Translations under genes and position numbers: made by a program
In this document: piece by piece, positions 1 to 64,000 of the stretch
Position numbering within the stretch: position 1 is the stretch's first letter
Layout: the number at the start of each line of letters is the position of its first letter
Notes under the pieces: generated by a model
Told to the model about the DNA's origin: nothing
The model's database searches: none
Seen by the model: only the letters and a program-made list of their open reading frames with translations
NCBI GenBank assembly: GCA_965205215.1
Contig: OZ242041.1
Span: 1,056,001 to 1,120,000 of the forward strand
Source: Nitrosopumilus sp.
GTDB lineage: Archaea > Thermoproteota > Nitrososphaeria > Nitrososphaerales > Nitrosopumilaceae
Length of the DNA: 64,000 nt
Direction: 5' to 3'

Positions 1-167
1 CGCGGCCACGCATGCTGCGGCAATGGCATATGTCGTAGTGCGCGCGCCCGTCATGGCGCAGGATGGCCGAATCCGACAATAAGGCGCCGGGTTTGCAATG
101 GTTCTCCATTTTGTCAAATTTTTGTCAGTACCTGCAGGCCGCCGCCGCCGCGGCCGCCGCCAGGCCT

Positions 168-974
168 TCAGAACGGCTTGTTGACGTCCCTCGTGAACAC
201 GTAGCCTGCGACCACCGTTATGCATGCGACGAAGGCCGATATTATCCCGAGCCCGGCCAGCATGGCTATGCCGCCCTCCGAGACCCCCGTCATCATCTCC
301 CTTATGAGGAGCACCGCGTACGTGACGGGGTTGAACTTTGCAAGCGTGGCGAGCCACTCCGGCAGCAGCTCGAGCGGGAAGAGGGCGGGGCTGAGCATGA
401 ACAGCGGCATGCCGAGCATGTTTATCAGCCCCCAGAAGGTCTCCTGCGACTTTGCAGTGGCCGCCACCGTCACGGATATCCCGGCGAACCCCAGCGAGAA
501 CAGTACGACGATGCCCATTATGGGGGCGATCATCAGGGGGTCCTCGAACGTGACCCCTATCGCGAGCGCGATTCCGAGTATGAGGCTGGCCTGCAGCGCG
601 GATATCAGGGAGATTGCCGCCATCTTGCCCAGGGCGATCGAGGAGCGCGAGATCGGCGTGGTGAGCACCTTGTTCATGAACCCGTACCGCCTGTCCCACA
701 GCGTGTTGACGCCGCCGAATATGCTGGTGAATATCGCCGTCAGCACTATCACGCCGGGCGCCATGAACTCGATGTACTGGCCGTCGAACCCGACTGACTC
801 TATGAGCGGCTGGGTTCCGGCAAACGTGTTGCCCACGACTATTATCCATATGGCCGGCTGGATGAGCCTGATGAACACCCCGCTCTTTGACTTTTTGTAC
901 CGCTTTATCTCGCGCCAGAATATCGTGTACGCGTCGTACGCGGCCGACGCGCGGAGCGGTGCGCCGGGGGTCAT
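168..974 (-). CDS. ABC-2 type transporter permease
   Basis: Six hydrophobic segments; ABC-2 motifs 'FMAPGVIVLTAIF', 'DRRYGFMNKVLTTPISR', 'FNPVTYAV'; overlaps the ATPase stop by 4 nt. Confidence 0.93.
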   Translation of the reverse strand: MTPGAPLRASAAYDAYTIFWREIKRYKKSKSGVFIRLIQPAIWIIVVGNTFAGTQPLIESVGFDGQYIEFMAPGVIVLTAIFTSIFGGVNTLWDRRYGFMNKVLTTPISRSSIALGKMAAISLISALQASLILGIALAIGVTFEDPLMIAPIMGIVVLFSLGFAGISVTVAATAKSQETFWGLINMLGMPLFMLSPALFPLELLPEWLATLAKFNPVTYAVLLIREMMTGVSEGGIAMLAGLGIISAFVACITVVAGYVFTRDVNKPF

Positions 975-1990
975 GGCGCCCCGACCCCCCTCCTCCTCCT
1001 CTTCCTGGCAAGATCCAGCCCCCGGCTGAACCCGGAGTCCTCCTCGTCCCTGATCTCGTGCCCCGTATGGTGCAGGAACACGTCGTCAAGCGTGGGCCGC
1101 GTCACGCTGATCGCGTCTATCGCGACGCCGCACCTTGACGCGGCCCCGAATATCTTGGGGACCGCCCCGGTTCCGTCTGACGCCACCATGGTTATGGCCC
1201 CCGAGCCGCCGTCGCGCCTTATGCCGGACAGCATCCCGTCCATGCCCTGCAGCTCCCGCAGCATTCTGTCAGAGTCGGCCCGCGGCACCTCTATTGAGAT
1301 CATCTCGCTGCCGAGCGCGTCCTTCATGCGCCCCGGGCTGTCTATGGCCACTATCCTGCCGCCGTCTATTATGCCGACCCTGTCGCAGAGGCTGTCTGCC
1401 TCCTCCATGTAGTGGGTGGTCAGGAAGACGGTCACGCCGTACTCCGAGTGTATCCTCCTGATATAGTCCCATATCTTCCTGCGCGTCTGTATGTCGAGCC
1501 CGACTGTCGGCTCGTCGAGGAACAGCACGTCGGGCATGTGGAGCAGCCCCCCCGCTATGTCAAGCCTCTTGCGCATGCCGCCGGAGTAGCCCACCACCTG
1601 CTCGTGCTGCTTTTGCTCCAGCTCCACCAGGCTGAGCATCTCGTCTATGCGCGGCTCCGCCGTCCTTTTCGGCATGTGGTTGAGCCTCGCGTGCAGCTGG
1701 AGGTTCTCCCGCCCCGTCATGTACTCGTCCACTGCAATGTCCTGCTGGACGTATCCTATCTTCTGCCTGACGCTCTTGGGTTCCCTTGAGACGTCGGCGC
1801 CACCGACAAAGGCCTCGCCTGAGGTGGGCCTGAGCAGGGTGGTGAGGATCATCATGGCGGTGCTCTTCCCGGCGCCGTTGGGGCCTAGGAACCCGAATAT
1901 CTCCCCGCTCTTGACGCTGAATGATACGTCGTCGACCGCGGTTACGCGGCCAAACGACTTTGTCAGGTGCCTGGTCTCTATGGCGTCCAT
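971..1990 (-). CDS. ABC transporter ATP-binding protein (DrrA-like)
   Basis: Walker A GPNGAGKS, signature YSGGM, Walker B LFLDEPT, H-loop TTHY; ATG at 1990 preferred. Confidence 0.95.
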   Translation of the reverse strand: MDAIETRHLTKSFGRVTAVDDVSFSVKSGEIFGFLGPNGAGKSTAMMILTTLLRPTSGEAFVGGADVSREPKSVRQKIGYVQQDIAVDEYMTGRENLQLHARLNHMPKRTAEPRIDEMLSLVELEQKQHEQVVGYSGGMRKRLDIAGGLLHMPDVLFLDEPTVGLDIQTRRKIWDYIRRIHSEYGVTVFLTTHYMEEADSLCDRVGIIDGGRIVAIDSPGRMKDALGSEMISIEVPRADSDRMLRELQGMDGMLSGIRRDGGSGAITMVASDGTGAVPKIFGAASRCGVAIDAISVTRPTLDDVFLHHTGHEIRDEEDSGFSRGLDLARKRRRRGVGAP

Positions 1991-2246
1991 CGTACGCGTG
2001 GACGGAGCCGGGCCCAATTATAACTTGGTAGATCCGGGCGGGTGTCCCGCCATCGCCACCATCCCCGCCGCACCGTCACCTCGCTGCTTGCATGCGCGCA
2101 TCGTATCGTGGCCGGCGTCTCTGGCGCGCCTGTCCCGAGCAAAGTCAAAAAAGCCGACCAGCGTGCCGTGCCGGCCGTCCGGCGTCGGGGCAAAAATACT
2201 GGATGGTGCGCCGCGTGCGGGAAAGAAAAGGCGGCGGCAGTAGCCG

Positions 2247-2699
2247 TTACTCCATCCGTTTGAACTCTTTTTTGGACATCCTGAGGATCACCCTCTCGCC
2301 GATCCCCCATATCTCTGACTTTGAGACGATCTTGGTGTTTGTCAGGCCGTCCGTGATCTCTATGGACTCTATCTCCTCCGTGTCGGGGTTCTTGTGAAGC
2401 CGCTTTATCTTGCCCAGCTTGTGGCGGTCCCCGTCGATGACAGTGGCCCCTGTCCTTATGGGCGGCCTGCTCAGGTGCAGCGTCTCCTTTGAGAACTCGT
2501 CTATGTAGTCGCTGGTCAGGTAGTAGTCCTTGCCGAACCCCTCGTGTATGGTCACTCCTGAGACCACCAGCGTCTCCGGGTTGATGTGTATGTGCCGTAC
2601 CTTGCCATACTCCACTCCCTCCCTGTCGATGACCTTTTTGCCCTTGAACGTGTCGGCCGTCATCATGCCCTCGGGCACGTCCTCGAGTCTTACTGACAT
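2247..2699 (-). CDS. Tandem PRC-barrel domain protein
   Basis: Two 'GKKVIDREG..YGKV' / 'GATVIDGDRHKLGKI' PRC-like repeats; start uncertain. Confidence 0.75.
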   Translation of the reverse strand: MSVRLEDVPEGMMTADTFKGKKVIDREGVEYGKVRHIHINPETLVVSGVTIHEGFGKDYYLTSDYIDEFSKETLHLSRPPIRTGATVIDGDRHKLGKIKRLHKNPDTEEIESIEITDGLTNTKIVSKSEIWGIGERVILRMSKKEFKRME

Positions 2700-2786
2700 G
2701 ACGTCTGGTGGCAAAGTTTGCTTATCAACTCGAGCATTGTCAAATTCCACCAATGGCGTTAAATTACTTGACTTGGAACCCGTGGC

Positions 2787-3215
2787 ATGCCCCCCTCGGA
2801 CCCTGCCGCATGCGCGACCGGGCCGCCGGGGCCGGCAGGCAGTCCGGCGGTACTGGGGGCGCCGGACGAGGCTGCGTTCAGGGCCGTTCTCGTGACCAGG
2901 GGGCGCCGCACGAACAGCGAGCACGCCGTCCCGCTCAGGGCCGTGTCCCGCTCGGGCAAGCTCTACTTTTCAAGGCACCTGCCGGACGGGGACTGGTACC
3001 TCAACGCGGCAGCCAACCCCGACGTGGCGGTGATCCGCGGGGAGCAGAGCGCGCGCGGCACGGCGCGTATAGTGTCCGACGAGGGGCTGCTGCGGACCAT
3101 CTCGGAGCTAAAGTATCCGGGGCAGGAGAGGGCAAGGGAGCGCAGGGTTGCAATAGAGGTGTCGCTTGACGAGGGCCGCGGCGGCGGCGGCGGCGGCCCT
3201 GCCGCTACCGTATGA
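2787..3215 (+). CDS. Deazaflavin (F420)-dependent nitroreductase-like / split-barrel protein
   Basis: 'LVTRGRRT...PL', 'DWYLNAAANPDV' typical of the DUF385/Ddn family. Confidence 0.75.
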   Translation: MPPSDPAACATGPPGPAGSPAVLGAPDEAAFRAVLVTRGRRTNSEHAVPLRAVSRSGKLYFSRHLPDGDWYLNAAANPDVAVIRGEQSARGTARIVSDEGLLRTISELKYPGQERARERRVAIEVSLDEGRGGGGGGPAATV

Positions 3216-3315
3216 CGCGGCCGCAGATGCGCGCGGCTTTACGGCAGAGAACCAAACCCGCACCTTTAAATCCACTTTATAGGATCTTTTACTTGGGAAT
3301 GGAGATTATAAAATA

Positions 3316-5688
3316 ATGAATATTGTAATTCTGGCCATCGTCATCGGTATCGTTGCAATTGGAATCGGGGCCGCCCTTGTGCTTGCCCCTGCCGGCGATA
3401 CTCCGCCGCCTGTAGTTGAGCCGGCGCCGGAGGTGCCCCCCACCGGCACCGGCACGGATGCCGACACCACCCTAAATGCAACCGAGCCGGCGCCAGACGC
3501 GCCGTCAGTCGCTGTCCCCTCCACGCCCTCTACGGACATGCCCCTGGACAATGACACGTCGGCGGTAATGGCAGATCCCGTCCCACTCTCCCCGGCGCAT
3601 GGGACCGAGGGGGCCTTGGAGATAACCACAAGGGAGCAGCTTGTCGACCTGATAAACGCGGCGTCCTTGCAGGATCAGTCCGCGGGCAGGTGGCAGGCCG
3701 GCTTCGGCTCGGAAATGATGATGCTTGCAAGATCCGCCGAGATGATGGTAGAGCCGGAACCCGAGATGATGTTCGATGATGCCGCGAGCCAGGACGGCGG
3801 GGGTGGCGGCACCGACTATTCGACTACGAACGTGCAGGTAGAGGGCGTCGACGAGCCGGACTATGTAAAGACCGACGGCCAGTACGCATACGTGGCGGCG
3901 CGCAACATGCTTACGATCGTAGACGTGTGGCCTGCCAGCGACATGGGCGTAGTCGCAAAGGTGGCCCTTGACATTGATCCGGACTACATCCGCGACATAT
4001 TCCTCAACGGCGACGATCTGGTTGTGTTCTACACCTCGCAGAGCGACGATCTCGTGATACGGGAGTACGACTTTGAGCCGCGGCGGTCGTACAAGCCCGT
4101 CACGCACGCGGTCGTACTGGACGTGTCGGACCGCTCGGCGCCCGAGATCCGCACCAAATACTCGATAGACGGGTGGTTCGAGGACGCCCGCATGATAGGC
4201 GACCGCGTCTACGTGGTGGCCACGAGCCACGTGGACTATGACTACCCGGACTTTCCCATAATCCTGCGAAACTCGGAGGAGGTCGCGCCCCGGATCTTTT
4301 ACTTTGACGACGAGTGGAACCTCTCGACGTTCACGACCCTCGCCGAGATAGACCTCTCCGGAGACTCCATCTCGTCTGAGACGTTTTTGATGGGCAACAC
4401 GGGCACGTACTATGTGACGCACTCGTACTTTTACCTGACGTACCTGCAGAGCGTGCCTCCGGACTACAACTACGAGCAGGCCGCCAAAGAGCGCTTCTTT
4501 GAGGCGATCGTCCCGCTGCTGCCGGCCGAGATACAGCGTGACATACTCGACGCGCAGGAGGCCGAGTGGCTTGAGGGTTCGCGCGGCCAGTGGAGGGCGA
4601 TTGCCGAGATACTTGAAAACTACTACAACAGGCTTGGGGCCGGCGAGCGCGACAGGCTCTTTGAGCGCATACAGGACGCGCTGATATCGTACGACTCGGA
4701 GCTTGAGAGGGACCGCACCAAGACCATAATTCACAAGGTCTCGATAGGCGGCGGGGGAGAGGACGGCATCGAGTACGTGGCGCGCGGCTCCGTGCCCGGC
4801 AGGCTCCTCAACCAGTTCTCCCTCGGAGAGAGCGGAGGCGGCGAACGGCTACGCGTGGCCACCACGACTGAATACTATACAGAGTACGGCGGCTTTAGCA
4901 GGTCAAACGGGGTCTACACGCTTGACCGCAACCTGGAGGAGGTCGGCTCGCTTGAGGGCGTAGCGCCCGACGAGAGCATATACTCGGCCAGGTTCATGGG
5001 GGACAGGCTGTACCTTGTAACGTTCCAGCAGGTGGACCCGTTCTTTGTCATTGACATATCCGGCGACACGCCGCGCATACTCGGCGAGCTCAAGATTCCG
5101 GGCTTTTCAAACTACCTGCACCCGTACGATGAAAAGCACGTGATCGGGGTGGGCCGCGACACCACGCTTAACGACGACAGGTGGGTCAGGCAGCTGGGGC
5201 TCAAGATAGCCTTGTTCGACGTCTCTGACGTCTCAAACCCGTCAGTCGCAGACGACCTGATAATAGGGGACATGGAGACGTATTCGGACGCGCTGTCGAG
5301 CCACAAGGCCTTCTTCTTTGACGGTTCGCGCGGCATACTGTCGATGCCCGTCAAGGGCCCCTACCAAGAGCTTGGCGACACCCTGCACCCGTCAGAGTCC
5401 GAGAACGTGATTGAATACGACGACTACTACAGGGACTATTGGTCGGGATTCTACATCCTAAAGGTGGACGCGGAAAACGGCATTGGAATACGCGGGACCG
5501 TCTCGCACTCTGCCGTGTCAACTGACCCGTATCGCTACGCAGACGGATCCGCCAGGACGTTCTACATAGAGGACGTCCTGTATACAATATCCGACGGCGT
5601 GATGGTCGCCAGCGACACGGACTCCCTTGAGCGGCTCGGGTTCGTCAGGCTGTCCGGGACGGGCGCGCTCGTGGGATACCTGGACTGA
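3316..5688 (+). CDS. Membrane-anchored beta-propeller domain protein (Beta_propel family)
   Basis: N-terminal TM, Pro-rich linker, 'YSTTNVQVEGVDEPDYVKTDG', 'IYSARFMGDRLYLVTFQQVDPFFVID', 'LGELKIPGFSNYLHP'. Confidence 0.9.
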   Translation: MNIVILAIVIGIVAIGIGAALVLAPAGDTPPPVVEPAPEVPPTGTGTDADTTLNATEPAPDAPSVAVPSTPSTDMPLDNDTSAVMADPVPLSPAHGTEGALEITTREQLVDLINAASLQDQSAGRWQAGFGSEMMMLARSAEMMVEPEPEMMFDDAASQDGGGGGTDYSTTNVQVEGVDEPDYVKTDGQYAYVAARNMLTIVDVWPASDMGVVAKVALDIDPDYIRDIFLNGDDLVVFYTSQSDDLVIREYDFEPRRSYKPVTHAVVLDVSDRSAPEIRTKYSIDGWFEDARMIGDRVYVVATSHVDYDYPDFPIILRNSEEVAPRIFYFDDEWNLSTFTTLAEIDLSGDSISSETFLMGNTGTYYVTHSYFYLTYLQSVPPDYNYEQAAKERFFEAIVPLLPAEIQRDILDAQEAEWLEGSRGQWRAIAEILENYYNRLGAGERDRLFERIQDALISYDSELERDRTKTIIHKVSIGGGGEDGIEYVARGSVPGRLLNQFSLGESGGGERLRVATTTEYYTEYGGFSRSNGVYTLDRNLEEVGSLEGVAPDESIYSARFMGDRLYLVTFQQVDPFFVIDISGDTPRILGELKIPGFSNYLHPYDEKHVIGVGRDTTLNDDRWVRQLGLKIALFDVSDVSNPSVADDLIIGDMETYSDALSSHKAFFFDGSRGILSMPVKGPYQELGDTLHPSESENVIEYDDYYRDYWSGFYILKVDAENGIGIRGTVSHSAVSTDPYRYADGSARTFYIEDVLYTISDGVMVASDTDSLERLGFVRLSGTGALVGYLD

Positions 5689-5700
5689 CGCGCGCGGCGC

Positions 5701-6411
5701 TCACACGATGTGCACTATGGTGGTCAGGCCCCTCTTCTCGATCTCGCTTCCGTCCGAGTCCACCTCTGCAAACGTTATCGTAAACGAGACGAGGTCCCTG
5801 CGCTGGGCGCCCTCCGCGTGGAGGGTCAGGCGCGCGTCGAGCATCTCGGAGGCGTCCGGTGGCAGCCCCTCGTCAGAGAGGTGCGCGCCGCACGTGGACT
5901 CTGTCCTGAACCTGTCATCCTTGAAGTGGAACCCGATCTTGATCCTCCTGCCCTGCCTGGCGGCCCCCTTTGCGACCACCTCTATGGGCCCCGCCTTGGC
6001 CTCCGTGTACCCGGACATCTTGTTTACAAAGACCCCTACCTCGAGGGGCCTGCCTGCCGTCGCCTCCGCCATCTTCTGCAGGCCGTCGTTCATCGCGATG
6101 TCCACCGACTTTATGGTCTGGGCCACCTTTGCTATCCACTCGCAGCTCCTCTCGACTGCGGCCCGTATCCCCTCGCGCCTGCGGGCGTCCTCGTCCTCGG
6201 GCAGCTTGTAGTAGTCGACCCAGCCCTCGTAGTCGTGCTGTATGTCCTTCACAAAGTCTATGCAGATGCGCCTGTACTCGTTGACGTCGTCGGTCCTCTC
6301 CGACTCGTCCTCCGTATACATGGCGGCGCTGGCGCCGCTGTTGTCGTCGCTGTAGTCTGCCGGCATCGCCATGGCGTGGGTGCGGCACGGGTGTAAAAAA
6401 ACCCTTATCAC
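5701..6411 (-). CDS. Hypothetical protein (start probably near 6372-6321)
   Basis: Long ORF with globular composition and coding-like codon pattern; no motif recognised. Confidence 0.6.
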   Translation of the reverse strand: MIRVFLHPCRTHAMAMPADYSDDNSGASAAMYTEDESERTDDVNEYRRICIDFVKDIQHDYEGWVDYYKLPEDEDARRREGIRAAVERSCEWIAKVAQTIKSVDIAMNDGLQKMAEATAGRPLEVGVFVNKMSGYTEAKAGPIEVVAKGAARQGRRIKIGFHFKDDRFRTESTCGAHLSDEGLPPDASEMLDARLTLHAEGAQRRDLVSFTITFAEVDSDGSEIEKRGLTTIVHIV

Positions 6412-6719
6412 TCAAGGCGCATATTCACTGTATGTTAATAATTATTTGAGACTGTATAATAATGATGGACAAATCTACTAGATGGGCTTCGCGACGGGTC
6501 GGGCTGGCGCTTGATCTGATGCTGGCTCTGTCCAGAAATATGAGAAAGAGAACAGGGTTCCCCGGGATGGGTAGGCGCACTGCGGGCGCGGGTACGCGGA
6601 AAATCCACTAGCGGCAGCAGAAAGCCACTTCTTTTTACCTAGAATGGGGTGGGGGGGAAAAGAGGCGTATTCTTCGCACTGCCTTGTCAACATTATTTAA
6701 TCTTGTGTCTTATGTGCCA

Positions 6720-9700
6720 ATGTACCAAAAAATCAATGTGCTGACTTTCCCTGATTTAGCCGCAGCCGCTGTCGGCCGTGCCAGGTTCCGGAGACAGTCG
6801 TCAGGCTGGTCGTTGGCCGTATTTGTGGTGCTGGTGGCGGCAGCAGCGGCTGCCGGGTCGTTTGTACTGCTGCCCGGCCTGCCGGGCGCGCCACAGGCAG
6901 GCGATGGCGGACCGGAGTGGAGGGTGCCAGATGCACTGTCGGCGCAAGACAGCGGCGATGCGCCTGCGCGGTCATTCCAAGGCGCACTGGCGCAGGCACT
7001 GCATGCGGCCGGCGCGGCGGGCGCCGAGCTGCCTGCGGACTTCGCGTCTGCCACGGTTTGGCCTGAGCTGACGGGCGCGCCGGGGCATGCGGCACTGCTG
7101 CCGCAGGCGCACGCGCAAACGCCTGACACTGGCGCCTTTGTCACCACGTGGAACACCACCGGGGAGTCTATCGGCACTAAAAGTCTGGCGGGTATCGGAT
7201 TTCACATAGGCGTGGCATCCGGCGGCCAGGTGACCATAGACTGGGGGGACGGTAGCCCGCCACAGTCGTACAACGCATCCGGATACGTGAACCCCTATTA
7301 CATATACGATGGACCCGCCGTACTCAGAAATTCCACAGTGTCGATCTCCGGCGACTTGACGCGCTTTTACTTTCACTACTATGATGTTGCCCGAACCTTT
7401 GATACCCCAAAAATGCTCCTGTCACTGGACCAGTGGGGGGATACTAAATGGTCCGACATGACTGAGATGTTCAAGGGTGCCACAAACATGCAGTACCGGG
7501 CAACTGACGCACCAGATCTCTCCTCCCAACCCTCCGTGCTTAACATGTTTTACAACACGTACGTTGACGGCGACCTGTCCAGCTGGGACGTGTCCCCAAT
7601 GACCAGCACAAGATACATGTTCAACAAGGCTTACGGCTTTGACGGCGACCTGTCCAGCTGGGACATGTCCAGCGTGACTGACATGACGTACATGTTCTCT
7701 GACGCCCACGCATTCAACGGCGACATCTCCGGCTGGAACGTCTCCTCCGTGGAACACATGACGCAGATGTTTCAGGCCGCAACTTCCTTCAACGGCGACA
7801 TCTCCGGCTGGAACGTCTCCTCTGTGGAGGACATGTATGCAATGTTCTCTGGCGCCCTCGCATTCAACGGCGACATCTCCGGGTGGAACGTCTCCTCCGT
7901 GGACAGCCTGCACGGCATGGCTTACATGTTTAATTTCGCCCACGCCTTTGACAGGAATCTGGGACCGTGGTTTGTCGTCCTAGAAGACACGTACGTAGAC
8001 CACGGCGGGACGATAGTTGCGAGCATATCCCCGCAAGTCGGGTTTGATACGGGCGTTGACAACTACAACATTACGGGCGTCGACGCTGATCATTTCACGA
8101 TTATGGACGGACGCCTTGTCCTCAATTCCGCGTCCGACCACCACTCCAAATCCGAGTATCACATAACGATAACTGCCAACACCACCGAGGTGAACCTCAT
8201 TTCTCCTGCTGTGGAGAATTCCATCTCTCCCACCATCAGAGTCAACTCCCCTTCCCAATCGGCCCCGACTCTCGGCTCCATCACGAGGCACGACCCCACC
8301 GTCGCCACCACCGACAGCGGCACGCTCGTGTTCAACGCGACGTTCAGCAAGGCCGTGACCGGCGTGGACGCGGGCGACTTTGAGCTTGCCCCGGGCAGTC
8401 CGGAAGCCGACACCCTGAGATACGAATACTCCAGCTCGCCGGCCCTGTACGTGCCGTATAATGTATACAAGAATGACACGATTACCGTCACCGACTCCGG
8501 CGCGGCCTCGTCCGTGTCCGTGTCCGTGGACATCGAGCACGACTACATCGGCGACCTCTTGGTGCAGCTCGTGGCGCCCGACGGCACCGCCCGGACGCTG
8601 CACGACCGCGCCGGCAGCGGCGATGACGACATAACCGAGACCTACGAGGTGGACTTTGGCGGCGTCGAGATCGGCGGGGACTGGGCGATGCGCCTCCACG
8701 ACAACTTCAACGGAGACGAGGGCACCCTGAACAGCTGGAACCTGACGCTCGGGGTGGACATCGACCAGGTGACTTCCGTGACCGGCTCGGGCAGCCAGTA
8801 CTACGTCACCGTCGCGTCGCCGCAGGCAGGCACGTACAACCTGGACATCGCGCAGGACAACGACATCGTGGACGGTTCCGGCCGCGCGCTGCTGGGCCTT
8901 GCCCCGACGGGCGACGACCAGTCCTATACTGTCACCACCTCGGTCCTGCCGGTTATCACGCTGGCCGGATCGCCGACGGTGTCCGTGCCAATCGGTTCTG
9001 CGTACGCGGACGCCGGAGCCACGTGCGATGACGGCAACGGCAACGACATCTCGTCCAGGCTGGTCACGACAAACCCCGTAAACACGGATGCCGCCGACAC
9101 GTACACCGTGACGTACGACTGCACGTCAGACTCCGGCAAGTCCGCCGCCCAGGTGACCCGGACGGTGACCGTGTCGGATCCGCCGCCCTCCGTGGCGTCC
9201 ATCACGAGGCACGACCCCGCCACCGCCACCGCCACCGACAGCGGCACGCTCGTGTTCAACGTGACGTTCAGCGAGGCAGTGACCGGCGTGGACGCGGGAG
9301 ACTTTGAGCTTGCCCCTGGCAGTCCGGGAGCCGACACTCTGAGATACGAATACTCCAGCTCGCCGGCCCTGTACGTGCCGTACGACGTGTACAAAAATGA
9401 CACGATCACCGTCACCGACTCCGGCGCGGCCTCGTCCGTGTCCGTGTCGGTGGACATCGAGCACGACTACATCGGCGACCTCCTGGTGCAGCTCGTGGCG
9501 CCCGACGGAACCGCCAGGACGCTGCACAACCACACCGGCAGCAACGATGACGACATAACCGAGACCTACGAGGTGGACCTTGCCGGAACTGAGATAAACG
9601 GGAACTGGACTATGCGCCTCTACGACAACTTCAACGGAGACGAGGGCACCCTGAACAGCTGGAACCTGACGCTCGGGGTGGACGCCGACCCTGAGATTTC

Positions 9701-12059
9701 AGTGACAGGCTCAGATAGCCAGTACTACGTCACCGTCGCGTCGCCGCAGGCAGGCACGTATAACCTGGATATCGCGCAGGACAACGACATCGTGGACAGC
9801 TCCGGCCAAGCGCTGTCAAGCCCTGCCCCTACAGGCGACGACCAGTCCTACACGGTCACCGTTACACCACTGCCGGTTATCACGCTGGTCGGGACGCCGA
9901 CGGTGTCCATGCTGACTGGCTCCGCATACGCAGACGACGGCGCCACGTGCGATGACGGCAACGGCAACGACATCTCGTCCAAGCTGGTCACGGTAAATCC
10001 AGTAAACACGAGTGTAGCCGACACGTACACCATAACGTACGACTGTACGTCGGACTCCGGCAAATCCGCCGTACCGATGACCCGGACGGTGACCGTGTCA
10101 GAACCGCCGCCCTCCGTGGTATCCATCACCAGATACGACCCCGCCGTCGCCACCACCGACAGCGGCACGCTCGTGTTCAACGTGACGTTCAGCAAAACCG
10201 TGACCGGCGTGGACGCGGGAGACTTTGAGCTTGCCCCTGGCAGTCCAAACATCCTGAGATACGAATACTCCAGCTCACCGGCCCTGTACGTGCCGTACGA
10301 CGTGTACAAGAATGACACGATCACCGTCACCGACTCCGGCGCGGCCTCATCCGTGTCCGTGTCGGTGGACATCGAGCACGACTACATCGGCGACCTCCTG
10401 GTGCAGCTCGTGGCGCCCGACGGAACCGCTAGGACGCTGCACGACCACACCGGCGGCAGCGATGACGACATAACCGAGACCTACGAGGTGGACCTTGCCG
10501 GAACCGAGATAAACGGGAACTGGACGATGCGCCTCCACGACAACTACGATGCGGACGAGGGCACCCTGAACAGCTGGAACCTGACGCTCGGGGTGGACGC
10601 CGACCCTGAGATTTCAGTGACAGGCTCAGATAGCCAGTACTACGTCACCGTCGCGTCGCCGCAGGCAGGCACGTATAACCTGGATATCGCGCAGGACAAC
10701 GACATCGTGGACAGCTCCGGCCAAGCGCTGTCAAGTCCTGCCCCTACAGGCGACGACCAGTCCTATACTGTCACCACCTCGGTCCTGCCGGTTATCACGC
10801 TGGCCGGGCCGCCGACCGTACACGTACCAATCGGTTCCGCCTACGCAGACGCCGGCGCCACGTGCGATGACGGCAACGGCAACGACATCTCGTCCAGGCT
10901 GGTCACGACAAACCCCGTAAACGCGGATGTCGCCGACACGTACACCATAACGTACGACTGCACGTCGGACTCCGGCAGATCCGCCGTACCGATGACCCGG
11001 ACTGTAACCGTGTCGGATCCGCCGCCCTCCGTGGCGTCCATCACGAGGCACGACCCCGCCGTCGCCACCACCGACAGCGGCACGCTCGTGTTCAACGTGA
11101 CGTTCAGCAAAACCGTGACCGGCGTGGACGCGGGAGACTTTGAGCTTGCCCCTGGCAGTCCGGGCGCCAACCATCTGGTTCGCGCATACTCCAGCTCGCC
11201 GGCCCTGCACGTGCCGTACGACGCGTACACGACTGACACGATCACCGTCACCGCCTCCGGCGCGGCCTCGTCCGTGTCCGTGTCCGTGGACATCGAGCAC
11301 GAACACATCGGCGACCTCCTGGTGCAGCTCGTGGCGCCCGACGGAACCGCCAGGACGCTGCACGACCGCGCCGGCCGATCCTCTGACAACATAACCGAGA
11401 CCTACGAGGTGGACCTTGCCGGAACCGAGATAAACGGGAACTGGACGATGCGCCTCCACGACAACTACGATGCGGACGAGGGCACCCTGAACAGCTGGAG
11501 CCTGACGCTCGGGGTTGGTGTCGACCCAAACATTTCAGTGACAGGCTCGGATAGCCAGTACTACGTCACCGTCGCGTCGCCGCAGGCAGGCACGTACAAC
11601 CTGGACATCGCGCAGGACAACGACATCGTGGACAGCTCCGGCAGCGCGCTGTCGGGCCTTGCCCCTACAGGCGACGACCAGTCCTACACGGTCACCGCCA
11701 CGTCTGGATCCAAAACGTTCACGCGTACCAGCTCGCCGGCCCTGCACGTGCCGTACGACGCGTACACGACTGACACGATCACCGTCACCGCCTCCGGCGC
11801 GGCCTCGTCCGTGTCCGTGTCCGTGGACATCGAGCACGAACACATCGGCGACCTCCTGGTGCAGCTCGTGGCGCCCGACGGAACCACCAGGACGCTGCAC
11901 GACCGCGCCGGCCGATCCTCTGACAACATAGCCGAGACCTACGAGGTGGACCTTGCCGGAACCGAGATCAACGGAACATGGATGCTGCGCCTCCACGACA
12001 ACTACAACGGAGACGAGGGCACCCTGAACAGCTGGACACTTACGATCGACTACGGGTGA
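6720..12059 (+). CDS. Large surface protein: DUF285/BspA-like repeats, 4 Ig-like modules with inserted P-proprotein domains, 3 DUF5011-like domains, terminal P domain
   Basis: N-terminal hydrophobic segment; 'FNGDISGWNVSSV..M..MF' repeats; five 'VDIEH.YIGDL.VQLVAPDG...GTLNSW.L' P domains; 'PVITLAG...YADAGATCDD..GNDIS' x3; TTATTTAA at 6693-6700 supports ATG 6720. Confidence 0.9.
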   Translation: MYQKINVLTFPDLAAAAVGRARFRRQSSGWSLAVFVVLVAAAAAAGSFVLLPGLPGAPQAGDGGPEWRVPDALSAQDSGDAPARSFQGALAQALHAAGAAGAELPADFASATVWPELTGAPGHAALLPQAHAQTPDTGAFVTTWNTTGESIGTKSLAGIGFHIGVASGGQVTIDWGDGSPPQSYNASGYVNPYYIYDGPAVLRNSTVSISGDLTRFYFHYYDVARTFDTPKMLLSLDQWGDTKWSDMTEMFKGATNMQYRATDAPDLSSQPSVLNMFYNTYVDGDLSSWDVSPMTSTRYMFNKAYGFDGDLSSWDMSSVTDMTYMFSDAHAFNGDISGWNVSSVEHMTQMFQAATSFNGDISGWNVSSVEDMYAMFSGALAFNGDISGWNVSSVDSLHGMAYMFNFAHAFDRNLGPWFVVLEDTYVDHGGTIVASISPQVGFDTGVDNYNITGVDADHFTIMDGRLVLNSASDHHSKSEYHITITANTTEVNLISPAVENSISPTIRVNSPSQSAPTLGSITRHDPTVATTDSGTLVFNATFSKAVTGVDAGDFELAPGSPEADTLRYEYSSSPALYVPYNVYKNDTITVTDSGAASSVSVSVDIEHDYIGDLLVQLVAPDGTARTLHDRAGSGDDDITETYEVDFGGVEIGGDWAMRLHDNFNGDEGTLNSWNLTLGVDIDQVTSVTGSGSQYYVTVASPQAGTYNLDIAQDNDIVDGSGRALLGLAPTGDDQSYTVTTSVLPVITLAGSPTVSVPIGSAYADAGATCDDGNGNDISSRLVTTNPVNTDAADTYTVTYDCTSDSGKSAAQVTRTVTVSDPPPSVASITRHDPATATATDSGTLVFNVTFSEAVTGVDAGDFELAPGSPGADTLRYEYSSSPALYVPYDVYKNDTITVTDSGAASSVSVSVDIEHDYIGDLLVQLVAPDGTARTLHNHTGSNDDDITETYEVDLAGTEINGNWTMRLYDNFNGDEGTLNSWNLTLGVDADPEISVTGSDSQYYVTVASPQAGTYNLDIAQDNDIVDSSGQALSSPAPTGDDQSYTVTVTPLPVITLVGTPTVSMLTGSAYADDGATCDDGNGNDISSKLVTVNPVNTSVADTYTITYDCTSDSGKSAVPMTRTVTVSEPPPSVVSITRYDPAVATTDSGTLVFNVTFSKTVTGVDAGDFELAPGSPNILRYEYSSSPALYVPYDVYKNDTITVTDSGAASSVSVSVDIEHDYIGDLLVQLVAPDGTARTLHDHTGGSDDDITETYEVDLAGTEINGNWTMRLHDNYDADEGTLNSWNLTLGVDADPEISVTGSDSQYYVTVASPQAGTYNLDIAQDNDIVDSSGQALSSPAPTGDDQSYTVTTSVLPVITLAGPPTVHVPIGSAYADAGATCDDGNGNDISSRLVTTNPVNADVADTYTITYDCTSDSGRSAVPMTRTVTVSDPPPSVASITRHDPAVATTDSGTLVFNVTFSKTVTGVDAGDFELAPGSPGANHLVRAYSSSPALHVPYDAYTTDTITVTASGAASSVSVSVDIEHEHIGDLLVQLVAPDGTARTLHDRAGRSSDNITETYEVDLAGTEINGNWTMRLHDNYDADEGTLNSWSLTLGVGVDPNISVTGSDSQYYVTVASPQAGTYNLDIAQDNDIVDSSGSALSGLAPTGDDQSYTVTATSGSKTFTRTSSPALHVPYDAYTTDTITVTASGAASSVSVSVDIEHEHIGDLLVQLVAPDGTTRTLHDRAGRSSDNIAETYEVDLAGTEINGTWMLRLHDNYNGDEGTLNSWTLTIDYG
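8270..12050 (+). repeat. Intragenic ~900-bp tandem modules (about 4) plus a terminal duplicated P domain
   Basis: Near-identical DNA blocks begin near 8277, 9198, 10121 and 11037. Confidence 0.9.
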
Positions 12060-12378
12060 CATGTCTGAACAACCCGCCTCCGATGACCAAACTTGCAGGT
12101 TACAACGAGCATCGTCCTTTGGCGCTGTGACCGGCCAGAACCATACCAACTTGTGCGAGCAGGCGTATTCGAGGTGGTGCCTGTGTGGGTGCTGTAGAAC
12201 GCGCAGGCGGGGAGGTTGGGGGATCCGCGGATGGAAACCCCAGATCCTTCGACAAGCCGGTTGCAGGGAGGTCACTTGCCTTCCGCCGTCCAGCCCATTT
12301 TTCTACAGATCATTAAACCCGATTGCGCGCCCGCCACCGCTAGGTAGGTATATCAAACGAGGCCGCCGGCCCCGTGTG

Positions 12379-12858
12379 ATGGCTGCATTCTCGCAGATTA
12401 CCGCCGATTTACAGAGTCAGCTCAAGCGCGATCTGGCCCAGATAATGTTGCTGCTGAGGCGCAACCCCGCGCTGGGATACGCGCGCATAGTGGAGATCGG
12501 AAAAAAGGTAGGCCGCAAGTACAACATGAACCTGGTGGTGAACTTTCCAAAGGAGGGGCGCATAAACGAGTACGACATGTACGGCAGGCGCGACCTCAGC
12601 ATGATAATAGACTACGAGCGCAAACGGTTTCCGATAGACCGGGACGTGATAAAGTCAAGGGCCCGCGAGATATTCGGGGACTCTGTAAAGATACAGGACG
12701 CGTACATGTACGAGGACAAGGAGGGGGTGCGGGTGTATACGGAGGGGTGGAAGATAGACATCCTGCCCCACTCGCTGCACGTGTGGACCGTGTTCGACGA
12801 GCGCGTGACGGCCCTGTGCGACTGGCTGCTTGACGAGGTGTACGCGGTCAAGGCCTAG
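12379..12858 (+). CDS. Conserved hypothetical protein
   Basis: ATG at 12379 after an AT-rich box; globular composition; the upstream part of the listed ORF looks non-coding. Confidence 0.75.
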   Translation: MAAFSQITADLQSQLKRDLAQIMLLLRRNPALGYARIVEIGKKVGRKYNMNLVVNFPKEGRINEYDMYGRRDLSMIIDYERKRFPIDRDVIKSRAREIFGDSVKIQDAYMYEDKEGVRVYTEGWKIDILPHSLHVWTVFDERVTALCDWLLDEVYAVKA

Positions 12859-12882
12859 GGCGCCGCCCCCCGGCGGAGCCCG

Positions 12883-13230
12883 CTATACGCCCTGCAGCTC
12901 GTCGAGGAGCGCCTGCGCCTCCGCGTCGTCGGGGTCTGCCTCCAGGATGCGGCTGATCATCGTCAGGGCCTCCTCCTTTTGGCCCAGCGACAGGTGGGCG
13001 TTCGTCTTTAGCTTTAGCGCCTCCGCGTCGTCGGCCTTGAGGTCCAGGGCCTTCTCAAAGTACGTTATGGCGTTCTTCGCGTCCTCCACGATAAAGTACG
13101 CGCTCCCCATGATGAACATAAAGTCGTGATCCTTCTCGTACTTGGGTTCCAGCTGCCTGCCAAGCGCGATGGCCTCGCGGTACTCCCCGTCGGCAATCAT
13201 CTTTCTCATCTTTCTCTTGGGGTATAACAT
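12883..13230 (-). CDS. Tetratricopeptide repeat protein
   Basis: TPR pattern 'MGSAYF...AITYFEKALDLKADDAEAL', 'LGQKEEAL...ILEADPDDAEA'. Confidence 0.9.
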   Translation of the reverse strand: MLYPKRKMRKMIADGEYREAIALGRQLEPKYEKDHDFMFIMGSAYFIVEDAKNAITYFEKALDLKADDAEALKLKTNAHLSLGQKEEALTMISRILEADPDDAEAQALLDELQGV

Positions 13231-13272
13231 GTCCGTTCAGTCTCTCATGTCGTCGTCGCATCCGGCCGCCGG

Positions 13273-14850
13273 TCAGGATATTGTCATTATCCCGTTCTGT
13301 ATGAGGTACTGTATCCCCTGTACGAACGAGTTGTCGTCTATGAGGCCTTCTGCCCACCATCCGGCGTTGGTCTTTATCCAGCCGGGTATCTCAGCTGCCG
13401 CGTCGGTGCCGCTGCTGCCACTGCCCGGCTCCGTCGCCGGTATCTCTATTATTCCCTGCTTGATCAGGTACTGTATCCCCTGTACGAACGAGTTGTCGTC
13501 TATGAGGCCTTCTGCCCACCATCCGGCGTTGGTCTTTATCCAGTCGGGTATCTCCGCTGTTGTCTGTTCCGGATCTGGCTGGTCGCCGCCGCCCGCGCTT
13601 ACGTCGCCGGGATCCTGTATACCCAGCATTGGATTCTCGTATATTACAATTGGAATCTCCACATAGTCGACCGTATCGGGTGACGTGCGTATGTTCTCCG
13701 GCGACAGGCCGTACACCAATATTACATAGTTTGTCGTGCCGGGCTCCTCGTCTATGGGAATCTCAATCAGGTACTGCCCTGATGCCGAGTACAGGAACTG
13801 CTTCCCATCCTCTGCGGCAAGCGATCTTGCGAGCTTTTGTTCCTCGTCAAATGTCAATACGTCAAACTGCACTTGGTTTAGGAACTCGGTCTCGTCGTAC
13901 TTGCTGATGAACTTTATCAGCCACTCCATGCTGCACCCCTGCTTTGGATCCTCGGGGCCGTACGCCACGTGTATCTGGTACATCGCACCCACCGTGGATT
14001 TCTTGAACACGGTGTCCTTGTCAAAGCCCGTCTCGCATCCCTGGGCCGCCATGAGCTCCGTTGTTGGTATTACGTCTGCAAACGGGTCCTCCGTCACGCC
14101 CTCCTTGTAGTCCAGCAGTATGAACTCGTACTCGGTGGGGGGGATTCCCTCCGACACGTGCGTGTACGTCTTTGCCTTTATCGGGAACGGGAAGTCGTCG
14201 ACTATCCAGACGTTGCTTGACGCGCCGCCGGTCTTCCACCCTATGCGCACCGTCTCCCAGGTCTCTCCGGCGGCCCTCACGTCTTCCACTGCCAGGGGCA
14301 GCACCTGCTCGCCCCCTATGTTGCCTATCTTGCCCCACGAGGTGTCGCTGAATGCCTTTGGTCCCTTGCCGCCCTGGTCGCTGTCTGCAGTCGCGAATGC
14401 GGACAGCCACACCACGGAGGACTTGAACGCGCCGCGGTACACCCCCAGTTCTTCCGTACCGCCAGTGGGCTCTGGCGCGATCTTGCCCAGCTCCATGTTT
14501 CCCTTTGTTATACGGTTTCCGTCGTATACGACTACCTGCGCGAGCCATTTTGTCTCGCTGCCGACCTGTATGTCACCCTCTATCCACAAATCGAGTCTGA
14601 ACTTGGCGCATTCCTTGTAGTCCACGTGGCACATCGAGTATGAGAAATAGTCTCCGTGCTTGAGGCCCTCGCCTGCATGCCACGTGCCCTCCTTGTCCAC
14701 GCCGCCCGTCTGGAACTGGGCGTAGGCCTCGGGTACAAGGCCGCCCGCGCCTGCCGACGCCACAAGTAGCATTGATGCGGCCGCCATAACGGCATATGTC
14801 GTGGCAGTCGATCCCCTGACTGCCGCGCCGGCCAGACTGCAAATCTCCAA
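13273..14850 (-). CDS. Secreted protein with two C-terminal thaumarchaeal 'IPxWIKTNAGWWAEG' domains (often annotated as peptidase)
   Basis: Signal peptide ending 'PEAYAQ'; two 'WIKTNAGWWAEGLIDDNSFVQGIQYLI' repeats. Confidence 0.85.
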   Translation of the reverse strand: MEICSLAGAAVRGSTATTYAVMAAASMLLVASAGAGGLVPEAYAQFQTGGVDKEGTWHAGEGLKHGDYFSYSMCHVDYKECAKFRLDLWIEGDIQVGSETKWLAQVVVYDGNRITKGNMELGKIAPEPTGGTEELGVYRGAFKSSVVWLSAFATADSDQGGKGPKAFSDTSWGKIGNIGGEQVLPLAVEDVRAAGETWETVRIGWKTGGASSNVWIVDDFPFPIKAKTYTHVSEGIPPTEYEFILLDYKEGVTEDPFADVIPTTELMAAQGCETGFDKDTVFKKSTVGAMYQIHVAYGPEDPKQGCSMEWLIKFISKYDETEFLNQVQFDVLTFDEEQKLARSLAAEDGKQFLYSASGQYLIEIPIDEEPGTTNYVILVYGLSPENIRTSPDTVDYVEIPIVIYENPMLGIQDPGDVSAGGGDQPDPEQTTAEIPDWIKTNAGWWAEGLIDDNSFVQGIQYLIKQGIIEIPATEPGSGSSGTDAAAEIPGWIKTNAGWWAEGLIDDNSFVQGIQYLIQNGIMTIS

Positions 14851-15161
14851 GTTACTTCATTTTACGCAGTCGATTAGTTAAACCTTTTTTGCCCGTCTGC
14901 CGGACCAGGCCGGCAAGCGAAGAGAAAGATGCAGCCGTTCATCCCGTCCACGTGACTGCATCTGGACATGTGCGGTGGAACCTGCGACCAAACTCTTGTG
15001 GCCCCCCCTTACAGGTACGTTTTCCTTCCGATCATCCTCCCTCCTGCTCTCTGCAGGCGGCAGGCGCCATTTCCGTCTGCGGAGAGCGCCGCTGATGCAA
15101 CATATAGGATCTGGTGCACGGCACAGTGTGTGTCAAGGACGCGGCTGCCGGCGCCCCGGGG

Positions 15162-16700
15162 TCATCTGCAGACTAGGGTGCGCTGCGTGTCAGCTGGCTC
15201 GTTGATGAACAAGGTGACGGGTGCAGAGTTGCCGGACATTCCAGTGCTGTCTGAGGCGATGGCAGATATGAAGTGCAGTCCGTTTGGAACCTCGAGTTCA
15301 GCCGACCATGCACCGCTGCCGTCTGCGGTGGCGGTGGCGATCTCCGTCACATAGTTGACTATTGAAATGTCGGCGCCGGAGCGGGCAGTCCCGGATATAG
15401 TGATGGTGCCGTCTGCGTGTGTCGAGATCGGGCCCGGACTGCTTATGACGGGCCTCTCCGTTATGGTCGCGCCAGAATCCACGTATACGAGTGACAACAG
15501 AGAGTGTCCGGACTCTTGGCTGCCGCGAAAGGATGTTGCCGTAAGCGTGTGGAACCCGTCTGCAAGATCTACTGTCATGGACCACGCTCCAGAACTGTCC
15601 GCAATGGTCGTGCCTATGGGCGCAATGTCCAGTCCGGTTACCATGACGACGGTATTTGGCGCGGCCGTCCCGCGTATCACTACGCCGTCACCGTCAGTTA
15701 TAAGGGCGCCAGTGCCAGGTGACGCAATCGTGGGTATCTGAAGTTCGCCGGGGGCGTGTCCGTCACCTAGGCTGACGTAGACTAGGAACGGGTCGGAATG
15801 AAGCGGCCTAGAGTCGGCTGTTGTGGAAATGGCAAAGAAGATGTGTATGCCGTCGGCGTTGGTGGCCTGAACGGACCACGCCCCGTCCGCATCGGCAACG
15901 TCCCTGCCCACCTCTCCGGTAAACAGGTCCGAAATTACGATCAAGGCTCCCGGTGCCGACGTACCTGTTACCGTAAACGTGTTGCCCGGTACGGCGGCCC
16001 CGCTGACCGGGGACGTCACGACGGGGTGTCCGGGAGTGGTCGGCATGCCGTCGGTTATGAACATAGTGACTGTGTCCGTGCCCAAGATCGTTGGGACGCC
16101 ACCTGCGATCGACGTTGCAAGGGCGGTAAAGGTGTGCATGCCGTCGTTGTGACCAAACTCTGCCGACCACGTGCCATCGAGGCCGGCAGCTGTCGTGGCC
16201 AGGCTGGTTCTGGTAAGATCAAGTATGCTGACAAGGGTGCCCGGATCTGCCGTCCCGCTTATGGAGACCGTCTCGCCGGTCAATATGTGGCCGTGGGTGG
16301 GGGACGTGATGCTGATTGCGGGTTCTGGTGCCCGGAAGTCGTCGTTGCCACTGACGGTTATTACCAGTGGGGTCGACCGCACCAAAATGTTCAGATTACT
16401 GGGATCCGGAAACGTACTCGCTACTATGGTGTGCCCGCCGTTTGGCAGCATGACCTCGACTGACCATGGACCGCCTGGCGTGAGGACCACCGCGCTTCCA
16501 AGCACCGTTGTCAGGGACGGATCACTCACAACGACCAGTCCGGGCGCCGAGGTTCCGGATACGGTAAACGTGTTCGATGTGATGACCTCGTTGGGTGCGT
16601 GGGACGTGATTGTCGGTGCGGGAACCGTCTGCGCGTATGCAGTAGAGCCGAAGAGGCCCGCGCAGACCGCGATTGCCAAAAGCGCCAAGATTGCTCTCAT
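15162..16700 (-). CDS. Secreted protein with 5 bacterial Ig-like repeats
   Basis: Signal peptide 'AYAQ'; five ~95-aa repeats 'SGT..PG..V...AD..G.WS......G.H'. Confidence 0.85.
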   Translation of the reverse strand: MRAILALLAIAVCAGLFGSTAYAQTVPAPTITSHAPNEVITSNTFTVSGTSAPGLVVVSDPSLTTVLGSAVVLTPGGPWSVEVMLPNGGHTIVASTFPDPSNLNILVRSTPLVITVSGNDDFRAPEPAISITSPTHGHILTGETVSISGTADPGTLVSILDLTRTSLATTAAGLDGTWSAEFGHNDGMHTFTALATSIAGGVPTILGTDTVTMFITDGMPTTPGHPVVTSPVSGAAVPGNTFTVTGTSAPGALIVISDLFTGEVGRDVADADGAWSVQATNADGIHIFFAISTTADSRPLHSDPFLVYVSLGDGHAPGELQIPTIASPGTGALITDGDGVVIRGTAAPNTVVMVTGLDIAPIGTTIADSSGAWSMTVDLADGFHTLTATSFRGSQESGHSLLSLVYVDSGATITERPVISSPGPISTHADGTITISGTARSGADISIVNYVTEIATATADGSGAWSAELEVPNGLHFISAIASDSTGMSGNSAPVTLFINEPADTQRTLVCR

Positions 16701-17000
16701 TTCTTACTTGTATCGTTAAATGCTCGTATAAAAGCATTGATGAAAGTGTACATTATCTGGACGGCAGTTGATTCCTGCCAAATGCCGGCGCATTTTCCGC
16801 CGCCTGCCGCACTGCATGGGCGTGGACGGCAAACGGTTGTCGGTTCGGGCTTCTGTTCCTCTCCTCTCCAATACACACACCCGCACCGGTGAGCATATGG
16901 CAGGAGGCGTGTCCGGTTCTTGACAGGGAGTGAACGGATACAAAAGGCATGCTTGCCGCCTTCGTATAGGCAAATATAGCAGTGCCATGCACCCGATCGT

Positions 17001-17165
17001 ATGTGCGAATGCTCAAAGGTGCACCTCTTCGAGGTCGAGTTCAAGCTGGACGGCCTGGTGGTCGTACCCACGCACAAGAACTGCGGGTTCGCGCTTGACG
17101 AAAAGCAGGCAGAAAAGTTCCAAAAGGCACTGGTAAAGTCATGGGGCATGGAAGTCGAAGAGTAG
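17001..17165 (+). CDS. Small Cys/His protein (54 aa), not in the ORF track
   Basis: Manual translation MCECSKVHLFEVEFKLDGLVVVPTHKNCGFALDEKQAEKFQKALVKSWGMEVEE*; AAATATA about 25 nt upstream. Confidence 0.75.
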   Translation: MCECSKVHLFEVEFKLDGLVVVPTHKNCGFALDEKQAEKFQKALVKSWGMEVEE

Positions 17166-17244
17166 GCCGCGGACGCGCCACGTATCTGCAATGCCCGATT
17201 CGGCGCATCGACATCCTTTAAAGCTGCATGTCCGGACTGTTGTC

Positions 17245-17376
17245 ATGAAGGCAAGGTTTGCAAGTACGTGCCCGGCGTGCAATGACGCCATAAAGGTGGG
17301 CAGGGAGATAGCAAAGAACTCCGAGGACAAGTGGGTTCACAAGGCGTGCTCTGACATTGAAGAGGAGCTTCCCTGA
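17245..17376 (+). CDS. Small zinc-finger-like protein (43 aa)
   Basis: MKARFASTCPACNDAIKVG...WVHKAC (CxxC...HxxC); TTTAAA about 25 nt upstream. Confidence 0.75.
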   Translation: MKARFASTCPACNDAIKVGREIAKNSEDKWVHKACSDIEEELP

Positions 17377-17549
17377 CTCCCGGGCGCGTGCGCGGTACTG
17401 TTCTGACACCACCACAACTTGGAGGACAGGTTCTTGCACGCGGCGTGCATCTTGGAGCGTCACGTGGTACGGGGCGCGGCGCGTGCCCTGCGCGGCGGGC
17501 CGCCTGCATTCTGAACAAGTTATTTAAGTGAGGCTTCCAACCTACCGGC

Positions 17550-18002
17550 ATGGGCAGAAGCATTATGCTATTTGCAATCGTGGCCTCCATTGCCGCAGTC
17601 GGCGCCGTGTCTGTGACGGCCCCGGGCGACGCCATGGCGCACCCGTATCATCAGGGCGTGACAACCACGCCGATCAACGACGAGATCAGCATACAAAAGA
17701 CCGACGTGGTACTCAGCGTGCCTTCTGACAACGCGCTCCCGTGGGGGTTTGTGACAGGCCAGGCCTCTGAGCATGTGGCGGACTATCCCGTAATCATACA
17801 GTTCTACCAGGATGGCGAGCCCGTGCACATGGCGCAGGTCGACGTTAACGAGGACGGTTCCTACGAGTACCAGTTCAGGGTACTGTCAGTGGACCTCGAG
17901 ACGGGGCACACGACGCACATCTTTGAGGGCGACTATCTGGTGTCTATATTCAAGGTGGTTCCGACAGCGGCGCCGCCGGTTCCGATTGCCGGAACCGTCT
18001 AG
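17550..18002 (+). CDS. Secreted hypothetical protein
   Basis: Signal peptide, beta-rich body; TTATTTAAG box upstream. Confidence 0.8.
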   Translation: MGRSIMLFAIVASIAAVGAVSVTAPGDAMAHPYHQGVTTTPINDEISIQKTDVVLSVPSDNALPWGFVTGQASEHVADYPVIIQFYQDGEPVHMAQVDVNEDGSYEYQFRVLSVDLETGHTTHIFEGDYLVSIFKVVPTAAPPVPIAGTV

Positions 18003-18152
18003 ATCATTCTTTGCAGTCTTTTGCATCCTTTTTTTTTCGCACCTGTTTTTCACCTGGCCCTTCCCTTTCCATTCTTGCGGGCGCGATGCCGCCTGCGCCC
18101 CCTCCATTGTGTTTGGTTTTTTAATGGCCGCATGGGCGCCCACGTGTTGGGC

Positions 18153-19985
18153 ATGTCGCAATCATCCTTGCCGCCGGCTGGAGGCCGGCACAAGACGGGG
18201 CCGTGGAGCCTGGCAGAACTCGCGTCGGGGCCCCGCGACGTGCGGCTGTCACGCCAGGCGGAGCTCTTGCGCAAAAAGGCCGCGGCATTCGGAAAAAAGC
18301 GCAAGACGCTGTCGCCTGGGATGCCCGCCCGGAGCTTTGGCAGGGTCCTCCGCATGCTTGAGGACATAGTAGACCTGAGCAGCCGCACCGAGGGGTATGC
18401 GTCCCTGCTGCACGCGGCCGACACGCAGTCCGACGAGGCCACCTCGCTCCTGATGCGCATGTCAAAGCTCGACTCTGAGGTGTCAAACAGCATCCTGTTC
18501 TTCAGCCTGTGGTGGAAGCGCTGCGTCGACGACAGGAGCGCCGAGAGGCTCGCGTCCGGCTCGGGCGAGCTTGCCGACTACCTGCGTCACAAGAGGCGGC
18601 TTGCCAAGTACTCGCTAAGCGAGAAGGAGGAAAAGATCATCAACACGCTTGACGTGACCGGTGCCTCGGCGCTCGTAAACCTGTACGACAAGATAACCAA
18701 CGCGTACCAGTACAGGATGCGCGCGGGCAAGAGAACGCGCACCATGACCCGCGAGGAGATATCCAACTACGTGCGCAGCGCGAGCCCGCGGCTCCGCAGG
18801 GCCGCGTACGCCGAGCTGCTCTCAAAGTACGACTCTGAGAAGGGCGTCATAGGGCAGATATACCAGAACATCGTGCAGAACTGGGCCGACGAGACCGTGG
18901 GGATGAGGGGGTACAGGTCCGCAATATCGGCCCGCAACGTGGGAAACAACCTGGATGACCGCACGGTCGACTCGCTTCTTGCCTCGTGCCGGAAGAACGC
19001 GCCCCTGTTCCAGAAATTCTTCAGGACAAAGTCGCGGCTGCTCAAGGAGAGGCCGAAGAGGCTGCGGCGCTACGACCTCTATGCGCCTGCCGCGGCGGCC
19101 GGGAACAGGCGCAGGGGCGGCGCGGGGGAGAGGAGGTACTCGTACGACGCGGCCGTGCGCATGGTCCTTGACACGCTTGGCTCGTTTAGCCCCGCTCTCG
19201 GGGGGTTTGCAAGGAGCGTCATATCCGAGCGTCACGTGGACTCTGCCACGCGCCGCGGCAAGCGCGACGGGGCGTTCTGCAGCACGATATCGCCCGGCGT
19301 CACCCCGTACATACTGCTGAACTATACCGGGCGCATCCGGGACGTCTTCACGCTTGCCCACGAGATGGGGCACGCCGTGCACAGCATGGCGGCCGCCTCC
19401 CGCTCCATCCTGGTTCAGCACGCGCCCCTGCCGCTTGCGGAGACCGCGTCCACGTTCTCGGAACTTCTGCTGTATGACAGCATGGACAAGGGGCTGTCAG
19501 ACGGGGAGCGCCTCGGGATCCTGTCTGAGAAGATAGACGACATGTACGCGACCATAATGCGGCAGGCGTACTTTACGCTCTTTGAGGTAGAGGCGCACAG
19601 GATGATATCTGCAGACGGCGGGGCCACCATAGACGCGCTCTCGCAGGCATACCTGCGCAACCTGAGGGACCAGTTTGGCAGGTCCGTCGACGTGTCCGGG
19701 GACTTTGCTGTCGAGTGGAGCTGCATACCGCACTTTTACCACTCCCCGTTCTACTGCTATGCGTACTCGTTTGGCAACCTGCTGTCCCTCTCGCTCTTTC
19801 AGAGGTACAAGAGGGAGGGCGCCGACTTTGCGCCCTCGTATGTGGATATACTGGCGGCTGGCGGCTCGCAAAAGCCCGAGGATCTGCTGGCGTCACATGG
19901 GTTTGACATCACGTCCGAGTCGTTCTGGCAGGAGGGATTCGAGTACGTGTCCGAACAGGTCCGGTCGCTCGGCAAACTTGCCTGA
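18153..19985 (+). CDS. pepF: Oligoendopeptidase F (M3 family)
   Basis: 'GKRDGAFC', 'TLAHEMGHAVH' HExxH, 'AETASTFSE', 'HFYHSPFYCYAYSFG'. Confidence 0.93.
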   Translation: MSQSSLPPAGGRHKTGPWSLAELASGPRDVRLSRQAELLRKKAAAFGKKRKTLSPGMPARSFGRVLRMLEDIVDLSSRTEGYASLLHAADTQSDEATSLLMRMSKLDSEVSNSILFFSLWWKRCVDDRSAERLASGSGELADYLRHKRRLAKYSLSEKEEKIINTLDVTGASALVNLYDKITNAYQYRMRAGKRTRTMTREEISNYVRSASPRLRRAAYAELLSKYDSEKGVIGQIYQNIVQNWADETVGMRGYRSAISARNVGNNLDDRTVDSLLASCRKNAPLFQKFFRTKSRLLKERPKRLRRYDLYAPAAAAGNRRRGGAGERRYSYDAAVRMVLDTLGSFSPALGGFARSVISERHVDSATRRGKRDGAFCSTISPGVTPYILLNYTGRIRDVFTLAHEMGHAVHSMAAASRSILVQHAPLPLAETASTFSELLLYDSMDKGLSDGERLGILSEKIDDMYATIMRQAYFTLFEVEAHRMISADGGATIDALSQAYLRNLRDQFGRSVDVSGDFAVEWSCIPHFYHSPFYCYAYSFGNLLSLSLFQRYKREGADFAPSYVDILAAGGSQKPEDLLASHGFDITSESFWQEGFEYVSEQVRSLGKLA

Positions 19986-20212
19986 TTGCGGACGTGCCGG
20001 TATGATGATGATGGTGATGATGATGGTTGTGATGGCTGTGACGGCGGCGCAACTGTTGCTGCTGCTGCCTGTGTAATGATAAAGGGGCCGGCAGTCCAAC
20101 GCACGAACTGCCGGCCTGTTCCCCGAACGGTTTGAGTTCGATGTCGCCGTGCGTGCGGCGGGGTGCGATTTAAACCTTAAACTTTATACTTCTTGCACGG
20201 GACGCGCAGCGC

Positions 20213-21466
20213 ATGATGGTGACGGCGGCGGCAGCGGCAATGTGCGCGGCGGCAGCCGTCACGGCCTGCCTTGTCGCGTTGCCGTACGCGTCTCCTGCCC
20301 CCGCGTACTCGCAGGGCGAGGTGGGGCTTGCAACGTTCCATGAGGGCGCCACCGTGCTCGTGGACAGGACGGGCTCGCACAACGTCTCCGCATCCGTCAC
20401 GCTGCAGAGCACCAGCATACTTGAGATGCGGGTTCCGCAGCCCCTTGAGAAGCAGCTGAGGGACGACGCGCTGATTACGGCCGTCGTCGTGACAAACCAG
20501 GGGCGTTGCGTCCTGGGCGTGGGCGACGACGAATCGTGCATACTGGTAAACATGGAGCGCGATCCCGAGGCGGCCGGAATCATATCATTGCAAGATTCCT
20601 CGCGCGAGAGGGCCGACGCGTACATCGGGGCGATAAACGAGGCGCTCGACACCGACGCCTCGTACCATTCTGTGTTCGTGCACTCGGGCGGCGACAGTTC
20701 CGGCGCGTCGGCTGGGCTGCCCGGCATTGCCTCGGGCAGGGCCACCGTGTCGGTGGTGTACGTGATGCCTATGGCGGACACCGACTGGATGTACCAAAAG
20801 ATGTCCTCAATACTACTTCCGGGGCAGATAAGGGAGTCCGGCGGGTTCTACGACGCGGCAGGGACCCTTGCGTCCCAGGGCAACGCAAAGATGCTATTTG
20901 CGATAATCCCGTCTGACTCCGGCTCGCTTTTGCAGCTAAAGGTGGCGTCTGCCAGGCCCATAAACGCGTCGGCAGCAGACGTCATCAGGCCGCTTGAGAT
21001 GATGGGGCTTGAGACGCTAGAGCGCTCCGAATACTTTTCGTCCGGGTTCTACCCTCTCAACTCGGTAGTCCAGGTGGCCATCTCCTCTGCAGACGCGGAA
21101 GTCTCCGTACGCGGCTCGGCGCAGGCAGAGCTTCCCACCCGGGTCGTGGACGGGGAGAAGATACCGACTGACGTGACGGGGGAAGGCTGGATATTTGACC
21201 CGGACCGCGGCAAGCTGATACATGCAAAGTACATCTTCGGGCAGCATAAGACTGCGCTCGAGCCGGGGGACCTTGAGATTGTGCTGGCCGCCGGCGGTAG
21301 CGGCGGCGGCGACACTGCCGACGGCATAGGCGGCGTGGATATTCCAGGTACTCAGACCGACGAGCAGCTGATGGTCGTGATTGCGGTGGTCGCGATTGCG
21401 GCCGCCGTCGCCATATTCTACCTGCGCGGCTATGGCGGGGCAAGGCGCAGGCAGCCTGTGTCGTAG
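20213..21466 (+). CDS. Secreted protein with C-terminal TM anchor
   Basis: Signal peptide; C-terminal hydrophobic helix followed by 'YLRGY' and a basic tail. Confidence 0.8.
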   Translation: MMVTAAAAAMCAAAAVTACLVALPYASPAPAYSQGEVGLATFHEGATVLVDRTGSHNVSASVTLQSTSILEMRVPQPLEKQLRDDALITAVVVTNQGRCVLGVGDDESCILVNMERDPEAAGIISLQDSSRERADAYIGAINEALDTDASYHSVFVHSGGDSSGASAGLPGIASGRATVSVVYVMPMADTDWMYQKMSSILLPGQIRESGGFYDAAGTLASQGNAKMLFAIIPSDSGSLLQLKVASARPINASAADVIRPLEMMGLETLERSEYFSSGFYPLNSVVQVAISSADAEVSVRGSAQAELPTRVVDGEKIPTDVTGEGWIFDPDRGKLIHAKYIFGQHKTALEPGDLEIVLAAGGSGGGDTADGIGGVDIPGTQTDEQLMVVIAVVAIAAAVAIFYLRGYGGARRRQPVS

Positions 21467-21553
21467 CCTCTGAGCCGCCGGCAGCCATCCGCGGCGCCCT
21501 TTTTCATCTACCCGCTTGCCCACCCTTGTCGCGCCGTGCGGGTCGGGGGTGCG

Positions 21554-22105
21554 TCACAGCAGCAGTACGGCCGCTGCAAACACAGTGGTCCACTTGCCGT
21601 CCCTGTCGCCCCGCGCGGCCTGCGTGATGTTGTGCGTGTTGTATATCTGCCCCGATATCGACCACTGCTGCCTCTTCTCGTCCCAGTTCTTGTCCACGTC
21701 AAAGGGTATTCCAAGCGACGACGCAAGCATCTGGGCCGCTATGTCCTCCGCATAGTCCCCCGCCTGCTCCTCGTTTTGCCCAAACGAGTCGTACTCTGAG
21801 AGGTATCCGTACCGGCCGGTGTCCTTTGGCCTTGCAAGTCCGACGGACGCGGCGCACATGCGGTGCGGCTCGTTTGTCTGGTTCTTCGAGTATATCGTAA
21901 ACAGTATCTGCCCGGGCTTGATCTGCTTGAGCCCCTCCCTCCTTGATACCATCTTGGCGCCCGGCGGGAATATGCTTGATATCAAAACAATGTTGGTCCC
22001 GGCAATTCCGGCGTCCCTGAGCGCGTACTCAAAGCTCGTGAGCCTGTCCTCGTGCACTCCCTTGCCCTTTGTCATAAAGAGTTTCTTCGCGACCAGATCC
22101 AGCAT
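21554..22105 (-). CDS. pdaD: Pyruvoyl-dependent arginine decarboxylase
   Basis: 'SFEYALRDAGI...NIVLISSIFPP' (Ser-Ser cleavage site), 'YGYLSE'. Confidence 0.92.
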   Translation of the reverse strand: MLDLVAKKLFMTKGKGVHEDRLTSFEYALRDAGIAGTNIVLISSIFPPGAKMVSRREGLKQIKPGQILFTIYSKNQTNEPHRMCAASVGLARPKDTGRYGYLSEYDSFGQNEEQAGDYAEDIAAQMLASSLGIPFDVDKNWDEKRQQWSISGQIYNTHNITQAARGDRDGKWTTVFAAAVLLL

Positions 22106-22215
22106 GTCACGCCCTTTGGGAATTGTTATTTAAAATTTGGCCGCACACGGCAGCACCCGCGCCGGTGACCCAAACCCCTCACGACTGCTGGGCAGTCCAG
22201 TGTACTAACCGCAGC

Positions 22216-22473
22216 CTATTTTCTGCCGCCTGATTCGTCCCTGTCGTTTTCCCGCCTTTTCTTGCGCTTGCGCTTGTCCGGCGACCTCTCCTCCTGCGTC
22301 AGAAACACGTATGTGAAAAACGCGCCCAGGCCGATGTTGACTACTGCCATGAACGTGATTATCATCGTCACCGCCGGCGGCGCGACCCCGAGCCCTATTG
22401 CAATTCCCATCGTGCCTGTTCCAAAGAAGAGCATCGCAAGAATCTTGGCCTTGACAGGTGAGATGTAGCGCAT
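22216..22473 (-). CDS. Small membrane protein
   Basis: Two TM helices and a basic tail; TTTATAA upstream. Confidence 0.75.
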   Translation of the reverse strand: MRYISPVKAKILAMLFFGTGTMGIAIGLGVAPPAVTMIITFMAVVNIGLGAFFTYVFLTQEERSPDKRKRKKRRENDRDESGGRK

Positions 22474-22764
22474 GAGCAAGGTGCCTCCTGCATGATTATA
22501 AAGCAAGTGCTTTGCCGTCGGCACCATCGCTGCTACTGCCGCGATTACCGCCGTCGCGCGCATGCAGCCACCACGTGGCGGCCGAGAATGGAAACGCAGC
22601 TTGCTCGGTTATTGGGGGGCGGGGCGGGGCGCCGACTATCCGTGCCTACGCCCGCCGGCTGTCCGCACCCCTGCGTCCGGCGGCGCGTTTTGCGCACCCC
22701 TGCACCGCTGATGCCCGCGGCGATTCGCAACATTTTAAATTTAAACGCCGCCGCCGCATGCCGT

Positions 22765-22839
22765 GCCAATGTAGCTCAGCCTGGTTAGAGCATTCGCCTT
22801 GTAAGCGAAAGGTCGTGGGTTCGGATCCCATCATTGGCT
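22765..22839 (+). tRNA. tRNA-Thr (TGT), intronless, CCA not encoded
   Basis: Acceptor GCCAATG/CATTGGC, D arm GCTC/GAGC, anticodon arm TTCGC-CTTGTAA-GCGAA, T arm GTGGG-TTCGGAT-CCCAT; TTTAAA upstream, T-run downstream. Confidence 0.97.
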
Positions 22840-23046
22840 TTTGTAAAAAACGACTCGCCCGCGGCGCTGCGCAGCGCCGTGATCCGGCCCAGCCTGCCAC
22901 CGTCTGCGCCGCGCCCGCAGCGTCTGCCCGCTCTCGTGCAGCGCCACGATCTACCGCGCGTGACCGTCTGGTGCGTGCAACCGAACTTGTACCAGATAAA
23001 AAACTTCTCGGTACACCTTATATGGTCTGAACCGCTACTACATGCA

Positions 23047-24006
23047 ATGAAGACAAAGACGACAATACTGGTCCTCTTTGCTGCGCTCTCTGCATCGTTG
23101 GTGTTCGCGTCGGCCGCCCCCGCGTATGCGGAGGTCCCGTCGTGGATCAAGAACAACGCCGCATGGTGGGCCGAGGGGCAGATATCGGAGGCCGAGTTTC
23201 TTGCAGGAATCGCGTACCTGATATCGTCGGGAACCATAACCGTGCCCGCCGACCCTGCGCCCGGCGGAGGCCCGGCCGGCGCGCAGGAGGGCGGCGTCCC
23301 CGAATGGGTCAAGAACAACGCCGCGTGGTGGGCCGACGATCTGATCTCCGACGACGACTTCCTGAACGGGATACAGTATCTGGTAAGGGCCGGACTGATC
23401 GCCGTGTCTGTCCCCGCGGAATCCGGGGGCGCCGAGGAGACTGGCGCCGCAGACCCTGCGTCTTCGGAGACGGAAGGCGACTCCGCACTGGCCGAGCTCG
23501 AGGCTCAGCTTGCAGAATGCGCCAAGATAACAAAGGCGTACAAGAGGATCGACTGCGAAAAGCCCGTCAAGCAGGCCATCCTGCTGCACGACTATAGGAC
23601 TAACGCGGAGCTGTTCCCCGTGGGCCCGATAAACTACTACTGGTTCGGAATGGGAAGCGAGGGGAGCAGCTTTGAGATAAGCCCGTCGGGCCAGGCCCTG
23701 CTCTCCCTACGTATGCTCGCAGAGAACACGAGCGACGATATAGAGTCGCTTGACTGCACGAGTCCGTCCCTGTGCAACTACGACGTCTGGGACGGCTCCA
23801 CCGCGTTCAGGTACGCAGGCACCGACTTTACGAGCGGGCAGATAGTGCTGAACCCCGGGGACGCAAGGGAGTTTAACATACTGTTCGGCCCCAACGTTGG
23901 GTACGGCGGCTCGCAGTTCCTGTACGACGAGTCAAAAGAGTACCACTTCCGGATAAACGAGTCGTTTGGAAGCACGATGGTGCCGCTTGGACTTGGCCAA
24001 GACTGA
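23047..24006 (+). CDS. Secreted protein with two N-terminal 'VPxWIKNNAAWWA' domains
   Basis: Signal peptide 'PAYAE'; repeats of the thaumarchaeal domain; C-terminal beta domain. Confidence 0.85.
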   Translation: MKTKTTILVLFAALSASLVFASAAPAYAEVPSWIKNNAAWWAEGQISEAEFLAGIAYLISSGTITVPADPAPGGGPAGAQEGGVPEWVKNNAAWWADDLISDDDFLNGIQYLVRAGLIAVSVPAESGGAEETGAADPASSETEGDSALAELEAQLAECAKITKAYKRIDCEKPVKQAILLHDYRTNAELFPVGPINYYWFGMGSEGSSFEISPSGQALLSLRMLAENTSDDIESLDCTSPSLCNYDVWDGSTAFRYAGTDFTSGQIVLNPGDAREFNILFGPNVGYGGSQFLYDESKEYHFRINESFGSTMVPLGLGQD

Positions 24007-24036
24007 GCCCGGATCGGCGCGGCGTGAGAGCCGGTT

Positions 24037-24333
24037 CTAGCCGGCCGTCCCGCGGAGCTGGCGCTCTGCGCTCTTTTTTACTCCCCTCTTCTTTTTTATG
24101 AGACTGTACATGATCATCCCGACGTTGATTATCGAGACTATCTCGATCAGGTCGACCCCGTACAGCAGCCAGTCAAGCACGGGGTGGACCCTTGAGACGT
24201 ATCCGGCCTCAAGCATCATGTCCGCGTTCCACACCATGTGGGGAATCTGGATGAACTGTATTACCGCGATTATTATCACGCTTCCCAGTATCTTGTCCTC
24301 GTACCAGTTCCAGAATTTATTCCATGCATTCAT
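24037..24333 (-). CDS. Small membrane protein
   Basis: 98 aa, two hydrophobic segments, His/Asp/Glu within them. Confidence 0.8.
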   Translation of the reverse strand: MNAWNKFWNWYEDKILGSVIIIAVIQFIQIPHMVWNADMMLEAGYVSRVHPVLDWLLYGVDLIEIVSIINVGMIMYSLIKKKRGVKKSAERQLRGTAG

Positions 24334-24371
24334 GGAAATACTTGGCTGTACCGCATAATAAGCAGATTGAA

Positions 24372-24432
24372 AATTAGACTAGTCTAATTAGGATGCGCTA
24401 ATTAGGATGCGCTAATTAGGATGCGCTAATTA
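24372..24432. promoter_or_regulatory. Array of four TTAG-N6-CTAA boxes (18-bp palindrome plus 14-bp tandem repeat x3.5); DtxR/MntR-like operator candidate
   Basis: AATTAGACTAGTCTAATT (24372-24389) then (CTAATTAGGATGCG)3 CTAATTA. Confidence 0.6.
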
Positions 24433-24629
24433 AAAATATTAATTATTTGACACATTTACTTTTCCGGCAAGAAAAAATTAAACTGTCCTGCAAACCCGGC
24501 GCCCTGCAAACCCGGCGCCGCTGCGGCGCGCGTCTGTAGCCGTCGCGCAGTTGTTTTTCCGCCAGGTAAGAACGCAGCTATGCTCGGCTGCCGCCGCTTC
24601 GCATGCTGCTCCGCCAAATGCGCCGGGCG

Positions 24630-26093
24630 CTAGCTTCTGGCGTCTGCCCCTATCCTCTCCCGCTTGACCCACACAGTCTTGTCCCCGCGATCAAAGAGCT
24701 CCACGCGCCGCGCCCTGAGTCTGTCCCTTGCCGCGTCGGCCTCCTCGTATCGGCCCTGCCTTCTCAGGCCGTTGCGCGCCTCCACCTCGGAGTCGATTGC
24801 CGCGGCCTCGGCAGGATCCATGTCAGGCACCCTCAGGCCAAGAATCCGGGACATCCTTGAGAGCTCCGCCCACGCGCCGGCCGCCCACCCCGGGTCCAGC
24901 GCGCTGCCCGCGGCCAGGGCGTTTGCGTCGGACACCACGTCCATCACCGCCGACACTGCCAGGTGCGTGTTGAGGTCGTCGTCTAGCGCGGCATCAAACC
25001 TGCCTCCCGCATCGGCCAGCCTGCCTGCGGCGCCGGCATCTCCGGGGCCGTCCCCGCCTTTGCCGCCCGCATCCCCCGCCGCGTGCATCAGCTCGTAGTG
25101 GCACGCCTCTATCTGGCGCCACCTTGCAAGGCTCTCGCGGAGGTTTTCATCCGAATAGTCCACCGGCTTTGAGTAGTGGCCCGACAGGCAGAACAGCCTG
25201 ATCACGTTTGGTCCCCAGTCCTCCAGCGCGCGCCTCACCGACCTGATGTTGCCAAGCGACTTTGACATCTTCTCGCCGCCGATCGTCACCATTCCCACGT
25301 GCATCCATATCCTGGCAAACATGCTGCCCGTCCGGGTCTCGGACTGGGCTATCTCGTTCTCGTGGTGGGGGAATATCAGGTCGCGCCCCCCACCGTGTAT
25401 GTCTATGCAGTCGCCCAGGTATTTCGTACTCATCGCGGAGCACTCTATGTGCCAGCCGGGGCGCCCTGCCCCCCACGGGCTGTCCCACGACGGGTGCCCG
25501 GAATCGAACTTCCACAGGGCAAAGTCGAGCGGATCACGCTTTGCCTCGTCTACCTCGATGCGGGCGCCGGACCTCAGCTGGTCAGTTTTTTTCCCAGAAA
25601 GCTTGCCGTACTGCGAAAACTCCGACACTGCAAAGTAGACGCCGTTTTTTGCCACGTATGCCGCGCCCCTTCCGATAAGTTCCGCGATGAACCCTATGAT
25701 GTCCGGGATGTGCTCCGTGGCCCTCGGGTACGAGTCGGCCTTGAGCACGTTTAGCCTCTCAAACTCCTCGTGGTATCTCTTGATGTACCTCTCGCTAAGC
25801 TCCGAGGCCTGTATCCCCTCGTCTCGCGCCCGCGCTATTATCTTGTCATCGACGTCCGTAAAGTTCTGCACCATCGTGGCCCGTATCCCCCTGCCCTCGA
25901 GGTGGCGCCTCAGGACGTCGAACGTTATGATGGTCCTCGCGTGGCCTATGTGCGCGTCGTCGTATACCGTCACGCCGCACAGGTATATCGACACGGCATT
26001 GGCGCCCTGTCCTGACGGGCTTGACCTCTTCCCGGAGAGCGTGTCGTGTATCGTGATGCCGCCTGCGCCACTGTTGCCGCCGTCTGCCGCCAT
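24630..26093 (-). CDS. cysS: Cysteine--tRNA ligase
   Basis: 'CGVTVYD..HIGHAR', 'GRPGWHIECSAM', KMSKS. Confidence 0.97.
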   Translation of the reverse strand: MAADGGNSGAGGITIHDTLSGKRSSPSGQGANAVSIYLCGVTVYDDAHIGHARTIITFDVLRRHLEGRGIRATMVQNFTDVDDKIIARARDEGIQASELSERYIKRYHEEFERLNVLKADSYPRATEHIPDIIGFIAELIGRGAAYVAKNGVYFAVSEFSQYGKLSGKKTDQLRSGARIEVDEAKRDPLDFALWKFDSGHPSWDSPWGAGRPGWHIECSAMSTKYLGDCIDIHGGGRDLIFPHHENEIAQSETRTGSMFARIWMHVGMVTIGGEKMSKSLGNIRSVRRALEDWGPNVIRLFCLSGHYSKPVDYSDENLRESLARWRQIEACHYELMHAAGDAGGKGGDGPGDAGAAGRLADAGGRFDAALDDDLNTHLAVSAVMDVVSDANALAAGSALDPGWAAGAWAELSRMSRILGLRVPDMDPAEAAAIDSEVEARNGLRRQGRYEEADAARDRLRARRVELFDRGDKTVWVKRERIGADARS

Positions 26094-26113
26094 GTCTCTG
26101 CTCCCCCCCTATG

Positions 26114-26926
26114 TTACCTGACGTCGTACGCCTGCCCGAGATCCTCCCTGGCCGGCGGCCCCCTCTTGTGTCCACTTGAGCGGTTCATCTCCAGAATGTC
26201 ACGCGCCCTTGCAACGTCGACCCGGGCCGCCTCCGCGGCCGCCTCTACGGGCATCCCCTTCTCGATGGCGCACCACAGCACGGAGTCGATCTCCTCGTAT
26301 GTGGCGCCGATCTCAGATTCCGCCTCGTCCCCCTTTCGCAGGAACGGACTGCTCTTCTTCCGTATTATGGTGTCCGGCACGCCCAGGTGTTCTGCCAGTT
26401 TCCTCACCTGCAGCTTGTAAAGCGAGACTATCGGGGCCACGTCTGACGCGCCGTCGCCGTACTTGGTAAAGTATCCGATCAGGTGCTCGCTCCTGTCGCT
26501 TGAGCCCAGGACGAGCAGGTTCTTTGCGTTCGCGTAATAGTACAGTATGTTTGCCCTGACCCTTGCGGCGAGGTTGGCCCTAGCGTCCCCGTTGGGCTCC
26601 AGGTACATGCTGTACTCGCGCAGTATGGGGGCGATGTCCACGAGCTTGTGCTGCATGCCCAGTATCGATATTATCCTCTGGGCGTCGGCCGTCTCCGACT
26701 CGGGGGTTACCGTCGTGTCCGGCATCATTATCGCGAGGGTCTTCTCAAGTAGCCCGTCTGCCCTGCACAGGTACGCCAGCACCGCCGAGTCGATCCCCCC
26801 GCTGAGGCCCAGCACGAGCCCGTCTGCGCGCGCCTCTGCAATCCGTTGCCGGATGTAGCCGCGTATGCGGCCCGCTATGCGGCCATAGTCCTGCTCCGTG
26901 ATCTCCGATGTGATATCCGCGCCCAA
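26114..26926 (-). CDS. nadE: NH3-dependent NAD+ synthetase
   Basis: 'LGLSGGIDSA', 'GYFTKYGDGASD'. Confidence 0.96.
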   Translation of the reverse strand: MGADITSEITEQDYGRIAGRIRGYIRQRIAEARADGLVLGLSGGIDSAVLAYLCRADGLLEKTLAIMMPDTTVTPESETADAQRIISILGMQHKLVDIAPILREYSMYLEPNGDARANLAARVRANILYYYANAKNLLVLGSSDRSEHLIGYFTKYGDGASDVAPIVSLYKLQVRKLAEHLGVPDTIIRKKSSPFLRKGDEAESEIGATYEEIDSVLWCAIEKGMPVEAAAEAARVDVARARDILEMNRSSGHKRGPPAREDLGQAYDVR

Positions 26927-27031
26927 CGTGACACCGGGCGCCCCGTATCAGAATAAAGGTTATGTTGCTGTAGCTGTCGCTGTCGCCGCCGCACCGGGGG
27001 ACGCCGGCATTTATCACTCGGGCCGCGCGCA

Positions 27032-27334
27032 CTACACGTCGACGTATATGCCGTCATCCCTTACGTCCACCGCATACGTCTGCAGCTTTACGTCCTTCAT
27101 GTAATCCTTGAGCTCGCCGGTCCTGATGTTGTAGTGCCAAAAATGCAGGGGGCACTCTACGATGTCTCCCTCAAGCTTGCCCGGCGCGATAGATCCGTCC
27201 TGATGCACGCACAAGTCGTCCATGGCGTGGTATCCGTCCTGGTTGAAGAGCGCAATCTGCTTGCCGTCCACCTCAAAGGACCTGCCCTTGCCCGGCTGCA
27301 CGTCTCCCTTCTGGGCGATCTTCCTCCATGCCAT
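27032..27334 (-). CDS. Rieske [2Fe-2S] ferredoxin
   Basis: CxH ('CVH') and CxxH ('CPLH') motifs. Confidence 0.93.
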   Translation of the reverse strand: MAWRKIAQKGDVQPGKGRSFEVDGKQIALFNQDGYHAMDDLCVHQDGSIAPGKLEGDIVECPLHFWHYNIRTGELKDYMKDVKLQTYAVDVRDDGIYVDV

Positions 27335-27362
27335 GAGTGTGCGCGTGCAGGGCGCGTATTTA

Positions 27363-27569
27363 GACTGTTTGGCCCGGGCCGGAAGCTGTGAACCGGCAGG
27401 CGCAAATGAGGGGCCTGTGATCGGCGCACACCCGCGTCAGAACGTCACGATTGGCATAGAGGAGTAGGAGAATCTGAAGCCCGGCGAAAAAACCCCGGTA
27501 CTGCGCGGCCGCCGTACCGGCGCTTCTCGAGGGATCTCCTGCCGCCCGGCAGTTTCACCGGACCCAGTC
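27363..27569. ncRNA. Candidate structured non-coding RNA
   Basis: End-to-end pairing GGGCCGGAAGCTG / CAGTTTCACCGGACCC plus nested helices; no family recognised. Confidence 0.3.
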
Positions 27570-27626
27570 GGAGTGACGGCCGCGGCGCCGTATAGGATTT
27601 TATAGCATGTGTCGGCGGGGCCAGCA

Positions 27627-28877
27627 TTGAGCAAGGTAAAGGGCGGGGCCAAACTTGAGCGGCATGGCAAAACCTCGTACGAGTGGGCCAAATCTCACAT
27701 GCAGATACTTGACAATACCATATCCCGCCTCAAGAAGAGGGGCGACGGCAAGCCCCTCAGGGACGTTACGGTCGGACTGTGCCTGCACATCACAAAGGAG
27801 ACCTCCGTCCTGCTGATGGGCCTCAAGGGCCTGGGGGCCGAGGTGGCCTGCTGCGGGGGCAACCCGCTCACCACCCAGGACGACATTGCCACGTTTCTGG
27901 CATCGCAGGGGGTGCACACCTACGCGTGGAGCACCGAGACCCAGAAGGAGTACGACTGGTGCATCTCAAAGGTGTTGGGGCACAAGCCCTCCATACTGGT
28001 GGACGACGGGGCCGACATGAACATAATGGCGCACTTTGATCCGCGCTTTTCCAAACTTGACATAAAGGGGGCCACGGAGGAGACCACCGCGGGCGTCAAC
28101 CGCATACGCGCCGTGCAGAAGCAGGGCAAGCTGCGCTATCCGGTGATACTGGTAAACGAGGCCCATACAAAGCACCTCTTTGACAACCGCTACGGGACGG
28201 GACAGTCTACCATAGACGGCTACCTGCGGGCCATGAACCTGCTGATGGCATCCAAGCGCGTGGTGGTTGCCGGGTACGGCTGGGTCGGCAAGGGCGTGGC
28301 CGCCCGGTGCCGCGGCATGGGCTCGCGCGTGGTGGTGACGGAGGTCGACCCGGTAAGGGCCCTCGAGGCGTTCATGGACGGGTTCGACGTCGAGCCCATG
28401 TCAAAGGCGTGCAGGACGGGCCAGGTGTTCATAACCTGCACGGGCATGCGCGACGTCATCACGAGGGAGCACATAGACCGGATGCCGGACTCTGCCGTTA
28501 TGGGAAACGTGGGGCACTTTGACGTGGAGATTGACAGCGACTACCTACTGAACCGCTCCCGGTCGGTCCGGCAGGTCAGGCCCAGCCTCGACGAGTGCGT
28601 CCTGAAGAGCGGCAAAAAGGTCTATCTTGTGGGCAAGGGGCGCCTTGCAAACCTGGTCGCGGCAGAGGGGCACCCGCCGGAGGTGATGGCCCAGTCGTTC
28701 TCAAACCAGCTGAGCTCCGTAATGTACATACTGGAGAACCACCAGAACATGAAAAACGAGATACTAAACGTGCCCGAGTCGATAGACAAGCAGGTGGCCG
28801 TCGACGCGCTCGGCGCCCTGGGGGTCCGTATAGACAGGCTCACCAAGGAGCAGTCCCAGTACGCGGAGAGTTGGTAG
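27627..28877 (+). CDS. ahcY: Adenosylhomocysteinase
   Basis: 'CLHITKET', 'GATEETTAG', 'KHLFDNRYGTGQS', 'GYGWVGKG', 'GHPPEVM'; TTG 27627 fits TTTTATA at 27597-27604. Confidence 0.96.
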   Translation: MSKVKGGAKLERHGKTSYEWAKSHMQILDNTISRLKKRGDGKPLRDVTVGLCLHITKETSVLLMGLKGLGAEVACCGGNPLTTQDDIATFLASQGVHTYAWSTETQKEYDWCISKVLGHKPSILVDDGADMNIMAHFDPRFSKLDIKGATEETTAGVNRIRAVQKQGKLRYPVILVNEAHTKHLFDNRYGTGQSTIDGYLRAMNLLMASKRVVVAGYGWVGKGVAARCRGMGSRVVVTEVDPVRALEAFMDGFDVEPMSKACRTGQVFITCTGMRDVITREHIDRMPDSAVMGNVGHFDVEIDSDYLLNRSRSVRQVRPSLDECVLKSGKKVYLVGKGRLANLVAAEGHPPEVMAQSFSNQLSSVMYILENHQNMKNEILNVPESIDKQVAVDALGALGVRIDRLTKEQSQYAESW

Positions 28878-28908
28878 GCTTTTAACCAATGTGCCGCACA
28901 TCCAGTTC

Positions 28909-30759
28909 ATGAAATCGACTACAAGCGGCACGCCGCGCCGCAGGGCCATAATAACGAGCGCCCTCCCGTACGCAAACGGCGAGATACACCTAGGGCACGT
29001 CGCGTCCACGTACCTTCCGGCCGATGTCACGTGCCGCTACCTGAGGATGGCAGGTACGGAGGCGTATTATGTATGCGCGTCCGACGACTTTGGCACGCCC
29101 ATCCTGATACAGTCCGAGAAGGAGGGCGTAACGCCGCAGGAGTACGTGGCCGGGTGGAACAGGAGGGACAGGGAGGACTTTGAGGCGTTCGGCATCCGGT
29201 TTGACTGCTTTTCGCAGACCAGTTCGGAGCGCAACGTGGCGTTCGTCCAGGACGTGTTTACAAAGCTCGACGAGGCCGGGCACATATTCGAGCAGGACGT
29301 GGTGCAGTTTTACTGCGAATACGACTCAAAGTTCCTGCCCGACCGCTACGTCAGGGGCACGTGCCCCTACTGCGGGGCGCCCGACCAGTACTCTGACCTC
29401 TGCGAGGCCTGCGGCCGCGTCCCGGAGGAGATATCCGACCCAAAGTGCTCCATATGCGGGGCCGCCCCGACAAAGAGGCGCTCCACCCACGCGTTCTTCC
29501 GCCTGAGCAGCTTTGCAGGCCCGCTCTCCTCTTGGCTTGAGGGCAACGAGAACCTCCAGGCCGACGTCAAGCGGTACGTGCAGAACTGGATAACCTCCGG
29601 GCTCTCGGACTGGGACATCACACGCGACATCCCGTGGGGGGTGCCGGTGCCGCCGCGGCGTGACGGCGACGGCGGCGGAGCCCCCAGGGTCTTTTACGGC
29701 TGGTTTGACAACCATCTTGCGTACATATCGTCCGCGATGGAATTCCTCGAGTCGAGGGGAATGAACGGAAAAGAGTTCTGGAACTCGGCCGACATTTATC
29801 ATTTCATCGGCAAGGACATAGTATACCACCACTACCTGTTCCTCCCCGCGATGAGGCTGGGCATAAACTCCGAGTTCAAGCTGCCCGACTATGTCCCGAC
29901 GCGCGGGCACCTGACGCTGCAGTCAAAAAAGATCTCAAAGAGCCGCAACTGGTACATCGGGCTGCGCGAGTTTCTCCAGCATTACCCGGCCGACTATCTC
30001 CGGTACTATCTGGTGGCCATAAACCCGTACTCGCAGGACGACCTGAATTTCGACTGGGACGAGTTTGCGGCCAGGATAAACGCAGAGCTCATCGGGAATC
30101 TGGGCAACCTGGTCAACAGGGCGCTCGGGTTCACCACCAAGAAGTTCGGCGGCGCGGTGCCGGAGCCCGGCCCGTTCGACGACATGGATGAGGAGGCCGC
30201 GTCCCGGATCGCCAAACTTGCGGCCGAGACCGGCGCGCTGATGGACCAGAACCACCTTGACAGGGCGCTCAAGAAGATAATGGCATTCTCATCACACTTC
30301 AACCAGTACTTTCAGCACAAGGAACCGTGGAAGGCCGTCCCCAAGCAGGGATCCGAGGAGGTGGCGGATGCGGGGGCATCTGCAGACGCGGCAGCAGCGG
30401 CAGGCAGTATGCAGTCTGCCCAGACGTGCATGTACCTGTCGATCAACGCGGTGAGATCGATTGCAGTGACGGTGTGTCCGTTCCTACCAGAGTCGGCCGT
30501 GCGCATATGGGGCCAGCTTGGGCTTGACGGCAGCCCCGAGGACTCTGCGTGGGACGGCGCGTCGGACATGCTCATAAAGCCAGGCCACCGGCTCGGCTCC
30601 GTCTCCCCCCTCTTTGCGCGCGTCGAGGACGACGAGATCAAGAGGCACAAGGAGCAGCTTGGGCGCTTTGATGATGATGATTCTGCAACCGATCCCGCCA
30701 CCGATCCCGGGGGGAACCGCAGCGGCAAAGACGGCAACCACGCGTGCGAACCGCAATGA
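28909..30759 (+). CDS. metG: Methionine--tRNA ligase
   Basis: 'TSALPYANGEIHLGH', Zn knuckles CPYC/CEAC/CSIC, 'FIGKDIVYHH', KISKS. Confidence 0.97.
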   Translation: MKSTTSGTPRRRAIITSALPYANGEIHLGHVASTYLPADVTCRYLRMAGTEAYYVCASDDFGTPILIQSEKEGVTPQEYVAGWNRRDREDFEAFGIRFDCFSQTSSERNVAFVQDVFTKLDEAGHIFEQDVVQFYCEYDSKFLPDRYVRGTCPYCGAPDQYSDLCEACGRVPEEISDPKCSICGAAPTKRRSTHAFFRLSSFAGPLSSWLEGNENLQADVKRYVQNWITSGLSDWDITRDIPWGVPVPPRRDGDGGGAPRVFYGWFDNHLAYISSAMEFLESRGMNGKEFWNSADIYHFIGKDIVYHHYLFLPAMRLGINSEFKLPDYVPTRGHLTLQSKKISKSRNWYIGLREFLQHYPADYLRYYLVAINPYSQDDLNFDWDEFAARINAELIGNLGNLVNRALGFTTKKFGGAVPEPGPFDDMDEEAASRIAKLAAETGALMDQNHLDRALKKIMAFSSHFNQYFQHKEPWKAVPKQGSEEVADAGASADAAAAAGSMQSAQTCMYLSINAVRSIAVTVCPFLPESAVRIWGQLGLDGSPEDSAWDGASDMLIKPGHRLGSVSPLFARVEDDEIKRHKEQLGRFDDDDSATDPATDPGGNRSGKDGNHACEPQ

Positions 30760-31685
30760 CTCCCAGACACGAACCCCTGCAAAACGCCGTGCGCGCGCAC
30801 CGCGTACCGCGAATCACCACGCGCGGCTGTTACAATTTGGTTGACGGCAGGTCCCTGCGCTCGGGCGTGACGTACCGGCTGTACCCGCGCCGCTACTTTG
30901 AGGACACAATTCGCGGCTCGCCCGAACTTGTCGTAATGGTACACGGGCTTCGCAACGACGACCGGGGCGCCTTGGAGAAGGTGGTGATTGCAAGGGACAT
31001 GCTCGCCCGGCTGGGCCGCGGCGCCCGAAAAGACACGCAGCTGCCCCCCGTGGTGGGGTTCAGCTATGACTCGAACACGCTGGGCGCGCACGTCAGGAAG
31101 CATCAGCGCAGGGCCCTTGAGGCCGGCAGGCGCATTGCAAGGGCAAACGGCAGGCACCTTGCCAAGTTTGTAACTGACTTCAAGCGGGATCGGGCAAACC
31201 TTGACACAAGAGTGCGGCTCCTCGGGCACTCGCTTGGCTCGGAGGTGATATTCCATTGTGTGATGCACCTGGCCTACGGCCCGCTGGGAGGCCCTCCTGC
31301 CGCCTCTGCTGCCGCCGGACTGCGCCCCTACTCGCGCGGAATCATAGAAAGCGTGCACCTCTTCGGCTCGTCCCTGCCTGCGGATGTGCAAGATGGCGCG
31401 GCGGCGCGACTCGCGATAGACCACGCCGTACGCGACAGGCTGGTAAACTGCTACGCCCCGTCCGACGACGTCCTGCTCCAGGCCGAATCCGAGGAGTTCT
31501 TCCCCGGCGGCGTCGGGCCGCTGGGCCTGCGCGGCGCCGCCTCCCGCTCCGCGGCGCTCCGCGGCTCGCCGCGCGGCCGCAGAAGGGAGGCGCCGGTTAC
31601 GGCCTCCAAGTACCGACAGAGGCTGCTACACCCTGCAAACCACCGGTTTGCAAGCTATGCCGACGCCCTGCAGTCGTTCCCGTAA
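30756..31685 (+). CDS. Alpha/beta hydrolase (DUF726/DUF900-like)
   Basis: 'MVHGL', nucleophile elbow 'GHSLG', 'NCYAPSDDVL', C-terminal His. Confidence 0.8.
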   Translation: MTPRHEPLQNAVRAHRVPRITTRGCYNLVDGRSLRSGVTYRLYPRRYFEDTIRGSPELVVMVHGLRNDDRGALEKVVIARDMLARLGRGARKDTQLPPVVGFSYDSNTLGAHVRKHQRRALEAGRRIARANGRHLAKFVTDFKRDRANLDTRVRLLGHSLGSEVIFHCVMHLAYGPLGGPPAASAAAGLRPYSRGIIESVHLFGSSLPADVQDGAAARLAIDHAVRDRLVNCYAPSDDVLLQAESEEFFPGGVGPLGLRGAASRSAALRGSPRGRRREAPVTASKYRQRLLHPANHRFASYADALQSFP

Positions 31686-31725
31686 CGATCGGCTGACTCT
31701 TAAGGGCACGTCGCGCCGGCCCTGC

Positions 31726-32799
31726 ATGGCTTCTGGCAAACGGGAGGGGCCGGCGTCGGTCAACTTTTGCGTCCTGGGCCGCAAGGAGACCGCGCTAGAG
31801 TTCGGCAAGGCGGGCACGTCCTCCGACATCACCATACACGACAAAAAGGCGCGCGACATCGTAAGGACGTGGGTGGTGGCAACAGGGTTTCCAGAAAAGA
31901 TCCCCCCCTTGTTCCAGGCCATCTTGATGTCAGAGTACGTGATCTTTCATGTCGATGCGCTGGACCGCTTTACGGGAGAGCAGATCGTCGCCCTGGACAC
32001 CCTCGGCAGAAAGGACGGCATACTGTGCCACACGTACGATGTCGACGAGGGCAGGCTGGACTCCATGATAAGGGGGACCGTAGTTGAGAACTACAGGAGG
32101 GTGGACGCGTCGGAGCTGGCGCAGGTGGTGGACGCGCTGCCTCCACTGGCCGGGGACCCTTCAGCAGGCTCAGAGGGGGCGCACGGGCGGCCCGCCGAGG
32201 TTGAGGTAGACCACTCGTTTGACGTAAAGGGGGTGGGGGCGGTAATACTCGGCAGGGTGACATCCGGCTCCGTAAACCAATATGACACGCTGACGCTGCA
32301 TCCGTCCGGCTCCGAGGCGCTGGTAAAGTCCATACAGATGCACGATGATCCCGTCGGCACTGCGTCATGCCCCGCACGCGTGGGGCTGGCAGTAAAGGGC
32401 CCAAAGCCCGAGGACGTGCGGCGCGGCGACATCCTGTCGGCGGCCGGCAACGACGCGATTGTAGACTCTACGGATCTGGTGCTGGACTACACGCCGAACC
32501 GGTTCTACAAGGCCGGGCTGTCCGAAAAGCAGGGGTGCATAGTGTCGGTGGGCCTGCAGGCAAGGGCCGCGACGGTCTCGAGCATATCGCGTGATGGCGG
32601 TTCTAGCGGCCATGCGGGTGACGGCGGCGGTGACGGCGGCGGCGACGGCGGCGGCGGCCGCAACCACCAGGGCCCCTGCAGGATCTCCCTGAGCCTTGCA
32701 AAGCCGGTCACGTACCACCATGGCGACACGGCAGTCATCCTCAGGCCGGAGGCCGAGCCCATCCGCATTGCCGGCTCGGGGCGCATAGTCCCCCGGTGA
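31726..32799 (+). CDS. Archaeal SelB/EF-Tu-like protein with degenerate G domain
   Basis: EF-Tu domain II 'VDHSFDVKGVGAVILG', 'VKSIQMHD', 'RVGLAVKG...VRRGD'; 'GKAGTSSDIT'. Confidence 0.85.
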   Translation: MASGKREGPASVNFCVLGRKETALEFGKAGTSSDITIHDKKARDIVRTWVVATGFPEKIPPLFQAILMSEYVIFHVDALDRFTGEQIVALDTLGRKDGILCHTYDVDEGRLDSMIRGTVVENYRRVDASELAQVVDALPPLAGDPSAGSEGAHGRPAEVEVDHSFDVKGVGAVILGRVTSGSVNQYDTLTLHPSGSEALVKSIQMHDDPVGTASCPARVGLAVKGPKPEDVRRGDILSAAGNDAIVDSTDLVLDYTPNRFYKAGLSEKQGCIVSVGLQARAATVSSISRDGGSSGHAGDGGGDGGGDGGGGRNHQGPCRISLSLAKPVTYHHGDTAVILRPEAEPIRIAGSGRIVPR

Positions 32800-32862
32800 C
32801 CGGCCGCGCGGCCGCTTGCAATGCCTAAAATAGCATGTATCCTTATCATACCCATGGGAGGC

Positions 32863-33438
32863 ATGCAGCCCCGCAGGCTTACAGTCGGCATGACCGGAAG
32901 CACGGGCGCCATATACGGAATCAGGCTGCTGGAGGTGCTCCGGGATCTCGGGGTTGAGACGCACCTCGTAATGTCCGAGTGGGCCTCCAAGTGCGTCTCG
33001 ATGGAGACTGATTATTCAACATCTGATGTAAAGGCCCTTGCCACCGCCACGTCCGATGACGCCAACATGGCATCTGCGATATCAAGCGGGACGCACATTA
33101 CAGACGGCATGATAGTGGCCCCGTGCAGCATGAAGACCGCGTCTGCAGTCGCGCACGGGTATGACGACACCCTGATTGCAAGGGCGGCCGGCGTCACGAT
33201 AAAGGAGTGCCGGAAGCTGGTACTGGTTGCAAGGGAGGCGCCACTGTCGGCCATCCACCTTGAGAACCTGCTAAAGCTGGCGCGGCTCGGGGTTGTGATT
33301 CTCCCGCCCGTCACGGAGTTCTACACCAAGCCCGGCGCCATTCAGGACATGGTAGACCATACGGTCGGCAAGTGCTTGGACCAGTTCGGGATAGAGCACG
33401 AGCTGTATGTCAGGTGGGGGACGCCACCGCGGGTGTGA
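32863..33438 (+). CDS. ubiX: Flavin prenyltransferase
   Basis: 'GMTGSTGAIYG', 'ISSG', 'APCSMKT', 'RAAGVTIKE.RKLVL..REAPL..IHLEN'. Confidence 0.95.
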   Translation: MQPRRLTVGMTGSTGAIYGIRLLEVLRDLGVETHLVMSEWASKCVSMETDYSTSDVKALATATSDDANMASAISSGTHITDGMIVAPCSMKTASAVAHGYDDTLIARAAGVTIKECRKLVLVAREAPLSAIHLENLLKLARLGVVILPPVTEFYTKPGAIQDMVDHTVGKCLDQFGIEHELYVRWGTPPRV

Positions 33439-33442
33439 CGGC

Positions 33443-33961
33443 ATGCCGCGGTTCTCGCTGACCACCGTTGCAAGTGCCGGGCTCGAGTCCACGTATGCGA
33501 CGGTCTGCAACCCGGGGTCGTACCAGGACCTGATACCGCACCACTATCCGTCGGTCCGTGTAATGTCGGTCCGGGGCGACACCTCGGTTGCCGAGGAGCA
33601 CGTCGTGCTGGACGGGCGTGAGCTGGTGCTGATGGCAAAGCACGTGGCGACGCCGCCGTACAGGCACGAGACGTTCGTGATCGGGGGCGACGCCAAGGGC
33701 TCGCACATCGTACACGAGCTTGCAGGCGCGGCGAGGCACGCAGAGTCCGACCCGGGCGCATCGGCCGCGCACCTCACAAGGCCCCGTACTGTAATCACCA
33801 CCGCAGTCGAACTGAGGACGGGCCGCCTCGGCATGCCCTCGTGGCTGAGGGGCGGCCGTGACTCGCTTGAGGAGTCCTTTGCGCAGATGATGGCGGAGCT
33901 CGCGCGGGCCGCAGAGGAGGAAGAAGACAGCGGCAGCAGCAGTAGCAGCGACAGCTCATGA
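33443..33961 (+). CDS. SRPBCC/polyketide cyclase-like protein
   Basis: START-like pattern 'YPSVRVMSVRGD..VAEEH', 'FVIGGDAKGSHI'. Confidence 0.65.
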   Translation: MPRFSLTTVASAGLESTYATVCNPGSYQDLIPHHYPSVRVMSVRGDTSVAEEHVVLDGRELVLMAKHVATPPYRHETFVIGGDAKGSHIVHELAGAARHAESDPGASAAHLTRPRTVITTAVELRTGRLGMPSWLRGGRDSLEESFAQMMAELARAAEEEEDSGSSSSSDSS

Positions 33962-34127
33962 TCCCTGCCTACTCACCCTCTGTCCGTGGGTTCCATGTCG
34001 CGCAGTCTTTTGGAATGCCGCGTCGGACTATAATTCCAGTTTGATCCGATGCCGCCCACGGCCGACTATAACGACTCGATACTGAAGCGATAACGGCAGA
34101 GTGGCAATGGTGGCGATGGCGGCAGGA

Positions 34128-34334
34128 TTACTGCTTTTGTTCCTTGTCCTTGAAGTCGTTTAGCTCCTTTTCGCCCTCTATCTTGCCCTTTTCAAACTCG
34201 CCCTTGGCTCTTCCCATAGTCTTTGCAAGCTCCGGTATCTTCTTTGCCCCAAAGATGAGCACCACCACGACGATGACCAGTATTATCCACTCTTGTCCTG
34301 CTATGAATCCGGCGAGGCCTGCCAGTACCGACAT
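34128..34334 (-). CDS. tatA: Twin-arginine translocase TatA
   Basis: 'EWIILVIVVVVLIFGAKKIPELAKTMGRAKGEF'. Confidence 0.95.
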   Translation of the reverse strand: MSVLAGLAGFIAGQEWIILVIVVVVLIFGAKKIPELAKTMGRAKGEFEKGKIEGEKELNDFKDKEQKQ

Positions 34335-34481
34335 GCAATACATTGGCAGTTTTTGGATTTAAGTGTTCGATTTTTGGGTCCGGGGGGCCGTGCCTGCGGT
34401 GCCGCCGGCCGCCGCGCGGCCGGGGCAGACAGGCCGACGCAGGCTTGTCCCTCACCGGAGCCGCTGCACGTGCACGCGCGG

Positions 34482-35306
34482 TCATACTGCCGCGTCTGGG
34501 CTGGCGCTCTGTGTCCTTGCCCTGCGCATGATGAACGCGGTTCCGGCCGCGTACAGCGCTATCATCGGGGCCGCGATGAACCACATAGTAACGCCGCTGC
34601 CGTCGGGCGTGATTACGGCCCCGAATACGACGATGGCCACTATGGCATACCTTGCATTGCGCTTCCAAAAGTCCGGCGAGACCATCCCCGACATCGTGGC
34701 CGCGTACATCGCAAGCGGGAGCTGGAACGATATGCCAAAGGCGATCAGGAACTGCAACACAAACGTCACAAAGTCTATCACGTTCAGGAACGTGACCAGC
34801 CCGGCCGACTCGCCGTACCTGTACAGAAAGTCCAGTATGTACGGCACCACCATATAGTACGAGAATATGCAGCCCGTCGCAAACAGTCCTATTGCGGGAA
34901 GCGATATCGCCCTGCTGACGTGTATCTCCCTCTCCTCCAGGGCGGGTCTTATGAACGCGGCCGCCTCGCGCACTATGAGGGGCATGGAGGCCGCGACCCC
35001 GACGAGCGCAGCTATGTATATCTGGGCAAAGAACGCCTCGCCCGGGGCCGTCTGTATGAGCTGGACCGTATCGGGTACCAGGGCGTCCCTCAGGTGCCCG
35101 GTAATCTGGGCCGCGATGTTGTCAAGCGGCTGCGGCGCGGGGTAATACAGTGTTATCGTGCCGCCGTCCGCGCCGACGGCGGCCTGGTACGGCTCGATGT
35201 GAAACGTGAGTATGAACGTCGTGATTATCGCCACCGCCAGCACGGCGCGGACGGCGCGCTTGCGCAGCTCCTCTGCGTGTTCCCCGAACCCCTCAAGGCC
35301 TGACAT
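34482..35306 (-). CDS. tatC: Twin-arginine translocase TatC
   Basis: 'EHAEELRKR', 'FIRPAL', 'FGISFQLP', 'AVITPDG'. Confidence 0.96.
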   Translation of the reverse strand: MSGLEGFGEHAEELRKRAVRAVLAVAIITTFILTFHIEPYQAAVGADGGTITLYYPAPQPLDNIAAQITGHLRDALVPDTVQLIQTAPGEAFFAQIYIAALVGVAASMPLIVREAAAFIRPALEEREIHVSRAISLPAIGLFATGCIFSYYMVVPYILDFLYRYGESAGLVTFLNVIDFVTFVLQFLIAFGISFQLPLAMYAATMSGMVSPDFWKRNARYAIVAIVVFGAVITPDGSGVTMWFIAAPMIALYAAGTAFIMRRARTQSASPDAAV

Positions 35307-35340
35307 GATCGTGACTATACTCGCACCAGAGTAATAATGA

Positions 35341-35808
35341 TTATGTGGGAACCGGCAGCAGCTTTGCCTCTGGCAGACCCGCGTCCTTCAGCTCCTCCTG
35401 GCTGGGCCCCTCAAACTCGAGCGATATGACTGCCTTTGCATTAAACTCCGACTCCATGTCGGACGCCAGCCGCCCAATCTCTGACGGCGCGTACGTCTCG
35501 TCTGAGCCCGACAGGAATATCCTCTCGCTCTTCTCCATGGGCTTGCCGCCGAACCTCTTTTGCAGGAACGACGTGATGGACTGCAGCTCGTCCCTCCCTA
35601 TGTTGTTGTGGTAATAGCAGACTCCCTTTATGGACTCATAGTCATACGGCGTCCCGTTCCTGTACTGAAAGACGCCGATGAACCTGGCCTCGTCTTCTGG
35701 CTGCCTCACGCATTTGATCTCCCAGTTGAGCAGCTTGGACTCGTCGTACTTGAACTCGGACATCTCGCCTGCCTCGAGCTTCCAGTACCTTGATCTGTTC
35801 CTTGCCAT
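35341..35808 (-). CDS. Conserved hypothetical protein
   Basis: Globular ORF; TTTATA about 25 nt upstream of ATG 35808. Confidence 0.75.
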   Translation of the reverse strand: MARNRSRYWKLEAGEMSEFKYDESKLLNWEIKCVRQPEDEARFIGVFQYRNGTPYDYESIKGVCYYHNNIGRDELQSITSFLQKRFGGKPMEKSERIFLSGSDETYAPSEIGRLASDMESEFNAKAVISLEFEGPSQEELKDAGLPEAKLLPVPT

Positions 35809-36042
35809 TGCCGTGGGGGCGCGGTGCCCGTATAAATTCCAACTTGATGGGCGTGCGTAAGAGTTACCCACTCCCCCTCCCGGTACGCGCCTCGACTGGC
35901 AGGTTTCTTATTCAGACGTACACGATTCTAGTAGGGGGTGTCATACGTCGGCATTCCAATTCGTGAACGTGCCTCTTCCGTGCTCCTACATGCCCCGTCC
36001 CGGTGAACTGCTGCCATGTCCTACGGATATCATATAGAAGGA

Positions 36043-36318
36043 TCAGTCTTTGCCGTAGACTGACTTGTGATCTCCTACCACCACCAGCAGGATTATCTTT
36101 TGCCAGTTGATGACCTTGTAGATCAGCCGGTACGAGCGCCCAAGCTCATATGCAAGGTATCCCTTGAACCTGCCTTTTTTTGGAATGCCTGCCTCTGCGG
36201 GATTTTCCGATTTTGCAAGGTGTAGTATGGCCTCGTCTACCCTGCTTTGTAGCTGGGACGGCAGTTTTCTGTAGCTGCTGACAAACAGGCCAGTTCGCTC
36301 TATGCGCCACAATGTCAT
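36043..36318 (-). CDS. RelE/ParE-family toxin
   Basis: 91 aa, basic; 'F..SYRKLP', 'YRLIYKV....IILLVVVGDHKSVY'. Confidence 0.88.
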   Translation of the reverse strand: MTLWRIERTGLFVSSYRKLPSQLQSRVDEAILHLAKSENPAEAGIPKKGRFKGYLAYELGRSYRLIYKVINWQKIILLVVVGDHKSVYGKD

Positions 36319-36458
36319 TCAGACCTGTGAAGATCTTTGATCAGCGCTTCGGCCGTTTCAAATGACTTTGGCCGGTCCTTCCCGGATTCGTATTGTTCTA
36401 TTGCATGTTCTTCGTTTGGCCACAAGCTGTCATCTGATGCCTGTTTTGTCTCTGACAT
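36315..36458 (-). CDS. Putative antitoxin (47 aa), not in the ORF track
   Basis: MSETKQASDDSLWPNEEHAIEQYESGKDRPKSFETAEALIKDLHRSE*; acidic; ATGA overlap with toxin; GGAGGT upstream. Confidence 0.8.
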   Translation of the reverse strand: MSETKQASDDSLWPNEEHAIEQYESGKDRPKSFETAEALIKDLHRSE

Positions 36459-37058
36459 GCATTACGATACCTCCAATTGTTTTTAAAACTGTCTGTGCCT
36501 TCGGTGCATGAATTCGCGTTCTCCTAAAGTCCGGCGTTGATTCTGCTCGTGACATTGCACGCAGTGCATCTGAACCCATCCTTCAATCGGGGTCACTACC
36601 CGGCATGGCATCGGGTTCAAAATAGTCTGCCAGGACCCCCTTGTCGACGCGGGCATGAAGGCCTGCGGCATATTCATGGCACGCCTGCTGGCCTGGGACG
36701 GCTGGGGGCACAATCTGACAGAAATGACTGCAAGACAGTCATGCCCGGCTAGGCTGGGTGCCATCTACGGTCGTAGGATCTGTATGTTACGGGGGTGGGG
36801 GAGAGAGGGGGAGGGCGTTGCCTGTTACGCGCACGCAAGCGGGCGCAGGATGCTAGACGGCCGGTTGGTGAACGTCCCCGGTGTGCCGTCATGCTGTGCC
36901 GTCATGCTGTGCTTGCGCGGAGCCTTCCAGTTTTGCGCCACGGGGCCTGGATGCTGCAGCATTTTCTTGAATTTTTCCGCGGCACGCTGTCGTCACACTG
37001 GCCCAACTGCCGCGCGCCGCCTCGATAGGTAGATAATAGACAAGTTCCGCGCCGTGCC

Positions 37059-37385
37059 ATGCGGAGGTTCACCGTTACGGTCGTAATTGAGAACAAGCGG
37101 GGCCTCAGCGACCCTGAGGGCGAGACCATACTCCGGGATCTGGTACTCAAGGAGGGGCGGGACGAAGCGAGCGGAGGCGGCGCCAGCAGCAGTAATGGCA
37201 ACAACGAAAGCGGAAACAACGGCTGCCGCATATCCGAAATCAGGACCGCGAAGATGCTGCGCATGACAGTCGATTCCCGGGATGCCGAGTCTGCCGTACG
37301 GGACGTCCGCAAGGTGTGCGACGCGCTGCACCTGTACAACCCCATTGTCAGTATGGTGGACGTAACGGCCGAGCCAATCCCGTGA
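37059..37385 (+). CDS. purS: FGAM synthase subunit PurS
   Basis: 'K.GLSDPEGETI', 'LYNPIV'; low-complexity insert in the middle. Confidence 0.92.
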   Translation: MRRFTVTVVIENKRGLSDPEGETILRDLVLKEGRDEASGGGASSSNGNNESGNNGCRISEIRTAKMLRMTVDSRDAESAVRDVRKVCDALHLYNPIVSMVDVTAEPIP

Positions 37386-37466
37386 GCAGGCCGAGCCGCC
37401 GCCGTGTACTGTGATCCTCTGCACGCGCCTGCGACAGAATAAATACGCCTCTGACGTTTGCGCCTC

Positions 37467-38207
37467 GTGAAGGTCGGAATCGTGGTATTCCCTGGCAGCA
37501 ACTGCGATCGCGACATGCATCACGTACTGCGCGACGTATTCGGGTTCGACGTGCAGTACATCTGGCACACAAAGACCGTTCCTGCCGGGACGGATGCCGT
37601 GGTACTGCCCGGCGGATTCTCGTACGGCGACCGCCTGCGCGCGGGGGCGATTGCGGCGCACAGCCCCGTAATGTCTGATGTCCGGAGGCTGGCATCCGAA
37701 GGCACCCCGGTACTGGGCGTATGCAACGGCTTTCAGATCCTGACAGAGTGCGGCATACTGCCCGGGGCCCTCCTGGTAAACGAGTCGCTTGGGTTCATGT
37801 GCCAGTGGACCAACCTGGTTGTGGAGAATGCATCGACCCCGTTTACGTCGATGCTGTACATGGGGCAGCGGATCCCGATACCGATTGCAAACGGCGAGGG
37901 CCGGTACTATGCGGACGAGGACACCGTGAGGGACCTGCAGAAGGGCGGCCGCGTCGTATTCCGGTATGCCGACGGTTCCGTAAACGGCTCCGTAGGCGGA
38001 ATAGCGGGCATATGCAGCGACGACGGCAACGTGGTGGGGATGATGCCGCACCCGGAGCGGGCCGCAGAGTACGAGACGAACCCCGTGGACTGCGGGCCCG
38101 CGCGCATGATATTCGAGTCACTTGCAGGCTGCATACCCGCGCAGCAGATCGATCACGCCGGGTACGTAGGCAGGGGAATGGAAGAGGAGGAGGCAAGATC
38201 GCAATGA
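37467..38207 (+). CDS. purQ: FGAM synthase subunit PurQ
   Basis: 'FPGSNCD', 'PGGFSYGD', 'GVCNGFQIL', 'GMMPHPER'. Confidence 0.97.
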   Translation: MKVGIVVFPGSNCDRDMHHVLRDVFGFDVQYIWHTKTVPAGTDAVVLPGGFSYGDRLRAGAIAAHSPVMSDVRRLASEGTPVLGVCNGFQILTECGILPGALLVNESLGFMCQWTNLVVENASTPFTSMLYMGQRIPIPIANGEGRYYADEDTVRDLQKGGRVVFRYADGSVNGSVGGIAGICSDDGNVVGMMPHPERAAEYETNPVDCGPARMIFESLAGCIPAQQIDHAGYVGRGMEEEEARSQ

Positions 38208-38277
38208 GGGATACCCTGGACGCCGCGGCCGCCAGTGGGGCCACGCCTGCAGCCATGCCGGAGGATGCGTTCCGGCG

Positions 38278-40599
38278 TTGATCCTCGAGCAGTCCGAGCT
38301 GGACTATCTGACGTCCCGGCTGGGCCGGATCCCGCGCCCGGCGGAGCTCCACATAGTGGCCGCCGAGTGGTCGGAGCACTGCTCGTACAAGTCCTCCAAG
38401 AGGCACCTGCGCATGCTTCCAACCGACGGGCCGCTGGTCATCTCGGAGAAGGGGTACGACTCGGGCGTGCTTGACGTGGGGGGCGGCTACGTGGTGACGG
38501 CCCACATAGAGAGCCATAACCACCCGTCGGCAGTCGAGCCGTACGGCGGGGCCGCCACCGGCGTGGGCGGGGTGATACGCGACATACTCTCGGCCGGCAC
38601 CAGGCCGATCGCCATACTGGACGGGCTGCGCTTTGGCAACCCCCGCACGGACCCCAAGGCACTATGGCTCTTCAAGAACGCCGTGTCCGGGATCGCGGAC
38701 TATGGAAACTGCATTGGAATTCCCACGGTCGGCGGCGAGCTGGAATTTGACGACTCGTATGCCGGATACGCCATGGTCGACGTCGCGGCAATCGGGTTTG
38801 GCAAGAGGGACAGGCTGGTGAGAAACCACGCCGAGCCGGGCGACGTGGTCGTGCTGCTCGGGGGCCCCACGGGCCGCGACGGCATCGGCGGCTCGCAGTT
38901 CGCATCGGACTCGCTGGAGACCGAGGACAGGTCCGCAGTCCAGATACCGGATCCGTTCATTGAAAAGCTGCTGATAGAGGCGGTGCTCGAGGCCCGTAGC
39001 ACCGGCGCGATACACGCCATGAAGGACCTGGGCGGCGGAGGCCTGTCGTGCGCCGTATCTGAGACTGCCGACGCGCTCGGGGTCGGAATCACCATAAATG
39101 CGGACGCCGTGCATGCCCGGGAGGGCGGCATGTCCGTCGAGGAGATAATGACGTCCGAGTCCCAGGAGCGCATGCTGATAATTACGGATGGCGTCCGGGG
39201 CCTGCAGACCATAAGGGAGATCTGCTCCAAGTTTGGCGTGTCACACTCCGTCATTGGGGTGGTAAAACGCGACGGCATGATGCGCGTGACGTCTGGGGGG
39301 AGAAGAACAGAAGGCGGGGAAGAAGAAGACGTAGCAGCAGAGATGCCCGCCGAGGTGGTTGCAAACGCGCGCCTCCTTGACCTGCCGCGCCAGAGACCGG
39401 CATACCTTGACGGGATAGAGGGCGTGTCGTGCGCGCCGCACGCGCAGGGGGGCGGGGGCGCCGCGGACTACACCGACATACTGCGCAGGCTTATGACGTC
39501 GCCCAACATTGCCAGCCGCAGCTGGGTGTACTCCCAGTATGATCACGAGGTCGGCATACGCACGGTGGTGCGGCCGGGGGCCGACGCGTCGGTCCTGCGG
39601 CTTGACAACGGCAGGTACCTGGCCGTATCCATGGACGGAAACCCAAAGCACTGCTACGTCAACCCGCGGCAGGGCGCCATCGGATGCTTTGAGGAGGCCT
39701 GCCGCAACGTGGTGTGCACGGGCGCCGCCCCGATAGGGATGCTTGACCACCTGCAGTTCGGGGATCCCACGGATCCCGGCGTGTTCTGGACGTTCGTCGA
39801 GTCGGTCCGGGGCATCTCGGACTTTGCAAGGGAGATGGGCATCCCGTGCGTGGGGGGCAAGGTCAGCCTGTACAATGAGACGCCGTCGGGGCCGATAAAG
39901 CCCACGCCGGTGATAGCCGTCTTGGGGCTGGTGTCGGGCGACGGCAGCAAAGACGGCGGCGGGCGCGCCGATGATTCCGCAATGCAGCGCATGCGCGCGA
40001 GACCCGCGGACGGCGACCACATCATCGTGGTGGGGTCGACCAAGGACGAGATGGGGGGTTCCGAATACTACGAGTACATACGGGGCGTGGTGGGCGGCAG
40101 GTGCCCCGCCGTGAGCGCCGCGGAGTCGCGGCGCAACTCTGGCGCCATACTGGACATTACGAGGAGGACGGGGCTCTCCCACATGGTGCACGACTGCTCA
40201 AAGGGCGGGCTGGCCGCCGCGGTATCCGAGATGTGCCTCGGTGCGGGACTGGGCTGCGACGTGGACATTGCAAGGGTTCCACGCGCGCACGATGCCGGCA
40301 CCGCGGCTGACGGCACCGCCGGCGCGCCGGCGCGCGAAATGCCCGACGACGTGACGCTGTTCTCCGAAAGCCACTCCCGGTATGTGGTGCTGGTTCCCGA
40401 CGTGTCCCTGCAGGAAGTGGAGGATCTGCTGGCCCGCTCTGGCGCCGCGCACGCGCGCATAGGGCGCGTCACGCGGGGCGCACAGGACGGGCGCATCATA
40501 TTTCGCAGCGGCGGCGACAGAACCGTTGCAGACCTAAGCGTTGATAAGACTCGCGGGGAGTGGTCAGGTGTGTTGGGGGGGATGGTACACGGAGCTTGA
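38278..40599 (+). CDS. purL: FGAM synthase subunit PurL
   Basis: 'WSEHCSYKSS', 'ESHNHPS.VEPYGGAATGVGG', 'DLGGGGL', 'SESQERM', 'HDCSKGGL'. Confidence 0.97.
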   Translation: MILEQSELDYLTSRLGRIPRPAELHIVAAEWSEHCSYKSSKRHLRMLPTDGPLVISEKGYDSGVLDVGGGYVVTAHIESHNHPSAVEPYGGAATGVGGVIRDILSAGTRPIAILDGLRFGNPRTDPKALWLFKNAVSGIADYGNCIGIPTVGGELEFDDSYAGYAMVDVAAIGFGKRDRLVRNHAEPGDVVVLLGGPTGRDGIGGSQFASDSLETEDRSAVQIPDPFIEKLLIEAVLEARSTGAIHAMKDLGGGGLSCAVSETADALGVGITINADAVHAREGGMSVEEIMTSESQERMLIITDGVRGLQTIREICSKFGVSHSVIGVVKRDGMMRVTSGGRRTEGGEEEDVAAEMPAEVVANARLLDLPRQRPAYLDGIEGVSCAPHAQGGGGAADYTDILRRLMTSPNIASRSWVYSQYDHEVGIRTVVRPGADASVLRLDNGRYLAVSMDGNPKHCYVNPRQGAIGCFEEACRNVVCTGAAPIGMLDHLQFGDPTDPGVFWTFVESVRGISDFAREMGIPCVGGKVSLYNETPSGPIKPTPVIAVLGLVSGDGSKDGGGRADDSAMQRMRARPADGDHIIVVGSTKDEMGGSEYYEYIRGVVGGRCPAVSAAESRRNSGAILDITRRTGLSHMVHDCSKGGLAAAVSEMCLGAGLGCDVDIARVPRAHDAGTAADGTAGAPAREMPDDVTLFSESHSRYVVLVPDVSLQEVEDLLARSGAAHARIGRVTRGAQDGRIIFRSGGDRTVADLSVDKTRGEWSGVLGGMVHGA

Positions 40600-42106
40600 C
40601 GACAGGCCCCATGAGAACTGCGGGGTTGTGGCCATATTCAGCGTACGGGGGGCCAACGTCGTCCCCATGTGCATAGACACGCTGAGGGCCCTCCAGCACC
40701 GGGGGCAGGAGGCGTGGGGCATCGCGGTCCCCGGCAAGGCGCCCCTCAAGAGGATGGGGCTGGTCTCCGGCTCGTCGTCTGACTTCAGGAGGCTTGCGCA
40801 CGAGTACGCGTCCCCCGCCGTAATAGGGCACGTCCGCTACTCTACCGTGGGAGGGGGCGGGCTCGAGCACGCCCAGCCCCTCAAGGTGGGGGACATGTGC
40901 GTGGCCCACAACGGCACGATAGCAAACGCCCAGGAGATCTCAAACATGGTCGGCGGATGCACGTTCACGCCGCAGAGCGCGACTGACACGCTGGTGGCGG
41001 CCCACAGGCTGGTCTCCCTGATGTCCGACAACAGCGGGCTCGGGCAGGCCCTCTCCGTCCTGAAGAACGAGATGGTCGGCTCGTTCTGCTTCACCTTCAT
41101 ATCCGACGACGGCTCCGTGTACGCGGCGCGGGACCCAAAGGGCTTCAGGCCTATGGTACTGGGCCACAAAAAGGACGACGACGTGTACATCGTGGCATCC
41201 GAGTCCTCGGCGCTCTCCGCCGTGGGCGCCGAACTGGTCCGTAACGTGGAGCCCGGCGAGCTCTTGCGCATAAGCGGGGACGGCCTCGAGTCCGAGCGGT
41301 TCTCTGACGACGCGTCAAGGGCGCACTGCTCCTTTGAATTCACATACTTTGCGCACCCCTCAAGCAACATGGAGGGCACCAACATCTACGTCGCAAGAAA
41401 GAACATCGGGCGGCTCTTGGCGCGCAAGTTTCCCATACGGGACGCGGACCTCGTCGTGCCGGTCCCTGACTCTGCAAGGCCCGCGGCGCTTGGGTACGCG
41501 CAGCAGCTCGGGCTCTCGTTTGACGAGGGGCTGCTCAAGGACCGCTACAGCAAGAAGGGGCCGCTGCGGAGCTTTATCGAGCCGCACCAGACGGAGCGCG
41601 TCGAGATAAACAGGTGGATAATGCCCATAAGGGAGATCATACAGGGGAGGCACGTGGTCGTAGTCGACGACAGCCTGGTCCGGGGCACCAGCTCCAAGTC
41701 GATAGTAAAGGCCCTCCGGCGCGCCGGCGCGCGGAGGATCAGCATGCTGATAACGTACCCGCCCGTAACGCATCCCTGCTATGCCGGCATCGACTTTCCG
41801 TCGCAGGAGGAGCTCGCGACCCACGCGGGGGGCATAAGGCCGGACATGACCCGGGAGGAGATGACCGAGAGGGTCCGCCGCGACATTGGCGCCGACTTTC
41901 TGGGATACAACGACGCGGAGAACCTGGCCGAGGCAGTCGGGATGCCTGCGGACTCGATGTGCTTTGCGTGCTCCACTGGGAACTACGATGCGCTGGGGGT
42001 GACCCCGCAGTTCCGCTCCAGGAGGGAGATGAAGGGGGAGATGCACGGGATGGCAGAAGAGGGGAAGGAAGAGGAAAAGGAAGAAAAGGGGCCCGGCGGC
42101 GCGTGA
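40568..42106 (+). CDS. purF: Amidophosphoribosyltransferase (start codon uncertain)
   Basis: 'ENCGVV', 'LQHRGQE', 'GHVRYST', 'VDDSLVRGT', 'PCYAGID'. Confidence 0.95.
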   Translation: MCWGGWYTELDDRPHENCGVVAIFSVRGANVVPMCIDTLRALQHRGQEAWGIAVPGKAPLKRMGLVSGSSSDFRRLAHEYASPAVIGHVRYSTVGGGGLEHAQPLKVGDMCVAHNGTIANAQEISNMVGGCTFTPQSATDTLVAAHRLVSLMSDNSGLGQALSVLKNEMVGSFCFTFISDDGSVYAARDPKGFRPMVLGHKKDDDVYIVASESSALSAVGAELVRNVEPGELLRISGDGLESERFSDDASRAHCSFEFTYFAHPSSNMEGTNIYVARKNIGRLLARKFPIRDADLVVPVPDSARPAALGYAQQLGLSFDEGLLKDRYSKKGPLRSFIEPHQTERVEINRWIMPIREIIQGRHVVVVDDSLVRGTSSKSIVKALRRAGARRISMLITYPPVTHPCYAGIDFPSQEELATHAGGIRPDMTREEMTERVRRDIGADFLGYNDAENLAEAVGMPADSMCFACSTGNYDALGVTPQFRSRREMKGEMHGMAEEGKEEEKEEKGPGGA

Positions 42107-42110
42107 TTCC

Positions 42111-42398
42111 ATGGTCAGGGCAGTCTGGAACGACACCGTACTGGCCGAGAGCGACGATACGGTCATAGTCGAGGGCAACCACTACTTTCCGGCAGATTCG
42201 GTCAGGATGGAGATGATGCGGCCCAGCGACACCACGAGCTTTTGCGGCTGGAAGGGGACGGCAAGCTACTATACGGCGGTGGCGGGTGACCGCACCAACG
42301 AGGACTGCGCCTGGTGCTATGCGGACCCGAGCCCCGATGCCGCGCACATCCGCGGCATGGTTGCGTTCTGGAAGGGCGTCAGGGTGGTGGCCGACTGA
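42111..42398 (+). CDS. DUF427 domain protein
   Basis: 'LAESDDTVIVEGNHYFP', 'C.WKGTASYY', 'AWCY.DP'. Confidence 0.9.
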   Translation: MVRAVWNDTVLAESDDTVIVEGNHYFPADSVRMEMMRPSDTTSFCGWKGTASYYTAVAGDRTNEDCAWCYADPSPDAAHIRGMVAFWKGVRVVAD

Positions 42399-42519
42399 CG
42401 CCGCAGCCGACGCTGCTGGTGGCCGCCCCGCCGCGGGCCGGCGCAAGCAGTTTTGCCGCCCGCGATGCTCCGCGTGAGAAACCCTAGACATTAATGTATG
42501 ATTGGCGATGTATGCAACG

Positions 42520-43143
42520 ATGAAAAAGCGTGGACTCTATACGGCCTGCGCGGGGACGGTACTGTTCGGCGTGGCGCTCCTGGCCGCAAACTCGGTTGCC
42601 GAATCCTCCTTTATGGGGCCGGCGGGGTTTGACGTGCCGTCCATCTTTGATGGCATGTTCAGCACGATTACAGACGAGATGACGATCATACCGGGCGCCA
42701 CCGAGCGCGTGTCCTTTGCGGTGGAGTCAGACGGCGTTCCCGTCATATGGGCGGTCCATGTGACAGACTATGAGCCCGGCGACTCTCTGTCTATTGCGGC
42801 GTACGGACCCTCGGGGGAGACGTACGGCCGGTCCTCCCAGGTCGATGAGATAGCGTTTGAGGCCGTGGAGCAGGCCAGCGCGGGCCCCATGGACGTTGAG
42901 ATAACAAACACCGGCCCCGAGCCGGTTACGGTAACCGTAATGTTCTCCGAGGATCCGGAGAACTCGGATATGTTTATGGATCCCGACTCGCCGCTGAACA
43001 AGCTGATCTTTCCGCTCGTTATAGCGGGCGCGTCACTAATAGCGGGACTGATCGTGATGGTTGCGGGAATCGTCATCTTTCTTGTAGACATGAGGCGGCA
43101 GCAGAGAATCAACAAGTTTGATGACTGGTCGTCCGGCCGCTGA
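42520..43143 (+). CDS. Hypothetical membrane protein
   Basis: N- and C-terminal TM segments around a beta-rich domain. Confidence 0.75.
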   Translation: MKKRGLYTACAGTVLFGVALLAANSVAESSFMGPAGFDVPSIFDGMFSTITDEMTIIPGATERVSFAVESDGVPVIWAVHVTDYEPGDSLSIAAYGPSGETYGRSSQVDEIAFEAVEQASAGPMDVEITNTGPEPVTVTVMFSEDPENSDMFMDPDSPLNKLIFPLVIAGASLIAGLIVMVAGIVIFLVDMRRQQRINKFDDWSSGR

Positions 43144-43256
43144 TCTCGACGCGCCGCCTGCTTCTGGTGCCGCCTAATCCGCCGCGTACGCGCGTGGAGC
43201 CGGCATCCGAGGCGCAGGATGTCAGACTTTTTAAGCGGACCCTTGGGACACAGCTT

Positions 43257-43985
43257 GTGTCTGACAACAACCACGACGACCACGACCATGGCAACGCCGC
43301 GCCCGACCCCTCGCAGCCGGCAGCCGACCAGCACTATTTCGGATTCTCGTTTTACAAGCTTGATGCCAAGTGGCGGTGGATGGCGGACCTGGCAAAGGAT
43401 GAGTCCGCAAAGGAGGTCAAGAACATACTGGACTATACGGGCGTGTCATACCGCTCGTACTCGACCGTCGGGCTCCGCGACGACGCGGACTTTCTGCTGT
43501 GGTTTGCCGCCCGCACGGTAGACGAGATCCAGACGACGACAGAGCGCCTGTACGGCACGGTCTTTGGCAAGTACATAATACCGTCTCGGACGTACCTGTC
43601 GTGCACCCGGCCCTCCGTGTACGCGCCAGGCGCGGAGCCGCAGGGCTTTGTGGCCGGCGACCCGCCCAAAAAATACGTCGTGGTGTACCCGTTTACGAAG
43701 ACCCGCGAGTGGTACCTGTTGCCGCAGGCAAAGCGCCAGGAGATAATGGACGAGCACATTGCAGTCAGCCGCAGGTATCCGCAGGTCGTGCTGAACACCA
43801 CGTACTCGTTTGGAATCCACGACCATGACTTTATGCTGGCCTTTGAGGTGGACGACGTACGGGACTTTCAGGACCTGATAATGGACCTGCGTGAGACGCA
43901 GGTCTCCTCGTACGTAAAGAACGACGTTCCCATGATAGTGTGCGTCAGAAAGGAGATCCTTCCGCTGATCTCCAGTCTGGGATAA
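43257..43985 (+). CDS. Chlorite dismutase / coproheme decarboxylase family protein
   Basis: 'YSTVGLRDDADFLLW', 'VYPFTK.REWYLLP...RQEIMDEH', 'YSFGI.D.DF..AFE'; GTG 43257 fits TTTTAAG upstream. Confidence 0.9.
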   Translation: MSDNNHDDHDHGNAAPDPSQPAADQHYFGFSFYKLDAKWRWMADLAKDESAKEVKNILDYTGVSYRSYSTVGLRDDADFLLWFAARTVDEIQTTTERLYGTVFGKYIIPSRTYLSCTRPSVYAPGAEPQGFVAGDPPKKYVVVYPFTKTREWYLLPQAKRQEIMDEHIAVSRRYPQVVLNTTYSFGIHDHDFMLAFEVDDVRDFQDLIMDLRETQVSSYVKNDVPMIVCVRKEILPLISSLG

Positions 43986-44135
43986 CGCGGCTTTGCACCT
44001 TTTGCGCCTGTGGGCGGATCCGCCTGCGCGTGCCAAGATTCTGTGGCATGCGCAGTCACGCGCCGGGGTGGTGTCGATGGCGGCAAAGACGGCGGCGGGT
44101 TAGACATAAATTTTCTAGCCCGCCGGCCCATCATC

Positions 44136-45143
44136 ATGAGATACAACAGGCTCGGCAGATCAGGCATCAAGGTCTCCGAGCTGGGATTCGGCGCGTGGGC
44201 AATCGCGCTCGACTGGTGGGGCAAGAAGATAGAGGAGGACGAGGCCCTGAGGATGCTCAAGAAGGCGTACGACGTGGGGATCAACTTTTTTGAGACCGGC
44301 GACATGTACGGCAAGGGCAAGAGCGAGAGGCTGCTCGGCCAAGCGTTTGCGGGCATGCGGGACGAGGTTGTAATATCCACAAAGTTCGGCTACGACTTTG
44401 CAGGCGTAGAGCAGATCGGACACTCCGAGCTGCCGCAGTGCTTTGAGGCGGACTTTGCCAGGCGCGCGCTAAGGGCGAGCCTGGAGAGGCTGCAGACGGA
44501 TCACGTGGACATGTACGGCTTGCACAACCCAAAGCTGCACCACATCCGCGACGACTCTATCTTTGAGACGCTCGAGTCCATGGTATCCGACGGCCTGGCC
44601 AGGACGTGCCAGGTGGCTCTGGGGCCCGCCATAGGCTGGACTGCCGAGGGGCTGGAGGCCATGGAGCGCCCGTGCGTATCTGCGGTCCAGACCGTATACA
44701 ACGTGCTGGAGCAGACCCCCGGAAACGAGCTGATGCGGCGCGCAGAGGAGGCCGACGTGGGCGTCCTGGTAAGGGTGCCCGAGGCCTCCGGCATACTGAC
44801 AGGCAAGGTAAATGCGGACACCAAGATAGACGAAAAGGACCACCGCTCGGTGCGCAAGGGCCAGTGGATAAAGGCGTCGCTCCGGAAGGTAGAGCAGCTC
44901 AGGCCCATTGCCGACCGGAACGGTCTGACAATCACGGAGCTTGCAATGAAGTTTATAATGAGCAAGCGCGGGTTTGCGTCCGTCCTGCCCACGATGACCG
45001 AGCTTGACGAGATTGACGCGTACGCGGGCATGGCCGACGGCAGGTATGTCCCGGAATCTGACATGCGCGCCATCGGCGCGCTGTACGACACGTGGCCAGA
45101 GTACGAGCTAAAGGCAACCATACCTGCGGCAGGCGCGGACTGA
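44136..45143 (+). CDS. Aldo/keto reductase
   Basis: 'LGRSGIKVSELGFG', 'GINFFETGDMYG.G.SE', 'SLERLQTDHVD...LHNP'. Confidence 0.93.
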   Translation: MRYNRLGRSGIKVSELGFGAWAIALDWWGKKIEEDEALRMLKKAYDVGINFFETGDMYGKGKSERLLGQAFAGMRDEVVISTKFGYDFAGVEQIGHSELPQCFEADFARRALRASLERLQTDHVDMYGLHNPKLHHIRDDSIFETLESMVSDGLARTCQVALGPAIGWTAEGLEAMERPCVSAVQTVYNVLEQTPGNELMRRAEEADVGVLVRVPEASGILTGKVNADTKIDEKDHRSVRKGQWIKASLRKVEQLRPIADRNGLTITELAMKFIMSKRGFASVLPTMTELDEIDAYAGMADGRYVPESDMRAIGALYDTWPEYELKATIPAAGAD

Positions 45144-45149
45144 GGGGAC

Positions 45150-45584
45150 ATGGCTGACCGGATGCGGCGGCGGCGACGACAGCGGCAGCCGCAGCAGGGA
45201 CGCGGGCCGCAGCAGCAGAGGCCGCCGTCATCGTCACCCTTGCCGTCATCCCCGTCCACGCCGAGGCGCGATGCAATGCTTGGCGCCATAAGGCAGCTGG
45301 ACGGCGCCCGCATAGGCCGCCCAAAAAAATGGGACAAGATTGCAAGAAAGGTGCGCGCAGACGAGCCGCTCAGTGCCGCGGAGGCCGAGTACTATGCAAG
45401 GCTGACGCGCATATACAGGCGGCCCGCGACAGGGGCGCCGCGCAAGAGCTACCATACCGCGCTGTCGGGCGCGGATCAGAGGCCCCGGTGCGCCGCATGC
45501 AGTGATCCTTCTGACTTTTACTGCCACATGAACGACCAGTACCTGTGCCGAGTGCACGTGGTGGGGCACGACCCAAACGAGTAG
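45150..45584 (+). CDS. Hypothetical protein with C-terminal B-box-like Zn finger
   Basis: 'CAAC....DFYCHMNDQYLCRVHVVGHD'. Confidence 0.7.
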   Translation: MADRMRRRRRQRQPQQGRGPQQQRPPSSSPLPSSPSTPRRDAMLGAIRQLDGARIGRPKKWDKIARKVRADEPLSAAEAEYYARLTRIYRRPATGAPRKSYHTALSGADQRPRCAACSDPSDFYCHMNDQYLCRVHVVGHDPNE

Positions 45585-45614
45585 CCCTAGTGTGTGGGGG
45601 GCTGCCAACAGCCC

Positions 45615-46673
45615 TCAGGGCCGCGGTGCGCTGAGCATCTCTTCTTTCCGCTCTCCTGCACGCGCCGCATCCGCCGCATCCGGCCTGAACTCGTGCTCTA
45701 CAAAGTACTCTACGCGCGTCTTTTTGAACTCCCTTGAGCTGAACAGTATGGTGTACTCGTCGACCCCTACCTGGCCCTGTATCTGCCGCGCCATGTCGCG
45801 CGCCTCGGACTCTGTCTTGCAGTGTATCATGGAAAACACGTTGTAGGGCCAGTCCTTGTAGGTGGGCCTCTCATAGCAGTGGCTGACCTGCGGAAACGCG
45901 CCCAGCTTTGCGCCGACCTCTTCTATGCGCCCTTCTGGAACCTTCCACACGATCATGCCGTTTGCGGAGAACCCCGCCTGCCTGTGCCTGAGTATTGCCG
46001 CAAACCTCCTCATAACGCCAATCTCCTCGTACCATCTCATCTTCTCGAACAGCTCGTCCTCCGTCACGCCCAAGTTTTCCGCGGCTCTGGCAAACGGCTC
46101 GTCGATTATCTCCATGTCCTTTTGAAGCTCCCTGACAAACTCCTTGTCGCGCTCAGTAGGCTCAAATTCGACGCTTCTGATCTCCTTCTTTTTCTCGGTG
46201 GGGGCGACCTCGTGCTTTTTGTCGTCCACCATGTCGAGCTTTACGCCGATCTTGAAGAGCTGCAGGGTGGGCAGCATCCTGACCCTGCGGATGCCGTCGA
46301 GGCCCGCAAACTTGTCAAGCTCGTCCTTGAGGCTCGAGCCGGGGGGGACTGCCAGCGTAAACCACAGGTTGAACTCGTGGTCCCGCTCGTAGTTGTGGCT
46401 CACGCCCGGGTGGCGGTTTATCTGCCGCGCCACATGCTCGAGGCGCCCGGGCTCTATGTCCATGGCCACAAGCGAGCTTGTGTATCCGAGCCGTCGGGTG
46501 TCGAATATGGCGCTCAGCTGCCTCAGTACGCCGGACTTTTTGAGGCCGGTGAGCCTGTCCTTTATGGCGTCAGGAGTGACGCCAAACTTTTCTGCCATGG
46601 CGTCAAACGGGCGGCTCACAAGCGGGAACGTCCACTGGATCTCGTTTAGCAGCTCCATGTCAAGGCTGTCCAT
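45615..46673 (-). CDS. Fused siroheme decarboxylase AhbA/AhbB (NirDL-like, Lrp/AsnC fold)
   Basis: Two AsnC-like halves: 'GVSHNYER.HEFNLWFT' and 'VSHCYERPTYKDWPYNVFSMIH'. Confidence 0.9.
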   Translation of the reverse strand: MDSLDMELLNEIQWTFPLVSRPFDAMAEKFGVTPDAIKDRLTGLKKSGVLRQLSAIFDTRRLGYTSSLVAMDIEPGRLEHVARQINRHPGVSHNYERDHEFNLWFTLAVPPGSSLKDELDKFAGLDGIRRVRMLPTLQLFKIGVKLDMVDDKKHEVAPTEKKKEIRSVEFEPTERDKEFVRELQKDMEIIDEPFARAAENLGVTEDELFEKMRWYEEIGVMRRFAAILRHRQAGFSANGMIVWKVPEGRIEEVGAKLGAFPQVSHCYERPTYKDWPYNVFSMIHCKTESEARDMARQIQGQVGVDEYTILFSSREFKKTRVEYFVEHEFRPDAADAARAGERKEEMLSAPRP

Positions 46674-46879
46674 CGCGTCTCCTGCCAACGGGCGCCGTTG
46701 CATGATATTGATTAAAAATGTAGTTATGACGCATGCCCTGCCTACACGCGGACGGCTGTGTCCGCACGCGTACAGGCACCGGACGGCAGACGCGGCGCAG
46801 TGCGCATGCCGGCGGCGCACTAGCCGTGCCGGCACGCCGTCCGGCTGTAAATAAATAACTCTGGCGCACCACCATACGC

Positions 46880-47539
46880 GTGATAATAGATCTTGACATG
46901 ACGGACAGGACGGTGGTGGTGATAGGAGGCGGGGCCCAGGCAGAGCGGCGGGTCAACGCGCTCTTGCAGGAGGGCTGCCGCCGCATCGTGGTGCTGTCGG
47001 CCTCCGCGTCAGGCGCGATCAGGAAATGGTCCGCGGACGGCGCCGTCACCCTGGAGGAGCGCGACGTGGAGGACAGCTCGTTTCTTGACCGGCACGGGCC
47101 GTCAGTCGTGGTCGCCGCAACGGATGATCCAAAGGTCAACGGCATGGCGGTCTCCGCTGCCCGCTCGAGGGGCATCCTCGGATACCGGTCCGATGACTCT
47201 GCCCTGAGCGACTTTTCCCACCCGTCGGTCATGCGGGTTGAGGGGGGGATAACCGTCGCAGTGTCCACGGGGGGCCGGAGCCCCGCCGTCTCAAAGCAGA
47301 TATGTCAGAAGGCCGAGTCCGTACTCCGCGGCGTGATCACCCCCCGCGAGGTGGCGCACATGCGCATACAGGACGCGGTGCGGCGCGCCGCCAAGACTGC
47401 CATAAAGACGCAGGCCGAGCGCAGACGCCTGCTGGAGGCCGTGATGGCCGACGGGACAGTTGATCGGTTAATAAGAGACGGGCGGTTTGGTGAGGCCGAA
47501 GAGCGCGCCATGTCCATGCTGCGGGGTGACAAAACATGA
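46880..47539 (+). CDS. Precorrin-2 dehydrogenase (SirC/CysG N-terminal-like)
   Basis: 'VVIGGG..AERR', 'VAATDD..VN', 'DFSHP', 'AVSTGGRSP'. Confidence 0.92.
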   Translation: MIIDLDMTDRTVVVIGGGAQAERRVNALLQEGCRRIVVLSASASGAIRKWSADGAVTLEERDVEDSSFLDRHGPSVVVAATDDPKVNGMAVSAARSRGILGYRSDDSALSDFSHPSVMRVEGGITVAVSTGGRSPAVSKQICQKAESVLRGVITPREVAHMRIQDAVRRAAKTAIKTQAERRRLLEAVMADGTVDRLIRDGRFGEAEERAMSMLRGDKT

Positions 47540-48930
47540 GGCAAAGGATCATCAACGCGCGCGTCACGTTCCACAACTCGCCCATACACGTTCTTGAGCG
47601 GTTCGCCATACGGGACGTGGACGACGCGTACGAGCAGTTCCGGCGGCACTCTGGTCTGGACGAGTGCGTGATAATACAGACGTGCAACAGGGTGGAGCTC
47701 TTTGCGCGTACGGGCCCCGGGGGAACCGAGCGGCTGAAGCGGACGTGGGCCTCCCTTACGGGGCTCGACGAGGTTGCGTTTGATGAGAACCTCGAGATGT
47801 CCGAGGACGACGAGGCGCTGCGCCACCTCCTCAAGCTCACGTCGGGACTGGACTCGATGGTGCTCGGGGAGGAGCAGATACTGGGCCAGATAAAGAGCTC
47901 CATTGCCGAGGCGCGCAAGACGCGCTCGTCGGGCCGCTACCTGAACACGATATTTGACAAGGCGATACGGATCGGCACCCGGATACGCGGCAGCACGGGG
48001 ATCGGCAGGGGGGGCGTATCCGTCGGCTCCATGGCCGTCCGGCTTGCCGAGGAGAACATCGACGACATGAAGTCAAAGAGGATACTGCTTATCGGAACGG
48101 GCGAGGTCTCGACCCTCGTTGCAAAGTCGCTCCTGCGCAGGGGGTACGCGTTTGACGTCACGAGCAGGACCCTGGGCCGCGCAAGGGCGTTCTGCGAGTC
48201 GCTGGGGGGCTCCCCGGTGCGCTTTGAGGAGGTCCTGTCCAAGTTTACCGGGTACGACGCGATGTTCGTCGCCACCACCGCCCCGTACTCTCTTGTGACG
48301 TTTGAGAAGATATCGCAGGCGGTCTCGGCCGGGCGTGCCGGCGGTAACAGCGGTCACGGCGGCGGCTGCAGTGGCGAACCGGACGGCGGCCACCGCCGCG
48401 GCATGATGATCCTCGACCTCTCAAACCCGCGCACGGTCGACGAGCGGGTCGCGACGCTGCCCGGCGTCAAGCTGATGAACCTGGACCAGATATCTGAGAT
48501 GGTGGAAAAGAACCTGACGGCCAGGGCCGGCAAGGCCAGGGCCATCGAGGATGCAATAAAGGAGGAGGTCGGCGTACTGGAGGCGTCTGTGAGGCGCCTT
48601 GCAGCGGAGCCCATAGCCGAGCACGTGTTCAAGAAGATCGACGCCCTGCGGGAGAAGGAACTCGAAAAGGCGGTACGCGCGCTCGACGAGACAGATGCTA
48701 GGCGCATAGGTATAATCGACAGCCTGACGCGCGAGATAGTGGAGAGCATCGTATCACCCCCGATCAACAACCTGCGCAAGGCCTCCGAGCGCGGCGACTC
48801 TGGCGTGATTGCGCTTGCAGGCAGGCTGTTTGACTATGGGGATGACAGTGACGGTGCGGCCGATGCCGGCGCCGCCCCTTCGGCCGGCGCCCACGCTCCC
48901 GCCCCAGAAGACCCCGCCCCGAAAAACTGA
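47536..48930 (+). CDS. hemA: Glutamyl-tRNA reductase
   Basis: 'QTCNRVE', 'SGLDSMVLGEEQILGQ', 'IGTGE', 'DLSNPR'. Confidence 0.96.
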   Translation: MRQRIINARVTFHNSPIHVLERFAIRDVDDAYEQFRRHSGLDECVIIQTCNRVELFARTGPGGTERLKRTWASLTGLDEVAFDENLEMSEDDEALRHLLKLTSGLDSMVLGEEQILGQIKSSIAEARKTRSSGRYLNTIFDKAIRIGTRIRGSTGIGRGGVSVGSMAVRLAEENIDDMKSKRILLIGTGEVSTLVAKSLLRRGYAFDVTSRTLGRARAFCESLGGSPVRFEEVLSKFTGYDAMFVATTAPYSLVTFEKISQAVSAGRAGGNSGHGGGCSGEPDGGHRRGMMILDLSNPRTVDERVATLPGVKLMNLDQISEMVEKNLTARAGKARAIEDAIKEEVGVLEASVRRLAAEPIAEHVFKKIDALREKELEKAVRALDETDARRIGIIDSLTREIVESIVSPPINNLRKASERGDSGVIALAGRLFDYGDDSDGAADAGAAPSAGAHAPAPEDPAPKN

Positions 48931-49151
48931 CGCGGATGCTTCCGATGCGCGCGGCACGAACCCCCATAGTAGAATCCTGCCGCACCCGGCAGCCCCAAAG
49001 GCAGACGGCGCACAAATGTGATCATGCGCTTGCGGCATGGGCGCGGCCTGCCCGCCGTCCCGCATGACATGCGGGAGCCGTCAAGGCATGCCCTCTCACC
49101 ACCCTCGATTCTCACTAGGATTATATCTTGTCGATCATACCATAATACATA

Positions 49152-50165
49152 ATGCAGTTTCCCACACGGCGGTTGCGCAGGTTGCGAAAAACCGCAAAGA
49201 TGCGCAGCCTGGTCAGGGAGACCACGCTCCTGCCGTCTGACCTGGTATGCCCCGTGTTCGTCCAGGAGGGAATTAACGAGCGTGTAACGGTGAAATCGAT
49301 GCCCGGCATGCAGCGCCTGCCGCTGTCGGACGTAACCGGGGAGGTCGAGTCAATCAAAAGCGCCGGCATCCCCGCCATCATGCTGTTTGGACTCCCCTCG
49401 TCAAAGGACGATGCAGGAAGCTCCGCGTTTGACAGGGACGGAATCGTGCAGCGGGCCGCCTCTGAGGTGCGCCAGGCCTTTGGAGACGACATCGTGATAA
49501 TGTCCGACGTCTGCCTGTGCCAGTATACACTGTCTGGACACTGCGGCGTCATACGTGACGGCCACGGCAGAGGTGGGGGAGGAGGCAGCAGCCCCGTCAT
49601 AGACAACGATTCGAGCCTGGAGGTGCTTGCCAAGATCGCCGTCAGCCAGGCGGAATCCGGCGCCGACGTCGTCGCGCCATCGGCAATGATGGACGGGCAG
49701 GTGTCTGCAATCCGGACGGCCCTTGACGACTCGGGGTTCTCCGACGTGCTGGTCATGTCGCACTCTGCAAAGCACCGCTCCGGATTCTACTCGCCGTTCC
49801 GTGACGCGGCCGAGTGCGCCCCGCAGTTTGGCGACAGGTCGACGTACCAGATGCCATACACCAACGCCCGCGAGGCCATGATGGAGGTAGAGGCCGACGT
49901 GGAGGAGGGCGCGGACATTGTAATGATCAAGCCCGCCCTTGCGTACCTCGACTTGGTGGCCGAGGCGCGCAGGCGCCTTGATCTGCCGGTCGCCGCATAC
50001 AGCACCTCCGGCGAGTACGCGCTTGTCCGGGCGGCGGCCGCCGCCGGATACGTGGACGGTACTCAGATTGCCCTCGAGATGCTCACTTCCATAAAGAGGG
50101 CGGGCGCCGACATAATAGTCACATACTTTGCAAAGGACGTGGCAGGATCGCTTCTGGCAGAATGA
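49152..50165 (+). CDS. hemB: Porphobilinogen synthase
   Basis: 'DVCLCQYT..GHCG', 'APSAMMDGQV', 'FYSPFRDAA', 'MIKPAL.YLD'. Confidence 0.97.
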   Translation: MQFPTRRLRRLRKTAKMRSLVRETTLLPSDLVCPVFVQEGINERVTVKSMPGMQRLPLSDVTGEVESIKSAGIPAIMLFGLPSSKDDAGSSAFDRDGIVQRAASEVRQAFGDDIVIMSDVCLCQYTLSGHCGVIRDGHGRGGGGGSSPVIDNDSSLEVLAKIAVSQAESGADVVAPSAMMDGQVSAIRTALDDSGFSDVLVMSHSAKHRSGFYSPFRDAAECAPQFGDRSTYQMPYTNAREAMMEVEADVEEGADIVMIKPALAYLDLVAEARRRLDLPVAAYSTSGEYALVRAAAAAGYVDGTQIALEMLTSIKRAGADIIVTYFAKDVAGSLLAE

Positions 50166-50473
50166 GAAACGACGAGCGGTTTGAGATTGAGAGGGCGTTT
50201 GATCTGGTGCCGCACGTGCTCGGCTCCAGCTGGGCCGCCGTGTGGTTCAGGATGAGGCGCGAGCGCAGCCCCACCCGCGCCGAGTACCGCGCCAAGGCGC
50301 TGGAGTACCTGAGGATGGCCGAGCCGCTCTTTGACTCCTTCCCGGACACGCCGGAGTTTGCCGACATACGCCGGTACATTGCGGCGCGCCGCGACCGGGA
50401 GTATGAGAGGATAGTGTCTGGCCGCAACAACGAGATAGAGAAGAGGTACGATCGCTACATCGACTACGGGTAG
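50162..50473 (+). CDS. Conserved hypothetical protein
   Basis: ATGA overlap with hemB; globular composition. Confidence 0.75.
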   Translation: MRNDERFEIERAFDLVPHVLGSSWAAVWFRMRRERSPTRAEYRAKALEYLRMAEPLFDSFPDTPEFADIRRYIAARRDREYERIVSGRNNEIEKRYDRYIDYG

Positions 50474-50509
50474 CAGCGGCGCCCCGCATGCCTCGGGACC
50501 GCGGGCTCG

Positions 50510-51136
50510 TCAGATCCTCCAGATCCTGGGCCTCGTAAACCTCAGCCTCTTTTTCGTGATCAGGAGCGTCCAGTCTATGAACGCGAATACAGCTACCACG
50601 CAGAGTCCGATGCCGTCGACTACCAGTATCCCCACCAGCCTGTCCTCGAATATCCCGACAAAGGGGCGCAGCACTATGTCCCCCAAGTGTATCATTATCA
50701 CATACGATATCATCCTGCCGGCCCAGAAGCCGGCGTATATCCCAGCGCTCTTTGCATGCATGAGCCCGTATGCGATAAACAGCATGTTGCTTGGCAGCGG
50801 AGTCGCGCCAAACAGGAACGACGCAAGCACGTACCCGTACCTCTTGCCGTTGAGGTACCTGCCTACCGTGTCAAGGTTTTCACGCTGCTCGGGCCCCACA
50901 AACCGCCTGAAGCGTATGCTGACGCGCTTTAGGAGAAACCTGCCTGCAGTGGCCCCCGTGGCCCCCACGGCCGCAAGCAGTATGACGTCCAGGGTCGGGT
51001 CAAGCAGGTGGAACGAGGCCAGTATCACCCAGCTTGGCGGCATCAGTATGGGCGACGCGTTGACGCCGACTAGCAGCAGGAATATCCCGGCATACGAGAG
51101 TCCCCCCACCGCATCAAACAGGGGATCCGCCTCCAT
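50510..51136 (-). CDS. DedA/VTT-like membrane protein
   Basis: Several TM segments; 'P.LMPPSW', 'GATGATAG', 'ATPLPSN'. Confidence 0.8.
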   Translation of the reverse strand: MEADPLFDAVGGLSYAGIFLLLVGVNASPILMPPSWVILASFHLLDPTLDVILLAAVGATGATAGRFLLKRVSIRFRRFVGPEQRENLDTVGRYLNGKRYGYVLASFLFGATPLPSNMLFIAYGLMHAKSAGIYAGFWAGRMISYVIMIHLGDIVLRPFVGIFEDRLVGILVVDGIGLCVVAVFAFIDWTLLITKKRLRFTRPRIWRI

Positions 51137-51322
51137 CTTACAGTCATTATTCGAGGAGTCCCTTGCCGTAAATCCCTTTTTGTCGTGGGCTGCCGGCGGA
51201 CGGCTCCGGCGTGGGTTCGTGGGATTTGCGCGTGGCCGTCCGGCCCCGCCCCGCCTGCCGCCAACCGCCCGCAAGATATTGCATTACATTGTACAAAATT
51301 TGGAAATAATTTCATCTTTTCA

Positions 51323-51340
51323 ATATATGACGTCATATAT
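51323..51340. promoter_or_regulatory. Perfect 18-bp palindrome between divergent genes
   Basis: ATATATGACGTCATATAT in an AT-rich intergenic region. Confidence 0.45.
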
Positions 51341-51399
51341 CATAAAAAATGAACAAAATATCCAATACTCTTATAAGCAATCACGCCTGCTTTTTGCAC

Positions 51400-51534
51400 A
51401 TGACCGAGGTTGTCTCCAAGTGCTTTAGGTGCAACCTAATATTCAGGGACGAGAGCCTTGCCGCGATCCACAGGGAGATCATGAACCATTCGACTACGAA
51501 GGTCCGCGTGCAGGCCACACCCGCTTCACAATAG
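51400..51534 (+). CDS. Small C2H2-type zinc-finger protein (44 aa)
   Basis: 'KCFRCNLIF......IHREIMNH'; TTATAAG about 25 nt upstream. Confidence 0.7.
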   Translation: MTEVVSKCFRCNLIFRDESLAAIHREIMNHSTTKVRVQATPASQ

Positions 51535-51545
51535 GTGCAGAGAGT

Positions 51546-51573
51546 GGGATCTAAAGTGTACATGTAGGGAAAA
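51546..51573 (+). repeat. 28-bp direct repeat, copy 1
   Basis: GGGATCTAAAGTGTACATGTAGGGAAAA; 27/28 identical to 53062-53089. Confidence 0.85.
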
Positions 51574-51793
51574 CCACCCGTTCAGTTCTCATAAGATCGT
51601 TCAGCCCTTGCAAGCGTAATTATTGCAAGGCGCCTGCATAATATGCAGATGCATATTTTATTAAGGTTTTGAAAAATGGTTCCGTTGCTAATTCGTGTCT
51701 CCTTTCAAAAAACAATCAGGTTTCCATCCTTGCCGACGGAGGTCACAAATTCACAACGGAACCCCGACCCATAACTGTAAAATAGCATCCTCC

Positions 51794-52435
51794 ATGTCCC
51801 GTATTGTGAAAAACCGCAACGGCGCGAACCGATCAATATATCTGATCATCTCGATATCTTCCATAGTGCTTGTTGCGCTCTCCTTCTGGCCGTACATGTG
51901 GGAAGGGGAGATTCTGGGCAAGTGGGCGTCCATTGTAACCATTCTCTCGCTGGCGGGCGCGCCCATCGCGTATTTCGTAAAGCAGCACGACAAGGAAAGG
52001 GAGGCCGAACAGGCAGAGACTATGGAAAGGAGGCGCGCGTCAAAAAACCTGTACGGCGAGATGCGGGACACGCTACAGGCCATAAGGGGGGACACGTTCC
52101 CGGAGGACTTTTTTGATCTAAAAGTCGACGGCAAAACCGTTACATTTACGAATCGATTCCTTAACCATGGCATATATGACAGCCTGGTGTTTTCCGGCGG
52201 CATAAAGTTCCTCGATTACGACATACAGCAGAAAATTCAAAACGTGTTTAATATGATTAAATATCACAATCGATATCTGGGGATAATCTTGGAAAACGCA
52301 GACGGTGGCGAGATTCCGAAAGACGCGATAGCGTATTACGAGGTGCTGGACAAGTACGAACGACGCCTGCTGAAGGAGATTCCAGACATGCTGGAATCCT
52401 TGGAGAAAAAGTTTGGATTCAAGCCGCCTAGCTAG
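51794..52435 (+). CDS. Hypothetical membrane protein (lower GC, accessory)
   Basis: Two N-terminal TM helices and a helical soluble domain; AT-richer codons. Confidence 0.75.
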   Translation: MSRIVKNRNGANRSIYLIISISSIVLVALSFWPYMWEGEILGKWASIVTILSLAGAPIAYFVKQHDKEREAEQAETMERRRASKNLYGEMRDTLQAIRGDTFPEDFFDLKVDGKTVTFTNRFLNHGIYDSLVFSGGIKFLDYDIQQKIQNVFNMIKYHNRYLGIILENADGGEIPKDAIAYYEVLDKYERRLLKEIPDMLESLEKKFGFKPPS

Positions 52436-52731
52436 GGGGAGAGCGCCCCTTGGACAGGGTGAGGCGGGGATCATTGATGGCAGGCGCGTCCTGACTGCCC
52501 GTCAGTGGATCCGAGTCCTCTATGATTTCCAGAGGTAGTTCGGGGGCGTCCCTGTCGTGCTTTGCATTGCTCATGCGCTTCTTACGTCTGCCTGCAATTT
52601 AAGAGTTTGAGAGTCGATGGCTAGAAGGATCGGAGAACACGCCATCTTGAACGCAAGCTAGGGAGCTAGTGGATACGATGACTCAAGCACAAATGGTAAC
52701 GTATAATCAGGACGGTTCGCGCGCAGCTAAC

Positions 52732-53070
52732 ATGTCAAGACGGCGGCACAAGACCGCCGGCTTTGCACAAGTGCTGGAGGGGCTGCGCAAGACGGCAGGC
52801 AGCAACGGCGCCACGAAGGGCAGACTGTTTGAGAGGCTGATCCAGTCGTTCCTGCAGGAGTATGACCTGTACCGCAGGAGGTTCCGCCAAGTGTGGCTGT
52901 GGGACGAGTACCCCGACAGGGACGGCAGGACGGACTTTGGCGTTGTTCTGGTGGCAGAGGAACACGACGGTATGAGGTGCGCCATACAGTGCAAGTTCTA
53001 TGCAAAAAAGACGCTAGCAAAGTCTGACATTGACAGCTTTTTGGAGGCCGCATCAAGAAGCGGGATCTAA
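52732..53070 (+). pseudogene. Truncated Mrr-like nuclease domain of a type ISP-like restriction-modification enzyme
   Basis: 'KGRLFE', 'VWLWDEYP', 'DFGVVLVAE' (usually GIDLVA), 'AIQCKFY', 'IDSFL'; no helicase/MTase follows; the stop codon lies inside the 28-bp repeat. Confidence 0.75.
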
Positions 53071-53089
53071 TGTGTACATGTAGGGAAAA
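53062..53089 (+). repeat. 28-bp direct repeat, copy 2
   Basis: GGGATCTAATGTGTACATGTAGGGAAAA. Confidence 0.85.
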
Positions 53090-53245
53090 TGTGGCATCTG
53101 ATCGCATGACGTCAAAATTTGAGGCGGCCGGCATCCTGATCGCTAAGGCTTAGTGGTGGCGGTAGTGCGACCATGTCGAGGTATCGAGTGGTACTGCTGC
53201 AAATTCGGTTGCTAGGCGTGTGTCGAGGGCGGACTGGGGCATCTG

Positions 53246-53440
53246 TCAGGGCTTCTGCTTGCGCAGGCGCCGCCACTCGTCGACAGCCTGTTTGGCCTTC
53301 TCCACGGGGCGCACGCCGCCGAACGAGTACGGCCCACATGCCATGTCCCTGCAGAGCTCGTCCTCCTGCGCGTTGATCGCCTTGCCGGTTCTGTACAGGT
53401 TGCCGAGCATCTCCATTATCTCGTATTGGCTCTGCGTCAT
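53246..53440 (-). CDS. Small hypothetical protein or gene fragment
   Basis: 64-aa ORF with protein-like composition; no motif. Confidence 0.35.
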   Translation of the reverse strand: MTQSQYEIMEMLGNLYRTGKAINAQEDELCRDMACGPYSFGGVRPVEKAKQAVDEWRRLRKQKP

Positions 53441-53712
53441 TGTTGCCCAACCACGCACCACTTGAACGCCGGCGTGCCCTCCGGTATGCCGGGCGGCATG
53501 GTCCGAGTTCCATCAAAGTCTGGGCTTCACGGCTGGGCAGGGGACCCTGCAGGCAGGATCGATACGGTGATCGCGCTGCTGGGCGCCCAGGCCGGGGGAT
53601 CGCGGGTTGCTACCCATTCTGCAGTCCCACGGCAGCCACCTACCCTTTGACGTATGGGTGGCGGCAGTGCCCATCTCCCGAACCCGCAACGGGACCAAAT
53701 TTTACACTATTT

Positions 53713-53888
53713 TGCCGGCATAAGGATCATTATACCGCATAGTTACAGGGTCACGTGCCGCAATACTTATTTAAGATTTCCAATGGCGGGATTTTCCCGC
53801 GCGTTATGCCGGCAAGTTTTCCGGCATAACGATCCAAATATTTGCAAAAATGCCGAAAACTTCCGGCATAATGATCCTTATACAGGCA
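53713..53888. other. Cluster of dif-like 11-6-11 sites; outer pair inverted, enclosing a TATA-like box
   Basis: TGCCGGCATAA-GGATCA-TTATACCGCAT (53713-53740) and TTCCGGCATAA-TGATCC-TTATACAGGCA (53861-53888); extra arms at 53804-53814 and 53819-53829. Confidence 0.6.
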
Positions 53889-54072
53889 ATATACGGCGCA
53901 CAAGGGGCCCTGACGGGGGGAGGGCGCCCTATGCACCTCGGATCTCGCACTGTGGGACGCCCGGGTTCCCGACGATCGCCCCTTCGGGGGCCGTAGGCGT
54001 CGCGCCCGCGGTGGACGTGGATGCCGCCGGGAACGCCAGTCGGCACGCCCGGCTCCTCAGCGGCGGCCTCCG

Positions 54073-54094
54073 CCCCCCCCGGGGGGGGGGGGGG
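54073..54094 (+). repeat. Homopolymer tract C8G14
   Basis: Read directly from the sequence. Confidence 0.9.
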
Positions 54095-54130
54095 TGGCGT
54101 CCGGCCCCTGGAGCGGTAGGTGCGCCTGAT

Positions 54131-54742
<612 letters not shown>

Positions 54743-54743
54743 T

Positions 54744-57700
54744 GTGAGGCTCCGCACGGCAGCAGCCTGCCTGGCATGCGTCCTTGCCGCCGCGGCCGTT
54801 GCGTGGGGGGTCCCGCCCGGTACCCTCGCAGAGCCCGCCTTTGCGCAGCCGGGAGAGCTGACCATCATCCGGCCGGTGGGCCACATCTCCGACAACAGCA
54901 CCCTCCTGCTTGACCGTTCCTACGACATCGCCGCCTTCGAGCACGGCGGCCATGCGTACGCCGCGGTCACCGCGTTCCGCGACCACGGCCTCCAGATAGT
55001 CAGCCTCGCAGACCCCCACAGCCCGCGGGCGGCGGGCCAGCTTAACGACACGGAATCCACCCTGCTTAAAACACCCTTCGCCGTCGCCGCCTTCGAGCAC
55101 GGCGGCCACGCGTACGCCGCGGTCATCTCGTCCCCGTCTTCAGGCGAGCGCGGCCTCCAGGTAATCAGCCTCGCAGACCCCGACAACCCGCGGGCGGCGG
55201 GCCGGCTCAACGACACCGGGGACACCCTGCTCCGCGACGCCCTGGACATGGCCACCTTTGAGCACAACGGCGCCACGTACGCGGCAGTCGCCTCGTTTGG
55301 CGAGCACGGCGTCCAGATTGTGGACCTGTCGGACCCCGCAGACCCGCGGGCGGCGGGCCGGATCGGCGACGACGACGGCGCCCTCGAGCTCAGGGGCGCC
55401 ACGGCCATTGCCACATTCGAGCACAACGGCGCCACGTACGCGGCCGTCGCCTCGCAGGACGACGACGGCGTCCAGATAATCAACATGTCAAACCCCGCAG
55501 ACCCGCGGGCGGCGGGCCGGATCGGCGACGGCGACGGCGGAGCCTATCTCAGCGGCGCCGCCGGCATCGCCACGTTCGGGCACGGCAACCGCACGTACGC
55601 GGCCGTCACCGCGGCCGACGACGCCGCCGTCCAGCTGATAGATTTGTCGGATCCGCAGAACCCGCGGGCGGCGGGCAGCATAATCGACGGGGACTTTGGG
55701 GACTCGGAGGAGCACCACGTCCTTCTTGAGGGCGCCGCGGCCATCGCCACCTTCGAGGCCGGCGGCCATACGTACGCGGCAGTCACCTCGACCGCCGAGC
55801 CCGGCGTCCAGTTCGTCGACCTGTCCGACCCCGCAGACCCGCGGGCGGCGGGCCGCATACGGGACACCGGCTCCACCCTGCTCTTCGGCGCCATCAGCAT
55901 CGCCGTCTTCGAGGCCGGGACCGCCACGTACGCGGCCTTCGCCTCGGCCGAGGAAGACGGCGTCCAGGTGATCCTGCTTGACGGCGGCAACCGCACCTAC
56001 GCCGACGCCGGGCCCGACCTGGAGGCGTCCGCTGGCGGCACGGTCGCGCTCGACGGCTCCGGCTCGACGGGCCGCGATATAGACTACTCCTGGGAGCAGA
56101 CCGGGGGCACCCCGGCCGTCCCGCTTGCGGGCGCCGGCACGCCGTCACCCTCCTTTGAGGCGCCCGGCGAGTCCGCCGTCCTCAGGTTCACCCTCACCGT
56201 CACGGACGGGGCGAACCGGACGGACACGGACACCGTCACAGTGAGGGTGCACGCGGCCACGCGGGCGGACGCCGGACCCGACCTGTACGTGGAGCCCGGC
56301 GCCACGGTCGCGCTCGACGGCTCGAACTCGGCGGGCCGCGGCATCGACTACTCCTGGGAGCAGACCGCGGGCACCCCGGCCGTACCGCTCTCGGGCGCCG
56401 CCACGCCGTCACCCTCCTTTGAGGCGCCCGGCGCGGCGGCCACCCTCGAGTTCACCCTCACCGTCACGGACGCGTCATCCCAAAGCGACACGGACGCCGT
56501 CACCGTCTTCGTCCGCACGCCACAGGGCCAGGCCTTTGGGCCGGCGGGCCACTACGTCACTTTCGATGACGACGGCGACCCGATCCGCGTCGCCGACCTC
56601 GCCGTCTTTGAGGTGTCAGGCAGCCCCTACGCCGTGGCCGCCATACCACTTGGTAGTTCCCTCCAGATAGTCGACCTCTCCAACCCCGCAAGCCCGCGGG
56701 CGGCGGGCCAGATACGGGACACCGGCTCCACCCTGCTTGGCGCCGCCGCAGCCGTCGCCACCTTCGAGGCCGGGTCGGGCGCCGCCACCCGGCCCTACGC
56801 CGTGGCATCCTCGTCTGCCGATAGAGGCCTCCAGATAGTCGACCTCTCCAACCCCGCAAGCCCGCGGGCGGCGGGCCAGATACGGGACACCAACTCCACC
56901 CTGCTTGGCGGCCACCGTGCCATCGCCACCTTCGAGGTGTCGGGATCCCCCTTCGCCGTGGCATTATCGTCCTCCTCATCAGGGGAGCTAGGCCTCCAGA
57001 TAGTCAACCTCACAGACCCGCAGAAACCGCGGGCGGCAGGCCAGCTTTCAGCCGACGACAGCCTCATCCTGCAGACTAGACTAGACGACGTCACCACCTT
57101 CGAGCTGGACGGCGCCCCCTTCGCCGCGGTCACCTCGCTACGTACAGACGGCATGGTCCTGATGATCAACCTTACAGACCCCTACAGCCCGCGGATGGCG
57201 GGCCAGCTGCGCGACACGGGCTCCACCCTGCTTGAGGGCGCCACCGCCATCGCCGCCTTCGAGCACGGCGGCACCGTATACGCGGCCGCCGCCTCGTCCG
57301 ACGACGACGGCGTCCAGCTGATCAACATGTCAAACCCCGCAGACCCGCGGGCGGCGGGCCAGATACGGGACACCGGCTCCACAAGTCTTGGGGCTCCAGA
57401 AGACATCGCCATCTTCGAGCTGGACGGCGCCCCCTACGCCGCCGTCATCTCGAAAGACGAGCACGCCGTCCAGACAATCGACCTGTCCGACCCGCAGCGC
57501 CCCATACCGCTAGACCGCCTTGCCGACGACGGCTCCACCCTGCTTTTACTCCCCGAAAACATAGCCACCTTTACGGTCGATACCGCCACCTACGCCGCGG
57601 TCACCTCGGGTATAGAGGGCGGAGTCCAGATAGTCCGGCTTGACGCGGGCGGCAAGGGCATAGCCGTCGCGGGGCCCGACCAGACGGTCACATCAGGCCA

Positions 57701-60700
57701 GACGGTCACCCTCGACGGCACGGGCTCCGCCGGAGACGGCATAACCTACAACTGGAACCAGGTATCGGGCCCCGACTCAGGGGTCGATCGCCGCGGTTCC
57801 GCGCGAACCACCTTTGCCGCCCCGGAGGGCCCCGCGACCCTCGTGTTCGAGCTTACCGTATCTGGGAGGGGGCAGAATGTCGATGATGACGATATCGATC
57901 CTGAGCGGGTGGACACCGTCACGGTCACAGTCCTGGCGCCCGCCAAGGCCGACGCGGGGCCCGACCTGGACGTGCTCCCGGGCGACACGGTAACCCTCGA
58001 CGGCTCAAACTCGACGGGCGACGGCCTCACCTTTTCCTGGGAGCAGACGGGCGGCGGCGCAGACGTCGTCCTGAACCCTGTAAGGCTCGCGCCGGCGGGC
58101 GGCCTGCCGTCTGATGACCCCGACCACGCGGCCGCCCCAGCTGACCCGTCCGACATCGCCATCTACGCGCCGACGTCGGCGTCCGCCGCCGGCCGCACAC
58201 ACGCCGTGGTCCCCTCGTTCTCCGGCGACGCCGTCCACGTGATCGACCTGTCGGACCCCGCCGCGCCCGCAGCCACCGACTTGATCGACGCCAAGAGCGG
58301 CATCCTGCTCAACGGCGCCACGGACGTCGCCGTCTTCCACATAGACGGCCACCCCTACGCCGCCGTCGCCTCGTTCTTTGACAACGCCGTCCAGATACTC
58401 TACATCAGCGATCCCGACAGCATAACACACGGGGGCAACATACGAGACGGCACGTCCCTCAAGCTTGAGGGCGCCAGCGGCATCGCCACCTTCGAGGCCG
58501 GCGGCCTCCCCTACGCCGCCGTCGCCTCGTCCATAGACAACGGCGTCCAGCTGATAGACCTGACCAGTCCCGAGGGCCCAGCGGCGGAGGGCAGTATCGC
58601 CGACACGGGCTCCACCCTGCTTGAGGGCGCCACCGCCATCGCCACCTTCGAGCACGGCGGCCGTACGTACGCCGCCGTCGCCTCGTACATAGACAACGGC
58701 GTCCAGCTGATAGACGTGTCCGACCCCTCAAGACCGCGGGCGGCGGGCCATCTTGCCGACGGCGGCTCCACCCTGCTCGGCGGCGCCAGCGGCATCGCCA
58801 CCTTTGACATATCGGGTACCGCATACGCCGCCGTCGCCTCGTACATAGACAACGGCGTCCAGCTGGTAGACGTGTCCGACCCCGGAAACCCGCGGGCGGC
58901 GGGCCGGCTCGCCGACAACGGCACCCTCCTGCTCGACGGCGCCAGCGACATAGCCGTCTTCGAGGCCGGCGGCCGCACCTACGCCGCCGTCGCCTCGTCC
59001 GAGGACGACGGCGTCCAGATGATCGACCTTACGGACCCCCAGAACCCGAGGCCGGTGCGCGGCCTTCCCAACGCGGGGTCACTCCTGCTTGACGTCGCGA
59101 GAAACATAGCGGTCTTCGGCGCGGGGACGGGCACCTACGCGGCCGTCGCCTCGCCGGACGGCGTCCAGATCATCGACGTCCTGGATTTTGCCGCCCCCTA
59201 CTTCACCGCCCCCGCCACCCCGGGCACCCTGAACTTTACGCTCACCGTGACGGATCCGCTGTCCCAGACGGACGAGGACGCGGTGACCGTAACGGTATTC
59301 GAGCCCCCGCGGGCCGACGCCGGCACGGACAGGCTGGTCGCCCCGGGTGACACCGTCGCGCTGGACGGCTCGAACTCCACGGGGGGCGGCCGCCTCTCCT
59401 TTTCGTGGGAGCAGACCGGCGGCGGCTCGGACGTCGACCTGGACCTTGAGACCCTCCTTGCGGCGGGCCGCGTACCGGACGGCCGCACCCTCGAGCTTGA
59501 CGGCGCCCGCGCCGTCGACATATTCAGGGCCGGGTCGGGCGGTGACGCCCGCACGTACGCCGCCGTCGCCTCGTTCAACGACGACGGCGTCCAGCTCCTA
59601 GACATTACGGACCCCGCAGACCCGCGGCCGGCCGGCCGCGTACCGGACGGCGCCTCCACCCAGCTCAACGGCGCCCGCGGCATAACAGCCTTCGAGCGCG
59701 GCGGCCACACGTACGCGGCAGTCACCTCGCTGTATAGCGACGGCCTCCAGATAGTCAACATGTCCGACCCCGACGACCCGCGGGGTGTGGGCCGCCTCCG
59801 AGACACGGGCGCCACCCTGCTTGACGACCCCTACGGCGTCGCCACATTCGAGCGCGGCGGCCGCACGTACGCCGCGGTCGCCTCCCAGTTCGCAGACGGC
59901 GTCCAGATAGTCGATTTGTCCGACCCCTCAAGACCGCGGGCGGCGGGCCAGATAGAAGACGACGCCTCCACCCTGCTCGACGGCGCCAGCGGCATCGCCG
60001 CCTTCGAGCGCGGCGGCCGCACGTACGCGGCCGTCACCTCGTTGCATAATGCCGGCCTCCAGCTGATAGACGTGTCCGATCCCTCAGACCCGCGGGCGGC
60101 GGGCCAGATACGGGACAACAGCACCCTCCTGCTCGCCGGCGCGTACGGCATCGCTACCTTCGACATATCGGGCACCACCTACGCCGCCGCCGCCTCGTTC
60201 TCTGACAACGGCGTCCAGCTCATAGACGTGTCGGATCCCTCAGACCCGCGGGCGGCGGGCCACATACGGGACGGCGGCACCCTAGAGCTCAGGGGCGCCC
60301 AGGACATCACCGTCTTCGAGCACGGCGGCCGCACGTACGCGGCCGTCGCCTCGTTCCACGACGACGGCGTCCAGCTCATAGACGTGTCAGACCCCGCAGA
60401 CCCGCGGGCGGCGGGCCGGATAAAGGACGCCGGCCCCACCCTGCTTGACGGCGCCGCCGGCATCGCCGCCTTCGAGCACGGCGGCACCGTATACGCGGCC
60501 GTCGCCTCGGAACGCGACGACGGCGTCCAGCTGGTTCCGCTCTTCTCCCCGGCCGCCGCCCATTTCACCGCCCCGGAGCCAGGGCCGGAGGTCCTCGAGT
60601 TTACGCTTACCGTCACCGACTCGGTATCACAGGAGGACGCCGACACGGTGGCCATAACAGTCCAGGCCCCCCCGACGGCCGACGCCGGCGCCGACCGGCT

Positions 60701-63062
60701 GGCGGGCCCGGGCCAGACGGTGGTCTTGGACGCGTCCGGCTCGGAGGGCACCGGCATCACCCACTCGTGGGAGCAGACGGGGGGCGAAGCCGGCGTGACG
60801 CTGGGTTTGGGCCCCCCCGAGCCGGCGGGCCGGCTCGCCGGTCTGGGCCCCCACACGATCGACGGCGCGTACGAGGCCGCCCTCTTCGAGCATAACGGCG
60901 CCACGTACGCCGCCGCCACCGCGTCGTACGGCGACGCAGTCTGGATCGCCGACCTCTCCGACCCCGACAGCCCGCGGGCCGCCGGCCTCCTGGCAGACAA
61001 CAGCACACTCCTGCTTGACAACGCCCGCGGCATCGCCGCCTTCGAGCACAACGGTACAACGTACGCCGCCGTCGCCTCACGCACAGACCACGGCGTCCAG
61101 CTGATAGACCTCTCAAACCCCTCAGACCCGCGGGCGGCGGGCCGTATCGCCGACAACGGCACCCTCCTGCTCTACGGCGCGTTTGACATCGCCCTCTTCG
61201 AGCATAACGGCGACACCTACGCCGCCGTCGCCTCACGCGTAGACTACGGCGTCCAGCTGATAGACCTCTCCGACCCCTACCATCCGCGGGCGGCGGGCCA
61301 CATACGCGACACGGACTCCACACTGCTCCGCGGCGCGTGGGGCATCGCCACCTTCCACATATCGGGCGCCCCCTACGCCGCCGTCACCTCAGAATTTGAC
61401 CACGGCGTCCAGCTGATAGACCTCTCCGACCCCGACAGCCCGCGGACGGCGGGCCGGATAGGGGACAACGGCACCCTCCTGCTCCACGGCGCGTTTGATG
61501 TAGCCCCCTTCGAGCACGGCGGCGCCACGTACGCCGCGGTCACCACGTTCAACGAAGGCGGCGTCCAGCTGATAGACCTCTCCGACCCCGACAGCCCGCG
61601 GGCGGCGGGCCAGATACGGGACAGCGGCTCCACCCTGCTTGACACACCCAACGGCATCGCCGTCTTCGGGCATGGCGGCCGCACCTACGCCGCGGTGGCC
61701 GAATTTGACGGCCACGGCGTCCAGCTGATAGACCTCTCCGACCCCGACAACCCGCGGGCGGCGGGCCAGATACGGGACAGCGGCTCCACCCTGCTCCGCG
61801 GCGCCCAGGGCGTCGCCACATTCGAGTCCGGCGGCGCCACGCACCTCGTCGTCACCGGGTTTCATGACGATGCCGTCCAGCTCCTCCGCATCCCGGGCAC
61901 GGCGTTCACCGCCCCGGGCTCCCCCGGCCCCCTCGAGTTTACGCTCACCGTGACGGACTCGCAGAACCAGACGGACACCGACACGGTGACAGTGACGGTC
62001 CCGCACCCGCCGACGGCCGACGCCGGGGGGGACCGGACGGCCGCCCCGGGCCAGACGGTCACGCTGGACGGCTCGAAATCCGCGGGGACGGGCCTCGCCT
62101 ACTCATGGAACCAGACGGGGGGCGCCCCGGTGGCCCTGGAGACCGTCCGCCCCCGGACGGCGGGCGGCCTGCAGGGCGGCGACTTTTCGGCGAGATTCGG
62201 CAACAGCTACGTCGACACCTTCGAGGCGTCCGGCTCCACGTACGGCGCGGTCGCCTCGGCCTTCGGCGAGGGCGTCCAGCTGATAGACCTGTCCGACCCG
62301 CACAACCTGACGGCCGCGGGCCGCCTGATGGACGGGGACGCCCCCGCCGGCGAGCTCCTGCTTACAGGGACGTACGGCCTGGACGTGTTCGAGGCCCGCG
62401 CCCCGGGCGCCGCCGCTAAAACCTACGCGGCCGTCGCCTCGGAGCGCGAGGACGGCGTCCAGCTCATCGATTTGTCCGACCCCGACAACCCGAGGGCGGC
62501 GGGCCGGATCGGGGACAACAGCACGCTCGAGCTCGACGGCGCCCGCAGCGTCGCCGCCTTTTACATATCGGGCGCGGCGTACGTCGCCGTCGCCTCGCCT
62601 AACGACGACGGCCTCCAGCTCATAGACATGTCGGATCCCGGTAGCCCGCGGGCGGCGGGCCGGATCGCGGACACCGAGCCTGACGGCGCGGCCGTCCCCC
62701 CCATAACGGTCAACAACGAGCTCCTGCTTGACGGCGCCAGCGGCGTCGCCGTCTTCGAGGCAGGCGGCCGCACCTACGCCGCGGTCGCCTCGTTCCACGA
62801 CGACGGCGTCCAGCTGGTAGACGTGTCGGACCCCGCAAACCCGCGGCCGGCGGGCCGCATCGGGGACACCGAGCCTGACGGCGCGGCCGTCCCCCCCATA
62901 ACGGCAGAAAGCGAGCTCCTGCTCAACGGCGCCTACGGCATCGACGTCTTCGGGGCGGGGTCCGGGGTATACGCGGCCGTCGCCTCGCAATTAGACCACG
63001 GCGTCCAGCTCATAGACGTGTCGGACCCCTCAGAACCCGAGGGCCGCCGGCATGATATCTGA
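54744..63062 (+). CDS. Giant secreted surface protein: LVIVD-like beta-propeller blocks plus PKD/Ig-like domains (N-terminal part, frameshifted near 63030)
   Basis: Signal peptide 'AEPAFAQ'; ~45-aa repeats 'FEHGG.TYAAVAS..D.GVQLIDLSDP..PRAAG.I.D...LL.GA..IA'; PKD 'ADAGPD..V..G.TV.LDGS.S.G....SWEQT.G'. Confidence 0.88.
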   Translation: MRLRTAAACLACVLAAAAVAWGVPPGTLAEPAFAQPGELTIIRPVGHISDNSTLLLDRSYDIAAFEHGGHAYAAVTAFRDHGLQIVSLADPHSPRAAGQLNDTESTLLKTPFAVAAFEHGGHAYAAVISSPSSGERGLQVISLADPDNPRAAGRLNDTGDTLLRDALDMATFEHNGATYAAVASFGEHGVQIVDLSDPADPRAAGRIGDDDGALELRGATAIATFEHNGATYAAVASQDDDGVQIINMSNPADPRAAGRIGDGDGGAYLSGAAGIATFGHGNRTYAAVTAADDAAVQLIDLSDPQNPRAAGSIIDGDFGDSEEHHVLLEGAAAIATFEAGGHTYAAVTSTAEPGVQFVDLSDPADPRAAGRIRDTGSTLLFGAISIAVFEAGTATYAAFASAEEDGVQVILLDGGNRTYADAGPDLEASAGGTVALDGSGSTGRDIDYSWEQTGGTPAVPLAGAGTPSPSFEAPGESAVLRFTLTVTDGANRTDTDTVTVRVHAATRADAGPDLYVEPGATVALDGSNSAGRGIDYSWEQTAGTPAVPLSGAATPSPSFEAPGAAATLEFTLTVTDASSQSDTDAVTVFVRTPQGQAFGPAGHYVTFDDDGDPIRVADLAVFEVSGSPYAVAAIPLGSSLQIVDLSNPASPRAAGQIRDTGSTLLGAAAAVATFEAGSGAATRPYAVASSSADRGLQIVDLSNPASPRAAGQIRDTNSTLLGGHRAIATFEVSGSPFAVALSSSSSGELGLQIVNLTDPQKPRAAGQLSADDSLILQTRLDDVTTFELDGAPFAAVTSLRTDGMVLMINLTDPYSPRMAGQLRDTGSTLLEGATAIAAFEHGGTVYAAAASSDDDGVQLINMSNPADPRAAGQIRDTGSTSLGAPEDIAIFELDGAPYAAVISKDEHAVQTIDLSDPQRPIPLDRLADDGSTLLLLPENIATFTVDTATYAAVTSGIEGGVQIVRLDAGGKGIAVAGPDQTVTSGQTVTLDGTGSAGDGITYNWNQVSGPDSGVDRRGSARTTFAAPEGPATLVFELTVSGRGQNVDDDDIDPERVDTVTVTVLAPAKADAGPDLDVLPGDTVTLDGSNSTGDGLTFSWEQTGGGADVVLNPVRLAPAGGLPSDDPDHAAAPADPSDIAIYAPTSASAAGRTHAVVPSFSGDAVHVIDLSDPAAPAATDLIDAKSGILLNGATDVAVFHIDGHPYAAVASFFDNAVQILYISDPDSITHGGNIRDGTSLKLEGASGIATFEAGGLPYAAVASSIDNGVQLIDLTSPEGPAAEGSIADTGSTLLEGATAIATFEHGGRTYAAVASYIDNGVQLIDVSDPSRPRAAGHLADGGSTLLGGASGIATFDISGTAYAAVASYIDNGVQLVDVSDPGNPRAAGRLADNGTLLLDGASDIAVFEAGGRTYAAVASSEDDGVQMIDLTDPQNPRPVRGLPNAGSLLLDVARNIAVFGAGTGTYAAVASPDGVQIIDVLDFAAPYFTAPATPGTLNFTLTVTDPLSQTDEDAVTVTVFEPPRADAGTDRLVAPGDTVALDGSNSTGGGRLSFSWEQTGGGSDVDLDLETLLAAGRVPDGRTLELDGARAVDIFRAGSGGDARTYAAVASFNDDGVQLLDITDPADPRPAGRVPDGASTQLNGARGITAFERGGHTYAAVTSLYSDGLQIVNMSDPDDPRGVGRLRDTGATLLDDPYGVATFERGGRTYAAVASQFADGVQIVDLSDPSRPRAAGQIEDDASTLLDGASGIAAFERGGRTYAAVTSLHNAGLQLIDVSDPSDPRAAGQIRDNSTLLLAGAYGIATFDISGTTYAAAASFSDNGVQLIDVSDPSDPRAAGHIRDGGTLELRGAQDITVFEHGGRTYAAVASFHDDGVQLIDVSDPADPRAAGRIKDAGPTLLDGAAGIAAFEHGGTVYAAVASERDDGVQLVPLFSPAAAHFTAPEPGPEVLEFTLTVTDSVSQEDADTVAITVQAPPTADAGADRLAGPGQTVVLDASGSEGTGITHSWEQTGGEAGVTLGLGPPEPAGRLAGLGPHTIDGAYEAALFEHNGATYAAATASYGDAVWIADLSDPDSPRAAGLLADNSTLLLDNARGIAAFEHNGTTYAAVASRTDHGVQLIDLSNPSDPRAAGRIADNGTLLLYGAFDIALFEHNGDTYAAVASRVDYGVQLIDLSDPYHPRAAGHIRDTDSTLLRGAWGIATFHISGAPYAAVTSEFDHGVQLIDLSDPDSPRTAGRIGDNGTLLLHGAFDVAPFEHGGATYAAVTTFNEGGVQLIDLSDPDSPRAAGQIRDSGSTLLDTPNGIAVFGHGGRTYAAVAEFDGHGVQLIDLSDPDNPRAAGQIRDSGSTLLRGAQGVATFESGGATHLVVTGFHDDAVQLLRIPGTAFTAPGSPGPLEFTLTVTDSQNQTDTDTVTVTVPHPPTADAGGDRTAAPGQTVTLDGSKSAGTGLAYSWNQTGGAPVALETVRPRTAGGLQGGDFSARFGNSYVDTFEASGSTYGAVASAFGEGVQLIDLSDPHNLTAAGRLMDGDAPAGELLLTGTYGLDVFEARAPGAAAKTYAAVASEREDGVQLIDLSDPDNPRAAGRIGDNSTLELDGARSVAAFYISGAAYVAVASPNDDGLQLIDMSDPGSPRAAGRIADTEPDGAAVPPITVNNELLLDGASGVAVFEAGGRTYAAVASFHDDGVQLVDVSDPANPRPAGRIGDTEPDGAAVPPITAESELLLNGAYGIDVFGAGSGVYAAVASQLDHGVQLIDVSDPSEPEGRRHDI

Positions 63063-64000
63063 CGGCGGCGCCCTCGCGCTCTACGGCGCCAGCCGCATCG
63101 CCGCCTTTGAGATCAACGGCTCCCCGTACGCCGCCGCCATGGGGCTCGACGGCGGCGTCCAGCTGATCGACTTGTCCGACCCGCAGAACCCGCGGGCGGC
63201 CGGCGTGGTAAGCGATCTCCCCCTGATAGCCAAGACCGGGAATGCCGCCGTCTTCGGGATTGGCACCGCCCTGTACGCAGCGGTCGCCGGCGGCGACGCG
63301 GTCCAGACCGTGTTCGTGGCGGACCCGGCCGCCCCCGCCTTTGACGTGCCCGACGACGCCGAACACGGCGGCACCCTCAACTTTACGCTCACCGTCACCG
63401 ACGCGGTGTCCCAGGAGTCCGCCGCGGATGAGGTCACCGTGACGGTCCTGGCGCCGCCGCGGGCCGACGCGGGGCCCGACGCGGTGACGGCCCGGAACCT
63501 GCTCGTCACCCTGGACGGCTCGAACTCGACGGGCTACAACATCGCCTACTCGTGGGAGCAGACGGCGGGCGCCCCTACGGTGACGCTCGCGGGGGCAGAC
63601 ACGGCCTCGCCCTCCTTCCAGGCGCCCGGCACCACCGCAACCCTCGAGTTCACCCTCACCGTCACGGACTCGGAGAACCGGACCGCGACGGACGCAGTCA
63701 ACGTGACCGTCCTGCCCCCGGCCCCCGCGGCCGACGCCGGGGAAAACGTGACGGTGGCCCCCGGCCATACGGTCGCGCTGGACGGCTCGGGCTCCACGGG
63801 CTCCGGCATCACCTTTTCGTGGGAGCAGACGGGGGGCGCCCCGGCCGTGCAGCTCACGGGCGCCGACACGGCCTCGCCCTCCTTCCGGGCGCCCGGCACC
63901 GCCGCAATCCTCGAGTTCACCCTCACCGTCACGGACTCGGCGAACCGGACCGCCGCGGCCGCCGTCCGGGTGACGGTCCCGCCGCCCCCCGTAGCCGACG
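63031..64000 (+). CDS. Continuation of the giant protein in the shifted frame; runs off the window end
   Basis: CAG AAC CCG AGG GCC GCC GGC = QNPRAAG..., followed by more blades and PKD repeats with no stop seen before 64000. Confidence 0.8.

What the first reader, a model, noticed from the sequence alone, without database searches (positions are those of the whole stretch)
53713..53888. Inverted dif-like recombination sites enclosing a TATA box: candidate invertible promoter switch
Seen: site A TGCCGGCATAA-GGATCA-TTATACCGCAT and site B TTCCGGCATAA-TGATCC-TTATACAGGCA. Both have 11-6-11 geometry with ATAA/TTAT inner ends. Their asymmetric spacers are exact reverse complements, and B matches the reverse complement of A at 23/28. 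The 120 bp between them hold TTATTTAAG (53767-53775, the same word as upstream of the 17550 gene), a GCGGGA/TCCCGC hairpin and two more arms. One of these is TTCCGGCATAA-CGATCC, a direct repeat 42 bp before B. Known: Xer-type tyrosine recombinases act on such 28-bp sites, need matching spacers, and invert DNA between inverted sites. Inference: a XerA-like enzyme encoded elsewhere flips this promoter to switch the downstream surface locus. Alternatives are the chromosomal dif region with integration scars, or a repressor operator array.
Basis: partly seen in the sequence, partly recalled or inferred. Interest (0 to 1): 0.85.

Follow-up and report, generated by a model that had tools for sequence, protein, structure and literature searches.

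The report
Recombinase-type inverted sites flanking archaeal surface-gene promoter
Two mirror-image protein-binding sites bracket the promoter of a giant cell-surface gene in an archaeon, in a layout that looks like a DNA flip-switch run by a nearby family of recombinase enzymes, but no flipped copy has yet been seen.

Summary
Window 53708-53737 and 53864-53893 form a 30-nt inverted repeat (26/30). Each arm is an 11-6-11 palindrome, and the arms enclose the only strong promoter-like box upstream of a 2790-aa LVIVD/PKD surface gene.

It is not a dif site. The 186-bp module occurs three times in this 2.1-Mb archaeal genome, always in the same orientation. Each copy is joined to the same GC-rich leader and signal peptide but sits ahead of a different giant surface gene. 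No canonical XerA is encoded.

The genome has five paralogs of a roughly 500-aa tyrosine recombinase with a XerA/lambda-Int-like predicted fold. All five lie within 2.5 kb of giant genes. Two stand in tandem next to module copy C. Another paralog, and one in a second species, are each preceded by a different pair of inverted palindromic sites with similar spacing (148, 148 and 167 bp).

My best reading, at about 0.4, is a recombinase-driven invertible promoter shared by three surface genes. Against it:
- Contigs of two runs show only the reference orientation.
- The promoter box scores on both strands.
- The orientation call rests on few bases (23/28 inverted against 21/28 direct).
- Only 2 of 48 recombinase loci in other genomes show such repeats.

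A static operator array is a serious rival.

The parts
53708..53737 (.). Left arm of the 30-nt inverted repeat. It contains site A (53713-53740): TGCCGGCATAA - GGATCA (spacer 53724-53729) - TTATACCGCAT.
53864..53893 (.). Right arm of the inverted repeat. It contains site B (53861-53888): TTCCGGCATAA - TGATCC (spacer 53872-53877) - TTATACAGGCA. The spacer centres of A and B are 148 bp apart.
53756..53785 (.). BRE/TATA-like box around TTATTTAAG (53767-53775). With a PWM learnt from 42 tRNA upstream regions it scores 11.3 on the + strand (53756-53773) and 14.1 on the - strand (53767-53784). The 99.99th percentile of the genome background is 11.7.
53786..53800 (.). Short GC hairpin, GCGGGA-TTT-TCCCGC.
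53802..53831 (.). Dyad 2: CGTTATGCCGGCAA-GT-TTTCCGGCATAACG. The arms are 14 nt and 93% complementary, with the half-sites tail-to-tail. Its right half is the third direct copy, TTCCGGCATAA-CGATCC (53819-53835).
53850..53869 (.). Dyad 3: ATGCCGAAA-AC-TTCCGGCAT, a degenerate tail-to-tail pair that overlaps site B. With dyad 2 it can form a long hairpin (53802-53873) if transcribed.
53894..54040 (+). GC-rich leader conserved in all three genomic copies of the module. It includes a hairpin, GGCGCACAAGG...CCTTGTGCGCC, that is perfect in copy A and degraded in the window copy.
54073..54094 (.). C8G14 homopolymer tract, about 40 nt before the ATG at 54131.
54131..54742 (+). A 203-aa ORF. Its signal peptide (MRRRLAQTLCLA...LAEPALAQA) is homologous to the N-termini of the giant genes behind copies A and C. 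It appears to be a remnant 5' gene fragment.
54690..63062 (+). A 2790-aa surface protein gene (LVIVD repeats and PKD domains) with its own similar signal peptide.

Best explanation
The 186-bp AT-rich module (53708-53893) is the shared promoter cassette of three giant surface-protein genes. Its two outer 11-6-11 palindromes are most likely the core sites of a lineage-specific tyrosine recombinase.

The likely enzymes are the tandem pair R1/R2, at genome positions 1223142-1226787, beside module copy C. They would act in trans on the window copy. The two cores are inverted and have matching 6-bp spacers, so recombination between them would flip the roughly 148-bp segment that carries the BRE/TATA box. 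The inner CCGGCATAA dyads would serve as accessory binding sites. A flip would change which promoter reads into the GC-rich leader and the surface gene, and from where, giving phase variation of the surface coat.

Shown:
- the sites and their rarity;
- the triplication of the module ahead of different surface genes;
- the promoter-like box;
- the recombinase fold and its position next to copy C;
- analogous site pairs at two other paralogs.

Inferred:
- that the recombinase binds these sites;
- that it inverts rather than only binds;
- that inversion changes expression.
For: 1. The inverted repeat is far beyond chance. None of 100 simulated windows reached 26 matches. Only 12 AT-rich inverted pairs exist in the whole 2.1-Mb genome.

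2. Each arm is a 9-6-9 to 11-6-11 palindrome, and the spacers GGATCA and TGATCC are reverse complements. This geometry matches that described for Xer/dif sites (PMC2958812, passages read).

3. The 8-6-8 sites with 2 or fewer mismatches occur at only three loci, plus one other place. All three modules lie upstream of giant surface genes with different domain make-up: LVIVD/PKD; PKD/DUF285/Ig; and DUF285 x18/PKD. The three share the module, the leader and the signal peptide.

4. Five paralogous recombinases of roughly 500 aa are encoded in the genome. PF00589 and PF02899 are over cut-off for R2 and R4. The AlphaFold model has pLDDT 82, and its best Foldseek matches are XerA 5hxy (E 2e-6), lambda Int, IntI, XerH and Cre.

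5. All five paralogs lie within 2.5 kb of an ORF of 1000 aa or more, while only 11% of the genome is such flank. R2 is divergent from the surface gene of copy C, with the module between them.

6. R4 is preceded by TTACAATGCCCATTGTAA / TTACAATGGGCATTGTAA. These are inverted and 148 bp start to start, the same spacing as in the module. They lie between R4 and a giant DUF285 gene and are unique in the genome.

7. A paralog in another species (G002) is preceded by CATAATGGCTATTATG / CGTAATAGCCATTATG. These are inverted, 167 bp apart, with 36% GC between them, and lie between the recombinase and a giant gene. They are also unique in that genome.

8. The TATA/BRE box inside the segment is the only box scoring 8 or more between the module and the gene start.
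Against: 1. No second orientation was seen. Contigs of 2 runs from 1 study bridge both junctions only in the reference orientation, and no strand-change joint or loose end falls at the inner edges of the arms. Contigs drop minor variants, so this only argues against a large inverted fraction.

2. All 3 of 3 genomic copies have the same orientation.

3. The promoter box scores on both strands (11.3 to 13.1 on +, 11.3 to 14.5 on -). A flip would therefore not plainly switch the gene off.

4. Site A matches B at 21/28 read directly and 23/28 inverted. The spacer core GATC is itself palindromic.

5. The window copy and copy A have no recombinase nearby.

6. Among 48 recombinase loci of other genomes with a usable upstream kilobase, only 2 have an inverted pair of 15 or more matches. 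About 0.37 is expected by chance, with a maximum of 2 in 30 simulations. Three of the five paralogs in this genome (R1, R3, R5) have no such pair.

7. By my reading of the alignment, the family has an invariant Asp (GLD, D246) where tyrosine recombinases normally have the first catalytic Arg. Pfam's match starts only at profile position 57. Catalytic competence is therefore unproven.

8. The module was not found outside this genome, so there is no comparative test of orientation.
Confidence: 0.4

Rival explanations
1. Static promoter with an operator array. The CCGGCATAA half-sites (7 copies in 4 dyads) are binding sites of a dedicated DNA-binding regulator. This could be the recombinase-like neighbour acting only as a binder. 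It would repress or activate a fixed promoter, perhaps by looping between sites A and B, which lie 148 bp (about 14 helical turns) apart. No DNA rearrangement is involved.
For: - The half-site is reiterated in both polarities and with different spacings (6, 8 and about 4 nt). Dyad 2 would lie at about +5 to +35 relative to the TSS predicted for the + strand box, which is a typical repressor position.
- All three copies are in the same orientation, and only that orientation appears in contigs.
- The promoter is already correctly oriented toward the gene on the + strand, scoring 11.3 to 13.1.
- The right half of the module (53786-53890) is nearly invariant among the three copies.
- The first catalytic Arg of the recombinase family is possibly lost.
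Against: - No transcription-factor gene is a recurring neighbour. The only recurring neighbour of such site pairs is the recombinase family.
- Three unrelated site sequences all show the inverted relation, through an asymmetric centre. A symmetric dimeric regulator would not need that.
- Head-to-head and tail-to-tail dyads cannot both fit a single fixed dimer geometry.
Confidence: 0.3
2. Recombination sites used for a reaction other than local inversion. The three modules are direct repeats, 128 kb and 118 kb apart on the chromosome. They could serve for exchange, deletion or capture of 5' expression cassettes among surface genes, as a shufflon-like or integron-like platform beside the recombinase genes.
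For: - The shared unit is module + leader + signal peptide, joined to three otherwise different giant genes. This suggests that the 5' cassette has been moved or exchanged.
- Homology with copy A starts about 16 nt left of site A.
- The window copy is followed by a 203-aa remnant that carries the shared signal peptide, ahead of the intact gene.
Against: - Housekeeping genes (haem and purine synthesis) lie between the copies, so deletions would be lethal.
- No array of cassettes with 3' sites exists. The site motif is confined to the three modules.
- Ordinary duplication or gene conversion explains the shared 5' ends equally well.
Confidence: 0.1
3. Epigenetic (methylation) switch. Every full CCGGCATAA-N-GATC site contains a GATC. 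A Dam-class methyltransferase and a methylation-sensitive binder would set heritable on/off states, as in the pap and agn43 systems of E. coli (recalled).
For: - GATC sits in the centre of sites A and B and of the third copy.
- The genome encodes three D12-class adenine methyltransferases, with PF02086 matches at E 3e-48 to 3e-30.
Against: - The specificity of these methyltransferases is unknown.
- GATC is not depleted or otherwise unusual in the genome (9433 observed, 7519 expected).
- The analogous sites at R4 and in G002 contain no GATC.
Confidence: 0.05
4. Structured 5' leader RNA. The palindromes act as RNA hairpins in the long untranslated leader, affecting stability or translation control, and not as DNA sites.
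For: - The predicted + strand TSS (about 53796) puts dyads 2-4 and the GC-rich conserved leader into the transcript.
- 53802-53873 folds as a long hairpin.
- The fold of 53795-54135 has z = -2.3; 2 of 100 shuffles fold as well.
Against: - Site A carries the same motif but lies upstream of the TATA box, so it would not be in that transcript.
- The hairpin after the module is degraded in the window copy without compensating changes.
- The z-score is modest.
Confidence: 0.05
5. Chromosomal dif site or dif-linked integration scars, or a MITE with terminal inverted repeats.
For: The sites have 11-6-11 geometry like dif (PMC2958812, passages read). The module has 30-nt terminal inverted repeats around a 126-nt AT-rich core.
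Against: - There are six sites at three loci, not one.
- No XerA is encoded.
- The sites are not conserved in 24 + 5 same-genus genomes by DNA search, and the sites with their pattern are absent from the other 120 genus genomes searched.
- The flanks on both sides are conserved among the copies, and no target-site duplication is visible. This fits segmental duplication, not transposition.
- GC skew is too noisy to place a terminus.
Confidence: 0.02

Closest known systems
E. coli fim switch (fimS with the FimB/FimE tyrosine recombinases). Recalled, not read here.
   Same: A short promoter-bearing segment is bounded by inverted repeats next to a surface-structure gene. Two paralogous tyrosine recombinase genes stand in tandem beside it, as R1/R2 (73-76% identical by alignment) stand beside copy C.
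   Different: The host is an archaeon with a BRE/TATA promoter. The segment is about 148 bp, against 314 bp for fimS. The arms are full 11-6-11 palindromes rather than 9-bp repeats. Three unlinked copies are presumably served in trans. The recombinases are about 500 aa and very divergent. Inversion has not been shown.
Mycoplasma penetrans mpl lipoprotein genes with individual invertible promoters (Horino et al. 2009, seen only as cited in passages of PMC3047005).
   Same: Several surface-protein genes each carry their own short promoter segment flanked by inverted repeats, served by a tyrosine recombinase encoded elsewhere in the genome.
   Different: In M. penetrans there are 12-bp repeats that differ between genes, and about 30 genes. 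Here there are 30-nt near-identical arms and three genes. The domain of life, promoter type and recombinase family all differ.
Archaeal XerA/dif (PMC2958812, passages read; XerA structures 5hxy and 4a8e as fold matches).
   Same: The sites have 11-6-11 imperfect palindrome geometry. The neighbouring recombinases' best structural matches are XerA.
   Different: dif is single-copy, conserved among relatives, and paired with a roughly 280-aa XerA. Here there are six sites at three loci specific to this genome. No XerA is over cut-off. The recombinases are about 500 aa with a long N-terminal extension.
Putative archaeal invertons found by PhaVa (PMC10028968, passages read) and the phiCh1 Int1 inversion system (title seen only in the reference list of PMC8371274).
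   Same: These are evidence that site-specific inversion and phase variation exist in Archaea.
   Different: The PhaVa set is 12 read-supported calls in 42 data sets, without characterised recombinases. I could not see its list (supplement closed). phiCh1 inverts viral tail-fibre coding segments, not a chromosomal promoter.
Mycoplasma vsp/vlp-type surface gene families with a conserved 5' region. Recalled.
   Same: A highly conserved promoter, leader and signal peptide are joined to divergent mature surface proteins.
   Different: Those families vary by slipped-strand tracts or by recombination within clustered loci. Here the three genes are 118-128 kb apart.

Membership tests
Xer/dif chromosome-dimer resolution site | Imperfect palindrome of two roughly 11-bp arms around a 6-bp spacer | tested here: met
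   Sites A and B.
Xer/dif chromosome-dimer resolution site | Single copy per chromosome | tested here: not met
   Six sites at three loci. The module occurs three times.
Xer/dif chromosome-dimer resolution site | Cognate Xer recombinase (XerA) encoded in the genome | tested here: not met
   The best NF040815 match is 33.3 bits against a cut-off of 220. Four of the 14 control genomes scored over the cut-off.
Xer/dif chromosome-dimer resolution site | Location at the replication terminus | tested here: inconclusive
   Cumulative GC skew is weak and noisy, with extremes at 1.38 and 1.96 Mb. The copies lie at 0.98, 1.11 and 1.23 Mb.
Xer/dif chromosome-dimer resolution site | Conserved in related genomes | tested here: not met
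   DNA search found it in 0 of 40 relatives and 0 of 5 closer genomes. The site pattern appeared only inside coding sequence in 8 of 120 genus genomes.
Invertible promoter (inverton) | Inverted repeats bounding a short segment | tested here: met
   30-nt arms, 26/30, 126 nt apart.
Invertible promoter (inverton) | A promoter inside the segment that reads out across one repeat | tested here: inconclusive
   The PWM box at 53756-53785 is the only strong box before the gene, but it scores on both strands. No TSS data are available.
Invertible promoter (inverton) | A site-specific recombinase in the genome, usually adjacent | tested here: met
   R1/R2 lie beside copy C and have a tyrosine-recombinase predicted fold. 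None is adjacent to the window copy.
Invertible promoter (inverton) | Both orientations present in a population | tested here: inconclusive
   Only assembled contigs of 2 runs could be laid. They show the reference orientation only. No raw reads were on offer.
Invertible promoter (inverton) | Controls a surface or other contingency gene | tested here: met
   The downstream genes carry LVIVD, PKD, DUF285 and Ig-like repeats and have signal peptides.
Tyrosine recombinase (the neighbouring R1-R5 proteins) | Two-domain fold: SAM-like core-binding domain plus catalytic domain | tested here: met
   PF02899 and PF00589 are over cut-off in R2. In R4, PF00589 is over cut-off but PF02899 is below it (20.1 bits against 22.3). 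Foldseek matches XerA, lambda Int, IntI, XerH and Cre with probability 1.00.
Tyrosine recombinase (the neighbouring R1-R5 proteins) | Catalytic residues R-K-HxxR-H/W-Y | tested here: inconclusive
   K289, H369 and R372 are invariant, and H395 and Y401 nearly invariant, in 47 sequences. HxxR and LGH align to XerA. The first Arg position appears to hold an invariant Asp (GLD), with an invariant Arg 7 residues later. This is my reading of the alignment and was not checked in 3D.
MITE | Terminal inverted repeats with a target-site duplication, and unrelated flanks at each copy | tested here: not met
   Terminal repeats are present, but no duplication is visible. The flanks are conserved on both sides among the copies.

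The most novel reading that the evidence does not exclude
An archaeal counterpart of the fim switch. A lineage-specific family of roughly 500-aa recombinases with a XerA-like predicted fold, perhaps using a non-canonical active site (Asp in place of the first Arg), flips promoter segments of about 148 bp bounded by 11-6-11 palindromes. One tandem recombinase pair serves three unlinked copies of a shared promoter-leader-signal-peptide cassette in trans. This would phase-vary which giant adhesin-like proteins coat the cell. Sister paralogs with their own private sites would control other giant-gene operons, including a run of four giant ORFs spanning about 38 kb.
Probability: 0.3. Interest if true: 0.8.

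Novelty: new variant of a known kind. Interest (0 to 1): 0.6.

Why it matters
The review passages I read (PMC8371274) describe no chromosomal promoter inversion in Archaea. The one broad read-based survey calls archaeal invertons 'minimally investigated' (PMC10028968).

If this module flips, it would give a defined and testable system. The parts are known: sites, candidate enzymes and target genes. It would address surface-coat phase variation in an archaeon, with one recombinase pair acting on three unlinked loci.

It would also assign a function to a widespread, unnamed family of long tyrosine recombinases. That family has 170 or more homologs in public data and is present in 33 of 121 genomes of the genus.

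If it does not flip, it is still a compact, unusually well-defined regulatory cassette shared by three different giant surface genes, which is useful for archaeal promoter and regulator work.

Tried and rejected
Reads. The look-up of sequencing runs listed 3 runs from one study, with no RNA holder listed. Read laying could use only Logan contigs of X1 and X2; X3 laid nothing. The contigs break at the paralogous repeats and give no information on minor orientations, transcription starts or expression.

Comparative orientation test.
- DNA search with the module found only the three own copies among 41 genomes, and nothing in 5 closer genomes.
- Exact-pattern scans of genome contigs and metagenome contigs with the core site found nothing.
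- A two-site pattern found 2 + 1 stretches, which are unrelated tandem repeats or coding repeats.
- The single-site pattern in 8 of 120 other genus genomes lies inside coding sequence.
- The G002 switch-like region has no DNA match in 150 other genus genomes.
- No orientation comparison between genomes was therefore possible.

dif reading. GC skew is uninformative. The reading is rejected on copy number and the absence of XerA.

MITE reading. Rejected because the flanks are conserved among the copies.

Homology between the module interior and the R4 interior. The best local scores were 19 and 22, against a shuffle maximum of 28, so there is none.

Generality of repeat pairs beside this recombinase family.
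- 2 of 48 loci in other genomes have one, against 0.37 expected.
- Earlier, looser scans of 30 + 20 loci gave L059, L065, L076 and L079.
- I regard only L079 as a clear analogue.

Viral origin of the recombinases. No relative was found in viral contigs.

Sequence search of solved structures. The single protein gave only weak lambda-Int matches (E 0.19). The profile search gave XerA at E 7e-4.

Other inverted pairs in the genome (647040, 752825) were inspected and do not resemble the module.

Literature searches.
- 'archaea / invertons / phase variation': 14 papers.
- 'XerA / dif site / archaea': 14 papers.
- 'adhesin-like proteins / recombinase / Methanomassiliicoccales': 0 papers.
- 'invertible promoter / archaeon': 0 papers.
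- 'Mycoplasma penetrans / mpl / inverted repeats / recombinase': 3 papers.
- My statement that no such archaeal promoter switch is in print rests on these searches and on passages of PMC8371274 and PMC10028968 only.
- Data S2 of PMC10028968 lists the archaeal invertons. It could bear on novelty.

Full report
**What is there.** The window is part of a single-contig 2.098-Mb genome with 60% G+C. The organism is an archaeon: two TBP genes are present, and TBP matched only the four archaeal control genomes.

The repeat finder extends the relation to 30-nt arms, 53708-53737 and 53864-53893, which are 87% complementary and 126 nt apart. None of 100 Markov-1 simulations of the window gave an inverted pair with 26 or more matches; the best had 19.

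The half-site CCGGCATAA occurs 5 times in the window against 0.49 expected, four of them within 160 bp. Counting degenerate copies, seven half-sites form four dyads:
- Two are head-to-head with a 6-bp spacer (sites A and B).
- Two are tail-to-tail (53802-53831 and 53850-53869).

One caveat matters. Because each site is a palindrome, A matches B read directly at 21/28 and inverted at 23/28. The spacer core, GATC, is itself palindromic.

**It is one of three copies.** BLAST of 52501-55500 against the genome, and a DNA search, found the module twice more, on the same strand and in the same internal orientation. Copy A is at 981694-982034 (88% identity). Copy C is at about 1227530-1228117 (79-91%).

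Homology begins about 16 nt left of site A in copy A and runs through a GC-rich leader into the start of the downstream gene. The three downstream proteins share a signal peptide (M(G)RRR..LCLA...LAEPALAQ) but otherwise differ:
- Window copy: LVIVD + PKD.
- Copy C: PKD + DUF285 + Ig-like.
- Copy A: 18 DUF285 repeats + PKD.

In the window copy, the shared signal peptide belongs to a 203-aa remnant ORF (54131-54742). The 2790-aa gene (54690-63062) follows with its own similar signal peptide.

The 8-6-8 palindrome with 2 or fewer mismatches occurs only at these three loci, plus one other place. Conserved flanks and the lack of a target duplication argue against a MITE. Six sites at three loci argue against dif.

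**The promoter.** I learnt a BRE/TATA matrix from the upstream regions of the 42 tRNA genes; its consensus is GCAA/GAAA followed by TTTAAAT.

Between the left edge of each module and the start codon, the only box scoring 8 or more is the one around TTATTTAAG. It scores on both strands. In the window the scores are + 11.3 (53756-53773) and - 14.1 (53767-53784), and the 99.99th percentile of the genome background is 11.7.

The surface gene's promoter therefore almost certainly lies inside the bracketed segment. It is nearly symmetrical, however, which weakens a simple on/off reading of a flip.

**Recombinases.** No canonical XerA is encoded: the best NF040815 match is 33 bits against a cut-off of 220.

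The genome has five paralogs of a protein of about 485-550 aa:
- R1 at 1223142-1224734 (-).
- R2 at 1225330-1226787 (-).
- R3 at 601720-603366 (+).
- R4 at 1973859-1975469 (+).
- R5 at about 84424-86004 (+).

R2 and R4 pass Pfam's cut-off for the tyrosine-recombinase catalytic domain. R2 also passes for the SAM-like domain, and R4 falls just below it. An AlphaFold model of R2 built from 47 homologs (pLDDT 82) matches XerA (5hxy, E 2e-6; 4a8e), lambda Int, IntI, XerH and Cre.

K289, H369 and R372 are invariant, and H395 and Y401 nearly so. By my reading of the alignment, though, the position of the first catalytic Arg holds an invariant Asp (GLD). Pfam's match starts only at profile position 57, and I could not check this in 3D.

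The family has 170 or more homologs in public data, named tyrosine-type recombinase/integrase where named. It occurs in 33 of 121 genus genomes and has no relative in the viral contigs.

**Link between recombinases, giant genes and site pairs.** All five paralogs lie within 2.5 kb of an ORF of 1000 aa or more, although only 11% of the genome is such flank. R2 is transcribed divergently from the surface gene of copy C, with the module between them.

Between R4 and a giant DUF285 gene, which is the last of four giant ORFs on one strand spanning about 38 kb, lies a second pair: TTACAATGCCCATTGTAA and TTACAATGGGCATTGTAA. The pair is inverted through its central CC/GG. It is 148 bp start to start, the same centre spacing as sites A and B. 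It encloses TATA-like boxes and is unique in the genome.

In another species (G002), a paralog 56% identical to R4 is preceded by CATAATGGCTATTATG and CGTAATAGCCATTATG. These are inverted and 167 bp apart, with 36% G+C between them, and sit next to the start of a gene of more than 1000 aa. They are unique in that genome.

There are thus three unrelated site sequences with the same architecture, each beside a different paralog. I take this as the strongest evidence that these palindromes are the cognate sites of the neighbouring recombinases.

**Limits of that evidence.**
- R1, R3 and R5 have no such pair.
- Of 48 loci of the family in other genomes with a usable upstream kilobase, only 2 have an inverted pair of 15 or more matches. 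That compares with 0.37 expected and a maximum of 2 in 30 simulations.
- The module interior and the R4 interior share no significant similarity.
- All three module copies are in one orientation.
- The only read-level data on offer were assembled contigs of two runs from one study. They bridge both junctions in the reference orientation, and show no strand-change joint and no loose end at the inner edges of the arms. This excludes neither a minor inverted fraction nor switching under other conditions.
- No RNA data were listed.

The element is not dif and not XerA-dependent. It does have the anatomy of a recombinase-operated promoter switch, candidate enzymes next to one copy, and two independent analogues.

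I put the invertible-promoter reading at about 0.4. A static operator array, possibly bound by the same proteins, gets 0.3. Other recombination outcomes get 0.1. Methylation-based switching and a leader-RNA role get about 0.05 each.

The closest known systems are fimS with FimB/FimE and the per-gene invertible promoters of Mycoplasma penetrans mpl genes (cited in PMC3047005). The geometry of the sites is that of Xer/dif (PMC2958812). Chromosomal promoter inversion in Archaea is essentially uncharacterised in what I read (passages of PMC8371274 and PMC10028968).

The decisive test is simple: look for the inverted junctions in raw reads or by PCR, and test R1/R2 on the module in a heterologous host.

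Noticed in passing
window 51678-51697 / 51744-51763: A 20-nt inverted repeat (17/20, 46 nt apart): GGTTCCGTTGCTAATTCGTG...CACAAATTCACAACGGAACC. Similar pairs occur at genome positions 687894, 975184, 1982410 and 973159. This is a small repeat family of hairpin-like elements in low-GC DNA.
   Followed up: no
window 54073-54094: A C8G14 homopolymer tract about 40 nt upstream of the ATG at 54131. Copy C has a comparable G run at the same place. It could be a slipped-strand contingency tract or an assembly-prone spot.
   Followed up: no
window 54131-54742 and 54690-63062: A 203-aa ORF with the family signal peptide, poly-Asp/poly-Gly low complexity and LVIVD-like remnants. It ends 52 nt after the start of the intact 2790-aa gene, in another frame. 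It looks like a decayed 5' gene fragment left between the module and the gene.
   Followed up: partly
window 52669-53070: A 133-aa ORF that matches only the first half of the Mrr_cat_2 restriction endonuclease domain (profile positions 5-73 of 127). It is probably a truncated defence gene. The 51.2-53.1 kb stretch has lower G+C (40-55%) than the surrounding DNA.
   Followed up: no
genome 625634-626195, 963592-963743, 1127768-1128384 (outside the window): Clusters of a 42-nt palindrome, TACCCGGTAACAATCATAGAG|CTCTATGATTGTTACCGGGTA. The last cluster is about 1.2 kb from an ORF with a weak match to the N-terminal half of XerA (1129569-1129991). This may be a second site/recombinase system or origin-type repeats.
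   Followed up: no
genome 1934860-1973342 (outside the window): Four consecutive giant ORFs (3155, 3401, 3585 and 1996 aa, stop to stop) lie on one strand. They end at the R4-associated inverted site pair, so one 148-bp segment may sit ahead of about 38 kb of surface-protein genes.
   Followed up: partly
genome 152899-153645, 371735-372295, 543902-544585 (outside the window): Three D12-class (Dam-family) adenine methyltransferase genes. Every full site of the module contains a GATC.
   Followed up: no
window 45615-50165: Genes of the alternative haem pathway and tetrapyrrole synthesis lie just upstream of the variable region: a siroheme decarboxylase-like NirDL/AhbAB fusion, glutamyl-tRNA reductase and ALA dehydratase.
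   Followed up: no
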